In this document: one piece after another, positions 1 through 64,000 of the stretch
How the letters are laid out: the number at the start of each line of letters is the position of its first letter
How positions within the stretch are numbered: position 1 is the first letter of the stretch
Assembly: GCA_021613535.1 (NCBI GenBank)
Contig: CP075497.1
Span: forward strand, 9,920,001-9,984,000
Length of the DNA: 64,000 bases
DNA from: Adineta vaga
Lineage: Eukaryota > Animalia > Rotifera
Direction of reading: 5' to 3'
The notes under the pieces: model-generated
Databases searched by the model: none
Told to the model about the DNA's origin: nothing
Seen by the model: the letters and a program-made list of their open reading frames with translations, nothing else
Translations under genes and position numbers: made by a program

Positions 1-1
1 G

Positions 2-301
2 AATAAAACTGAATTATCAGCTAAACAACGATCAATTACTGGATTATGTTCAATTAATAATGAATTTATATTTACAAGTGGTTTTGATAATGTTATTCGA
101 GTCCAATATCGAAATGATCATATGAAAACTGAAAATATGAGCGAAGACGATGAAAAAGAAAATGAAATTCTTGGACAATATCCTGTACCAGCACCAATTA
201 CTCAAATGCGTACATGGAAACAGAAGAATAATGATAGTTTTGGTGTTGTAGCCGGTGATACATTAGGAAATCTCTATTTAGTACAATGGTATTCATCGTA
301 A
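2..301 (+). CDS. TEP1: 3' end of a WD40-repeat protein, probably TEP1-like (telomerase/vault protein component 1); partial
   Basis: Frame 2 is open to TAA 299-301 and reads ...ITGLCSINNEFIFTSGFDNVIRVQ...LGQYPVPAPITQMRTW...VVAGDTLGNLYLVQWYSS*. It has WD-like repeats, and the terminal GDxxGNxYxxxW matches my recollection of the TEP1 C-terminus, although other NACHT-WD proteins end similarly. Confidence 0.55.
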   Translation, partial: NKTELSAKQRSITGLCSINNEFIFTSGFDNVIRVQYRNDHMKTENMSEDDEKENEILGQYPVPAPITQMRTWKQKNNDSFGVVAGDTLGNLYLVQWYSS

Positions 302-543
302 TTATGATCAAAACATTTCTTTCATATTTCATATTTGTAGTAAAATAAACAATTTAACCATTTTCACATGTTTTATCGATATATTTTCTCTTTTATACTG
401 AAATAAAACATATATATATATATACACTGTACTTTGCACTTGATGCTTATCTAAATTTTGAATACAAAAGCATAAATATTTTTTCGAATAACTTTTTTTG
501 CGCAGTATAAATAATTTCATGTCGTATCGATTGATTTTTTTCT

Positions 544-1279
544 ATGAAAACAAAATTTTCTTCTTCTAACAATGAATCTGAACAGAGGAGTTCATCATCA
601 TCAATACTTCCAACTATACAAAATCAAGATATTTTTGTATTAAAACAAGTTCCTAATCAACTGCATTCAGCTCAACAAGAAATCAATAATTTACGTTTGT
701 TAAATGTTTGTCTTCAATCAACATTAATTCGTGTTCAAACACAATTAATCGAATATTTACCAGAAAATACTCATGATGAAATCAAACGAAATAATATCAA
801 ACAAAAGTTAGCTCAACTACGTCGATCCGATGATCATATTCGACGAATTATTCCTACTCAACAAATTTCATTTTTCCGATTCTTCGATCAATTTTCCAAT
901 CCATCGAACACGAAATCATCCTACGTTAAACATATATCATTGACAAAAAATGAAAGACAAATCGATAATCTACATGAAATGTTCCATGAACTTCATACAA
1001 TCATTCATACAGAACATAATGATAGAATCTGTCAACTCTATATCACTTTAGCTCAAACATCTCAGTCAGTCATTCAAACACGTGATGGTAAATCAAATAT
1101 TTTTCTCGATAAAAAGAAGTAATCCGATATGAAGACATTTGTTTGATATAGTTTTGGATAAAACAATCTATGCTCATCGAAAGATAACAAAACGGAAAAT
1201 CAAACGAAAACTCTTCTTCCTATTTCTTATTATTATTTTTATTTCAATAATAATCTTTAGCATAATTTTATCTATTTGA
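544..1279 (+). CDS. Divergent syntaxin-like (Qa-SNARE-like) tail-anchored coiled-coil protein, 2 exons
   Basis: ORF from 544 plus GT-AG intron ~1088-1151 gives ERQIDNLHEMFHELHTII...TRDVLDKTIYAHRKITKRKIKRK-LFFLFLIIIFISIIIFSIILSI*. This is a SNARE-like heptad, a basic juxtamembrane stretch and a C-terminal TM helix. Confidence 0.6.
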
Positions 1280-1307
1280 AATACATTAAAATTCTATTGA
1301 ATTCTTT

Positions 1308-2277
1308 TCATTTCGATGGATTTTCATTAATTGAATAATATTGGCAATTAAACTAAGAAGAATAAGAATAATACCAGTAATTACAATAATCAATGCATCA
1401 GACATAATTATAAAATACGCGCGTTTGCTTTTTCGAAATTATCTCACTGTATACAATACACCTTTTCGAACGAATGTAATTCTTGTTGAAGGATAAGGAA
1501 ACACGGAGTTATCGTCTATCAACAAAATAAAAATATATGTTTAAAAATAGATGAAGATTTTTTGCAATGGAATATTTACATTTGACATTATGTAAAACAA
1601 GAAGCCATTTTTCTTTGGCATACGAGAGATAAAACTAAATAGATTGAATGAAAAAGATAAATAAATTTTAAGAAGACTTACACGATAACCAATTGGATAA
1701 CTAAAATGTCCACCGTATATGCGAACAAATTCTTCAGCTAAAATGGGTAAAGATGGTCGTCGAGATCGATGAAAATAGTTTAGAAAACGACGAAATAGAC
1801 TAGTTCTAAATATAGTTCATTATGAAAATAAAATTCGATCATAAAAACAATGTTGACTACTTTCGATGTAATGTCAACCAAATTTCAGAAATCCATGGAT
1901 GATACATCGTAGACTCATAAAATAAACTTTCACTATCTGATCCATCATGTAAATTCATAACTGTATGTTGATGATTAAATCTATCATCTGAAGATGAATG
2001 ATGAGTAAATAATATCTTTTAGGAATCGTGCTTACCATATGTTGAAGATTTCATTAGATCATATTTATCTGGATATGGTTCGAAACAATCGAAATATAGA
2101 TCTATGAAGAACAAGTTCGAATTTTATTATCAAATTAAAGAATAACTAAACCTTCATCATAATCAATTGGATCACCTTCTAAAAAAATTCAAAAATGATT
2201 CGATTTTCTTTATGAAAAAAGAGAAAATCATGATGCTAACCGCAGTTATTTTGTACCCATTGTTCTAATAAATCCAT
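1308..2277 (-). CDS. Uncharacterised multi-exon protein (~8 short exons)
   Basis: Exons join across GT-AG introns: MDLLEQWVQNNC / EGDPIDYDE / DLYFDCFEPYPDKYDLMKSSTY / DDRFNHQH...WISEIWLTLHR / LFRRFLNYFHRSRRPSLPILAEEFVRIYGGHFSYPIGY / FYLSYAKEKWLLVLHNVK / DDNSVFPYPSTRITFVRKGVLYT / FNCQYYSINENPSK*. No family recognised. Confidence 0.6.
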
Positions 2278-2547
2278 AAAATAATTAACTTCACGATTTT
2301 GATGGTTTATTTCAGGAATTTGAGAGAGAGAATTAAGATCAGGATACATTTTCAACTCATCATCTTGTTCAATAATGGTAAAATGAATCTCTTCATGCTT
2401 ATGTAGTATTAGACGACATTATCAGTTTCACGTGCATATAATGTAAATCATATACTCTTTCAAATAAACATTTATGTTTTTCTTTCATCGATAAAAAAAG
2501 AGGAATGTTGAGTTCATCTACATCTATACACACACACACTGTTTATT

Positions 2548-3964
2548 TCATTCAAATTCAACTTTTTCAACAGATAAATCGATCAATTTCGAAAGGATAG
2601 CTTCTTCTCCTTCTTCTTCATCTTCCTCTTCATCATCATCTATCAATAGTACGGCATTTGTATCGGTGTCTACCAATGAATCAACTGTTTCTAATCTATT
2701 TAATTTCTTATTACTAATTGAATAAGATCCACTGAATGATGCTTTTCGGGGTAAATGTTCACGATGAGTGGTTTTCGGAAAATTTTTCGGATACAAATAT
2801 GGTGAATTAACCGGTGTTACTGGACTGTTACTTTCTGTTTCTTCTTCTTCATAATTCCAAAATGGTTGTGCATCAATTAATAGTACTTCATTAAATTTTT
2901 CAAAATCAAATCCACTTAAAGTGGAATTACATGATGAAAATGTATAACCCCAGAGAAGTTCATTCGGTAAATATGATGTTCGAAAATGACAAGAAAATCC
3001 TGTATAATCAAAACTACCTTCGATAATAGCAATCAATTCAAAATGATCATTTGTTAATGTTGAACGTTGAATACCATAGAGTGGACTTTGAGGATTAATG
3101 ATATGTTCAACAACATTTGGTCGAGGAAAGAATAATTGACCATTACGAAGATGTGTTATTTCCATATCATAGAGATGATGAGGAATAACTTCACCTTCCT
3201 TTGTTTTTCGTCGACGAATCATTAATAAACGTACACTAGCAAATATTAATTGTGAAGGTGATAGATTACCTATTCGAAAAGTCAAAGCTAAATGATTATT
3301 TCGTGGTGCAATCAATGCATTATCACTAAAGACAACAAATTGTGATTTTTCTAGAATATTTTAACACAATTATATCATTTTATTGAAGTTTAGTTTTACC
3401 TGTTGGTCTTGACAATTTCGTAAAAACAACTTGTGTAACAATTACATGTAATAAATATCCTAATGATGATTGTAAAGTTAATACAAGTATTCCACCCATA
3501 CATTCTGTTGTAATATATCGTGAACCATAACCAATAGTATGTTGAGTTTCAATTGAAAAAAGTAATGCACTTAAAAAATTATGTACATCTTGAACACATT
3601 TTTCTTGTTCTTTTGAAAATGGTTGTGTAGAATTTGTTTGATTATGAAATAGTTGATCATCTTCACTTATATCAAAATCTCCATGTTCAATTGAAACAAG
3701 AAAATAAAGAAATGCAAAGAAAAACCAACTGATTATAAATCCAAATAAAACTAATGTTAATACTAACCACCATTCAGCTTGCATAATAAATAAAATCAAA
3801 TTTGAATGCATACTTTTGACTTGACCAAGAGATGAATATGAAACATTAATATGTCCATTTTTTCCAACGAAACGAAATCCATCATTTGATGGCCAATCAA
3901 GACCATCATCTTTCGTATTACTTACACCATGATATTTTGTTTTAGGATGATCAATTGTATTCAT
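2548..3964 (-). CDS. Inward-rectifier potassium channel (Kir/KCNJ/Irk family), 2 exons
   Basis: RFVGKNGHINV N-terminal motif, two TM helices, pore FSIETQHTIGYGSRYITTEC, cytoplasmic VEHIINPQSPLY and RTSYLPNELLWG; one intron ~3351-3399. Confidence 0.95.
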
Positions 3965-4761
3965 TCTTTCTCATAGATTTCAACTCCTCTTATTCAATAC
4001 TATATTGAGTTAGAAAGTATAAAAAAAAACAAATGAATCGTCGCCTGTGAATATGCAATTTGTATATCTATTCGTTTAAGATACTATCATACATTTACCT
4101 TGCTTACTTATATACACTTGTATATACACCCATAAATTTATCTGTTCTGTTTTATCCTACAGTCGGTTTTTCATTCATACTTCACATATGTATGATGAAA
4201 AAAAAAACCTGATCATATACTAGTATCCGTTCGACCTTCTGTTCATTGTAGGTATCAGATGACTGATCGTTTATTTAATAAAAGCTTTTCTTTTTATCAA
4301 TTAAAATGACGAATAAAGTCACTGATATTCTATTTTTTTCAAACTGAAAATAATATTTGTTCGACAATGTAGTTTCATATAATACTGCCATCTGTCATCG
4401 TAGAAGATCTTTGATGGATGTATTGGACCAATCGATAAGAAAATAAATAAAAGTCATATAATCCAACTGGCCTACTATTTCCTTCAATCAAGGCCATCTA
4501 CTTCAATCCTCCAATAAAAATGATTGATAAGAAAAGGAATCAATCAAAATGAGGGTACATAAAGATACACATAAAGTTTACAATGGAGTTAGCACATGTA
4601 AAGAGATATATTCTGTCACTTCAAGAAACAAACAAGTATTTTTATTTTTCAATTTTGTTTCTTTTAAGATCTAATAGAAAAATTATATATTTTTGTTCTT
4701 GTTTATCATCAACCAAATAATTTGATATGTTCTATTGATATCTAACGACAAAAAGAAGATC

Positions 4762-5889
4762 ATGTCGCCAAATAATCGTTTTTTATCACGTTTTTTTTCA
4801 CGTTCATCTCCTTCTAATATTGATCATCAACGATCTCATCAACTTGTAAATACCGACGATGAAATAAATGTCGACGAACAATCAACATCTGATGAACAAA
4901 ATCTCGTTTCTCAACCAATATCAACACGAATTCGTTCATCAACACCCTCAATTATTAAACGATACGAACGAAATTATGCATCAGCATCATGTAGTATGTT
5001 TGCTATTGCAGCACTAGCTGTTAGCTTATCTGATTATCGATGGTTCTGGTTAAATGGTGGTCTATGCAATTCAAAATATATTGGTTTAAGCATGTTTTTT
5101 GCTGTTGGAAAATTATTTGTTGTACGAGTACCTGTACCATGGGATCCATCAGCGCCAATCAATGAAATTTATCAATTTAAACCAAATGATTATATGGGTA
5201 TGTTGTTTTCTTCGTCTTATAAAAATGAAATAATTATCTTTTCTTTTCCCAATAGAATTAACTGGTTGTGTAGATACACGTTCAATATTGATCCTTCGTT
5301 TAATAATTACATTAATTTGTTTAGCGATATTTTCTTCTACTATCGGTTTTCTATTAGATGCTCTGGGACCAATGAAGTATGGTTTGAAATTTATGAGACG
5401 TCATGCTTTTTGGCATATTCTTTCAGGTAAATAAAATTGTTGAATTATTTCTTTTATGAAAGCTTTATTTTTTTCTTTTTGTTTAGTTTCTCTTTGTACA
5501 GTAGTGTCTGGGTTATGTTTCTGGGCATCAGAATTGATCTATGATATTCAAGATAAAAATCGCTCAAAAATAGGAAAAAAAGTTGAAGTTCAATTTGATG
5601 TTGCTTATTATCTAGTTGTGATTTCAAGTGGCCTTTCACTATTAGCAGCTGCTTTTGCACTTTTAAGACGATATCCAACCGCTGAAGAAGAACATTTAGA
5701 TAGGTAATTTATTTTCTTTAATGAGTACTCTTATTTCGCATTCCATATTAATTTAGATTAATGGATGATTGGTCACGACGTGAAGAACCGTTATTTATTG
5801 AACGGGCATTACCGGCAACCATATCAACTATCCCGACTAATAATGAACCACCACCTGAATATTCCGAACAGAATGTTATTGTAGTATGA
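4762..5889 (+). CDS. TMEM127: Transmembrane protein 127 homolog, 4 exons
   Basis: ERNYASA...ALAVSLSDYRWFWLNGGLC N-terminal motif; further TM segments (SGLCFWASELI, VQFDVAYYLV); C-terminal PPPEY (PY motif) before TGA 5887-5889. Confidence 0.85.
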
Positions 5890-6277
5890 ACAAGTATTTT
5901 TTTTCAGAATCTCTTCTACAAAACAGTGATTTCTATCTACAATAACTTTTCTCATACTTTTCTATTTGTAAAATATAATTTGAGACTGCTTTTTCTTTTC
6001 TGTCTACTACTTCTCTTCGCTTTTCTCTCATTCTCTCTCTTTTTGTTCGCTGTAATTACTTTCCTACTTACACATCATAGTTAATGGGAATAAATAAAAC
6101 AAATCAGTTGAAGATATGTTATCATAATTCTATAATCATAGAACTAACAATACCATGTCTTTTTCTTCTTCTGTAGATGATGACAATATCTTATCCAAGT
6201 ATTAAGGTCATGTCTTAAATCTAATACCTTGACGACGAATATATTATACATCAAGTGCCTATGTGTCACTACTCATC

Positions 6278-8306
6278 ATGGTTCTTTCTGAAAAACAAAA
6301 AAATGAACTGTAAGTATTGATTTTCATTTTTAGTCGTTAAATTCATTTTCTCATTCTCGACTTGTTTATTTAGTAATCAAGCTATAGCTGAATATCTAAC
6401 AACAAATGGATATACAATATCCTTCAAAGAATTTTGTAGAGAAGCAAATCTTGTATGAAAAAACTATTGTATATGTAAGAAAAAGTTTGTTGAATGATTC
6501 TTTTTTAGCCGTCAAATGAAAGTGCGGAAAGAAAAGATCAATTGGAGAAGAAATGGACTTCAGTCATACGACTACAGAAAAAAGCAAGAATAAATATATC
6601 AATAGGTATAAATGATTATTTGTTGTTGTTGTTGTTGTTAGGTCATGGATCTTGAAACCAAATTACAAGAAGCTCTTCAAGAAGCAACAACTGGTGGACC
6701 CACTCGAGAGAAACGTCAACCTGGAGAATGGGTTCCACGTCCTCCTGAAAAATTTGAATTAAAAGGTCATCGTGATACGGTGACACGTGTTGTCTTTCAT
6801 CCAACTTTCGATGTTATTGCATCAGCGAGTGAAGATGCAACAATTAAAGTAATAAACAGTTCAATAACATTATTATTTATGATGTAATTGAACTTTTTTT
6901 CTTCTTCTTATAGATATGGGATTATGAATCAGGTGAATATGAACGAACGTTAAAAGGTCATACAGCACCGGTGCAAGATATTGCCTTTGATCATACAGGC
7001 AAATGGCTTGGTACGAAACTTTGTTTTTTATTCGACAAAAATCAATTATTGGATGATTTCTTGTTTAGTATCATGTTCTGCCGACATGAGTGTTCGTCTG
7101 TGGGATTTTCAAACTTATCAATGTGTAAAAACAATGCATGGTAATAAAGAATTGAGTTTTGTGTTAGAAATAGTCTTATATTGTGCTACAGGTCATGATC
7201 ACAATGTTTCTTCGGTAACATTTACTCCAAGTGGTGATCATATTATTTCATGCAGTCGAGATAAAACGATTAAAATATGGGAAGTTTCAACAACGTAAGT
7301 TGCATATCTCAAAACAATTCTACGAAGTGATTATTCATTTGAGAGACTAATTTAATAGTTAATCCTCTTTAACAGATAAGTATACGATATTCTATCGATT
7401 CATACTTTCATAATAGAAAATTATTGATTGAAAATGATCATGTCACGCAGGACACATGTTGATGTGCTCTAATCTATGGTCAATATGACACTGATAATAA
7501 TAATTATTATTCTTTCGTATAGATTTTGTGTAAAATCTCTTGTTGGTCATCGAGAATGGGTGCGTATGATACGTGTTTATCAAGATAGTACATTACTAGC
7601 CAGTTGCTCAGTCGATCATGTATGTCAATTGAATTATTCCTAAAAAAATGAATGATGATTGTATCTGTATTAGACTGTACGAATTTGGTCGTTACCAAGT
7701 GGGGAATGCAAGAGTGAATTACGCGGTCATGACAATGTAATTGAATGTATTGCTTGGGCACCAGATTCAGCTGGACCACACATATCTGAATCAGTTTCCA
7801 ATGGTGGATCTGAGGTATAGATTATTATTCTTTTTCTTTGATAAACAAATGAATGATATTGTTTTTATTAGATACAAAAACGATCCGGTCCTTATCTTGT
7901 ATCCGGTGCACGTGATAAGACAATCCGAATGTGGGATGCAGTTAATGGTCTTTGCTTATTTATATTAGTAAATATTTGATATGAATCGAAAAATTTCATT
8001 AATATTCTTTATTTGTATTTAGACGGGCCATGATAATTGGGTTCGTGGCCTTCTCTTTCATCCAGGTGGCAAATATCTTTTGAGTTGTTCTGATGATAAA
8101 TCATTACGCGTATGGGATATCAAAAATAAACGAAATACTAAAACCATCGATGCTCATACTCATTTTTGTACTTCACTTGGTAAGAAAAACTGATTCTATC
8201 GATTATTATATTTATTTTCTCTCTGAATTTAGATATGCATCGAAATAAACCTTTCGTGATTACAGGTAGTGTTGATACATCAGTTAAAGTTTGGGAATGT
8301 CGTTAA
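6278..8306 (+). CDS. PAFAH1B1: Lissencephaly-1 (LIS1) dynein regulator: LisH, coiled coil and WD40 repeats
   Basis: [72 protein letters not shown]-terminus [14 protein letters not shown]. Confidence 0.97.
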
Positions 8307-9398
8307 AATCCTTTTATTCTCTCTGGTCAACATCAACAATAAAAGAAAAAAGACTTGCCAATCGTTGTCCCTCTCGTTCCAACTTTCATCCCAATCAATT
8401 TATATTCCTATATTTGTGTGATGAAAATGTCTTCTATTATTTATTTTCTTGTTCTTTCATAAATGTATATGCTATTAATGCAATATCTTTTTTCTTTAGT
8501 CACACATACGCATATATAAATCTTTCTCATTATTTATATATATATATACATTAAAATTCCCGAGAGAACTAAAAGAAAATCTAGTTAATTATTAGAAGAC
8601 ATAAGTAGCACAAAACTCTTTCTGATGTATGAGCGAACAAAAAAAACCTAAAGAAACCTGCACACAAAAATGCATTTTGTTTGTTTTTTCCTATCTTTCT
8701 TTTTCTCTATTTTTTTGAAAAAAAACGACATATGAGCGAGACTAGAAAGAATAAAAAGCATATGTGAATGGATTACTTTGTTTACTTTTCTTCCCGCGTT
8801 GCTTGTGTATGTCTGTTGATTTTACTTGTGTGTGCATTGTTGATTTAGACTCGTGCTCTCTCTTTCTTTCTTTCTTTTTTCTTTGTGTGCGTTGGTTGGT
8901 TATCTTTCTTTCGTTTTTTTCTCTATTCACTTCTTTTTCGCTCAAATACAGTACAGAAGTTTGAAAACAAACTATGAACACTGACTAGATTAAAATTATA
9001 AATGAGATTAATCGTTGTGTATAAGTTAAATTCAGATTCGCCGAATATTTACCATAGAAGTAACATGAATACGAACAATTTTGAGTTTTTCAAGGATAAT
9101 GTAAACACAGTTTTCTATAGGATATTCACAACTAGCATGTAGAAAATTCTTGTTGATAATGTACCTTACTGTTCGTATCTATATGGTATGTGTCCATTTT
9201 AAGCAGCGTAGTTTGTGACTAACCATTGATTAGATGATCGAAATGAGAAAGACACAAGATTGAAAATATGGATATAAGTTCATGATCTGTTTGTTCATCA
9301 CCATCAATAGTTGGTGCTTATTTCAGACGAATTCTGGTACCAATCAGTATATAGTGTATATCTAAAAAATATGTCAATCACAGATAAATAGATAAGTT

Positions 9399-12300
9399 TC
9401 ATTTCGAAGAATTAAAAAAAGGAAATATTGATAGAATAGATCTTTCTTTTCGCAAAACTTCAACAATATCTTTAAAAGCAGGTCGATCTTTGGGATTAAA
9501 TGACCAAGATTCAGTCATAATTTGATACATATTTGCCGGACATTTATCGGGTCGTTTCAAACGTTCACCTAAATGAATTTCATAAAATAAATTTAAATTC
9601 AAAAACAAAAATAAACTTACCTCGTTTCACCGCATCACTAACTAAATGATTATGGGCAATATGTGCATAAGGCAAAGTAGCTTTACTAAAGATTTCCCAT
9701 GCTGTTATACCATATGACCACACATCAGCTTTTGTTGTATATGGTCCTACGAAACATGTATTGATGATATGATTAATGGAAAAAGCATCTTTCTGACCTC
9801 GAGATAAAACTTCTACTGCCCACCAACGTACAGGAAATTCTTTTCTTTGAGTAAAATATTCTTCATCATCTTGAAGACAACGTGATAAACCAAAATCAGC
9901 TACTTTAACTCGTCCATTTTTATCAACTAAACAATTTCGAGCAGCTAAATCTCTAATAAATTCATTCAATAGTATATATATATATATACATAACATTTTT
10001 CAAAATAATATACCGATGAATAACATTATAACTTTCAAGGTATGCCATTCCTTTAGCTATTTCATAGCACATTTGCGTTAATTGCGGGGGACGTAATTCA
10101 TTTTTTTTCAAATAATTACTTAAACTTCCTTCTGAAAAAAAATGAGAAACAAAATCGAATAGATTTTCTTAGATTCAATCGTACGTTCAACAAGTTCCAT
10201 AACAATCATCATTGGTTCACGATATGCAGCAATACCAATAAAATTAACAATTCGTTTATGTTTATAACGTTTCAACACAAGTGCTTCATTGACGAAACTT
10301 TCTCGATCAATTGGACTTAATACATTCGTTTCTGATCGAAGTACTTTAACAGCAACAGGCAATTTTCGATATTCACCACGAGTTACGTCACCAAAATGAC
10401 CCTTAACAAATATAATACATGCATAGATAAAAATCTGCGTAAATTAGAGTTCTATCGAAATAAATTGAATATTTGATCAATCAAAAGTGCTTCCTATAGT
10501 CAATACAACGATGTGCGATCAGTGAAACTAATCGATTAAATATATTCTTACTATATGACTTACAGAGCCTATATTTTCAAAAAGTGTGATTTCATCATTA
10601 TGGATAACATAATTCGGTTTTTCTATTGGTCGTACGAGACGTGTTCCATCATCACGTAATTCCAATCTTTGACGTGTATAATAGACAATTAATTTCGGAA
10701 CTGATGATTTGCCAATACCATTCATTTGAAAATAGTACATCTGATAGAAAGCATAAATAAATAAATAAATAAATAAATGAATGAATGAAAATAAAAACAT
10801 CGGTATATTTTTCTTCTTACACTATCTTTTTCATGAATAAAAAAGTGACCATCCTTCAATTTACTTTGATCTTTTGGATCAGTCCATAAAATTGATAATA
10901 CGATTTTACCTTGATCGTTAAGTCGAATTAAATAATCTCCTTTTTCGACGAGAAGGTCAACACTTTGAACACGTGGCATAAGTCCGTGAAAATATGCTTG
11001 ATCTTCCAATCGATCAGACAACTAAATGAAAAAGAAAACAATAATCTTCTTATTTTGTTGTAGAATTCATTCTTAAATCTTACAGCCATAAGTAATTCTT
11101 GATGAAGTAGTGTATCATCACTATCCGGTGAATCATCGAATGTTTCTTGTAAATCATTTTTTAAATTTTCCATCCAGATTATTTTCATTCTTAGATTGTC
11201 AGCCTGTTGTTCTTGTTCGAAGTAACTCTTTCGACCTTGATAAGTCCTAAAAATGAACATGTTTTATTTACATAAGTATAGTTGATATTACAAACGTTTC
11301 TTTATCTCTAATTTGATCTATGACTTGAAGGATAGCAGATAATTCCATATTCGCTCTATTTACTTCATCTGTTAACGTTCGAACTCTAAATATAAATCAT
11401 TAGATTGGTCAACAAATAGAAAGAAAGTTTTTGATTTTCTACTTTTGTCTCAATACATTGATTACTGAATCACTTGTTGTATCATCAACAAAAATTCTGT
11501 CTACTTCAAGATTCGATAAGCCAGATGTTTGCAATAATAATTCATTGAATACGATGGGTTTTGTTGTGAGCAATGGTATGCTATGTTATATAAATCAATT
11601 TTACAGAAATATTCGAAACATGACTGTACAAACTTTGAATGTATTTTACATAATTCATCATAACAATGACGAGGATCAATTGAATAAAGTTGCTGTAGAT
11701 TTTCATTACTCGTTAATGAATTATGAACATTGTCATTCTTGTAGTTTGCAATAAATTCCAATACAGATTGCCTACATTTTCAAGATATGTTGGAAATGGA
11801 TATAAGTATTTTAAACTTACCATTGCCGATTAAGAATCAATTGAACTTCTTCATAATAAACCAATAAATTATGTACTTTACGAACGTGTTGTTCATCAAT
11901 TGAATTATATTCTCGAACTGTAAAAACGTATTCATTATGAGCACGATAGACATTATCTGCTTTTCAATAACTAGACGTGTTAAACTAACAATTCTATTAT
12001 CATTTCGAGCAGCTAAATAAAAAAAAATAAATACTTAAATTCATAGAGAATCTGATTAAGGGTGAATTGATGTTCTATTTCCTAGTAACAAAAACTCTTA
12101 CCCTCACTAATTTTGCTTAATTCACTATTCTTGGCTACGAATAATTTAGCTTCATTTAAATAACGTTTTTCAGCTTCACCCACATCTATTTGAGCCTAAA
12201 AAGATCGTAGTTAAATTATAATGTTGAAATAAATAGTTTATTTGCATATCAATTAAGAAAATAAGAAGATTTGCGAAACAATTCTTTACCTTTCGATGTT

Positions 12301-12807
12301 CATTTTCATATTGACGTTTTTGATCTTCAAAAAATCTTTTCATTTCAGATTTATTTTCAAGAAGACTTTTTATTAAATCATCCAGTACGGTACGTCGAAA
12401 TTGATCAGCATTTGAATCGATGATTGTTGCTCGATGAGACCATTGCATTAGAAGTTCATGACATGCCTTTGAATGTGACAAAATTAAAATTTAATTATCG
12501 AAATATTACAATCTTTTGAATTTACAGTTGCAATTGAATTTGTTTCCGTTGGCCATGTAATTCGATCAGCTTTTGCTGTTAATTCTTGCAGATTTTTTGC
12601 ATAGAGTTTATCTAAATTAAGTCTTTCTTCGAGAATCTTTTTGGTATCTTGAAGAAGTTTATATTCGTCATTGATAACTGTGCTTAATAATTGACAACCT
12701 TCATCACTCGAGAAAATTGTCGATAATTGTTGAGAAGTATTATTAGATGAATTAGGTAACAATGAATTTCGATGATTTTGAGCTGTTCGTGGTCTTTGTA
12801 CATTCAT
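9399..12807 (-). CDS. FER: FER/FES-family non-receptor tyrosine kinase (F-BAR, SH2, kinase), multi-exon
   Basis: FCH-like N-terminus (LEERLNLDKLYAKNLQEL), SH2 (YFHGLMPR...GDYLIR), kinase motifs GSGHFGDV, VAVK, HRDLAARN, DFGLSR, DVWSYGI. The exact last exon is uncertain. Confidence 0.88.
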
Positions 12808-15800
12808 GTCTTATTTTTGTTGTTTACGACTTCTTCGAAGATTCGTTATCATATATTTCATAGCTTTTTCTTCTACTCTTATCAGTATGTAAAAGTCGAG
12901 TAGGAGTGACTTTCGGATTCGTATATGAGTAACACGAATGACAAAATAGAAATAAATGAAACAAATCAGACGACAATTTACATAAAGATACTACGCAAAC
13001 TGAAAATCACTATGAAATAAAGATAAGCATACAATATAATTAGCTTTCGTATTTAAATAGTCAAACTGTGAATTGAAGAATTCAAATTTTTTCATGAAAG
13101 ACATAGATCATTAAAGAATCTCTAAGTAGAATTTAAATAATCGATGTATAAACTTTACTAGTTGGGAAAAGTATATTTACAGTCACGTCATCACTAGGGA
13201 ATATGAAAGAACCTACTACGATAATGTTACTGAAAAAACAATACACGAACTAGGGAAGATTTACACAATGAGTACGTTACGATGCATAACTCAGTCTTTC
13301 AGAATACCACTCGATATGAATTCGAATAGATACGCATTCAAAACGGGATTCTAACTTTAACGCATCTACGGTCTTTTTTTCAGATCCTGAACAAGATTGC
13401 TTTGGTTATGTGCAGAAAAATAAAGATGAATGATCATTTTTTTGGGGTCCGTTTTTAAATACGCGAAGAAATTCAACTAATTAATATTATAACAATGGTT
13501 GCATATCTATTTCAAATGAAATTATTTTCAAGCCCATAATACAATGAACATCACGATAACATCGTCTGTTATATTAATTGACTTCATAAGTCAATGTGAA
13601 ATATTTTTATTACGTTTCAATTCAAAGTTTGGTAAAATAGCGATAGAATACAAAATACTTCTACTTTTTTTATTAAAATGAGATCCTTAATTGCTTCTAA
13701 ACTGAGTTTTGTCAATTTAGATTTTAAAAAAGAAATTTTTCATATATAACTGGAAGTAATTATCAAGAGTATATATATTTTCTCAATTGTTCACGTTAAA
13801 TATAAATTACTATCGTTCTTTCCGTGCATGGAATTGAGATGAGAATACAATTTGTACTGAAAATGAGGTTCATATTTCTTTTTTTACATAACATCATTCT
13901 CCGGAAAATAGTATTATAGATTGTTGAATAAAAAATGGACTTTTTTAAGGACACCTAGAATGAATATTTGACGAAGATGACAAAAGCACATGACCATGTA
14001 AATATTACTCTATGAAAAGTGCATTTTTCTTGTTTGATTTGATATTCAATAAAGATTCTATTGGACTATCCAAAGCTTAAGTAAAGAAAATCATGTTTGA
14101 CAAATAAGATTCAATTTCATTCTCTTCCTAATCCTCATCTTTTGAATTGAAATCTATTTTTAAAAGAATTCGAAAACAATATTTTTCGTCAACATATTGT
14201 AACATTATCCGAAGATTTTACTTTTCATAAAGAAATCTCACAAAATTTGAATTTTTTATTCAAAAAAAACGTTTTCAGAGTTTCATCAATTATTATTATA
14301 TCTCTCTACATATAAAACTGCACGTTTTTGGAGGAAAAAAAATCAATTTGCATGAATAATTTATTTTGTTCGTTTGTTTGTCGAGCGATCGAATTTCTTT
14401 TTTCTATTTTGCAAATAGATATCCTTTTAACTGATATTTGACCCAACTGCTTAACATAAAAGAACAACCCACAATATACGTCACCAAATATGTCCTCTAG
14501 CAAGAAATTTTAACATATGGAAATAGTAAGCAATCCATTTAGCATTTAGTTTTCTTAGAAATCAATTTTGTTATTACTCATTTCATTGTCGTTTATTTGC
14601 AGTTTAAAATATTAACATTTGTTCGTTGAATAGAAGAAGAAGAAAAAAAACCACCAAATCCTAAGTACATAAATGTGAACTTTAACATAGCATTTAAAAT
14701 AAGAACAGGTCAAAGATGTCTATGTTTCAATTTAAACTATCACATAAAATAAAAGTAAAATGTCAATGATATTAATTCTCAATGTATAAGAAATAGAGTA
14801 ATTTCATATTTGCTATGTCAGTTATTCCGAAGAATCTTTTTTCTAGAATATTGATTTTATTTGCTAAAAAAATAGACGTCCGTTTTTATTGACATAGAAT
14901 ATTTCATATGCAAGAATAAAAAAAAAGAAAGAAAGAACTGTTTAAATTGTTTAGTAGTTTACTGTCATCTAACAAATATTTATATCTGAAGAATTGATTA
15001 AAATATACAATGATCAATCGTGATCGTATGAATAAATAATTTGTGAAGCTGTTAAAAATTTGCTTTTGCTTCTCTTTGGATACATCAAACCTTGATTTTT
15101 TTTTATACTACTTGAAAATAAAAATGCAAATTTCACTCCAAATTAGTTTCTAAGATTTCAATTACAAAAAAAATCCTTTTTTTCCATTGAATTTGACATT
15201 AAAAGTATCATTAGATCTAACGTTGAAATATAATTTATGAAGTAGACATATATAAGTTTATCTTTGATTCTAATCATAATAATCTTTTGATACTTTATCA
15301 TAATGTTCACTTTAGCTTGACAAGAACGTAAAAGAGAAGAGTGAGAGAGAGAGAAAATCACTTTATCGAATCTGACATAAAAGTCAACGTTATATTTTAT
15401 CGTGTTCGAATGCATTAATTTAATTGTAGAAAAGACAACAATCGACTTGACAATAATATTCTTAATAGTCTCCTGATGTTTATCATCTTGTCGTTCATTT
15501 TTCCTTCTCATCAATGCCGTACACTTGACATAAATCAATTGAAATAGAAAATAAACGAGAGAAAAGGATCTTTTAATTCAGATTAGTTATTCAAATTTAT
15601 ACATATTTAAAACACAAAAAAGAAAACGAGAGATTCAAAACAATGAATAAAACTGGCCTAAAACATAAAACAAATCTCTCTCTCTCTCTATCTCTATCTT
15701 TCACTCGCATAAAGATAATCAATTATACATTTGACACATAGCATTTGAAAAGAAAAGAATATTATAAACAGATAAAAACAAAACTGAACATACTTTTTTT

Positions 15801-15875
15801 TGTAAATTTTTTATCTTTAAATCTGACACACTTGAACAAAAAATATATAATAATAAAAAAAGAAAACAAAGCGAA

Positions 15876-17995
15876 TTAAGCCACAGAATTAACAAAAGCT
15901 CGTTTTGGTTCAGCTGTTTTATAGAAGACATTTTTCACAAGAATACACCGGGGACTTACGTATAATGGACTTCGTTCCTTGATTTGTTTGAACATTTTTA
16001 TCGATGGAAGAAAACGTCGTAAGGTAAAAACTTTTGTATCTTCATGAAGATCAATTTCAATTTCAAATGTTGTTTTTTGTTTTGGATTAATCTGTATAAT
16101 CGGTAAATATTTTGTGATTGTGCTTGTTAGATTGGGTGAAAGTAGAGTAAGTTTGATTTTGATTTGTGCACCCATAATGCCGAATGGTTCTTCGGCTGAC
16201 ATAATTAAACATTGTTTAGCAATATTTCGAATATGATTACATGGAATAAATAGATTGTCACATGATAAATGTTTGATTTTACTCTCACGTAATGTTGTTA
16301 ATAAACGTTTGGCTACGAGTGATAAATGTTCTTCTCGTAAATCAAGTTCAGGATCGTAATTAAATATAGAAGATTGTTGCTGAAGTATATTGATCATCGT
16401 TATTGAATCTGTAGAAAAGAAAATAATGAAATAGAAAAAGACATATAATTGAGAGGTATAAAGAGCACAATCACAATCGAATATAAAGCAATCTAAAGAG
16501 TTTTATAAGGTTTCCTGGCTTGCCTCTTCGCTCTCGACGTAACAAATGAAGCCTTGTCGAGACTAAATTACTAAAACAACACATAGTTCGATGTCGCTAT
16601 TACTCGCTTTCTTTCCTTCTTTCTCTTTTTCTCCGCCTCAATTGGCATCGTCATCGTTCGCGCGATATACATGGACACTTTTTTTCTTCTGCTTGATAAA
16701 ATCTTCTCCTCTTCAAAACTTAGTCAACAAGACATATTCGAAGGAGATTTTCAAGTGTACATATACAAATTCGTTCTTGATTATTTTCTTCTTTTTCAAT
16801 ATATAAAGAACACAAAATGAAAAGAGAATAATATGGATATGTTATGTTATGTTATGTTTTTCTCTCTGTCTATCGACTTCGACATGAATATTGATAAGAT
16901 TATAGATTCAATGAAAAACTAGTGAACTTAAATAAGTTAAACTCAATATGTTGTACTTGTGTCAAATGTTTTATTTCTCTTCGTAGGTTAGAAGGAGAAA
17001 AGCAATGACAGTTTGAATATTATTCTTCGATTGTCAGTCAGATGGTGTTACTATTCGAAGAGAAAACTAATGTTCATTGATCTTTTCTTGTCAATTTGAT
17101 GGATGGATCAAACAGACGAGCGGCGTATACATATACATATACAAAATGATGGTGTACAGTTGCTATTAAGAAAACAAATTCTCTCTTTCTATATATCTTT
17201 GGACGTGCGGTCTAGATCGTTTCTCTATCTCCCTCTTTTTTTTTACTCAGTTGCTTTGTTGATGATCGATATTTGTCTATACTATACATACATACACATA
17301 CATCTATAAATATCGTCAATGCCGCCATAGTTTTATATTAATAAGATTGACAACAATAGTAAAAAGAGAAGAAGAAAAAAAAGTGTACAGGGAAATATTT
17401 ACTGAAAGTAAATATTAAAGCTATTGCACTACGTTGATAAAACAATATAGGCAACACTGACTGGCTTTTTTTGTATGCTTACTGTATACGACGAAGTTTG
17501 CTTCTCTCGAGGTATCGCAGTAACAGAATCAATAATCAAATGAGAAAGAACACGCGTAAAAAGAGATAAAGATGATTAAGAACATTCTGTTCTCACACAT
17601 ATGCATATACAATCAGATTATATAAACAACAGATTGGATGGTTCTTTTCCTATCGATAAATAAAAACTTAACGTCTTCGTTCTCTTTTTACCTTGTTTAA
17701 ATGTTGTTGATTTTGAAATTTGTTTGAACAGATTCGTCATACGTTGTTTACAACGTTCTATCCAAGATAAATTTTCATTTAAATTGAAATGTGTTTGTCG
17801 ATCAAGTGTTTGATGATTTACAGGATTTTGATTTGAATATTGATCATTTGCTGAAGGAAGACCTGTTGTTGACGAACTTCGTCGTCCATTATATACACCA
17901 TCATGAGTATGAGAAGTAAAAGATAATGTTTCACATGTTGGATAAGAAGAATTTCGTCCAAAGGTTGTTGTAACAGTATTACTGATGGCTGACAT
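15876..17995 (-). CDS. DDIT4: DDIT4/REDD1 (scylla/charybde, RTP801_C domain) paralog A; exons 17995-17692 and 16408-15876
   Basis: LRESKIKHLSCDNLFIPCNHIRNIAKQCLIMSAEEPFGIMGAQI...TTFEIEIDLHED...VSPRCILVKNVFY follows the RTP801_C pattern. A phase-1 GT-AG intron joins the Ser/Thr-rich N-terminal exon in frame. Confidence 0.8.
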
Positions 17996-20636
17996 TACTT
18001 ACTTTCCTTTCTTTCGTCTTTCTTTTTTATTGATATATATTATACGAGTGATGACAATCAAGAAATAGTCTGAAATATTACATACAAAGAGAAAAAATTG
18101 TAAAGAGAGCAAGAAGAACAAGAAAAGGCCACGAAGAAAAAAGAGAGGAGAAAAAAAAGTAAATGAATAGGTATGGGATTAGTAGCTTTTATGTTAGAGA
18201 CAACAGCTGGTATATAGTATGACCATTTTTGTTAAATGTTCTTAACATTCGTTGACCCTATTTGAAAACTTTTAAAAATGATCTGACGTAATGCACTTAC
18301 TAATGGTACACGTTTTTTTCTAGCTTTTGAGAAAAAGTCGTTAAAAGAATAACTGACAAAATATTCTAGACGACTTACTATATACATATGACGTAAAAAA
18401 AGTATGCTTTTAGAATAACTATGCATGTTTTAAGTCATAGTAGACGTACGTCAAATATGAATACATTCCGATGGGTTCTACGCCTTAGTCATTTGCAGAC
18501 ATCATACGCGTCTATGTGTTATGAGTATCAGAAAATAGATAAGGAATGATGCCACTGTCACGTTTACAAAATGACTACATTTCTCGTATTTTTTATTCAT
18601 AGAAAAAGATATATTGCCTTTTTAAGTTCGGATCTATTTAACATAAATGGCCACTTTGACGCTGCTCAGCATGACCTTGTATTATTGAGTAGCATACGTG
18701 TCAGGCATTACTGACGCCAGAATGATTCCTGTCAGAGGAGGTTCTCAGTAATCAATCACGCTGTTCGATGTCGTCAGTAATCTTTTCTTTTTTCGCTCTA
18801 ACTCGTGTCTGTCCTTTGCTATCTAGATCAGCACAATTTTTTGCGTTTTCTCTCATTTATTCGTACAATGCGTATTTTTGCATCGATTTTTCTTCTCCTT
18901 CTCAGCACATCATTAAATACGGTTTCAGTAGTATAGAGTGTAGAGAAAAAAAGACGAAGCACAGAAGAAAAAAAGACACATGGAGACGTGCAATGTGTGC
19001 ACCATCACGACAGTTTACTTCCTCTCATTTACTGTATGTTTCTTACTCTTTTCCTTTCATTCTCTTTATCACTATCAATATCATGATGACCTTCTCTCCT
19101 ATCATCGCACGTTCGCACACAACACGATTTGAATCAATTCATTTCAATCTATTACCTACCTACTTGCCAATATCTAAGCACATATCGACACAGTAATTTC
19201 ATAAGTTAAGCGAAAAAAAAGAAAAATCGTTTGATATACTCAACCGATACTGAACTTCATCATTGATCATCGGCTTCATTTAACTAAGGTTATTACGTAC
19301 AAAATAACAGCAAGAAGAAAAATGAGAGTTTATACTCACAAAACCTTCGCCATTAACACATATGTTTATGTATATAGCAATGTATATGTACAAGCAAAGC
19401 AAAGCAGACCATATCGATAGTTCTTTCGTTCTTCCATCAGCTGGATGCCCGTCATTCTCTTATTTTCTCTTTAGACCGACACGCTACTACTTTTTCTCCC
19501 TCTCTCATCAACGCGCAAATTAACATATGTGTTTGCGTGTTGTTCGTTTCTTTGCACAGCGAGAATAAATCAGCTGTTTTATGCTTCACATTTGATTCTT
19601 ATCTGGTCAATAGTGAAGAACGAAAAAAAAGAAAAAAGACGAAAGAACAGGAAAAAAGAAAATTCATATATCGTGATTGTCAATATTTGCAGTTCACATA
19701 ACAACAATAGAACGTTTTAATTTCTCCGTGTCTGTAGCTTCGTTTCTTTTTCTTTTATTGCTTCTATCGGAAGACCGGCACAACCGTGTCTCTATAGATA
19801 TAGATTCACTTGAAAAGAACATATGTATGTGTAAGAACATCGCATTACAAAACAAGACAAACAACACATAAACATAGAATACATTGATAGATAGAGAGAT
19901 AGATATAAAGACATATATATATATACGTATAAGAAACAAAATGACACACGTTGTTCGAAGAATGAAGGAAATTGAATCAGAAAAATGCTTATGAGAATGG
20001 CAAAAAGACAATGAAGAAGAACATACAATACAGACGAAAGAAGGGAAGAAATGGCAGGTTTTTTTTTGATTCTTCAGATAATCACAACAACAAAAAATAG
20101 ATAATATAAATATAGGAAGTCTTATCTTGATTAATATTTAAATATTTTTACTTTTTTCTTAATAAGAAAAATTAGAGCGAAAAGAGAGAGAAAGAGAAAG
20201 AGAAAATGTGTGAATGAATAAGAAAAAAAAACAAACAAAAAATAGAAATAGAACAAAGGACATGGCGATGTAATGGATCATTCTCACAGTTAAACATAGA
20301 CAAAAAGAAGAAAAAAAAGAAAACAAATAGTGAAGAATAAATAGTTCTAATCGACACGGAAAAACACACACCCACACAAAAAGAAAGCATATGTATCATC
20401 GTCATCTGACTTAAACTAAAGGATTTTGACGACAAACAGATCTTGTCATAGAGATAAGAAAACAAATACATGATTTGCCTATTGTATGAACGAGACAACA
20501 ATAAACTATACGAATAAATATTGCCTACGTCGAAAGAAAAAAAAAGAAGAACAAGAAGAAAAGAAGAAGTAAAATCAGTCTTATTTCTTTTGTTGAATAC
20601 TTGAAGAGATTTCTTTTTTTTGTTCGATTAAATTTA

Positions 20637-21485
20637 TCAGGATGAATTTATAATAGCCCGTTTTGGTTCAGCTGTTTTATAGAAGACATTTTTCACAAGA
20701 ATACACCGGGGACTTACGTACAATGGACTTCGTTCCTTGATTTGCTGAAACATTTTTATCGATGGAAGAAAATGTCGTAAGGTAAAAACTTTTGTATCTT
20801 CATGAAGATCAATTTCAATTTCAAATGTTGTTTTTTGTTTTGGATTAATCTGTATAATCGGTAAATATTTTGTGATTGTGCTTGTTAGATTGGGTGAAAG
20901 TAGAGTAAGTTTGATTTTGATTTGTGCACCCATAATGCCGAATGGTTCTTCGGCTGACATAATTAAACATTGTTTAGCAATATTTCGAATATGATTACAT
21001 GGAATAAATAGATTGTCACATGATAAATGTTTGATTTTACTCTCACGTAATGTTGTTAATAAACGTTTGGCTACGAGTGATAAATGTTCTTCTCGTAAAT
21101 CAAGTTCAGGATCATAAATAAATGTTGATTGTTGATTTATATCCAATATATTATCTTGATTATTTATTGGATTTGTTCCATATGACATATGTTTGAACAA
21201 ATTAACCACACGAGATTTAATACGTTGAAGAAAATTTTTATTTTCTAAATTTGTTGAATGATGTGATGGGATCGTATTCGAACGTTGATCAACTTGATTT
21301 AAATATGTATGTAAAGTATTTGAAGATGAACTATATTTCTTTTGAAGTGAACTATTCATTGTTGATGACAATGTTCGTTGAGTTGGGCATGATGCATTAC
21401 GTGTAAATTGTGGATGACTGACAGAAACAATTGATGATGAACCAGCTGATTGTGTTTTTGTTGTTGACGACGTTGGTAATGCCAT
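20637..21485 (-). CDS. DDIT4: DDIT4/REDD1 (scylla/charybde) paralog B, single coding exon
   Basis: Continuous ORF with ATG at 21485, a Ser/Thr-rich N-terminus and an RTP801_C domain nearly identical to paralog A. Confidence 0.8.
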   Translation of the reverse strand: MALPTSSTTKTQSAGSSSIVSVSHPQFTRNASCPTQRTLSSTMNSSLQKKYSSSSNTLHTYLNQVDQRSNTIPSHHSTNLENKNFLQRIKSRVVNLFKHMSYGTNPINNQDNILDINQQSTFIYDPELDLREEHLSLVAKRLLTTLRESKIKHLSCDNLFIPCNHIRNIAKQCLIMSAEEPFGIMGAQIKIKLTLLSPNLTSTITKYLPIIQINPKQKTTFEIEIDLHEDTKVFTLRHFLPSIKMFQQIKERSPLYVSPRCILVKNVFYKTAEPKRAIINSS

Positions 21486-24400
21486 TATTGTCAATCTAGA
21501 ATAAAGAGATCATTTTACTGGTAATTCTATTCGATATATATGATCCGTTGTTTTTCCTTTTTTTTTTATTCTCTTCTTGTCGAGCTACCCGCCCACTTCT
21601 CCACTTCCGTCACCTGGTCTTCTCTCATTCGGTTCAATACACAAGATCATTAGAATTGAATCCCAATGTGCATATTCATAGATCTCTAGAGATTAGTGAG
21701 AAAAAAAGAAAAGATTGAATGCTGTCGAGTGTGTAACAGCTAAGAATAAAATAGTTAAAGACATGTCTATAAGTATGAAATAATATGAAAAAAGAAAGAA
21801 AACGAACAAGGCAACAGACTATCTTTAAGTATACTGAAGATGAATCATCTTCTTCTGTTAATTAAAATAGAAATGATGGTGTTATTAGAAAATATTCGAG
21901 GTATGAATATGTATTTTTCTTTTCTCTACTTGTTAGTCAATATCTAGAGACATACGCAACCGATAAACGAGAATGGTGAATGAGAAAAAAAAAATTTATT
22001 TCGACAAGTTAAAAATATCCAACAAGAGAAAAGCACCTGAAAATATGCATAACCTTCAGTTCGAAATTTTTTTTTCTTGCCTAATTGACGTGATCATTAC
22101 GAAAAAAAATTGTTTTTAATTAGACACTTTCTTTTCCAAGGAACTTTCTATTATAACTGATAGTCATCACTCGATATTTGAATACATTCATATCAAGTAG
22201 TGATGAATGAGAGATACATAGATCGATAAATGGAACCAAAGATTTTCAAGACTTACAGAAAAATGTATGTTTGTCACCGATAGAAAAGAGCTGAGCTGCT
22301 GGGATGTATGTATGTATGATGGTGTCGTCGTCGTCGTCGCACACTCGATCTGAACAAGAAATGCATCAGAGGAGGTCGTTATTCTCTCTTTTTCTCTCGT
22401 TTTTCTATAACGGTCGTTCTCTCATTCTCTCTCTCTCTTTTTTTTCTCTTGCGTTCTCTTCTATCGATTCTGTTAACACAGCTGATTGTCGAGCGAGAAA
22501 AGCAAGTACATTCATTATACATACACTGTTCGGCCGGGTCGAACATTACTTCTTTCTTCGTTTCTGTCTATATATGCAAGCAAAAACAGCTGCTATGGGT
22601 TCAATGATTGGTTACAATTTGACAGCTTCATCTGATGAAGAAAAGAACGAGGAGAGAGAGGGGAAAAAAAAGAGGAACGTAAGAAATTTTTCTCTTGCTT
22701 TGCTTTTTTTTTTGTTATAAGATTACCTCGCGCGTGTCGTTCATTACTCGAGGGTATGTGATATATGCTGTGCACGATAATGATGTGAAATCGGCACAAA
22801 AGATCTCTCGGGGTTGTCATCGATTGTGTGTGCTATAAAGGGATGAACGAAAAGCTCCCGGCTATCGATCACACATGTCTCATGAAGTGTTCATCATTAA
22901 AAAAAAAAAGAAGAGAGCTAACTTTTTTTTTCTTCTTTTTGTACGTTTGTATTGATGTGCTTGTTTAACTGTGTACTGTAGACGACGACGATGAAGAAGA
23001 AGAAGAAGAAAAACTCATTATCACTCTCTTTACAAGAATGACGAAAGGCGAGAACAACTGCAGCTGATATTAGCCAGATTTTTCTCTTATATTTTCTGAC
23101 AACGAACAAATTGATCACAGAACATCTATCAAACATAGCGCAAACGGATCTTTTTCTCTTTTTTGGCTTGCTTGTTCTCAGCTGGAGTATATATACATAT
23201 ATATACACTATACAGGCCATTTGTATACGAGAGAAACCATCATTATCCATGTTATGTGAGCAGCGCACAGCTGGACGGTCGAGTCGATTTATAAACATAT
23301 ATACACTATTCGTCATCTGATCCGATCTCCAGATGATGACGAAAAGTTTCATTTCTCGAAGATCTGATTTCTTTTTCTTTTTTCTTCTTCTTCTTCTTCT
23401 TCTTCTTCTTCTTTATAATGTCGATCTATCTCTAATGAATTGAACAAGCGAGTACGTGCTTATTCTCTATTCAATTACCCTTGCTGCTGAGGGTTTCTTA
23501 CTGTTCTTATCGCACTTGCATTATTGGTCTCATCATGTCTGTTTGCTAATGATTCTCTCTCTCTCGCCCTTCCTTTCCCTTTTTTGGTCGGGGTTTTTTT
23601 GCTTTGCTTGTTAGAAGAAAATAAAGATATATAATATATATATACATACACATACATCGAACCCTTTACGAACATCACCTGTCATCAATGCACAGGTAGA
23701 TTGCTGACTGACAGCTAATTGAATGAGGAAAAAAAGAAAAAAAATCAACGAGACGTTCGTTTGTCTCTTGTGAACAGAAAACCTATTCATGATTCGATTA
23801 CTCTATTTTTATCTATAGAAGATTGAATCAGCATCGCCTGACAGCACATTCGCATTCTATCTATTGCTGTTAGTTATTGTCGAGATGGGACGTGGGTGTG
23901 TGTGTGTGTGTATAGATGAAAAAAGAAGAGCAAAAAGATGAGTTGTGTATTGCATGCTCGATCAAGATAGCATCTTCTCACGTGTACGTGTAGCTTTTCA
24001 TTCATCATCATAATCTTTTCGTTGTGTACACATATCAAGATGGTGTATAGTATATTTATTCGACACAAAGAAATCTAACATTTTTATGTGAAGACAAAAA
24101 TCGACAAGAAGAGACGATCAATCTCTCGACAAAATGTTCGTCAAGTTTATGTGAAATAGAAAGAGTTTACTTGTAGTCATTTAGGAAAAGGTCATGATCA
24201 AGATAAAAAAATTGAGACCTACAGTCGACTGATGATAGAGTAATCTTTACAGTTCCTTGCCTATATAAGAGATGGAATTATGGCCTAAAGAAATGACATG
24301 AATGATTTAAGCAAATACTTGAAATAAGCTCTTTGATTAATTTCTGCCGAAGGATAACAAATCAAATAATCAGAGACAAGGCGTCAGAATCAATTTGTTC

Positions 24401-27400
24401 TCCTTTCTCATCTGTTTGATATGATGATAGATCGAGGGAAAAGATTCGACTGGGAAATAGTTTAGGAAGAATATGAAAGGGCATTACCTATTCTACTTTT
24501 TCTTATCGTTATTATAACGACTATTGATATGTATGTTTAATACCACCAATGCACATACGTATATATATATATATATATATATATCGAAAGAAGGAAAAGT
24601 GAGATTCCATAAGTTGACTGTTGTTGATGTTTTTGTTTTTATTATTATTATCATTATTATTATTGTTGTTGTGTGCATTCCTTCTCATTTTTTTCTCTCC
24701 TGTCATTGCTTGATATTTGCCTATAGTCTTTTTTTCCATTGTATGTATTCTCATCGGTTTGTCTTCTGCTTGCAATCACTAATCCACTCTCATCTATCTT
24801 TCGACTACTGTATATGTATATGGATGTGTGCGTGTCAATAGTTCAATAATTTAGTTTCTCTGCACGACGCCAGCTGTCAACTAAACAACACATGGCTCTG
24901 ATTCTCGTGTATATGTAATGCATCATCAATCACCTTTGAATTGCTATTTCGATCGTGAAAGAAAAATATTAGTCTCAATGTAATCATTTCTTTTTCTTTT
25001 TTCTTTTTTAATATCAAATCAAAATCCTCTCGAGATCGAATGAAGTATTTTATCATTGAATGTTCTCAAAGAAAAATAGTATATTTAACTATACAATATA
25101 ATCACAATCTCGATTTTATGTGTGAACATGAGTAGAAGAGAAAGAATTAATTCACATTTGCATTTTTGACACCATCCTCGAATGCATATACACATTGGCA
25201 CTTAACAAAACGAGAGAGAGAGAGAGAGAGAAAGAATGATGAGTGGCTCTCTGTCACCGTTGTAATACTGACCGTCTATTCTTTTTGTTAGTCACAGTAC
25301 GATATAATCTGTTGTCTAGAGTTCAACAATACCTATTGAAAGAATATGGAGAGAAATCACTAGAATGTGTGAAGTATATTCAATATTCCTCTAACGGAAC
25401 ACATAGTGTGATCATATTTAATATAGTTGTAAAAAAGAAAACGAAAGAAATCTAAAAGAAAAATATTTCATATGTTAATTTTATGTTAACAACAATATAA
25501 AAAGAAAAGGAAAGATATAGAATATTTGTTTGTAAAAAGATAAATCTTTCTTTAATCCGCTTTTCATATTTTATCTTTCAATATTATTTGGATATGTAAT
25601 GAAAGACAAGAAAGTACTCAATTATCATAAGAAGCTTTGATGATAATCCAAAAAGATGTACATACAGTCTTTATTCATGATAGAAATGAGGAAGACAAAT
25701 TAAGAGTGCATGATAGCATCTCCGGAAGGAACTCAACATGAAATACACAATTCTTCTATTTCAAAACTTAATCTCTTTCTTTATTTCCTTTATTTAATAC
25801 AAAGGTAGATGTATTAATCTGATTTTCATGCACATTTTCAATTGACAGATGGAATATGTCAAACGTATCCGCTCTTCTCATTTTTTTGTCTTCTATCGTT
25901 AACTACCTCGTTTGAATGTTTGTATTCATTGTACTTTTTACGTTTGATCAATAGATAATACATTGACATGATTGTTTGTAGTTGCGGAATGATCTATCAA
26001 TCGAAACGGACAGCACGCAATAGACTCTTTTTAAATAGATCTATGAGCATATGTCGGAAAGGAAGAATATGTATCGTCCTTCTTCTACTTCTTTTGATCT
26101 TCATTTACTCAATAAAATGAATACTTCAAAGCACACACACATATATGCACACGTACATGAATTGAAATCAAAAAAGAAAGTAAGCTATTCACACACAACA
26201 TGGACGCATATGGACTGAGGAGACTATACTTGATGTGCTTGAAAATAAAAGAATGAATGCTGATTAATGATAGACTCAAGAGAATTATTAGTTTTCTTTA
26301 TGCTTGTCTTTGTCATTTGCCGTTGGAGAAATTGACAATGTTTTTATGAAATTGACCCCATGGGCAATTAACTTTTCTCTTTTTACTATTCAAAAGTTTT
26401 GATCATTTGTCAGATACTAAAAGAAAAACCTGAATGTCTGCAATTTGCTTGAAGAAAAAGGATATCTAACTCATCATGTTCATTTGTAAATAAAACCTTT
26501 TTGTCTAATGATTGTTGACATTTATGATCGTCAATCATCATCATCATTGTCATAAATTACAGCTGCATTTCTACTTGGCTTCTCTTTCTTCTTTCTATTC
26601 TTGAAGATTGATGTACAACAAACCTCGAAGACAGACCAGGTTTTTTCCTTGAAGTAATGAGTACATCAGTACTGATCAAAAGAAAGACAAGAATGTTCTT
26701 GTGAACTTATACCTTATTACTTTGCTTCATTTCTTTCAATCAAACATCTGTTCATTCAGTTGAAGTAATATTCCTAGACTGATTTCAATTAAAATACTTT
26801 CGAAGAAAAGTTAAATAAATAAAAGGACATTTTTGAATGTTATTTCATCTGTTCATATTTATTTCTGATATCTCAATATCATACTGCTGATTATCAGATC
26901 TGATATGTTGATTTATTTTCTATTTGTTTAATTAGATCGAAAGAATGTTTAGGCACAGTTCTCATTAGTATTGATTACTTTCCATATGTGACAATTAGCA
27001 AGCATTTCGACAAGATCGATATTTAACAATGATTACTTACAAAGTAATTGGCACATTTCAGTTAGAAGTTAAAGTTTTCTTTAGTCAAATACGACTTCAA
27101 ATAAGATCAAAGCAAATAATGATGTTATTCTTAAAGATTGAAATGAAAATGCACGTGTGGACAGATTTGAAATTTTGTTTTTTAAGTGTTCAATAATATC
27201 CGTCAATAGGCTTCTCTACTTATTTGTTATACATTGTTAAAATGTTCATTAAAAGAAAAACAATATATTCAATTAGTTTCTTCGAAATGACCAATTCAAT
27301 TAATGATTCATTTGCATTTTCTTTTCTAGAGATAAGTGATAAGATCATGTAAATATTGATTTCTAAATTGAGATGATTTAGCTGAAACAAGTCTACGAAT

Positions 27401-28231
27401 GTTTTTTTGTGTGTTATCTATGATTTGATATCTTATTTCAACATCTTATGTTCGCAATTAGAAGACAATTAAGAAAAGAGCTCTACAGAATGATATGTCT
27501 TGATGTTTAAATAGATTATTCAGAGAAAATAAATCGAATATTTATCATTTTAATATACATAGAAAAGAAAATCAGATGAACACAAAAAACAATATTGATG
27601 AATATATACATTAGAGATTTATATAAGTTATTTGACAACTGTTGTTATCATAACACACGGGATTACGGATAGGGTTGTCTATAAACTACACTCTATCTAT
27701 GCTCTGTGATTTGTTATTTGATATATGAGAAATTTTGGCAATTTACTATACAAGTTGTATCATTAGAAACGACTGTTGTTTATCAGTAATCGCATTGAAC
27801 AGTAATGATTAATTGTATTGATGATTTGTAAAAAAAAAAGAAGAAAATCTGCATTGTTTGAACGGAGTAATCAATGATCGATAATTGTCTACGTATAATT
27901 TCAGTAATATACGAGCAGAATATTTATAGCGTGATAGGTTGTATGTTTGAAGTTGAACTATTAGTTGATAACCTTCCAAGATGTTTTTGAACTATTAGTA
28001 CACCCGCAAGTAACAAATCGGCGAAGCAGAATAACTTTCATCTTTAAATAACACGTCTCTATTCATGTAATGAATGGATTCACTTCAAATTGCATTATTC
28101 TGCATGAACTATTTTGTTCAACAAATTATGAATGCATTATGACAAAGTTACTGTAATTAAACTAATGAAATGTATAAATAAAATATTATTTTATCATACA
28201 ATGAAGAACAATGAGTTGCTCTATTTATTTA

Positions 28232-28552
28232 CTAAGAATTTAGCAAATGAGAAAAGGAAAGATTCACAATGTAAATCTCATATTCTTCTACATTCACATT
28301 AGTTAGTAGAACTTCTCAACAATCAACATACATCAGTATTCTTCTTTAGAAATCGAAACAAATCTTTTCGATTGTATATGACATTTAGACAATGGAAGAA
28401 AAGGTGTGAAGAATCTATTTCAATCCATTCGATCATTATCCAATGTAATCGGCATTATCAGAATATGTCAGTGATGAACCTTTTGATTGACATGTACTGT
28501 TTCTGCAATTAATCTGATTGTTTGAACTTTGAAGGTGTGTTGCATAGACATG
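28232..28552. repeat. ~320 bp direct repeat, copy 1
   Basis: Near-identical to 29544-29864 (offset 1312 nt), with only a few substitutions seen. Confidence 0.92.
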
Positions 28553-29543
28553 GTAAGGGAGATGTGTTCGAGCAATTTTATTGATTGCGTATAGTTTTCC
28601 GATAGAAAATCTAGATAAATAATATTCTGTAAAAAGAATTAGATTCACAATTGATGCTGCACAGATCTGATTAACAAATGTACGAGGAAGATGCAGATAT
28701 TTTTTTGGTTTGTAATCTAATAATTTTCATTGCACGAAAGTAATCGACCAAAGAATAATTTAGAAATATCTCTCATTTTTTCCTTGTCACAACTTAATTA
28801 TTTATATAAAATAATATCACTAGAAAAGGATCTAGAGACAATCGTCATAATTTAGTATATACACAATCAAGATATCGATTAATTATAGCAAGAAAGAAAA
28901 TATTTCATATAAACAAAGAGACAGATTTGTTGTTCACATTAAATCTTTCCGAACCTATCATCAATTCTAGCTATTGTCACCCTAATGTTAATGAATGGAC
29001 TTTTGAGATGTGCTGATATCGTATTTATTATAGGAATTAGTTTGATTTTGCTAGACATTCTATATTTGATTGATAAATAATTCGATTAATTGAAAAGAAA
29101 TTGTGGAGCTTGACGAAAAAAGTACGGCTGTTTTTGTTTCATAAAGATGACAAAAATACATTCACCTTCAGTTGCCATTGAACTTTGGTTTATAAGATAT
29201 CATATCTGTTTATTCAGCTGTTTGGAGATATTATTCGTGATGTATCATCTACTGCTTTGAAAAATGATATCAATATACTAAATATTATGAATTTTCTATT
29301 GATTGATCGCATGTAGTAAAATTTTAAACTAAACTTTTCAGTCAACAGAAATTGTGTTTACGAAGATCTCAAGGATTATGTACCAGTTTAGACTGGATAT
29401 TCCACGATTTTATTTTATTATTAATTATAAATTAAATCAAATGTTTCTCTTTCTAAAAAAAAGCACAATAATTTCGTTGGTTTCTTAATCTTCTCAAAGA
29501 TGATAAATAAAATATAATTCTCATGTAAAATGAGATTCATTTC

Positions 29544-29864
29544 CTAAGAATTTAACAAATGAGAAAAGGAAAGATTCACAATGTAAATCTCATATTCTTC
29601 TACATTCACATTAGTTAGTAGAACTTCTCAACAATCAACATACATCAGTATTCTTCTTTAAAAATCGAAACAAATCTTTTCGATTGTATATGACATTTAG
29701 ACAATGGAAGAAAAGGTGTGAAGAATCTATTTCAATCCATTCGATCATTATCCAATGTAATCGGCATTATCAGAATATGTCAGTGATGAACCTTTTGATT
29801 GACATGTACTGTTTCTGCAATTAATCTGATTGTTTGAACTTTGAAGATGTGTTGCATAGACATG
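29544..29864. repeat. ~320 bp direct repeat, copy 2
   Basis: Near-identical to 28232-28552. Confidence 0.92.
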
Positions 29865-30786
29865 ATAAAAGAGATCTGTTCGAGTTATTATATTGATAGA
29901 ATAGCTTTCAAATAGAAGTTGCAAGTAGTTCGGATGATGAAAAATGTCTGTATAGTTCTTATGTAACAATAATTTTTGAGTAAAAAAGAAACTAGTTTGT
30001 GTTTATCGTTTATCTTCGTATATCTAAATCGATAAATATATTCGTTAGTGATTAAAACATTGTCACTAAATATAGGATGAATCTATAATTCAAAAGTTTC
30101 CTAGATTATTTTCTTCTAATAACTTTTTCATTCATCTAAAACGATCAAACATAGACCGGAAAGTATTTATTGAACACTCTTGAGTTTGTATTCTTTAATA
30201 GTTCACTTTCATTTGGTGCCGTTCAGAAAAGGAAGTTATGTAAGAATGAATGATGCCGATCTTCATATGTTAAAAAAACATTTCTTATTATAACATCCGT
30301 TTTAAATGCATTCATCAACGTTAAAATGTTCTTAATTACCAGTTCACATAACCACATATTATATATCACATCCTGTGTCGAAAAAGAATTCAATACAATA
30401 CTTTTTATTTTGAATACTCAAGGATTTCATATTCTATGTCTTTCTTTGTAATAAGAACGAATATGACTAAATTAATCTTTTTTACTTTCATGAGCAACAG
30501 AAGTGCTCGTTATCTTCTATTGATAATAATAATAGCATGTGATCATGTGTATGACGTCAATCGCTGAAAATATTCTTTCCTATTAGAATTCTAGTACATC
30601 TTAGTTGATGTTTTCATTCGTTGGTAACATTTTACATAAAATTGAAAAGAAAAAGAAAGAATTAATGTATATAGATATAATATATATGTCCGTTTTATAT
30701 AATATAAAGACAATAATAAACACAAAATGATGAAATATTTCAACTTGAAAAAATAAATGTTTATTAATAAAAGAAAAAGAAAACGA

Positions 30787-33700
30787 CTAGGCCATGCTCG
30801 ATATAGTTTTCCATGAATTCGTTTGTAAATTATCGGCAGGATTTGCTGTAGATACATGTTGATAATCTATCATTGATATACGATTTAAGATTTCGATTTG
30901 TTTTTCAACAATTAAGATATTTTCTTCGATATCTTTTTCGTCCATTAGTAATGCTGATTTCATTCGTATGAAATGTTCATAATCATCATATTGTTCATTG
31001 GAAAAATATTTTCGAAGAATGGCTGTTACAATACGACTACGACGATCAATGCCATCTTTTAATGATTTAGCTTCATCATGTTTTTGTTGTGCTTTATCAC
31101 GTCGATCAATTAAACTTGCCTAAGACATAAGAATCGAAATAAAATGGCAGATTTCATTCAGAATTACCTTGGTCTGTTCATTGTTTTCCGGTAGTATTAA
31201 TAAATCATTTTCAACTTTAGCTAATCGACTACTGAGCTTAAGTAAAACTGATGTTATTGTATCGATTTCATTGATATGTAATTTGAATTTTTCAATTTCA
31301 TTGGCTTCTGCATTACTTTCAATGACATTAATAAGCTAAAACGGAAGATAAGTATTAACATAGATAGTTATTGATTTCATACCTTAGCACCAAGCATTTT
31401 ATTATCTTCAATTTCTTCAATAATAACTCGTTGATTTTCTTTCAAATTTTCCAAACGTTTTTTCAAACTTATTAACAAATCTTCCTAAAAGAGAAATACC
31501 AACATGAATCATTCTCAATCATTAATTCTTCTATTTTTACCGCTTGTCGAAGAGTATCATCATCATCATTAAAAATACAACTATCATTCGATACTGTTCG
31601 ATGAATATAATCGGATGATGAATTACTTGATGTAGTTATTGAACTAGTATCACCACCTGAACTTTGTCTTGAACGTATTCTTCGTAAACGATCAGGTATT
31701 GGAAATAATGATCGACTATAGTCAGTACTGAGATGATAGTCACTGGAAATAGACAAACGTGCTAATTCATTTAATGAATGATGATGAGAGTAACGAAGAA
31801 GAAATTCTTTTAAATTCGATTGTAAATCATTTTCATCACGTGATGGAAAACGTCGAATGTTATTCGAAGTTTTATTTGGAAGTTTTTGAGCAGAACTTAT
31901 GGGTGATGCTGAGAACAGACCGGGTTTAGCAAGTGAATATGTTTTCGATGTTGTCAATGGACGTGTTGTGAGAACCGATGATTCAGTCGCAAGTGGCGGA
32001 GAACGTTGAATTGCTTTGACGATTCGAATCGGTTTTCGAATAGTTGGTGCTGGAACAAATGATGTTTGATTCAATGTAGATTCGAAATATGTTTCAGAAG
32101 CCGAAAGAACTGGAGGAGGAGGTGGTGGCGGTGGCGGTGGCGGCGGCGGTGGTGGTGGTGTTCGTGGAGGTTGTAATTGTCTGAACGATAAGTCATTCCA
32201 CGATCGTCTAAATAATCATATTTATGTATATTACTATTTCTAACATTGGATTCAATAAAATTAAAAAGAATGCACTGCTAAATGTCTGTAATATAATTAG
32301 GTTATTCTTTCGACCTATAACTGAAGAAGAGAATCAGGACAGGTGTCAGGTAGATTAATTTCATTTCTCGAGAAGTAAAAAAGTAAGATAAATATATGTG
32401 AAATATCTACTATGCTTGTTTTCTTTTTCTCTTTCCAGTTCAAAACAATGTCTATCTACTATTTTATTATCTCCAATGGTGAGTTTCTTTCCACTTTAAA
32501 ACAAATTTTTATCGTTATTTTCATATCACAGAAAACATCGTTGTATGCAATCGAACTGATTTATCATGTTATGTCATATGAATGATAAAGAGAATGAGAA
32601 TATCGATGAAATAGTTATTTGCTAGATGATATCATGTTCTATTGAGGTATGTTTGATCATTTTGAAAACTATTGCTCACATTAAGATATTAGAAATGTGA
32701 TGCGGTATAGTCAAATTAATATACTGACAGATGACAAGTGTCTAACCTGTCATTCTGTTATTCGATATTTCATGCATAAAAAGAAAGTCCACTGCTCAAA
32801 GGGATTGTACAGTGACGTGTAAAATTGAGCGGCAAGTCTTTTGATAAATAATTCAAGTTTATGAATTGCAAATTCTATTCATTGTACATCGTACAATTAT
32901 TTTCATTTATAAACATCTGATATTTTGATTCGTACTCTTTCATCGAATATTTAAACGATGTCTATGTCAAGATAAGACTAGTAAAACATCTTGAACTGTG
33001 TAATAGATGTTTGTTTTTCTATCAAGGAAATCATTTGTTTCTATATGTCGACTAATGTCTGAGCACAGTTTACCTTTTCTTTTCACCTGCCATCATTATC
33101 ATCAACGTAGTTTAATATATAGCTTTTACTATTTTGACTAATCTATTTGCAAACAATGTAAAATGTCGATCGCATAGAAGAGTCTATCCTTGTCCTTTTT
33201 CCTTTCATTGAAACGCAGAAAAAAAGAAGCAAAAAAAGCTGTCTATACCTTGTTATATTACGTTGAGGATTATTATTTAATATTGTCTGTTGTAAAAGAT
33301 TATGATTATTAGTATTATTTTGAGAATGATTGGATGGAGATAAAGTATACAATTTGGGTTTCGTTGGTAAAACATTAGTTTGAATTGATGATAAGGAAAG
33401 ATTTGATGGAGTATTGTCTGTATAGATACGATTTTCAAAAAACTCGCGTTTTGATTGAAAATCATTTTCCTGTGTTGGAACGGCCGGTGATCTGGAAATA
33501 ATATGTGGTGTTCTTGTTTGTTGACCAACTAATTTTGGCCGAAGAATATGTTCATTTGACGAAGGAATATCTTGAAAATTTAAATGTGTATTTGAACGCA
33601 TATGATATTCATTTAAGGCATCTTTTGACACGGATCGTTTGAAATTAGAAAACATATCATTAGTTCCATTCATTGATATTGAACGTGATTTTTCACGTAA

Positions 33701-36700
33701 ACGCTCAGTATAGGATGCTTGAGTGTCTTCTAAAGAAGTATCACTTGCTACAAAAAAAGAAAAGAAAGTATTAAAAAATGCCAATCGATGCAAATTTGAA
33801 AAAAAATCTTAGCCATGCTGAATTGAAAGTAGGAAGAATAGAGAATAAAAAATCGATAGTCCAATCTGACGCCTTCAGAAAAAGAAAAGCATTCTTCATG
33901 TTTTATACACATCGACATAAAAGAGGAAAAAGAAAAGAATAACGAGTCTTTCTTTTCTTTTATTATTTCTAGCAAGATAAAGAACTAAAGAAAGAAAAGA
34001 AGCGAGATAAATTTTATGTCTTTCATGATTTTTTTCAATAGATATATATATATATGTGACGAAATGAATTAGACAAGAAAATAGGGAATTATTTCGAAAA
34101 TTGAATTAAAAAGTTAAAGTATCATATAGACTAGTTTGATTTACAAACGTTATATAAACACTTCAAGAAATCAAAGAACTGACTAAAACATGAAATAAAA
34201 TGAACGATCGATGGCAATGATCACGAATATTTGAAGAGTTTTTTTTCTCTTTCTCTCAAGGATATATTCATTTCAAAAACAATTAATGTCATTGAGACAG
34301 TTGCGTGATGATAAGTAAAACGACGCCAAATAGATCAGAATGTTTTTGTGTGAATAAGAGAAAAGAAAACGGATGCAAGGTTATTAAAACATACCATTTC
34401 TTGGACAACCATTACTAAATCTGTATTCTTCATTGTACGAATTGATTTGTTCTTTTGTTGATAATATATCTGTGTGATTGACATTCATTGAATCATTGTT
34501 GTAACTTGAACTACAAATAAGAACTCATTTATATACTGTATAGATGATACATAAGGTTTCTGATCAGTTGTATAAAAAATTCAATATTTACAAAAGAAAT
34601 GAAAATGACTTTTTACCTAATAATATTATTTGGTATTGGTATTGATTCTGATTGTTTAGTCTATAGATTTTATAAAATCGAATAAATTTATAAACTTTTT
34701 CCATTTTCAATTAACTTACTTGTTCGGCAGTCTTTAATGTCATTGTTGTTAATCCGGAATGTTTATCTAATGTAGATGGTGAAGGTGGAGGAGGCCAGAA
34801 AGCTTGAACAGAATCGGATAATATAACGGGTTTTGTTTTTGTTATCGAGTCATTATTCGTTTCTGAAGATGATGATTTTAATTTCCAATCGATTAATGCA
34901 GATTGAACAACTTTCTTTTGATGTGTTTTATTGACGTTCGTATTAGTATTATTATTATTATTATTATTATTCGTAATAGAAAATGTTGAACTTGACAAAG
35001 TTTCATCTTCAGCATTGAGTGGAATTCGACTTGACTGTTGATAATCATTATCATGAAGTTGAGATTCATATGATGGATAAGATGATGATGAATTTGTACT
35101 AAGACTATTGATACTCACATTAGATATCGTTCGGTTTGCTGTTGAAATAATTTTCGGATTCTTTTTTGATGATGATGATACTGATGACGATGATGATGAA
35201 GATGATAATGTATTTGTGTTATTGATAGGAGGATAAAGATAATAATGATATTGTGGAGGTGTTGTAATAATAAGTGTTGATGTTTGCATCAGTGTCGATT
35301 CATCTCCATTAGATAATGATTTTGGTGGTGAAAGAAAGAAGGGCTCTTTTTGTACTGTTTGATGATTGTGTAAAACATAATCACATTTCGGATCGGTTAC
35401 CGGTCGAAAAAGAAGACCATTGTCTAATGAATCTCCTTCATCAGATTTAATAATTGTTGGAGAAGAATTCGTTGACATCGATATAGAATTTGTAATACCA
35501 TTACTGTTTGTACACAGTGGGATAGATGAATCTAAATAACGAACGATATTATAAAAAAAAGAAAAGAAAAGAAGAACAAAAAGAAAATGAAAGAAAGAAA
35601 ATGAAAAAACCTTCGAATACACTCTACGTACACTTTCGAACATGTCATCATCGTCAACTCTTCTATTGACCTTCTTTCATACACTTACCGATGTTAGAAG
35701 AACTAGTAGCACTGATATTCTTGTCCGTTGATGTTGAGACAAGAGACATCATTGATTGCCGTTCGCTAGTCTGATTTGTTGTGACCTTGTCAAATGTATG
35801 AATATCTTCTTTTGATATTTCACAATGATTATTATTATCGTTTGAATATACAGGAAGAATGGATTCGACATCCGTACTGAGACGTTGATTTCCGTTTGTC
35901 CCTGTTGTTAATGTCGTCTGCTGTTTAGCTTTTCGTTGAGCACGTAGTTGGGTGGACGATGTACGTCGCAATTGTTTGTTTTCTTCGGTCGATATCGATG
36001 ACTTGTTATTACTGCTATTCGAACGGCCAATAAGACTTAAAAATCCATTACTAAGTAATTTTTTTGCAGATGTTGAAGATGATGATGATGATGATGAAGA
36101 GGAAGGTGATTGTTGTGAAATTTGTGGATTGATGATTGTATTGAGTGAAGATGTTTTAACAAGTAAACTATTCAACGGCATAGATTTATCAACTGATAAT
36201 GATTGTCGTTTTATTAAATCTAAAGGAGAAAAGAAGAAAAAAAATATTCGTCATTGAATGATTGAAAAAAAAAGTGAAGGAGAGGTCATTCGTACTTGTA
36301 TTAGAATTGTTCGTATTATTCGATTCTTTTTTTTGCGAGACGTTGTTGCTGCCGTCATTGAAAGTGACTGTAGCAGTGGTAGTAGTGCAATGAAGGTGAG
36401 TAGCAGCAGTTGTTACTCGTCGACTAGTAGTGTGGTTTAGTTCGTCGACATTTTCTTTTTTCTCTTCTTCTTCTTCTTCTTCTTCTTCTTGTCGTCGGCT
36501 ATCGTTGTTACTCTCTTCTTTCGAAAGCGGTGAGGGAGAGAGAGAAAAAGAACGAAGAATTGTACGTGTGGTAGTGGTCAATGGGTTAGCAGCGATTGTC
36601 CTCCTCGTTGTTTCATTTCTCTTATTTTCTCTCAATGTCTCGGCAAGACGTTGATCATCACATAGCTTCTTTTGTTCATCATTGTCACCATCGCCATTAA

Positions 36701-38507
36701 CATTACCACCACTGGACAAAGGTGATGAAGACGCAATTGTAGCTGTTGGCCGATAATTATTACTACTGCTACTTGTTAAATTAGTACAACAGCAACGACT
36801 TTCCTTGACCGATATTGGTGATATTGAGCGAATGTTTCGAGGCAACTGACAATCAAAATGAACAGATTTTTTTATTCGATTGTTATTATTTGTATTTGTT
36901 GGTGATTTTAAACAACCATTATTAGACACACTTGTCCTATATATATATATAGACATATATATGTATGCAGATGAGAACTTAAATTGAATGAAAAAAAAAT
37001 AACAACGAACTGACAATCGCTTGTTAGATAGTTGTTGATTAGTATTTCATTCAAAAAGAGAAAGAGAGAGACAAAGAGAAAAGTAAATATAGACAGACTG
37101 ATGTGAATTTCACTTACGATTCTGTTTGATCTCGTTGCTGTTGCTGCTTTAATCCATCAGTATTGTTTGTCGTGATTGTGACGTTTGCAATAGGAGATAT
37201 TTGAGCTGTTCTGATGATAGCTTTTGCCGAACGCGTTTGATTATGATGACGATTAGGTGACATTGACATAGTCATTACACTACGTGTTGTTTTTATTGTT
37301 GGAGAACTAATGTTGTCTCCATTTGTATCAATATTCAATGTTTGTGAAGTAAATCCTGCATATTGATTCAAAGACGACCCAATGGAAGATGACAATGATG
37401 GTTCATGACCTTTAGAACAAGTGAATGGAATAGAAGTAGTGAAAAGAGAAGAAACTGGAGATGATGACGAACGAATGGTATTTGCTTGAGAGACTGGTGA
37501 TGAAAATTTGTAATCGATCTGTGGAGTATTCTCTCGTTGATATTCATTCAAAAGAGGACGAATAGATGATGAATAAATACGTTCGTAACTAGGACTTCGT
37601 CGTCGAGATGTTTGAGAAAGAATAGTTGAAGATAAAGATGTAACTGTATTTGTCGTTGTTACTGATGAAGCAGTAGACGTATCACTGATAAAATCACTAG
37701 TATCAAGTGAAGGTGATGCACGTGTTGTAATTTGCACTATTGTATCAACGGAAGATGATGAAGATGATGACGAAGGTTCACGTCGTTGAGTCGATAAACT
37801 ATTTGTACGATTCTATTCAAAGAGACGAAAAATTATATGAAGACAATAGTATTATGCAATAAAACTGATAACAAAATATGGCCTTTGAATATTGCTTAAT
37901 TGAGTAAGTATGTTATAAAGAATTAAGCTAGATTATATATTCCGGAAAGTTCAATGACAAAGAATATATATATATATATACATGAACATTGGCTTTTATT
38001 ACATACCGAAGATAAATTGGAGAGTTTTTCAGGTTGTTGATCAATATGATAACGATCATATTTTTCATTGAATGAAGCAGGTCTTCCTATTGGTCTTTGA
38101 TGTTGTTGTTGTTGTTGTTGTGTTGGTTGGTAATATCTTGCCACTTTCGGTCTCATTCGTACTCGATGAAGATTTCTATATGAAACTGGTAATTCATTAT
38201 CGAAACGTTTTCCCGAAGGTGGTAAACCATGTTCATATAGAACGGAAGGACTCCAACTTGCTCGTTTCGATGAACGTCTTTCATCAGCAAAATCATTACG
38301 TCCGATGACCTTAGATATTTCATTATATAGATAGTCAGAAGATGGTGATGGTTTTTCCATTGAGAATGGTATATGATCTTGTCTTATGGCGTGACATTGA
38401 ATTGTTGAATGGTGATCTCTATATGGTAGAGATTCTGAAGATGCTCTTACTTTTTTTTCATCAAGTAATATGGTTTTATCATCGATTTTTATTTCCGCGA
38501 ATCGCAT
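30787..38507 (-). CDS. SHROOM: Shroom-family protein (C-terminal ASD2 domain, long low-complexity N-terminus), ~12 exons; 5' end uncertain
   Basis: C-terminal exons EDLLISLKKRLENLKE...DNKCLGAK / EIEKFKLHINEIDTITSVLLKLSSRLAKVENDL / HDEAKSLKDGIDRRSRIV...QYDDYEHFIRMKSALL match ASD2. Upstream Ser/Thr-rich ORFs splice in phase via GT-AG introns; polyproline tract at ~32112-32160. Confidence 0.85.
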
Positions 38508-41500
38508 TTCTTTTTGTTCAATGTTCAAAACTGAAGAACAAAAACCTAGAGATAGAGAAAAAAAAACTTTTGCTTTTTTTTTGTTTATTTACTATTAGTT
38601 GTTTAATATATTTCTGTTTTAGTTCGTCATCATCTTGTATATGTGTAATTAGCTCGAAACATATTGCTTTGTTGATAGATAAACAAATAGAAAAGTAATT
38701 CAAGGAAACTAGTAAAACAATGTTTCAAGTACGATGAGAGAATGAAGAAGAGCAATAGCAATAATAGGACGATAAAAAATCAATATAATGTATATCTACC
38801 TGATTAATGGAAATTCATATGGTTATTAAGGAAAAGATTTTCCGATAAGAGATCTTTTCGATGTAATATGTAATTTAATAAAGACAAAAAAAGACGATTA
38901 ATATCGTCTTTTTTTAAATAATTTACAATAATAGATAGAAAAATATTGATCTCATTTAATAACGAGCAATATGGAAACAAGGTTTCGTAGACATCGTCTA
39001 CACAAAATGAATAAATATATGTATCAATTATTTGGCTTTTTTTCTCGATGTTATTCTTCTGTAATGTTTGTCTCTCATCCTCTCTTCTGTTTTTTCTCGA
39101 TTCTTTCTAACACGATACATATTCATTCTCATCTTCATCATTCTCATGATTGTCAGCTATGACAATGACACAAGTGATGACGTTCGTGTTATTCTATGCT
39201 TTATACAACATTATCAAAATAGATTCTCAGTGACGGACAATAAAGAAAAAAAAACTGAAAAGATGGAAAAAAAGTGAACAGTTGTGATAAAGATTATTCT
39301 GTTGTCTGAAATATGTTTCATTGAATCAGCATACTGATCTTCCTTCTATCAATTGTCGATAATCTATTATTCGTTCACTTCTGTTTAGTCCGAGATGAAT
39401 GAAGCATAAGCACACTATCATTCTTTCCTTATGTTTAGTAGAATATGTATGAACAATTTATCATTGATTGTACTAGATTCTGATCTACAAACAGAGTCTT
39501 ATTACATCTTATGAATAGATTATGTGTGTAATGAACGAAACAATACACGTCGGTGTCTGTCTACTGGTCTGTCTAAGCCTTTTATGCATCTTGAAAAGTA
39601 TTCTCTCTGATTAAAATAAAAGTCTGAAATACTAATGTGAGCATGAAATTACTTTTCTTGGGATTCTTTTTTTTTTCGTCTTCTCTACTAAGTTGAAGTC
39701 GATATTAATGAAGGCCATATGAAGACATTCTATACTTGATATACGGAGATCGACAACTGGAGAGAAAATTCATTGCAGACAAATAATTGTCAAGTACGTA
39801 CTCATCATCATCATGTATACATAGAATAACTGGATCGTTTGTCATATTTTCTTTGAGACAACATTTGATCGGAATACTAACAGCAGCTGACCATTTTAGT
39901 ATAATGAAAGAAAAAGAAAAAGAAAGAAAGAGCGTATGACACTCACATATACATGACATAATGTTCAATAGAGAAGAAGAAAAAAAAAGAAAAATGATGT
40001 AGAAAAAAGACGTGCAACATAAAGGACCCACTTTGCCTGTTTGTTCAACAGTATTAGCAACAAGCAATTGTCGTTTGTTGCTTATGTCTCACCATTATGA
40101 CCAAAAGAATGAGCGCTTAAATCGAACAGCAGTAATAACAATAAAAGAAGAAACAATCATTACATAAGTAAACTACTTGCTGGTCTGCTTGCCATTTTCT
40201 ACTCGAACGGTTCTTATGTAGTGAAGGTGTCGAGGTCATCTGTACTGACTTACGAGTTACTCAATTTCGTCAGCATAATTCTTCTCCTTCTACATAATAC
40301 ACACATACTTATAAGTACGAACATAAACATTGATGAATAAAAAAAAACATATGATCGTTAACTAAGCCCAATGGGACGAGTCATGTAGGAATACATGTAT
40401 TGCGGAGGATGATGAAGATTTAAACCACATTCAAACAAAGATGATGCGACAGCATAGAAATAAATGCTCCCACCTTTTCTCTTATATAATCTATTTATAT
40501 ATATATAAATGACAGGCCACACTTTTGTACTTACTAAAAAATGAGAGGCGATGTTTGCTATTGATATACCATTGTCTGAAATATGTCTTTTCCTTACTAA
40601 TAAGAAAATTAAGATACGTTCATAATCAACCTAAATCGATATCTGTGACATTCGATAAAGAAAAGGCAGTCGCAGACGACGTCTCCTATTTCGTCACAGG
40701 TAATAAGTTTGACTTGTTTTTTTTCTTTCTTCTTCTCGTTACTTATTGATTGCTTCTTCCTACTACGAAATAGATATTTTACTAGATTGCCTAGTTGATT
40801 TGAGAAGAATGTTGAAGGATGAACCGAACATTGGACAGGTAAATACTAAAGTATATGTGTACATACTTTTATACATAAATGTATGTATACATATACATTT
40901 ATGTATAGAAAAGAGTAGGTGATATGAATCAATTTAAAATACATTCATGTGTGTAGAAGATATACATGATTGATTAATGTAACTTGATTTGTGCATTGAA
41001 AAGCGGTGCTTAATAATGCTGATATTAGTATAGTTTCGTCATAGAAGCGTTACCATCAATCGCTTTTTCTTCTCGTTTTTTTTTGATGATTATCGTATCC
41101 GTCGAGGTGCACATATGTGAATGAACATATACAAGGCAATAATGGAGGTCACACGAGAAAAATTGTGCATCTTGAAAATGAAAACGATAAAATAACTAAT
41201 TTAATCCTTATCGATAGACAGTATTCAAATAGATCGCAGCCCTGAACTGCCAAAACACTTGAAAATTCATATCATGCCGTTTGTATCTAAAGGCAATCAT
41301 CGGTCCGTTTTCTTTTTCTTCTATTTGACAGTATATATATATCGTTAGGTTTATATTCAAGGTTTCGTTTTTTGACGATGACGATTATTACTAACTATAA
41401 TTATAATGATTAAAAAAAGAAAGAAAAACGGAAAAATAATATAAGATTCATTCATCAATATGATTTAGTAACATTGAAAAATCGATAATAATGAATCAAG

Positions 41501-43803
41501 TGACCATGATTTCAAGGTATATCAAATTTCGAATAATATTCATTAACAAATAAGTTAGTCTCTTTTTTTCCCTCATAGTTATTACTTGAAAAAAATCTCA
41601 AGGTGAAATAGAATAAGTTATGCTTTTATTAAATTTTCAGATCATGTTATCTTTTCGTAAATGATTGTAAGAAGGTTTCTATTAATTATCTTTCATAGTA
41701 ATCCATCTGATCGTTATGCTTTTTACACGTGCTACATTCATGCCAATCATTTGATTATCAATCTGGATCTCTACCAAAAAATTTGATAGATGTCAAGGAA
41801 AAAAGTTTGTATAAATCTTGTCTATACCAAAAACTCTTTTATTTGTCTGTTGATTTGTTTATATGTTACGATTGAATGAAATATTAATAGTCTGAGACAT
41901 ATTAATGTTTGTAATGAAGGAAATCTGATTGAAAATTTTTTCAATAAGTCTTTCTAATGTGATATCATTAATAGGAAAAAGTCTCGATAGAAACCAGAAA
42001 AAAACAATTTTAATGTAATTGAGTTTATCTGTATTCGATCTATAAAGAAACTGGTTTTATTCAAGGAGAAAATCGAAATGCGCGGATGTAAAAACCTTAT
42101 TTAGTAGTTCAAGGAGAAAACTGAACATAGAAGAAAAAGCTAACTATATGTATTTTGAATGATAACGAAGTGTAATAAATCAAAGAACAAATTTGAAACT
42201 GAAGGAAAGATTGAATCAAGTCTAATTTTTTTTATACATTAAAATATTTACAAAAAAACAACCAATACCATGCACACATACTGCTTAATGAGGCAAATCC
42301 TAAGTGTTTCGAAAGATCTTTCACACAATGTTTTCATATGTACGGATCGATATATCAAATTTTCAGTAAAAACATCGTTTATTTACTATCGAAATTCATG
42401 AATTATTGTTTGTTTTTTCTTTCTATTTACAAGTCAAACATGATTTAATTGGAGGTCAAGCTTAGATTGTGTATTGATTTTAAAGACAATTCAAATTGCA
42501 AAACTTTAAAAGTTGGAACAATCTTACTAACCATACATGTATGATTTTCTAATCCATCAGTAAGCAAGAATTTTCGTGACTTCCAAGTAGATGAGAAAAG
42601 TATGTTTACAGATTGTTTATTTATTCAAAGTCATTGATCATAGAGAGTTATCAAATCAATAAAGATAAAGATGATCATGCATTTAAGAACGATTTAAGCT
42701 TTTCAAATTGTGTATACCTATATTTTTATTCCGACTGAAAATAAATACAGTTGACTGATAATTCGTGATAAAACAACGAACATTTCATAGTATAAATTGT
42801 GATTTTTTTACATATGCAAAAGAATATTATTCTTGAATATCCGAGTTTATTCATAATTTTTACATTTTGGTTATCATGAAGTTTCATAGAAGAAAAACGA
42901 AAATAAGCAGAGAATAGTGTTATGCTCTCGCATATCAAATAGAAATACTACAACTTAAAAGCAATCTTAATGAATTCTTATTAGTTTTAATTACATACGA
43001 ATAATGTAACCTTGGGAGATCTAATTTTAAGATAGACCAAAACTCACTTTTGCCTCCCTCCTCACAATTCATTAAAGGAAAGAATTGAGTAATAAAATAT
43101 TTATATTATCATCTATCATACATGCAAATCTTAATTGGAAAATATCAAATTACACAAGTTGTTTTCATCTATTTTTTCAACACTTCATTTTCCCGTGCAA
43201 ATTTTGCGCTTATTTCTTACAAGATAAAATGTTAAAAATATCAGGTGAATTTGTTATGTAGTTGATCCAATCATAAATATAGTCAACAATTTTAGAAATC
43301 AATACCACATATGTCCAAAAGATATTTTGCTTTTGCTTGGTTCTAAGATGATGATGATTATTATGCTATCATTGGGAAAAAAATAGAAGTAATAACATAA
43401 AGAGAAACACCTGTTTAAGTATTGATGCTTATTCTCAATAAGAATATAGAGAAAAACAATCAATTTATTCAACAAGTAGGTCAGTTAACAGCTTGTAATT
43501 TGACAAACAATCTCAGACTAGAATAATAGCAGACTAAAGAATGCTAGTGATGAGTCAGCGAGTACTTTACCTGATATACGAAATCATACAAACATGATTT
43601 CGCAATGCAAAACAACATGACACGTCATTATATCAACAATAATATGTAAGTTATGTTGGAAATCTGTCGATATGATGCAGACATATAAATAAAGAGACGA
43701 GTTTTTCGACGATATAAATGAAAATAAGATAAGGAAAAAACCTTAGATTTCTTTTAAAATTATAACGAGCATCATTACATCAACTTTACATTATGTATGA
43801 AAT

Positions 43804-43922
43804 GCTTACGGCCATACCACGTTGAATACACCAGTTCTCGTCCGATCACTGAAGTTAAGCAACGTCGGGCTCGGTTAGTACTTGGATGGGTGACCGCCTG
43901 GGAATACCGAGTGTCGTAAGCT
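43804..43922 (+). rRNA. 5S rRNA gene, single copy in the window
   Basis: GCTTACGGCCATACCACG...CCGATCACTGAAGTTAAGC...TTAGTACTTGGATGGGTGACCGCCTGGGAATACC...CGTAAGCT; the 5' and 3' ends pair and the internal A/C boxes are intact. Confidence 0.98.
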
Positions 43923-43928
43923 TTTTTT
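43922..43928 (+). terminator. RNA polymerase III oligo-T terminator of the 5S gene
   Basis: T7 run directly at the 5S 3' end. Confidence 0.85.
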
Positions 43929-45647
43929 GCTTCGTATTTATTTTTCTTTTCGTTTCTTTGAGGGTAACAACAAGCGAGAATCTTATAATGACATAAAACA
44001 AATTCTTAGAATTCTTTTCTAAGTATATTTTTGTTTATGACGATGTAAAGTCAGGTAGAGACAAGTATCATCGGATATTTATTCAAGTCTTTACTAAGAG
44101 CAATAGAGAATATCATTTCTAGAATATTAAAACAAACATATTTGAAGATATCAAGAATGTAGACTTTAACAAGAACATGATATAAACACGTTCAAGTTTA
44201 ATGAATAACAACAGATTTTTCTCTCTGGTTTATATCTTCTATGACATGTAGTTAAAGAAAATCTGTGTTGTGCACTATGGTGAAAAGGATTGTATATGAT
44301 TCAGATATGTTCGAAAAGATGTTGATCGATCCTGTTGTTCTCTTACAGTCTTGCCAGACATTGATTAGCATATATTTGAATTTTAATAAGTTTTTAATTC
44401 ATATTGAAAACTTTCTTATTTTCTATTATTCATGTCATCAAAATTTTTTTGTGTTTTTCTTTACATATCCGATGTTCCTTATTATATTTGCATGAGAGGT
44501 CGTTGGATTTATTAGTTATTATTGACAAAATAGTATTTAATCAATAAGACAATCAAAGCGTACAGATTGGAAATGATAAGAGAAGAAATCTTTACGAATA
44601 GATAGTATTTTCTTTCATTGTTAATGAAAACAAATCATTGAATTCAATTTTGATGATTAAATAACAAAAAACCTGGCATTTGAAGAGCTTTATCTACATA
44701 TGAATTTGAAAATTATACGCGTGAATTCAACATTCCATTCATAGCATTTGACACCCGCGCACTTTTTTTAATTTCTTTCGTTCTTCTTTATCGTATATCT
44801 TGCTTTTGAAAAATGGCAACCATTTCAGCAATGGGTTATTTTATATCATAGTTTTTCTTCTTTTCTCTTCTCTTTAATGCTCGATTTTATACGTATGAAA
44901 GAATGTTGTTCGAGTTTTTCGAGAAACGAAAGAAACGAAGAGAGAGTGAGAGAAGAAGAACAGACAAGCACGGTTGATGTCTCTTAATAACAACCATGTG
45001 TAGGCATTATTACATCCATAAAAACAGCTGATCTATAGACTATCTTATCAGTACGGTAGTAGTATAGTACTATAAAAATGCAGAAATAGTCTTCTTCACC
45101 ATCATTCGGTTTTATCGTATTGTATTCAGCAAACAACAGTATTGGTTTAGAGACCTCGACTATCAAATGTCAAAGAAAAGAGTACTCAAAAACGATAGGT
45201 GACAGATTGTGCACACAGTTATAACACGAGATTGAAAGAATCAATAAAGGCAGGCTGCAAAAGACACACTACGAGTAAGGAGAGGAAGCGAGAAAGAGAG
45301 AGAAAGAGAGAGAAAAGCGATTAAGCTTTCGACAAACTATAATATCATTATTTTAGATTCAAATAGACATAAAATATTTTTATACACTTTCAAGGTTGGA
45401 TATAATAAGAAATGATCGCTTGACTTATTACTAAAAGTAGCTATTGTGTATTTAGTTTTTCTCACAATAACAAATAGCAATAACAACAACAACAACAGGT
45501 AATCATTTTTTCTTCTCACGTCTGAATAACAACGGTTTATTTTTTCCTTTCTTTCACTTGTTTTTCTACCTCTTATGCGTCATTTGATTGGAAAAACATT
45601 GTAACATATGACTCAAATTGCTTTAGTCATTACCCATTTTTGTTTGA

Positions 45648-46688
45648 TTGCTTTTAAGTATTGCATCTACTTTTTTTCTTCCTAGTTTTACATTCATCAA
45701 AATACCACGTTCACTTAATTATTCACGTGACGAAATCGAAGCGCTTTTCAAGCGCGAAGGTCTCGATCAACGATTTCGTTTGAGTTCTACACATGATCGA
45801 AAAACTGGTTCAACATGTCAAGTCTATTATGCACATGATCTATCACAATCTGATCAACGACTCGTGGCATTAAAGATAATCCGTACTGATTTTATTGATA
45901 GCTTCGTTTCATATGATGATTTATGCAATTTACAACGAACAAAAGATTGGTTTTATAAACCAAAAGATGTTATTTACAATCGTCGTTTTCCAAATTTCGA
46001 TAAATACATTCCAATTGAACAGTACATTGGTGAATTGGGACGTCTTTGTCCTAATTTACCAATATCACGATGTATTGAAAATGGTTCAAGACATTTAAAA
46101 ACATATGATGGATATTTAATTGCTTTTGAATATGTTCATGGTCGAACAGTATGGGAAAATCTAGTTCGTACTGATTTTACTTATCTAAATGAAGAACAAG
46201 CATGTTGTTTTGTACGATTATTTATTGAACAACTTCTAATTCTCTTAAAACATCATATTATTCATCGTGATTTAAATACTTGTCAAAATTATTATTATAG
46301 ATTTTATGATGAAATTCGAGCACCACCCTCCAGATACGAACATTGGTCATCTGGTGAAGATGGTGAAGATGGCTATTCCAGTATGAGTGGAGATAGTCGA
46401 CAATCATCGTTAGATGATTTAGTATCGTTATCATCTTCATCATCATTAACATTTATTGATTTTGGTTGGTCAATATGTACAGCTGATTCAGATGATGATC
46501 GACATGAAGTTTTACTTCAAACACTTCAAAGCCTCTTTGAACGTACACCACGTATTATTCAATTATTTGGTGGTATAAATTATTGGAATTTTCGACGAAC
46601 AATAGAAAATCGACAGATTGGTCTCAAACAATTATTAAATCATCCATGGTTAAAAACAAATGAAAATGAATTTCAATCAACCTGGTAA
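45648..46688 (+). CDS. Atypical protein kinase-like protein (main exon starts ~45686; possible small upstream exons from ATG 44813 and ~45456-45498)
   Basis: GSTCQVY, VALKII, FEYVHG, HRDLNTCQN, FIDFGWS and terminal LLNHPWL motifs are present; no APE motif is visible. Confidence 0.75.
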   Translation: MLLSIASTFFLPSFTFIKIPRSLNYSRDEIEALFKREGLDQRFRLSSTHDRKTGSTCQVYYAHDLSQSDQRLVALKIIRTDFIDSFVSYDDLCNLQRTKDWFYKPKDVIYNRRFPNFDKYIPIEQYIGELGRLCPNLPISRCIENGSRHLKTYDGYLIAFEYVHGRTVWENLVRTDFTYLNEEQACCFVRLFIEQLLILLKHHIIHRDLNTCQNYYYRFYDEIRAPPSRYEHWSSGEDGEDGYSSMSGDSRQSSLDDLVSLSSSSSLTFIDFGWSICTADSDDDRHEVLLQTLQSLFERTPRIIQLFGGINYWNFRRTIENRQIGLKQLLNHPWLKTNENEFQSTW

Positions 46689-47152
46689 TCCGTTATTTAT
46701 TTAATCATGCTCGCACATAGAAACTGTGATAGAGTGAGTTGATTTTCTTCTTTTGCCTGGTGATCTCATTATTCATACACACATATATATATATATTTTT
46801 TTTCCCGTCTTCTTTCTATTGCTTTTGCATTCTCACCTTATGCACCTACGAAAAGAAAGATCCGTTGTGATGTTTTTTTTTGTTTTGCCAATGATTTATT
46901 TTTGTTCCATATTTTTTCTTGGTGTGTCTAGTCTTTAACTTGTCAGTTATCTGTAATTTGAAAGAAGAATATCAATTGTAACAAAACAAAACGACGTCAC
47001 ATCTATCCATTTGATAAACATGAATTATTCATTTATTTTTCTCCTATGTAAATGTTTAAAATAAATACACCTGACAGATGCATATTATATATTTTAGTAA
47101 ATAATCTTTTACATGATTCATTTAAAGGAAGAAGGAAAAAAAGTTTTCTTTT

Positions 47153-47971
47153 TTATCTACAAGAATCTAAAGAAATTGGATCGTAGATTAATAAACGATT
47201 CGGATCATTACATTGTATCACAATTCGAGAAAATGAAGGTATAATAACGATGGATTTTGGTTGATGAATATGACAAATTGTTAGAAGAAGTTTGTCAAGT
47301 GATTGCCAGAGAAGACGATCATCGAATGCATCAGCAATAAGCCATAGTTTTGTATTAAATCGAGTTATAGATGTACCCCCAATAGCAAAACGTCGAATAG
47401 AAAATAAAGTTCGATCAAGATATTCTAATTTCCCCGTATGTGTTGAAACAAAATATTGATCATCAAATTCGATATCTTCACAAACATGATCAAGACGTTT
47501 TTGACGAAGATATTTTAATGTCTTCATATCGTATAATTTCAATGTTCGAGAATCAACACAAGCAATTGTAGTTGAATTGCATGCAATTCGACATTTATTT
47601 TTATCTTTATCAATAATTAAATTATTCGTAAATTGTTCATGTTCTAAATTGTAAGCAAATAATTGTCCATTGGAAATAATTAAAAATTCATTTCGTTGTA
47701 TACACCAAACAAAATCATCAATTGAAGAAGTTAAATCAAGCAATTCAATAGAACGAATTAATTGAAAATTAGTATTTTCAATTCGACATAATTCTAAAAT
47801 ATTTTTCATATTATGGTTATAAATCATTGCAAGTTCATTTCGGGGATAAGGAAGATATGCCATACCACAATACATATAAGAAGGTTCAAGTGGAATAGAA
47901 AATGTTTCGGTTGTAGGATAATTCGATTGATCAAGTTGTTCATGACTATTGATCGACTCAGATGATGTCAT
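47153..47971 (-). CDS. Uncharacterised protein, probable beta-propeller-like fold
   Basis: 272-aa intronless ORF with repeated short beta-strand-like units (LFAYNL, LKLYDM, WLIADAFDDRLL, RLLIYD). Confidence 0.7.
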   Translation of the reverse strand: MTSSESINSHEQLDQSNYPTTETFSIPLEPSYMYCGMAYLPYPRNELAMIYNHNMKNILELCRIENTNFQLIRSIELLDLTSSIDDFVWCIQRNEFLIISNGQLFAYNLEHEQFTNNLIIDKDKNKCRIACNSTTIACVDSRTLKLYDMKTLKYLRQKRLDHVCEDIEFDDQYFVSTHTGKLEYLDRTLFSIRRFAIGGTSITRFNTKLWLIADAFDDRLLWQSLDKLLLTICHIHQPKSIVIIPSFSRIVIQCNDPNRLLIYDPISLDSCR

Positions 47972-48416
47972 ATCTATTTACAATCTGAAAATAGAAAACA
48001 CCTACGGAATAGATAGATATCGATTACAAGGTTTTAATTATAAATCTCATGTTTTGTGATTCATATTCTGGAAATGTGAACATTCGGTAATTATATTTTT
48101 GTCAATTCGACTGTTCTGTTAGTAGATATAGTACTTCATTACATATTTTAAATCTTAGTCTATGATATTTGTATCACGAGTATCTTCCATACTTTTGATT
48201 TCTATACAATTACATCTTAAGAGAATACTTTCCTAGAATCATATCTAAATATGAATGAAAAAGAAGAAAAGAAAATTTATCTTTGTACAAATATACATTC
48301 AGAAAAAAAACGATTTAGAATTGTCTTTATTAATGTATAAATTAACAAAATGTTACAAAGTAGAATAAAATGCACAAAACCGAGATTAGAAAAAAACATC
48401 ACGTCATTATTCTTTT

Positions 48417-49241
48417 TTAAACTGGAATGGACCAAACAAGATAGGATAATTGATGCGTTTGTTGATTAATATTTTGTCGTGATCGTTCGGTTAATTTTGG
48501 ACATTGAGTAAAACCAATAGTTTTTAAATTTGGACAATGTTTGAGCAAATAAAGAAAACCATCATCAGTAATTTCTCTACACATTTTCAAATTAATTTCA
48601 TTTAATGTATAATGAAAAGTGGATTGTCCAATTGACATCAATGATTCATCTGTAATACGTGTTTGTGTTAATGCTAATGATCGAAGATGAGTTATTTGTT
48701 GAAGAGCAATAATACCTTGATCAGATATTTGTAAACAACCTGATAAATCAAGTTCTATTAAACGTAAACAATATCTTCCGATCGCAATAACACTTTCATC
48801 TGTTATTTGTGAACAATTTTGTAAACGAATTTTTCTTAAAGATGGAAATTGTTGAACGAACTGTACCAAGCCGTAATCAGTTATATTCGGACTACGTAAA
48901 TGAAGAACCAATGGATTCAATACGGATGTTGTTGTCGAAACATCTTGACTAGATTGAAGACGTTTCCGTTCAACCTGTGCTGTTAATGAACAACGTGCCA
49001 TAATTATCAATGCTTGATCAGTTATATTTGTACAATCACGAAAATCGAATGTACGTGTCCGACAATTGAGTAAAAGTGATAGATTATCATCATTTAATAA
49101 ACCACGATGTGAAAGTAAAGTAAATAAACGTGCTTTAAGATTTGCAGGTAATACATTCAATGTTGATGCTTGTGTTGATAAAATGATATTGAAATGATTA
49201 ACAATTGCATATTCGCATATGACAACTAATTTAGATGCCAT
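48417..49241 (-). CDS. AMN1: AMN1 homolog (cysteine-containing leucine-rich repeats)
   Basis: LPANLKARLFTLLSHRGLLNDDNL N-terminus, LRR-CC repeats (LxLxxCxxITD), C-terminal LVWSI. Confidence 0.8.
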   Translation of the reverse strand: MASKLVVICEYAIVNHFNIILSTQASTLNVLPANLKARLFTLLSHRGLLNDDNLSLLLNCRTRTFDFRDCTNITDQALIIMARCSLTAQVERKRLQSSQDVSTTTSVLNPLVLHLRSPNITDYGLVQFVQQFPSLRKIRLQNCSQITDESVIAIGRYCLRLIELDLSGCLQISDQGIIALQQITHLRSLALTQTRITDESLMSIGQSTFHYTLNEINLKMCREITDDGFLYLLKHCPNLKTIGFTQCPKLTERSRQNINQQTHQLSYLVWSIPV

Positions 49242-49549
49242 GATCTAAAAGACAAAAATGATAAAAGTTAAGTCCCCAAAGATATGTTTAATAACTTAAT
49301 AAATAAAAAAGAAAGGCAAAAAATTATGTCGTTCACAATATAAAAATTTCACAATTAGATAAAAAGAGAAAAAAAAACCCCGATCAGATTAATAAACATT
49401 AAATGTTTGGGAATGTGACTGTCATTGTCGTCAGTATTAACATTGCAGAAAAATCACATTTGTATTGCTACAGAGAGAAAATATTGAGTAAAAATGATTT
49501 GTTCAGATAACTTTAAAAATGATCATTGGCGTCAGTAAAGTTCAAATTA

Positions 49550-50962
49550 TCAGTTTGATAATTCGATTGTATCAAGTACAGAAAAGCATTTCGAAAAATT
49601 AACATTCGAAAGTAAACAACCTTGTCGTCGAGCACCCCAAATTGCAGCACCTAATTCATCAAAAGAGACAGTACTCTTAGAGAAAAAAAAACGTTTTCAT
49701 GATTATGCATACCGATTGCGGCTGATGATGTCAATTGGACAAGTTCAATTTTATTAAATGGTAATGTATTTCCCTGAGAAACGCCTTCCACAAAACCTAC
49801 AGATAATAAATAATTCAAATGGAAATAGACATGGAAGTCAAAATAGACATACCCTGTTTCAAAAATTTCCAACTACGAAAAACGGAGCCAACAACAACAA
49901 CGCGTAATTTACCTTGTTCATATAATTTTTTATCAATTGAAGGTGAAATAGCTCGAAGATGAGCACCCAAAATATATCCCGCATCTTTGAATAATTCTCG
50001 ACTTGCTTCATCATTAGTATTCGAAACCACTATAATAAAAGAAAACCAAGGAGTAAATGTGAAAGAAACAAAATCAATTTGTGCAAACGAACATTCAGCA
50101 ATAACTTGAGTGAAACGTGCAATATAATCTTTTTGGAAATTTTTATAAAAATGATTCAACAATTGGCTCATACTTTCTACCTATTCATTAAAATAAAATA
50201 CAATGAATAAAAGAAAACAACATACACTTACTTGAAAATAAGTTTTAATTTCATTCTTCAATTTTGTTAAATCATGAGGTGATAAATGTAAATTATCTTC
50301 GTGATCAAAAACACGTTTTATTGCACGTTGTGCAATCCAATAAGCACTTCCTTCATCCCCCAACAAATGGCCCCATCTAAACAGATGAAAATAAAAATGA
50401 TGAAATATCAATTTGTGTTCTTTACCCTCCAGCTCGTTTCTTTGTACCATCTTCATTATAAACAACACAGTTTGAACCTGTTCCAGATATAATCACTACT
50501 CCACCATTGGGAACTGGCCCGATTAAATCTTCTCCAATAGATATTTTGTTTACATCAATATTAAGTAATTTCAATTCACGACGCAAATTATCTTGAGATT
50601 CTAGTTGTCCAGCTCCACTTAAGACCATTCCCTTTAATAAAATACTTTTAAAAATATTATCTTTCATTTTTTCTCTACTTACAACACTAACAAGATAATC
50701 CCAATCGACTTCACCTTTAGCAAGAATATCATCGATTAATTGCTTCAATAACTTGGCAACATTATCGAATCCTCTTACCTTGAATTACAAAAGAAACAAC
50801 AACAACAACAACAATAATAATTTGTTCAAATCAACTATATGACATTACCCACGGATTTGACGGTCCTGTTTCTAATGTCACATAAACTTTGCCATTTTCA
50901 TCAATCAATACTCCTTCAGTTTTCGATGCTCCGCCTTCAATTCCGATGAATAGTCGATTCAT
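49550..50962 (-). CDS. NAGK: N-acetylglucosamine kinase, multi-exon
   Basis: GIEGGASKT, GPSNPW, GGVVIISGTGSNC, GGWGHLLGDEGSAYWIA, VVGSVFRSW, SSAAIGAA motifs. Confidence 0.95.
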
Positions 50963-51351
50963 AATCTAAAGAATATGTAAAACTACAATTGTTCTTTCTT
51001 TTTCTATTTCTCTTTCTCACTCTCCCTCGGCAGCAATAGATTTAACATTATAAAAAAAAACGGGAGAGACGTTTTAATAAAATACTCATAAAAAACACAA
51101 CATGAAATGAGAAGAAAAAACAGGGAGATAAGTATATTTATATATATATATGTACACATAACAACCAAAAGAACGATTAAAAAAATGCTACATGACTACT
51201 GAGAAAAAAGAAAGTAAAGGATATAGTTTATAGAGTTTGTAACCTCTGGAAAAGATAAGAAATATGTTTTTATTTGACAACAAATAGATACAATAAAAAT
51301 TTCGAGGGATTTGACTAATATAAATAAAACACACACATACACACACATTAT

Positions 51352-52376
51352 CTAATTGTAAGAGTTCAAATTACTCGGATATGACTGAGTTGAGTTGATG
51401 TTCGACTGTTCAGATGGAAGATTATTAGTTGCATAATCGACTGAATGTTGATGTTGGATGTAATGACCGTTAGAACGACGATCATGATCAGAACGATTTT
51501 CTTTAAAAAAAAAACGATTTCTTTTTCGAATCAAAGTTTTATATTTCAAAAAGTCTTTACTTTTATAATAGGATTGTGAAGGATGTTGCTGTTCATTATG
51601 ATAGTATTGTTGATCTCCTTGACGTCGCTGAGTTGGCGGTGAAGATTGAGATTGTTGATGATAATTAGCTGAATTTGTCATTAGAGCATTCATTGAACGA
51701 TGTGATGGAAATCGATTCGTTTTAGGATTCCAGTAGGTATCATTATTTCCTCCGCTATAATTTCGTGTATAATTTCCATTACCAGATCGACGAGGATTAT
51801 AAGTATTCCAATATTGTTGTCCAGAATGTTGATGAGTATAATGTTGCTGAGATGATGAATTTGAGTGTGAATGTCCTTTCGAATAATGTGATGGATTTGT
51901 TTCATTCATATGTGTGTTATTTGTCGGTGGTGCTGACAAAGAATTTCCTGTTCGACGTGATCCATCATTATGATTGTGATCAAACCAAACTGAACGAAAA
52001 ATAATGTTCAAATGATTATCATTTTAAAACATCGTGACGAACCTTTCTGTAAATGTTGAATAATATCACAAAAATTCGAGAATCCTTCCATATTAATTGA
52101 TGCTGTTGTTATGGATTCAGCGAAGGAACTTGTTCTTGAATTTTGTCCTGATCTATTAGACAAGAAGAAGAAGAAACAAAATTGAAATCTCAATTTAATC
52201 TGCAAAAACTCTATTACTAACCGTTCATTATTATTAGTTGAAAACTGAAATTGTTTTTCACCGATTGATGAATTCGGTGTTGAAGAATTCGTCGATGGAT
52301 ATCGTTGCCATTGTTCTTCTCGTGAATTTATATATTCTTCATTCGTTTGTATCTCAGGCATATGAACAGTACTCAT
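51352..52376 (-). CDS. Uncharacterised low-complexity N/Q/S/H/Y-rich protein, ~4 exons
   Basis: ORFs 52376-52008 and 52011-51352 contain T-rich intron-like segments flanked by GT/AG; the coding parts share a polar composition. Confidence 0.65.
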
Positions 52377-53566
52377 CGTGAATTTATCGTTAATTCAAAA
52401 GATTTTTATTAAATAAATATTCAAAAAAAACAAGTTCAATAAATAAAATTTACTAAATAAAAAACAAACAAACAATTGATATGAATTCTATTGGATTGAT
52501 TAACGCAAATAAAAAGTAAATTGAGATACTCTCTAATTAATAGAAATGATTTCAATTCGAAAAAATCATATAGAAGTATCTTGGAAATAAAATATTACAA
52601 AAAAACCGAGTTTTATTCATGTTATACTACCAGCGACATCTATTCTTTTGAGGAATTCGATATAATTTTTATCCAAAAGTAAGATTCATCTATCAAATGT
52701 AAATGCACGAAACATGTTTCTTTCTATAATAGAAATATATTCTCAAAGAAAACTAGAACACAAATCTGATTCGAACATACTCGAGACATTCTAGAAAGTT
52801 CTTTAGACAAATAAACAAACATGTTTACAAGAAAATTGATCGAAATAATATTGATCAACATTAAATAACCTTGCAGTATCTATTCACATGACTGATTTGC
52901 CTTACAGCTAAACATTATTCTATATAAATAAATATCTTTGTTAGTAGAAAAATACTTCTTAGTACTGCCAAGTTCAATAGTACACGATCAATCAACAGGT
53001 TTATATTACACAGTAAGATTATGTATCAATATCGATAGGAATTCTTTTTTTCTTTTTTTTTCTATGAATATATTTGATGCTTTAACAGTGTCTGTCGTTT
53101 GATGATCTTTTCACAGCTTTTCACATTGTTCGTTTGTCTTTTTCCTTAAGGATGTATACGAGAATAGTTGTATACTTGAATAAAAAAAACTAATTTCGAA
53201 CAAACACATACTATTCCTTTGTGTCTCTCGCACGATAAAGTAAAACTCTCATGAAAATAACTACTATTAATATATATCTTTTCTCAGTAACTCATGTCTC
53301 TCTATGTAAAATATAGAAACGATAATCAGAGTATGTATTTTTTTGTTTGTATTTTATTTAGAGAGAAAAAAAATACAAAAGCAAAAAGAATAATTCAATC
53401 AGTCGAACTGATCATAAATATAATCTATTTGTTCATTTTTACTGTGTTAGATAGTGCAGCTGACTGCATATACACTGAAAAAAAAGAACAATAGAAAAAA
53501 AAGAGGCAATTCGCTATACAACAAACAAAAGAAGAAGAACACAGAAATTCGTGTCCTCTTGTTTTG

Positions 53567-54035
53567 TTAACACGGAAATAGTCTGTATATGATACAACGA
53601 TGCGTAAAGTCTATATATCTTGGTGAATTCATTGCTTATCATGATCTCATTTACCACAATGAGAACAATGTCGTCTATTTAACGAATCAAATTGATCATC
53701 AATCGAACTATCATTCCTTAACTCCGAGGAGAAATCAAGTCGTGAAGTATTCAACGTTCGTTTTGCTTTCGCTGTTTTCGTTGTTTGAGTTGATGGAGAT
53801 GAGACCATAATCCCATTTGTTAGTTTATGTATCGTTCTTCCACGTTTTTTACAACTAATGAAAAAGAAGACAATAATGAGAGTATTGAAAAAATGATGTC
53901 AACATACCAGGTTGAATCAATCCCGGCATTAATATATATCGAACCATTTAGATCACTGATCTCGGACAAATGTCGATCTAATGGTTGTGCTGGTGTTTTT
54001 CGAATCTTTTGTCGACGGACAATAGTGCTGCTCAT
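53567..54035 (-). CDS. Small uncharacterised basic protein, 2-3 exons
   Basis: MSSTIVRRQKIRKTPAQPLD...IDST / CCKKRGRTIHKL...RRHCSHC / DFTHRCIIYRLFPC* join in phase across GT-AG introns. Confidence 0.5.
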
Positions 54036-54821
54036 AGTGAAAAAGAGAAGTTATAGAAGAAAATTAAAAATGACAAATAGTTGTACACAAGAAAATAACG
54101 TTACAGATCTTGTATCTGTGAATGACTGTGTATTGGAGTAGGAAGAGTAGGCGAAGAAGAGAACACGTTCTGACGACGATTTATTCTCGATCTGAAAGTA
54201 ACGCGCACATATATATACTTGTTCAGATGTCTGCCGTTCTCTTTCCTATGAAAAGAACGCAAGAGAGAAAGAGAAACGAGAGAAAATGAGAGATACATAG
54301 AAAAAATAGCGTGCCGCTCAAACAATCATTGTCTCACGCTAATGTAATTTCTTTCTCTTCATCGTTCAACACTTTGTCTATCATCATATATTACCTGTAC
54401 GGTTCTTCATATATCATCATCGATAGTTATTCATTAAGTTATGGTCAACTAACAAGTTCTCATCAATTGATTTGTTCTGCATCAAGATTTTATTTTTCTT
54501 CCGAAAAAAAAACATTTCTTTCATAGATTACAATCAAACGAAGAGAGAAAAAGAGAAATGTAGAATAGAGAAGAACGAAAGAAAGGAAGAAAAAAAAACG
54601 AGCGAATATCCGTTTGTCCTCGAAGTACGATGTTAGTCTTAATAAAGAAAATTTAGAGACAGAAGACGAAATCGAATAGACATTCAATTATTAATATGTT
54701 TTTGTTTTTTGAGAACAATTTCTGTTCTATATACATGATAAGCATAAAAATAGTTTAAGAGAATGTGAAAAAGAAAAAAACATGATTGCACGTAAATGGT
54801 AAAAAGAAGTTTTGAAAATGC

Positions 54822-55503
54822 TTAATCGAAAGATATCAATTGTGGTTCAGGTTTTTCTTCATTAATAACAGGATTCGATTGATGCTCATACTCATGCTGA
54901 CGTTGTTGTTGTTGCTGTTGCTGTGGCGGTTGTTGTTGTTGAGTATAAGACATATTCACATTATTAGGAATTGGCATTGAGCCAGGAGGAAGATTGTAAT
55001 TGTTATCTACGATATAAAAATAGAAGCATGAGTCAAACGAAACAATCCTTTTGTCAATAGATAGTTATTTCATTTATGACTGAAATAGCTCTTATAGATA
55101 CGTGTTCGATATTTTTTTCTTGTCATTCGTGATATAAATTTTTTTAAAGATAAAAATGAATACCTCCATTAGCTCCCATAGTATATGGCGTAGGCACATG
55201 AGGTAATAAGTTTGCATCTGTTTTCGGTGGATACATCATCATTGGTGGATAATGAGTTGGAGGTAAAGATGTTTGTGTCGGAAATTGTTGTCCGAATGTA
55301 TATTGATTTGTTGGATCCGCTAATTGTTGTGTTGGTAAAGTAGTATATGGTGGTTGATAGGGAATATTTTGTTGAGGTAATTGACTGTAATCATATGAGA
55401 CCATTGACTATAAGAATAAATAATTAGTTATTTATAATAAATAAATTCTTATGATTAGGACCTTAAGAAAGCAAATGATTAGTGTAAGTAATAGATAAGT
55501 CCG

Positions 55504-55534
<31 letters not shown>

Positions 55535-58313
55535 TACTTCTTTAGTTATGACTTTCGATATTGTTGGTTTTCATTCTATAGCTGATTAGTTTTTTACAGA
55601 AAGTCTGCACTTTATCTATTGATCCGATAGAAAAAGTTATTTTCTTCACTCAAGGAAAAAAGGAGCCAGTGATTTTATTATTCAATGAATAGTGATAATA
55701 TTGTTTTTGTTTGTGAAAGAAAACTTCTTACCAATTGAGGATTTTGTGAAAGTTGTTCACGTGCTAATGTCATTTGTCGTTGTTGTTCGAGACGAGTTTT
55801 CATTTCAATTTCTTGTTGTGCTAAACGTTGAAGATGAATTTGACGTTGATATTCAAGATATTCCTATATGAGAAAGAAAATGATTTGTTTTCTTTTTCTA
55901 AAAATAAACAAGAAAAACAAATCAACAAACTTGTTTCTTTTGTCTCATAAAATCAAGTTTTTGTGCCAATTGAATTTGCCGTTGTCGATCACGTTCTAAA
56001 GCTTCTCGTTGTTTTCTTTCATAATGGTCTGTACGTAAAGCATTTAATGCTTCACGTGCATCTTTTAATTGATTTAGTTTATCTTGTAAATTCTCAAAAT
56101 ATCCTTAAAAAGAACGAAAATAAAACTTCCTTTTTTATTCAAAATTGAAAATGATCTGAAAGAATTTACCTCGTTTATCTTCTAACAATTGCATATAACG
56201 GTGTAATTCAGGATGAAGATGTTGAAGCATAACAAAAACTGATTGAACAGCTGTGTCTGTTGTTACATTTCTACTACGTTGTTGATTACTTAACATTCGA
56301 AATTTAAAATTATTAATATGATCAGTAACAAGCGTAGTAAATTGATCGATTTCACTATCAGTGATGAATTTATTCAATTCATCCTGAAAAAATATCATCA
56401 AACATGTTCGAAATACAGAAAAGAACAGTTCGATTTATTTACCGGTAAAGATGCTGTTAGTTCAATTCCATGCACGTGTCCATGTCCATTAGAAACGTTC
56501 GTCGGAATTGGTTGTTCCTGTTGTTGTTCTCGACGTCCTCGTTCGATATATTTTGTTAATTCCGAATATTCATTACTAGTTTCAGGAGCACTCTAGAGAT
56601 GAATAGATTTTACGGATTTGAATCGATATTGTAATTCAATAAGGAATTGAATAATTACCGAAGTATTATTATTTACTGGAGCTGATAGAAAACTTGACAT
56701 AGCATATTTTTGTGTTAACATTTTCTTCTGTCTTTCTTTTTCTTCTGCTTCACTTTGTGACATCGCTAATGCCAATTGAAAAGATTCTTCTTCATCAATT
56801 TCTGCTTGACTTTTTGTCTAAACATAACACACAATAATGAAATGTTTGCAATTCTATTCTTAAATAATATTTCTCTTACTTGACTTGGCGGCGGAGCAGA
56901 TGATGACATTGTTCTTACTGTTGAAACTGGTTTGACAATTGGATTTGAGCTTAATGGTACTCTAAATTTAATTGGTCTATTGAAAAAAATCAAGTAAATC
57001 TCTTTCATAGTTACCCCGATGTTAATTTTTCATAACATGCATCACAAACACGAACTTCGCGATCGAAACCATATTTTGGAACAGCACATTGTTTTGAAGA
57101 GCCTAGAAAGATTTTTGAGAGATAAATCGTAAACTGTTTACTTATTTTTATTTACATTTATCGCAAAAGATATCGCCACATGCTCGACAATGATGCTATA
57201 AGAAATAATCAAAATGAAACATGAAGAAATGTTCAATAAAAAATTTTACTTTTCGAATAAATGTAGTAAATGTTTGTCGACAACGAAAACATTCTTTATC
57301 ATCTCGCCATTCAGGTGCTATATCACTGTTTTCAAACATAGCTTCACTTTCTTTCAATGGTGGAAAACGATAATTTTCAATTTTCATTAAATTATATGTG
57401 TCAGTAAAAATCTTATGTTGCTGACCTTTGAATAAAAATAAAAACTATGGAATGACCTTTTGTTTTCAAGTGTAAAACATACCAAGACCATGTGACCAAC
57501 ATTGAAGTAATTCGAGAACTTTATCACGAATCACATCTGGACCATTCTTTCAAACAAAACAAAGATAAATGTATTACTTATCTACGTATTTAATTAATAA
57601 TAATAATAATATACTTTTGCTAATTCACGTAATGCATCGACCATATCTCGTTGTGCAAGTTCTTTATGAACTGATCCTCCACAATTTTTAACTATCGATT
57701 CCAAACACTGAAAAAAAAAGCGAAAAAAGATATTCAAGTTCAATTAATCTTATCATTTCATGCTTGAAAGTCTTAATTGTGATGAAGTTATTCTAGACTA
57801 CTGAGAAATAATTGCAACTAGTACAAGATAATGTAAAACACCTGTTGACTGTTATTATATTACTCGAATGATTAGTCACTAAATTCTATCTGATTTCATG
57901 AAAACACAAACTAACATGATACACTATAAATAGACTATAATTAGATTTGTTACAATATTAATTTAACATTTACTGTAATTGATAGATCTATTTTTTTACT
58001 TTCATCAACTGTATATGTGAATGTTTGTGACAGAATGGTTTCGAAGAACTTACCTGAAGTGCACTAAGAATAACATGGGCATTTTCATGGCCAAATTTTT
58101 TCTTAATTGTTTGAATGGCATATTTAGCTCTAGAAATGAAATGTGTATTGTGAAGGAAAATCAAATCGAATATTCTTACGGAACTTCTTGTGATTTAACG
58201 ATATCGCATAATTGAAGAACTGATTCCCAATCAGGTTCAAGTAACAATGGACTTGTTGCTTTATCTAATAATTTATCAAAAATCTTCGTATTTGATAAAC
58301 TAAATAAACTCAT
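54822..58313 (-). CDS. HGS: Hepatocyte growth factor-regulated tyrosine kinase substrate (Hrs, ESCRT-0), multi-exon
   Basis: VHS (FDKLLDKATSPLLLEPDW), FYVE (APEWRDDKECFRC, RKHHCRACG, VRVCDAC), UIM (LALAMSQSEAE), coiled coil, P/Q-rich region and C-terminal clathrin box LISFD*. Confidence 0.96.
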
Positions 58314-58372
58314 GTTAATCTAAAAAGAATAAAAGAAAAAAGTATAATAAACTCAAATGAAATTCCATGAAT

Positions 58373-59353
58373 TTATTCAAATGTTATTCTATCTAATCCA
58401 AGATTTTGTTCATCTCGATATGCCCATGAAAAGCAATAATGTTCAAATAATTGTTCCAATAATTCCTTTTCATCTAGACCTCCATCAATATGTTCAATTC
58501 GTTGTTTTTCATTATGATTTAAATAATTTTTATAATATTCATTCAATGTAATACATTGTGCAGATGTAAAATTAGCATTAATATATCTTTGACATTGACT
58601 AGTTTTGTTTTCACATGAATCCATTCCTACTAAATGACATGAACGTTGTTTTAAATTTTCAATCATAATCTGTCCGAATCGATCATTCATATTGATTTGT
58701 TCGAAATTTACAAATAAACAAGATTGAGCAAATGTTTGTGTTAAATATTTTAATAAATTCGATGAATGTTCAGAAGACATATAGATTAAAACACATTCAC
58801 TAATAAATAATGTTGGTAGTGTAAAATCAAGAATTTGATGTTCAGAAAGATATTTCAATTGATGATCTAATTGAGTTAAATCACGGAGATCAGCGGGTAA
58901 GATTGTATATGAAGATGAATGAAAACCACATGGAATTTTCAATGATTGATTTTCTTGTGGAAATTTCTTTTGAAGAAATGGTAAACGACGAATTTTTGTC
59001 GATTTTATCTCTGTTAATTCTTCAAAATCTACGTCAACAAAATGTTTAAATTTAAGATTTTCATTATCTAATAAATAGAATATTGTTGTATCAAAACCAC
59101 ATCCAAGATTGATAATTTGACATTGATTATTTGTTAATTTAATAAATTTTTCAATAAGATAACGAAGTCCATGTACACGAACATAATAACCAAGACTTAT
59201 TTCTGGTGTTCGACGTTCATGATGTGATGAACCGGTCAATATTTTTAAATATGGATCTTTCCAATATCCACGTTCAATTGCATATAATTTACATTGACAT
59301 GCATCGTTATTTGTTTCGATTATATTACTATTATCAACTGCTGTTATATTCAT
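58373..59353 (-). CDS. LCMT1: Leucine carboxyl methyltransferase 1 (PP2A methyltransferase), intronless CDS
   Basis: TNNDACQCKLYAIERGYWKDPY, RRTPEISLGYYVR, QIINLGCGFDT, PTLFISECVLIYM, LDEKELLEQLFEHYC. Confidence 0.96.
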   Translation of the reverse strand: MNITAVDNSNIIETNNDACQCKLYAIERGYWKDPYLKILTGSSHHERRTPEISLGYYVRVHGLRYLIEKFIKLTNNQCQIINLGCGFDTTIFYLLDNENLKFKHFVDVDFEELTEIKSTKIRRLPFLQKKFPQENQSLKIPCGFHSSSYTILPADLRDLTQLDHQLKYLSEHQILDFTLPTLFISECVLIYMSSEHSSNLLKYLTQTFAQSCLFVNFEQINMNDRFGQIMIENLKQRSCHLVGMDSCENKTSQCQRYINANFTSAQCITLNEYYKNYLNHNEKQRIEHIDGGLDEKELLEQLFEHYCFSWAYRDEQNLGLDRITFE

Positions 59354-61407
59354 ATTACGAAACAGCTAGAAACTTAAGATAAGAAAAAGAAAGTATACTA
59401 CTAATGACGTTAGACGAAATAGATTACTCACATTGTTTAGATTAATATGAGTAATATTGTTACGTTTAAAAAAGTTACTTTTTCGTCCGGTCAAACAGAG
59501 TTATCCGATTCGAACATGTTTCATCTGATGAGATATAGTTAGTGACATCTGTAGATTTTTCTTTGAATACTGAAGACGTACAAAAATGAAAAATTATTTT
59601 ATTTCTTTTTTATTTTAAATAGAAATTTATTGGAATAAATAGATGAGAAAATTTTTTATACATTTTCTTAATTATCCTTCAGATGACGTTGATTTACGTT
59701 GATACAATGCGTGATCGTTGATGGATTATGATTGAAAAACGTATTAATCTGAGAAATATTACATGAGTGAACAGACCAGATTTCTCCCTTTGAAACTTTT
59801 AAAATACATCGTTCTTCTTCAATGAAATAATAATATATCGATTTATAGAAAACAATAAACACGTTATTTTCAACTGAAAAAGAGTTTGTCATTTAATTGA
59901 GATGCACTCGAGTCAAAGTTTATAATACAACATTGAACACTACATCAAAACAATAGAAATAATGATCACTTGAAATAGAAAGACGTTTCCGATTTATTTC
60001 CATATAATGAAAATTATTTCTTCTGATACAATCATTTCTTGTTTCCTTTCAACATCATGGATGAGAGTATAGAGATAAAGGTGTGGGTGAATGTAATTAG
60101 CGAGAAATCCTCAAAATTCTAAGTACGATCATGCATACAATTAGAATATGAAGATTCGTATTCTATTTAACACTATTATTAATCAAAATATATCAGATGA
60201 AATAAAGATTCATCGACGACATTGTTAAATTCCTCATTTTTCTCCTTACTATAGGAAAATATGAGAAAAATTATGCTTGATACTTGATCTCTCGATATTA
60301 CTCGTTTTGACAGATCAAATTTAACTTTTTTTTGTAATTAGAAATACATCATTGCGTAATATAGCATCAAAATATCTGGATCGAATTACTCTAATCATGT
60401 TTCCAAAGAAAGTTGATAGTTTCCTATAATAACATCTAATAGATATCTATGACGTATTAGAATATCACCACCAAACTATTTTGAGAAAAATTTTCATCAT
60501 TCTATTTCGAAGAATATTTATTTGACAAAATCATCAATCTTGAGAAATTTTAATGTTCAGTTAGTTTCATATGTTATAACTTCTGAACAAATTCAATCAT
60601 CGAAATTTAGCATTGACATTTGATACACATAAAAAGAGAATGGTAGGTATTTTAAGAACATCTTTTCATAATCTCAGAATTCATCAAAAGGATTTATGGT
60701 TTCAAAGACATGCATTTCTACGGAAAAAATAGAAGAGTTTGAAATTATTTCTTTTAAAAATTAATAACCCTTTTGAATCTTCGGATATTTTCATCAGATA
60801 AAGTTGTATAGTAGAAAAACAATCAATGCAGCAGCAACTACTACTTAATTATTTTACTCGGCAAGATTCTTTGTTCGAAATTCATTTGAAACATCATATA
60901 ATATTTAATATTGATAATGGGTATGATATCTTTAGAATCGCAACTTCTATTAAAGAAGCCACGGCACAATGTTCTCTTTACATTGATACTTTCTGCGCAA
61001 TTACTTTTGAAAGATTCTTCAGTGTCCTCTCATTTTATTGACGTCATAGAAACATGAGAAGTTCGCTTAGTTTATACTTTCATCTCAAGAGATTTAATTA
61101 TACTCAACAATAAAATACAAGCATCGGTTATACTTCTATCATGTGAATGTCACACAAAAAGAAGAAGTACTTTCACTAAAAGATTTGATTTGTTTTCTTT
61201 TGAATAGTTAAAAAATCTTTTATCACGTATTTGTTTTCATCAAACAAGAGAATACTTGATGGTACCGGAGAGAAGGAATTAATTTGTACCCTCAAATGTA
61301 GTTCTTAGTGAGTTTGTCATTGAGAAAAAAAAAGTGTTTTTTAGGTGAAGGAATTTTATTCTTGGTCTTAACTACATCAAAACGCAATGATGGCGTTGGT
61401 GATGAAA

Positions 61408-61470
61408 ATGATGATGATGAAGAAGAAGAAGAAGAAGAAGAAGACGATGATGATGATGATGATGACGATG
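61408..61470. repeat. Compound (GAT)n(GAA)n(GAT)n microsatellite downstream of the neuropeptide stop codon
   Basis: Directly visible trinucleotide runs. Confidence 0.85.
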
Positions 61471-61595
61471 TTACAAATTATTCTTTTTATGCGTCGTCAA
61501 AATAATAGTAATACTGATGAGAAAAAAAATAACTTATTGGCTCCTGTTTTCGTCGATCGAACTTTTATTGAGAAGATAGATTTATTCGAATTGAG

Positions 61596-62285
61596 TTATT
61601 TCTTGCGACGTCGACCATACTTGAAAATGTACGGTACTTGTTGTTCTTCCATAACTTTTTGTAAAAGCATAGTAAGCCAAGCGCGCGCAAATGGATTTGT
61701 TTCAACCAAAACCTTGAGTGAAGGTGACAGACGTGTTGATTCACTCAATTGACTAAGATTGACAACGCTGTTTGGATCAGATGGATCGACTAAAGCTGCT
61801 GCGGCGACAGCTGAATTCAAATTGAAATCTGTCGGTAATGTAGGTGGTGCACTGATTGACGGCGAACTGGCTCGTTTTTGTTGTTTATCTCCTTTAGATT
61901 GTTGATATTTTTGTAATAATAATAAGAACTTTCTAGATAATGATTTTGATGGCAATTGCTGAAGATAAAAATCAAATGGCACATTGGATTCATGTAAAGA
62001 CGAACTTAAAGATGATGATGAATCTTGGTAACGATCTTTCATGGTTGAGAATTCGTTGCTTTCGCCTGTCAACATTTCAGAAGTGTCACCACCTAAATCA
62101 TAATCGATACTCGGGACGGGATGTTGATGTAAGGGCCTGAGTGGTGAAGATAAATCAGCAGATGGATGATTATGGGTAGAATGATGGGTTGAAGATAATT
62201 TTGGGAGACCATGTACTGATGTCGTACATAAAAACAATGTTGAAATAAATGTAACAACGAACACGGCCAGAATATCAAATAACAT
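61596..62285 (-). CDS. Secreted neuropeptide precursor yielding a C-terminal ...PYIFKY-amide
   Basis: Hydrophobic signal peptide (MLFDILAVFVVTFISTLFLCTTSVHG), internal KR site, C-terminal Gly plus basic run (FKY-G-RRRKK*). Confidence 0.8.
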   Translation of the reverse strand: MLFDILAVFVVTFISTLFLCTTSVHGLPKLSSTHHSTHNHPSADLSSPLRPLHQHPVPSIDYDLGGDTSEMLTGESNEFSTMKDRYQDSSSSLSSSLHESNVPFDFYLQQLPSKSLSRKFLLLLQKYQQSKGDKQQKRASSPSISAPPTLPTDFNLNSAVAAAALVDPSDPNSVVNLSQLSESTRLSPSLKVLVETNPFARAWLTMLLQKVMEEQQVPYIFKYGRRRKK

Positions 62286-64000
62286 GTTTGAAGAAAGGTT
62301 GAGGAGGTTAGCAAGTTGTCGGATGTTCTGAAATAAAGAAGAAGAATTTCAAAAAATAAATCTTTCCTCTTTCATATAGTATATCAATACATAAATAATA
62401 TATAGATGTATTTCTTCAGAAAATCATTGCTCAAATGAAGACGTAAGTTACGAGCAAATATACTTTAGATAATGGCGTCCTCAAGTCATTTCTATTTTTT
62501 TTCTAATAAAAAGAGTGACAAGAACATCATATAAAGATCGATGATGATGTTTCGACAAGTTTCTACAAAAGAAGAAGGATTGCAACATGAAACTAGTCAC
62601 CGTTGTTATTTTTTTTATATTTCTTGCATAGCTTTCTTTGTTACACTATTATAATTCTCAGGAGATATCGAGCACAAATGTATGTATAGATGTCTGCGTA
62701 TGTAAAAGAGCATGAAAATCAGCAGGAGACTGTTCGTTTGACGTTTGTATGTGACATTAATTGCAATTCTTTTTGTCTTTCTCTTCTGGTTTTTTTCTCT
62801 TCTTTTCGCCTTTCCAATTTATCTCTAATACTATCTTCTATTGAAATCAACTGACAAAAACGAAGAGCATGGCAAACAATTAACTTTTATCTCAAGCAAT
62901 CGCTTACATTTCTATGTTCTATTCATCAATCTCGACGAACTCATATAATATTAAAGAAATCTGAAATCGAATGACATTATGAAATCAAATTAGGTGACAA
63001 ATGAATAAAAAAAACATGCAATCTTAACAATAACATGAAAAAGAAATCAATGATACTAATAGATCTTGTCATTCAACAGTGATGACATTAAGATCTCATG
63101 TCAAATATCCAACGACAAATCATGGCTTATATTCTATATCTCAATCAAAAAACTTTGCCTTTCTCTTTCTATAAAAGTCAGAAAACAAGATTCTAATCTA
63201 ATAATATTTATTGTATACTCTCAATCTCGAAAATGGCGAAGTAAGGATTAAAGAAAATAAATATACAATTTCCTTCATCTATTTCACCTACGTAAAAAAA
63301 AAGAATTCTTCATCAATAAATGTAGACTTAACGATCGAGTCTAAACAAAAGCTTAATACTAAAGAAAAACTTGCGTCTATATTTACCTAACAAACGAACT
63401 CATTTACGTGAACAGATTTTCTATCAGGTGAAAAATCCACGTAAATATACAACTAAAGTCTTGTAAATGTTCAATTCTACTCTCTCACTATGATCATAAT
63501 TTCAAAAAGAAAACACGAGAAGTCTAACAATAAGTTATTCTGATTTCATAGGAATTAGTAAGGATTACCTTGAAAGAATATTATGCTAAAGTATAAGATT
63601 TTTTAATATCATGCATACAGTTATATACTATTGTGTTAATAAAACATTTATTGTGATTAACCATACTTTTCATTCATCTGTAGTATAATAGAAAAGGCAA
63701 AAAAAAAAGGATGATGATGAGATGCATAGAAATGGAACGATTGATTGATTGATTGGTTTTTCCGGAAAGGAAGTAGTAGAGAAGAAAGAAAGTGTGATAT
63801 ACACAACTCGAAAAGAACTTAGCTGACTCACACGTAACAGTTCAATGTCATAAAATTAATACAGATAGTCAACGCATTAGTTGCCGATGACGCACAACTT
63901 CATAAGGAGAAAAAAAAGAACGCGAATAAATAGATGAAGTTTTGAATTATTCATCGAATGTTTCACAATAATAATGGCAGAGAGAATTTTAGGTCAATAT

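What the first reader, a model, noticed from the sequence alone, without database searches (positions are those of the whole stretch)
58313..58377. LCMT1-HGS: candidate animal operon resolved by SL trans-splicing
Seen: both genes are on the minus strand with only 59 nt between the LCMT1 stop (58373) and the HGS ATG (58313). An AATAAA overlaps the LCMT1 stop. It is followed by a long U-rich tract and an AG (58321-58320) 6 nt before the HGS ATG. The only GT in the gap would give a 33-nt intron, shorter than the others in this window. Known: poly(A) signal, U-rich element and unpaired acceptor is the intercistronic layout of nematode and tunicate operons, and SL trans-splicing has been reported in bdelloid rotifers. 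Inference: the gap leaves no room for a promoter, so HGS is probably the downstream cistron of a polycistronic pre-mRNA.
Basis: partly seen in the sequence, partly recalled or inferred. Interest (0 to 1): 0.8.

Follow-up and report, generated by a model that had tools for sequence, protein, structure and literature searches.

The report
Conserved two-gene operon candidate, bdelloid rotifer
In the rotifer Adineta vaga two unrelated housekeeping genes (LCMT1 and HGS/Hrs) lie 59 bases apart; all but one of the bdelloid rotifers sampled keep a 21-63-base gap, and a related species has RNA joining both genes, so they are probably co-transcribed as an operon, which the papers I could search do not report for rotifers.

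Summary
LCMT1 is a single exon on the minus strand (59353-58373). It ends 59 nt before the HGS ATG (58313). AATAAA lies over the stop, followed by a 21-nt pyrimidine tract and an AG (58321-58320) 6 nt before the ATG.

The genome is Adineta vaga and holds at least 42 spliced-leader (SL) RNA gene copies. The same junction occurs in 16 other bdelloid lineages, with gaps of 21-63 nt and an acceptor 3-12 nt before the ATG (33 nt in one lineage). Didymodactylos keeps the gene order but 994 nt apart.

Two assembled contigs from a divergent bdelloid carry LCMT1, a 32-nt gap and HGS with every intron removed. So RNA crossing the boundary exists at the orthologous locus.

A conserved promoter-like module lies upstream of LCMT1. 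I saw no sign of a conserved promoter inside LCMT1.

Not shown: SL addition at 58319 in A. vaga.

Best reading (about 0.6): a two-gene SL-resolved operon of the tunicate or C. elegans SL1 type. The scan has flagged similar candidates elsewhere in this genome. The searchable literature calls rotifer operons unreported.

The parts
59377..59454 (-). Conserved promoter-like module upstream of LCMT1: TTACTCAT (59454-59447), GTGAGTAAT (59431-59423), AACGTCATT (59411-59403), TTCTTATCT (59385-59377)
   Evidence: The same motifs occur in the same order within about 110 nt of the LCMT1 ATG in most of the 14 bdelloid loci compared; L018 and L019 lack the first two, and GC-rich L039 keeps only those two (as TTACTCAT and GTGAGTCAT). 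Coordinates. The function is inferred.
59366..59372 (-). TTTCTAG, a possible trans-splice acceptor 12 nt before the LCMT1 ATG
   Evidence: Sequence. Most other bdelloids have an AG in a similar place. Not tested with RNA.
58373..59353 (-). LCMT1 (leucine carboxyl methyltransferase 1), single exon, 326 codons plus TAA
   Evidence: ORF. Pfam PF04072, E 4e-19. 86% identical to Adineta ricciae LCMT1. Single copy in the genome.
58372..58377 (-). AATAAA poly(A) signal overlapping the LCMT1 stop codon
   Evidence: Sequence. A hexamer lies on or within 12 nt of the stop in 14 of the 16 tight-junction lineages tallied. In GC-rich L039 it is the only AATAAA in 3460 nt.
58314..58372 (-). 59-nt gap between the LCMT1 stop and the HGS ATG
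   Evidence: The orthologous gaps are 21-63 nt in 16 other bdelloid lineages and 994 nt in Didymodactylos.
58320..58342 (-). Pyrimidine tract (20 of 21 bases) ending in AG: the candidate SL trans-splice acceptor of HGS
   Evidence: A Y-rich tract plus YAG followed by AT is conserved 3-12 nt before the ATG in 15 of the 16 other tight-junction lineages (33 nt in the L030 group). SL addition itself was not observed.
58314..58319 (-). 6-nt genome-encoded 5' UTR (ATTAAC) that would follow the spliced leader
   Evidence: The 5' UTR after the AG is 6 nt in 11 of the 16 tight-junction lineages tallied. Inferred.
54822..58313 (-). HGS/Hrs gene (VHS, FYVE, Hrs_helical), many short introns. First coding exon 58313-58179, stop TAA 54824-54822
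   Evidence: VHS hit on exon 1. The annotated A. vaga protein P0216 (669 aa) is on the same 13.9-Mb contig. Orthologues downstream of LCMT1 carry VHS+FYVE+Hrs_helical.

Best explanation
LCMT1 and HGS form a two-gene transcription unit: an operon resolved by spliced-leader trans-splicing.

Proposed mechanism:
1. RNA polymerase II starts at the conserved promoter module just upstream of LCMT1 and transcribes through both genes.
2. LCMT1 mRNA is made by cleavage and polyadenylation, directed by the AATAAA that overlaps its stop codon.
3. HGS mRNA is made when the 23-nt bdelloid spliced leader is trans-spliced to the AG at 58321-58320. This supplies a cap and a usable 5' UTR: the leader plus 6 nt.
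4. The poly(A) signal and the acceptor lie only 14-51 nt apart across bdelloids. So the layout resembles the short or absent intercistronic regions of Oikopleura, Ciona and C. elegans SL1-type operons, not the roughly 100-nt SL2-type spacer.

Shown here:
- the anatomy of the junction;
- its conservation across bdelloids;
- SL RNA genes in the genome;
- RNA crossing the boundary at the orthologous locus of another bdelloid.

Inferred:
- SL addition at this AG in A. vaga;
- use of the LCMT1 promoter for HGS;
- the position of the LCMT1 poly(A) site.
For: 1. Anatomy is confirmed.
2. The genome is a bdelloid, Adineta vaga. It has 42 copies of the published rotifer leader, taken from PMC3795323 Table 1. 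Each copy is followed by a GTAAAT donor and about 80 conserved nt. The reversed control gave 0.
3. The LCMT1-to-HGS order, with a 21-63-nt gap, holds in A. ricciae, A. steineri, Rotaria magnacalcarata and 13 environmental bdelloid lineages. All have a pyrimidine tract plus YAG|AT just before the ATG. Three have no GT in the gap.
4. AATAAA lies on or near the stop in 14 of 16 lineages. In a 53% GC genome it is the only AATAAA in 3.46 kb, although that gene prefers GAG (15) over GAA (9).
5. Contigs L040 (Logan) and L041 (JGI) carry the LCMT1 CDS, a 32-nt gap and an uninterrupted 651-aa HGS ORF. Every other locus, including the related L021, has introns. So these contigs derive from RNA that crosses the boundary.
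6. A promoter-like motif module is conserved upstream of LCMT1. Synonymous-site identity along LCMT1 is flat: 0.64 in the last 40 codons against 0.606 +/- 0.044 overall. That gives no sign of a conserved embedded promoter.
7. Six nt of genome-encoded 5' UTR is too short to work without an added leader. This rests on established knowledge of scanning initiation.
Against:
- No SL sequence was seen joined to HGS anywhere. An SL+HGS junction pattern found nothing in the JGI contigs, and L040 and L041 carry no SL.
- Assemblers merge overlapping RNAs. L040 and L041 prove bridging RNA, not one molecule starting at the LCMT1 promoter. The two contigs may also come from related samples.
- A flat synonymous profile is weak evidence against an internal promoter.
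- In Didymodactylos the two genes are 994 nt apart, so tight coupling is not universal.
- The HGS ohnologue on contig C3 works without LCMT1 upstream.
Confidence: 0.6

Rival explanations
1. The genes overlap but are transcribed independently. HGS has its own promoter inside the LCMT1 coding region. Its primary transcript starts there and is then SL trans-spliced at 58320, with the outron lying inside LCMT1. The two genes are not co-transcribed.
For: - The gap cannot hold a promoter, but the 981-nt CDS upstream could.
- Assembly could merge an LCMT1 mRNA with an overlapping HGS pre-mRNA and give L040 or L041.
- Internal promoters are known in C. elegans 'hybrid' operons (established knowledge).
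Against: - No window of raised synonymous conservation in LCMT1: the maximum is 0.707 against a mean of 0.606, and the 3' end is average.
- The only conserved non-coding motif module lies upstream of LCMT1.
- Keeping the gap at 21-63 nt across lineages is easier to explain if HGS depends on upstream transcription.
Confidence: 0.2
2. LCMT1 is nested in a long first intron of HGS. An HGS non-coding 5' exon lies upstream of LCMT1 and is cis-spliced to the AG at 58320.
For: - The AG is a strong acceptor with no usable donor in the gap.
- L040 and L041 could be intron-retaining isoforms.
Against: - It would need an intron of at least 1.1 kb, whereas the HGS introns in this gene are roughly 50-300 nt.
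- Over half of bdelloid mRNAs are reported to carry the SL (PMC1925144), and SL genes are abundant here.
- No candidate upstream exon was seen. This was not searched systematically.
Confidence: 0.07
3. A mature dicistronic mRNA with no trans-splicing. HGS is translated from an LCMT1-HGS mRNA by reinitiation or internal entry, as in some insect dicistronic genes.
For: L040 and L041 are fully spliced dicistronic contigs without SL. Their species has no canonical poly(A) hexamer near the LCMT1 stop.
Against: - The conserved pyrimidine tract and AG at a fixed distance from the ATG would have no role.
- Reinitiation after a 326-codon ORF is inefficient (established knowledge).
- AATAAA on the stop is conserved in most lineages.
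Confidence: 0.05
4. Chance tight packing of two independent genes in a compact genome, with no functional coupling.
For: The genome is gene-dense and AT-rich, so T-rich tracts and AATAAA are common.
Against: - The junction is kept in 17 lineages, including a 53% GC genome, with the same elements in the same order.
- RNA bridging the gap exists in a relative.
Confidence: 0.03

Closest known systems
Oikopleura dioica operons (single SL, intercistronic regions of 23-30 nt, as cited in PMC1488885)
   Same: - Same-strand unrelated genes with very short spacers.
- One leader family would serve both monocistronic and operon genes.
- Compact genome with short introns.
   Different: - A different phylum and an unrelated leader sequence.
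- The rotifer case lacks direct SL-junction evidence.
- The spacer from hexamer to AG is 14-51 nt and varies between species.
Ciona intestinalis operons without intercistronic DNA (PMC1488885)
   Same: - Criteria (i) dicistronic cDNA and (iii) minimal intercistronic DNA are matched.
- A single SL.
- In the shortest rotifer junction (15 nt from stop to AG, L038) the branch point must lie inside the upstream cistron. That implies the same either/or processing proposed for Ciona.
   Different: - Ciona upstream cistrons mostly lack AATAAA and abut the acceptor exactly.
- Here AATAAA is conserved and a short U-rich spacer remains in A. vaga.
C. elegans SL1-type operons (cited in PMC1488885 as refs 42 and 43)
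   Same: A canonical AATAAA in the upstream cistron, little or no spacer, and resolution by the general leader.
   Different: It is a minority class in a nematode that also has a dedicated SL2. No second rotifer leader is known or was looked for here.
C. elegans SL2-type operons
   Same: Polycistronic pre-mRNA, a poly(A) signal, a U-rich stretch, then an acceptor.
   Different: - The spacer is about 100 nt with a defined Ur element and a dedicated SL2.
- The rotifer spacer is much shorter, and only one leader family was found.
Chaetognath operons (PMC12460157)
   Same: - Gnathiferan relatives of rotifers.
- Operons are defined there as same-strand genes less than 250 bp apart with SL evidence.
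- Housekeeping genes.
   Different: - Several leaders are used.
- That work has direct genome-wide SL read evidence.
- Neither homology nor independence of the rotifer system has been established.

Membership tests
SL-resolved eukaryotic operon (criteria as used for Ciona, PMC1488885) | Neighbouring genes on the same strand separated by under about 100 nt | tested here: met
   59 nt from stop to ATG, and 53 nt from stop to the acceptor G.
SL-resolved eukaryotic operon (criteria as used for Ciona, PMC1488885) | The organism has SL RNA genes and SL trans-splicing | tested here: met
   42 genomic copies of the published rotifer leader, each with a GT donor and a conserved snRNA-like body. Control 0. 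Trans-splicing in bdelloids is reported in the literature (PMC1925144).
SL-resolved eukaryotic operon (criteria as used for Ciona, PMC1488885) | The downstream cistron's mRNA carries the SL at an acceptor at the intercistronic boundary | not testable with these tools
- The SL+HGS junction pattern gave 0 hits in JGI contigs, which is uninformative.
- Only sequence-level support exists: a conserved acceptor.
SL-resolved eukaryotic operon (criteria as used for Ciona, PMC1488885) | An unresolved dicistronic transcript exists (orthologous locus, any bdelloid) | tested here: met
   L040 and L041 carry LCMT1, a 32-nt gap and an intron-free 651-aa HGS ORF. Caveats: these are assembled contigs, from a related species rather than A. 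vaga, and the two data sets may be related.
SL-resolved eukaryotic operon (criteria as used for Ciona, PMC1488885) | An unresolved dicistronic transcript in A. vaga itself | not testable with these tools
SL-resolved eukaryotic operon (criteria as used for Ciona, PMC1488885) | The downstream gene lacks its own promoter | tested here: inconclusive
   - The gap has no room for one (21 nt in L038).
- The synonymous profile of LCMT1 is flat.
- The conserved motif module lies only upstream of LCMT1.
- There are no transcription start data.
SL-resolved eukaryotic operon (criteria as used for Ciona, PMC1488885) | Evolutionary retention of the linkage | tested here: met
   The junction is tight in 17 bdelloid lineages. 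The order is kept but the spacing is loose (994 nt) in Didymodactylos. In the Brachionus assembly LCMT1 and HGS are on different contigs, of 6 kb and 53 kb. That is indirect evidence.
C. elegans SL2-type operon | An intercistronic region of about 100 nt with a Ur element and a dedicated second leader | tested here: not met
   The spacer from hexamer to AG is 51 nt here and 14-39 nt in other bdelloids. Only one leader family was found at up to 1 mismatch. Divergent leaders were not searched for.

The most novel reading that the evidence does not exclude
Bdelloid rotifers have true SL-resolved operons. LCMT1-HGS is one that has stayed intact across almost the whole class. The upstream poly(A) signal sits on the stop codon and the trans-splice acceptor lies as little as 15 nt further on. 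In the tightest junctions the branch point would then fall inside the upstream coding sequence, so 3' end formation and trans-splicing would compete on each pre-mRNA. That would add a phylum to the animals with operons and give a very compact natural system for studying the choice between polyadenylation and trans-splicing.
Probability: 0.5. Interest if true: 0.7.

Novelty: new member of a known kind. Interest (0 to 1): 0.62.

Why it matters
SL-resolved operons are documented in nematodes, tunicates, flatworms, chaetognaths and a few other groups. For rotifers a 2008 table lists operons as 'ND' (PMC2481426). [quoted passage not shown]

A deeply conserved rotifer operon with RNA support would matter in three ways:
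- It would extend operons to another phylum.
- It would bear on whether trans-splicing and operons arose once or several times within Gnathifera.
- It would affect gene models and promoter assignment in bdelloid genomes, which are widely used to study asexuality, desiccation tolerance and horizontal gene transfer.

The junction is also unusually compact, which makes it a convenient test case for how polyadenylation and trans-splicing are coupled.

Tried and rejected
So no A. vaga read evidence was obtained.
2. Letters of 59583-59625 were sent to no search tool afterwards. Scripts used only positions up to 59560 and from 59641 on. Locus L001, which genome search created automatically, spans those places and was never used.
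3. The look-up of encoding contigs with the window's own LCMT1 found nothing on record.
4. Logan contigs L018-L023 and L039 turned out to be genomic, with introns and long upstream DNA and no SL.
5. The SL 3' end plus HGS start pattern gave 0 hits in JGI metagenome contigs.
6. I looked for an LCMT1 remnant or its promoter module upstream of the HGS ohnologue on C3. None was found; only one 7-mer matched.
7. An LCMT1 tree was built to place L040. It was poorly resolved, apart from L040 grouping with L021 and a long Didymodactylos branch.
8. The reading of L040 and L041 as genomic DNA of an intronless HGS was considered and judged unlikely. Every other lineage has introns, including the related L021, which has introns within and after the first coding segment that L040 lacks.
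9. The window's HGS exons were not joined into a spliced model. Exon 1 was searched by reference, and full-length searches used database proteins (P0111).
10. Literature searches for rotifer or bdelloid operons found no report. Pouchkina-Stantcheva and Tunnacliffe 2005 is not held.
Full report
**Observation**

On the minus strand a 326-codon single-exon ORF runs from 59353 to 58376, with stop TAA at 58375-58373. It matches Pfam LCM (PF04072, E 4e-19). It is 86% identical to Adineta ricciae LCMT1 and 41-46% identical to most other animal LCMT1 proteins listed.

- AATAAA occupies 58377-58372, over the stop.
- The next ATG of a recognisable gene is at 58313-58311, which leaves 59 nt between the stop and the ATG.
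- That ATG opens a 45-codon exon matching the VHS domain (E 1.5e-7).
- The exon continues through many short introns to a stop at 54824-54822.
- The annotated A. vaga protein P0216 (669 aa, VHS+FYVE+Hrs_helical) sits on the same 13.9-Mb contig as the window's LCMT1.
- Within the gap the only GT is at 58352-58351.
- A 21-nt tract with 20 pyrimidines ends in AG at 58321-58320, 6 nt before the ATG.

**Organism and splicing machinery**

The assembly has 100.8 Mb in 6 contigs. The closest named proteins are from Adineta, and the HGS hit is labelled Adineta vaga.

I took the published rotifer leader from Table 1 of PMC3795323. It occurs 42 times in the genome at up to 1 mismatch (a T at position 1), against 0 for the reversed control. 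Each copy inspected is followed directly by a GTAAAT donor and about 80 nt of conserved sequence, and has conserved upstream motifs. Many copies form divergent pairs. These are SL RNA genes. Bdelloid mRNAs are reported to carry this leader on more than half of transcripts (PMC1925144).

**Comparative evidence**

LCMT1 homologues were used to fetch orthologous loci. HGS follows LCMT1 on the same strand in all of these:

| Source | Locus | Gap, stop to ATG (nt) |
|---|---|---|
| A. ricciae | L012 | 37 |
| A. steineri | L024, L025 | 50 |
| Rotaria magnacalcarata, four assemblies | L013-L016 | 35 |
| Thirteen further environmental or unnamed bdelloid lineages | L019, L021, L026-L040 | 21-63 |

All of these lineages have a pyrimidine-rich tract ending in YAG, followed by AT.

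- The acceptor lies 15-53 nt after the stop.
- It lies 3-12 nt before the ATG: 6 nt in 11 of the 16 tight-junction lineages tallied, and 33 nt in one group.
- Three lineages have no GT between the stop and the AG. There the AG cannot close an intron that lies inside the gap.
- An AATAAA lies on or within 12 nt of the stop in 14 of the 16 lineages tallied; the two without one are L021 and L040.
- In L039, a 53% GC genome whose LCMT1 prefers GAG (15) over GAA (9), the only AATAAA in the 3460-nt contig lies exactly on the stop.
- Didymodactylos carnosus keeps the gene order but 994 nt apart, with an acceptor-like site 34 nt before the ATG.
- In Brachionus plicatilis the two genes are on different contigs, of 6 kb and 53 kb. 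That is indirect evidence that they are not adjacent.

**RNA evidence from a relative**

Exon 1 of HGS was searched by reference and gave a full-length bdelloid HGS (P0111). A word search with P0111 then found P0225, a 651-aa HGS known only from a 2965-nt Logan contig.

- That contig (L040) holds 318 codons of LCMT1 (64% identical to the window's). A 32-nt gap follows, ending in a pyrimidine tract and CAG|ATT. Then comes an uninterrupted 651-codon HGS ORF.
- A JGI contig (L041), 99.7% identical over the overlap, shows the same thing, starting from the last 51 LCMT1 codons.
- Every other locus has HGS introns. This includes L021, which groups with L040 in the LCMT1 tree (98/94 support) and has introns within and after the first coding segment that L040 lacks.

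So L040 and L041 derive from spliced RNA that still contains the intercistronic gap and LCMT1. This meets the 'unresolved dicistronic transcript' criterion that the Ciona paper uses for its best-characterised operons (PMC1488885).

Limits of this evidence:
- These are assemblies, which can merge overlapping RNAs.
- The two data sets may be related.
- The species is not A. vaga.
- Neither contig carries the leader.

That species lacks any canonical poly(A) hexamer near the LCMT1 stop. This may be why the unresolved form is abundant enough there to assemble, but that is an inference.

**Where is the promoter?**

Upstream of LCMT1 a set of motifs is conserved in order and spacing within about 110 nt of the ATG in most of the bdelloid loci compared; GC-rich L039 keeps only the first two (as TTACTCAT and GTGAGTCAT), and L018 and L019 lack them. 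Window coordinates:

| Motif | Window position |
|---|---|
| TTACTCAT | 59454-59447 |
| GTGAGTAAT | 59431-59423 |
| AACGTCATT | 59411-59403 |
| TTCTTATCT | 59385-59377 |

Nothing comparable can fit in front of HGS. I tested for a conserved promoter embedded in LCMT1 by measuring synonymous-codon identity in 20-codon windows across 12 lineages. The profile is flat: mean 0.606, sd 0.044, maximum 0.707, and 0.64 for the last 40 codons. This argues weakly against a conserved internal promoter and does not exclude one.

**Mechanism proposed**

Transcription starts at the LCMT1 promoter and runs through both genes. LCMT1 mRNA ends by cleavage and polyadenylation, directed by the hexamer on its stop. 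HGS mRNA begins where the leader is trans-spliced to the AG at 58320. The HGS 5' UTR would then be the leader plus ATTAAC. Six genome-encoded nt alone would be too short for efficient scanning initiation (established knowledge).

The distance from hexamer to acceptor is 51 nt here and 14-39 nt elsewhere. The closest analogues are therefore Oikopleura (23-30 nt spacers), Ciona (no spacer) and C. elegans SL1-type operons (AATAAA present, no spacer). It is unlike the roughly 100-nt SL2-type spacer (PMC1488885). In the tightest junctions (15 nt in L038) the branch point must lie inside the LCMT1 coding sequence, as discussed for Ciona.

**Rivals**

| Rival | Confidence |
|---|---|
| HGS promoter inside the LCMT1 coding region | 0.2 |
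| LCMT1 nested in a long first intron of HGS | 0.07 |
| Translated dicistronic mRNA without trans-splicing | 0.05 |
| Chance adjacency | 0.03 |

The first cannot be separated from the operon model without 5'-end data.

**What could not be done**

The tool says the filter also trips by chance.
- The window's HGS exons were not joined into a spliced model. Full-length searches used database proteins instead.

**Context**

Other readers of this scan flagged similar candidates elsewhere in this genome (s1-482656, s1-489498, s1-498580, s1-502387, s1-498874). One follow-up note says RNA showed the leader on downstream genes of another cluster. I did not check that, and I use it only as a lead that the phenomenon may be general.

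In the searchable literature rotifer operons are listed as 'ND' (PMC2481426) or as not reported (PMC7986045). A 2025 paper names rotifers only in passing, among lineages with trans-splicing and operonic transcription (PMC12460157).

**Verdict**

The most likely reading is a conserved two-gene SL-resolved operon (confidence 0.6). It would be a new member of a known kind, in a phylum where the papers I could search report no operon.

Noticed in passing
window 59377-59454 (minus strand): A compact motif module is conserved upstream of LCMT1 across bdelloids: TTACTCAT, GTGAGTAAT, AACGTCATT, TTCTTATCT. They resemble bZIP/AP-1-like, CRE-like and GATA-like sites. The last motif may instead be part of a pyrimidine tract before an acceptor (TTTCTAG at 59372-59366).
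   Followed up: partly
G000 C5:9.88-9.93 Mb and 10.91-10.93 Mb, C2:8.68-8.69 Mb, C1, C4, C6 (loci L002-L011): At least 42 SL RNA gene copies. Many are arranged as divergent head-to-head pairs with the two leaders about 154 bp apart, and they cluster on contigs C5 and C2. All carry T where the published leader has its first G.
   Followed up: partly
G000 C3:6625760-6628534 (L048, L042-L047): An HGS ohnologue (P0227) lies on C3 without any LCMT1. It sits about 1 kb downstream of a paralogue of the window's ORF 61596-62285 (a secreted-looking protein ending ...PYIFKYGRRRK). So the duplicated region lost LCMT1, and HGS-B has an ordinary-sized upstream region with no AG close to its ATG.
   Followed up: partly
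L017 1-2320 (Didymodactylos carnosus): A DZIP1-like gene lies upstream of LCMT1 on the opposite strand in Didymodactylos. A first-stage note (s1-498874) places a DZIP1 candidate operon about 17 kb beyond this window's end in A. vaga. This hints at longer-range synteny.
   Followed up: no
window 54785-54792 and L041 about 2175-2182: A short CGTGCAAT element lies about 30 nt after the HGS stop in both A. vaga and the divergent bdelloid of L041. It may be a conserved 3' UTR element.
   Followed up: no
window about 55510-55545 (minus strand): A (GAT)n microsatellite lies inside a long HGS intron.
   Followed up: no
Its message says the filter also trips by chance. They lie in the intergenic DNA about 230 nt upstream of LCMT1. 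I left them out of all later searches.
   Followed up: no
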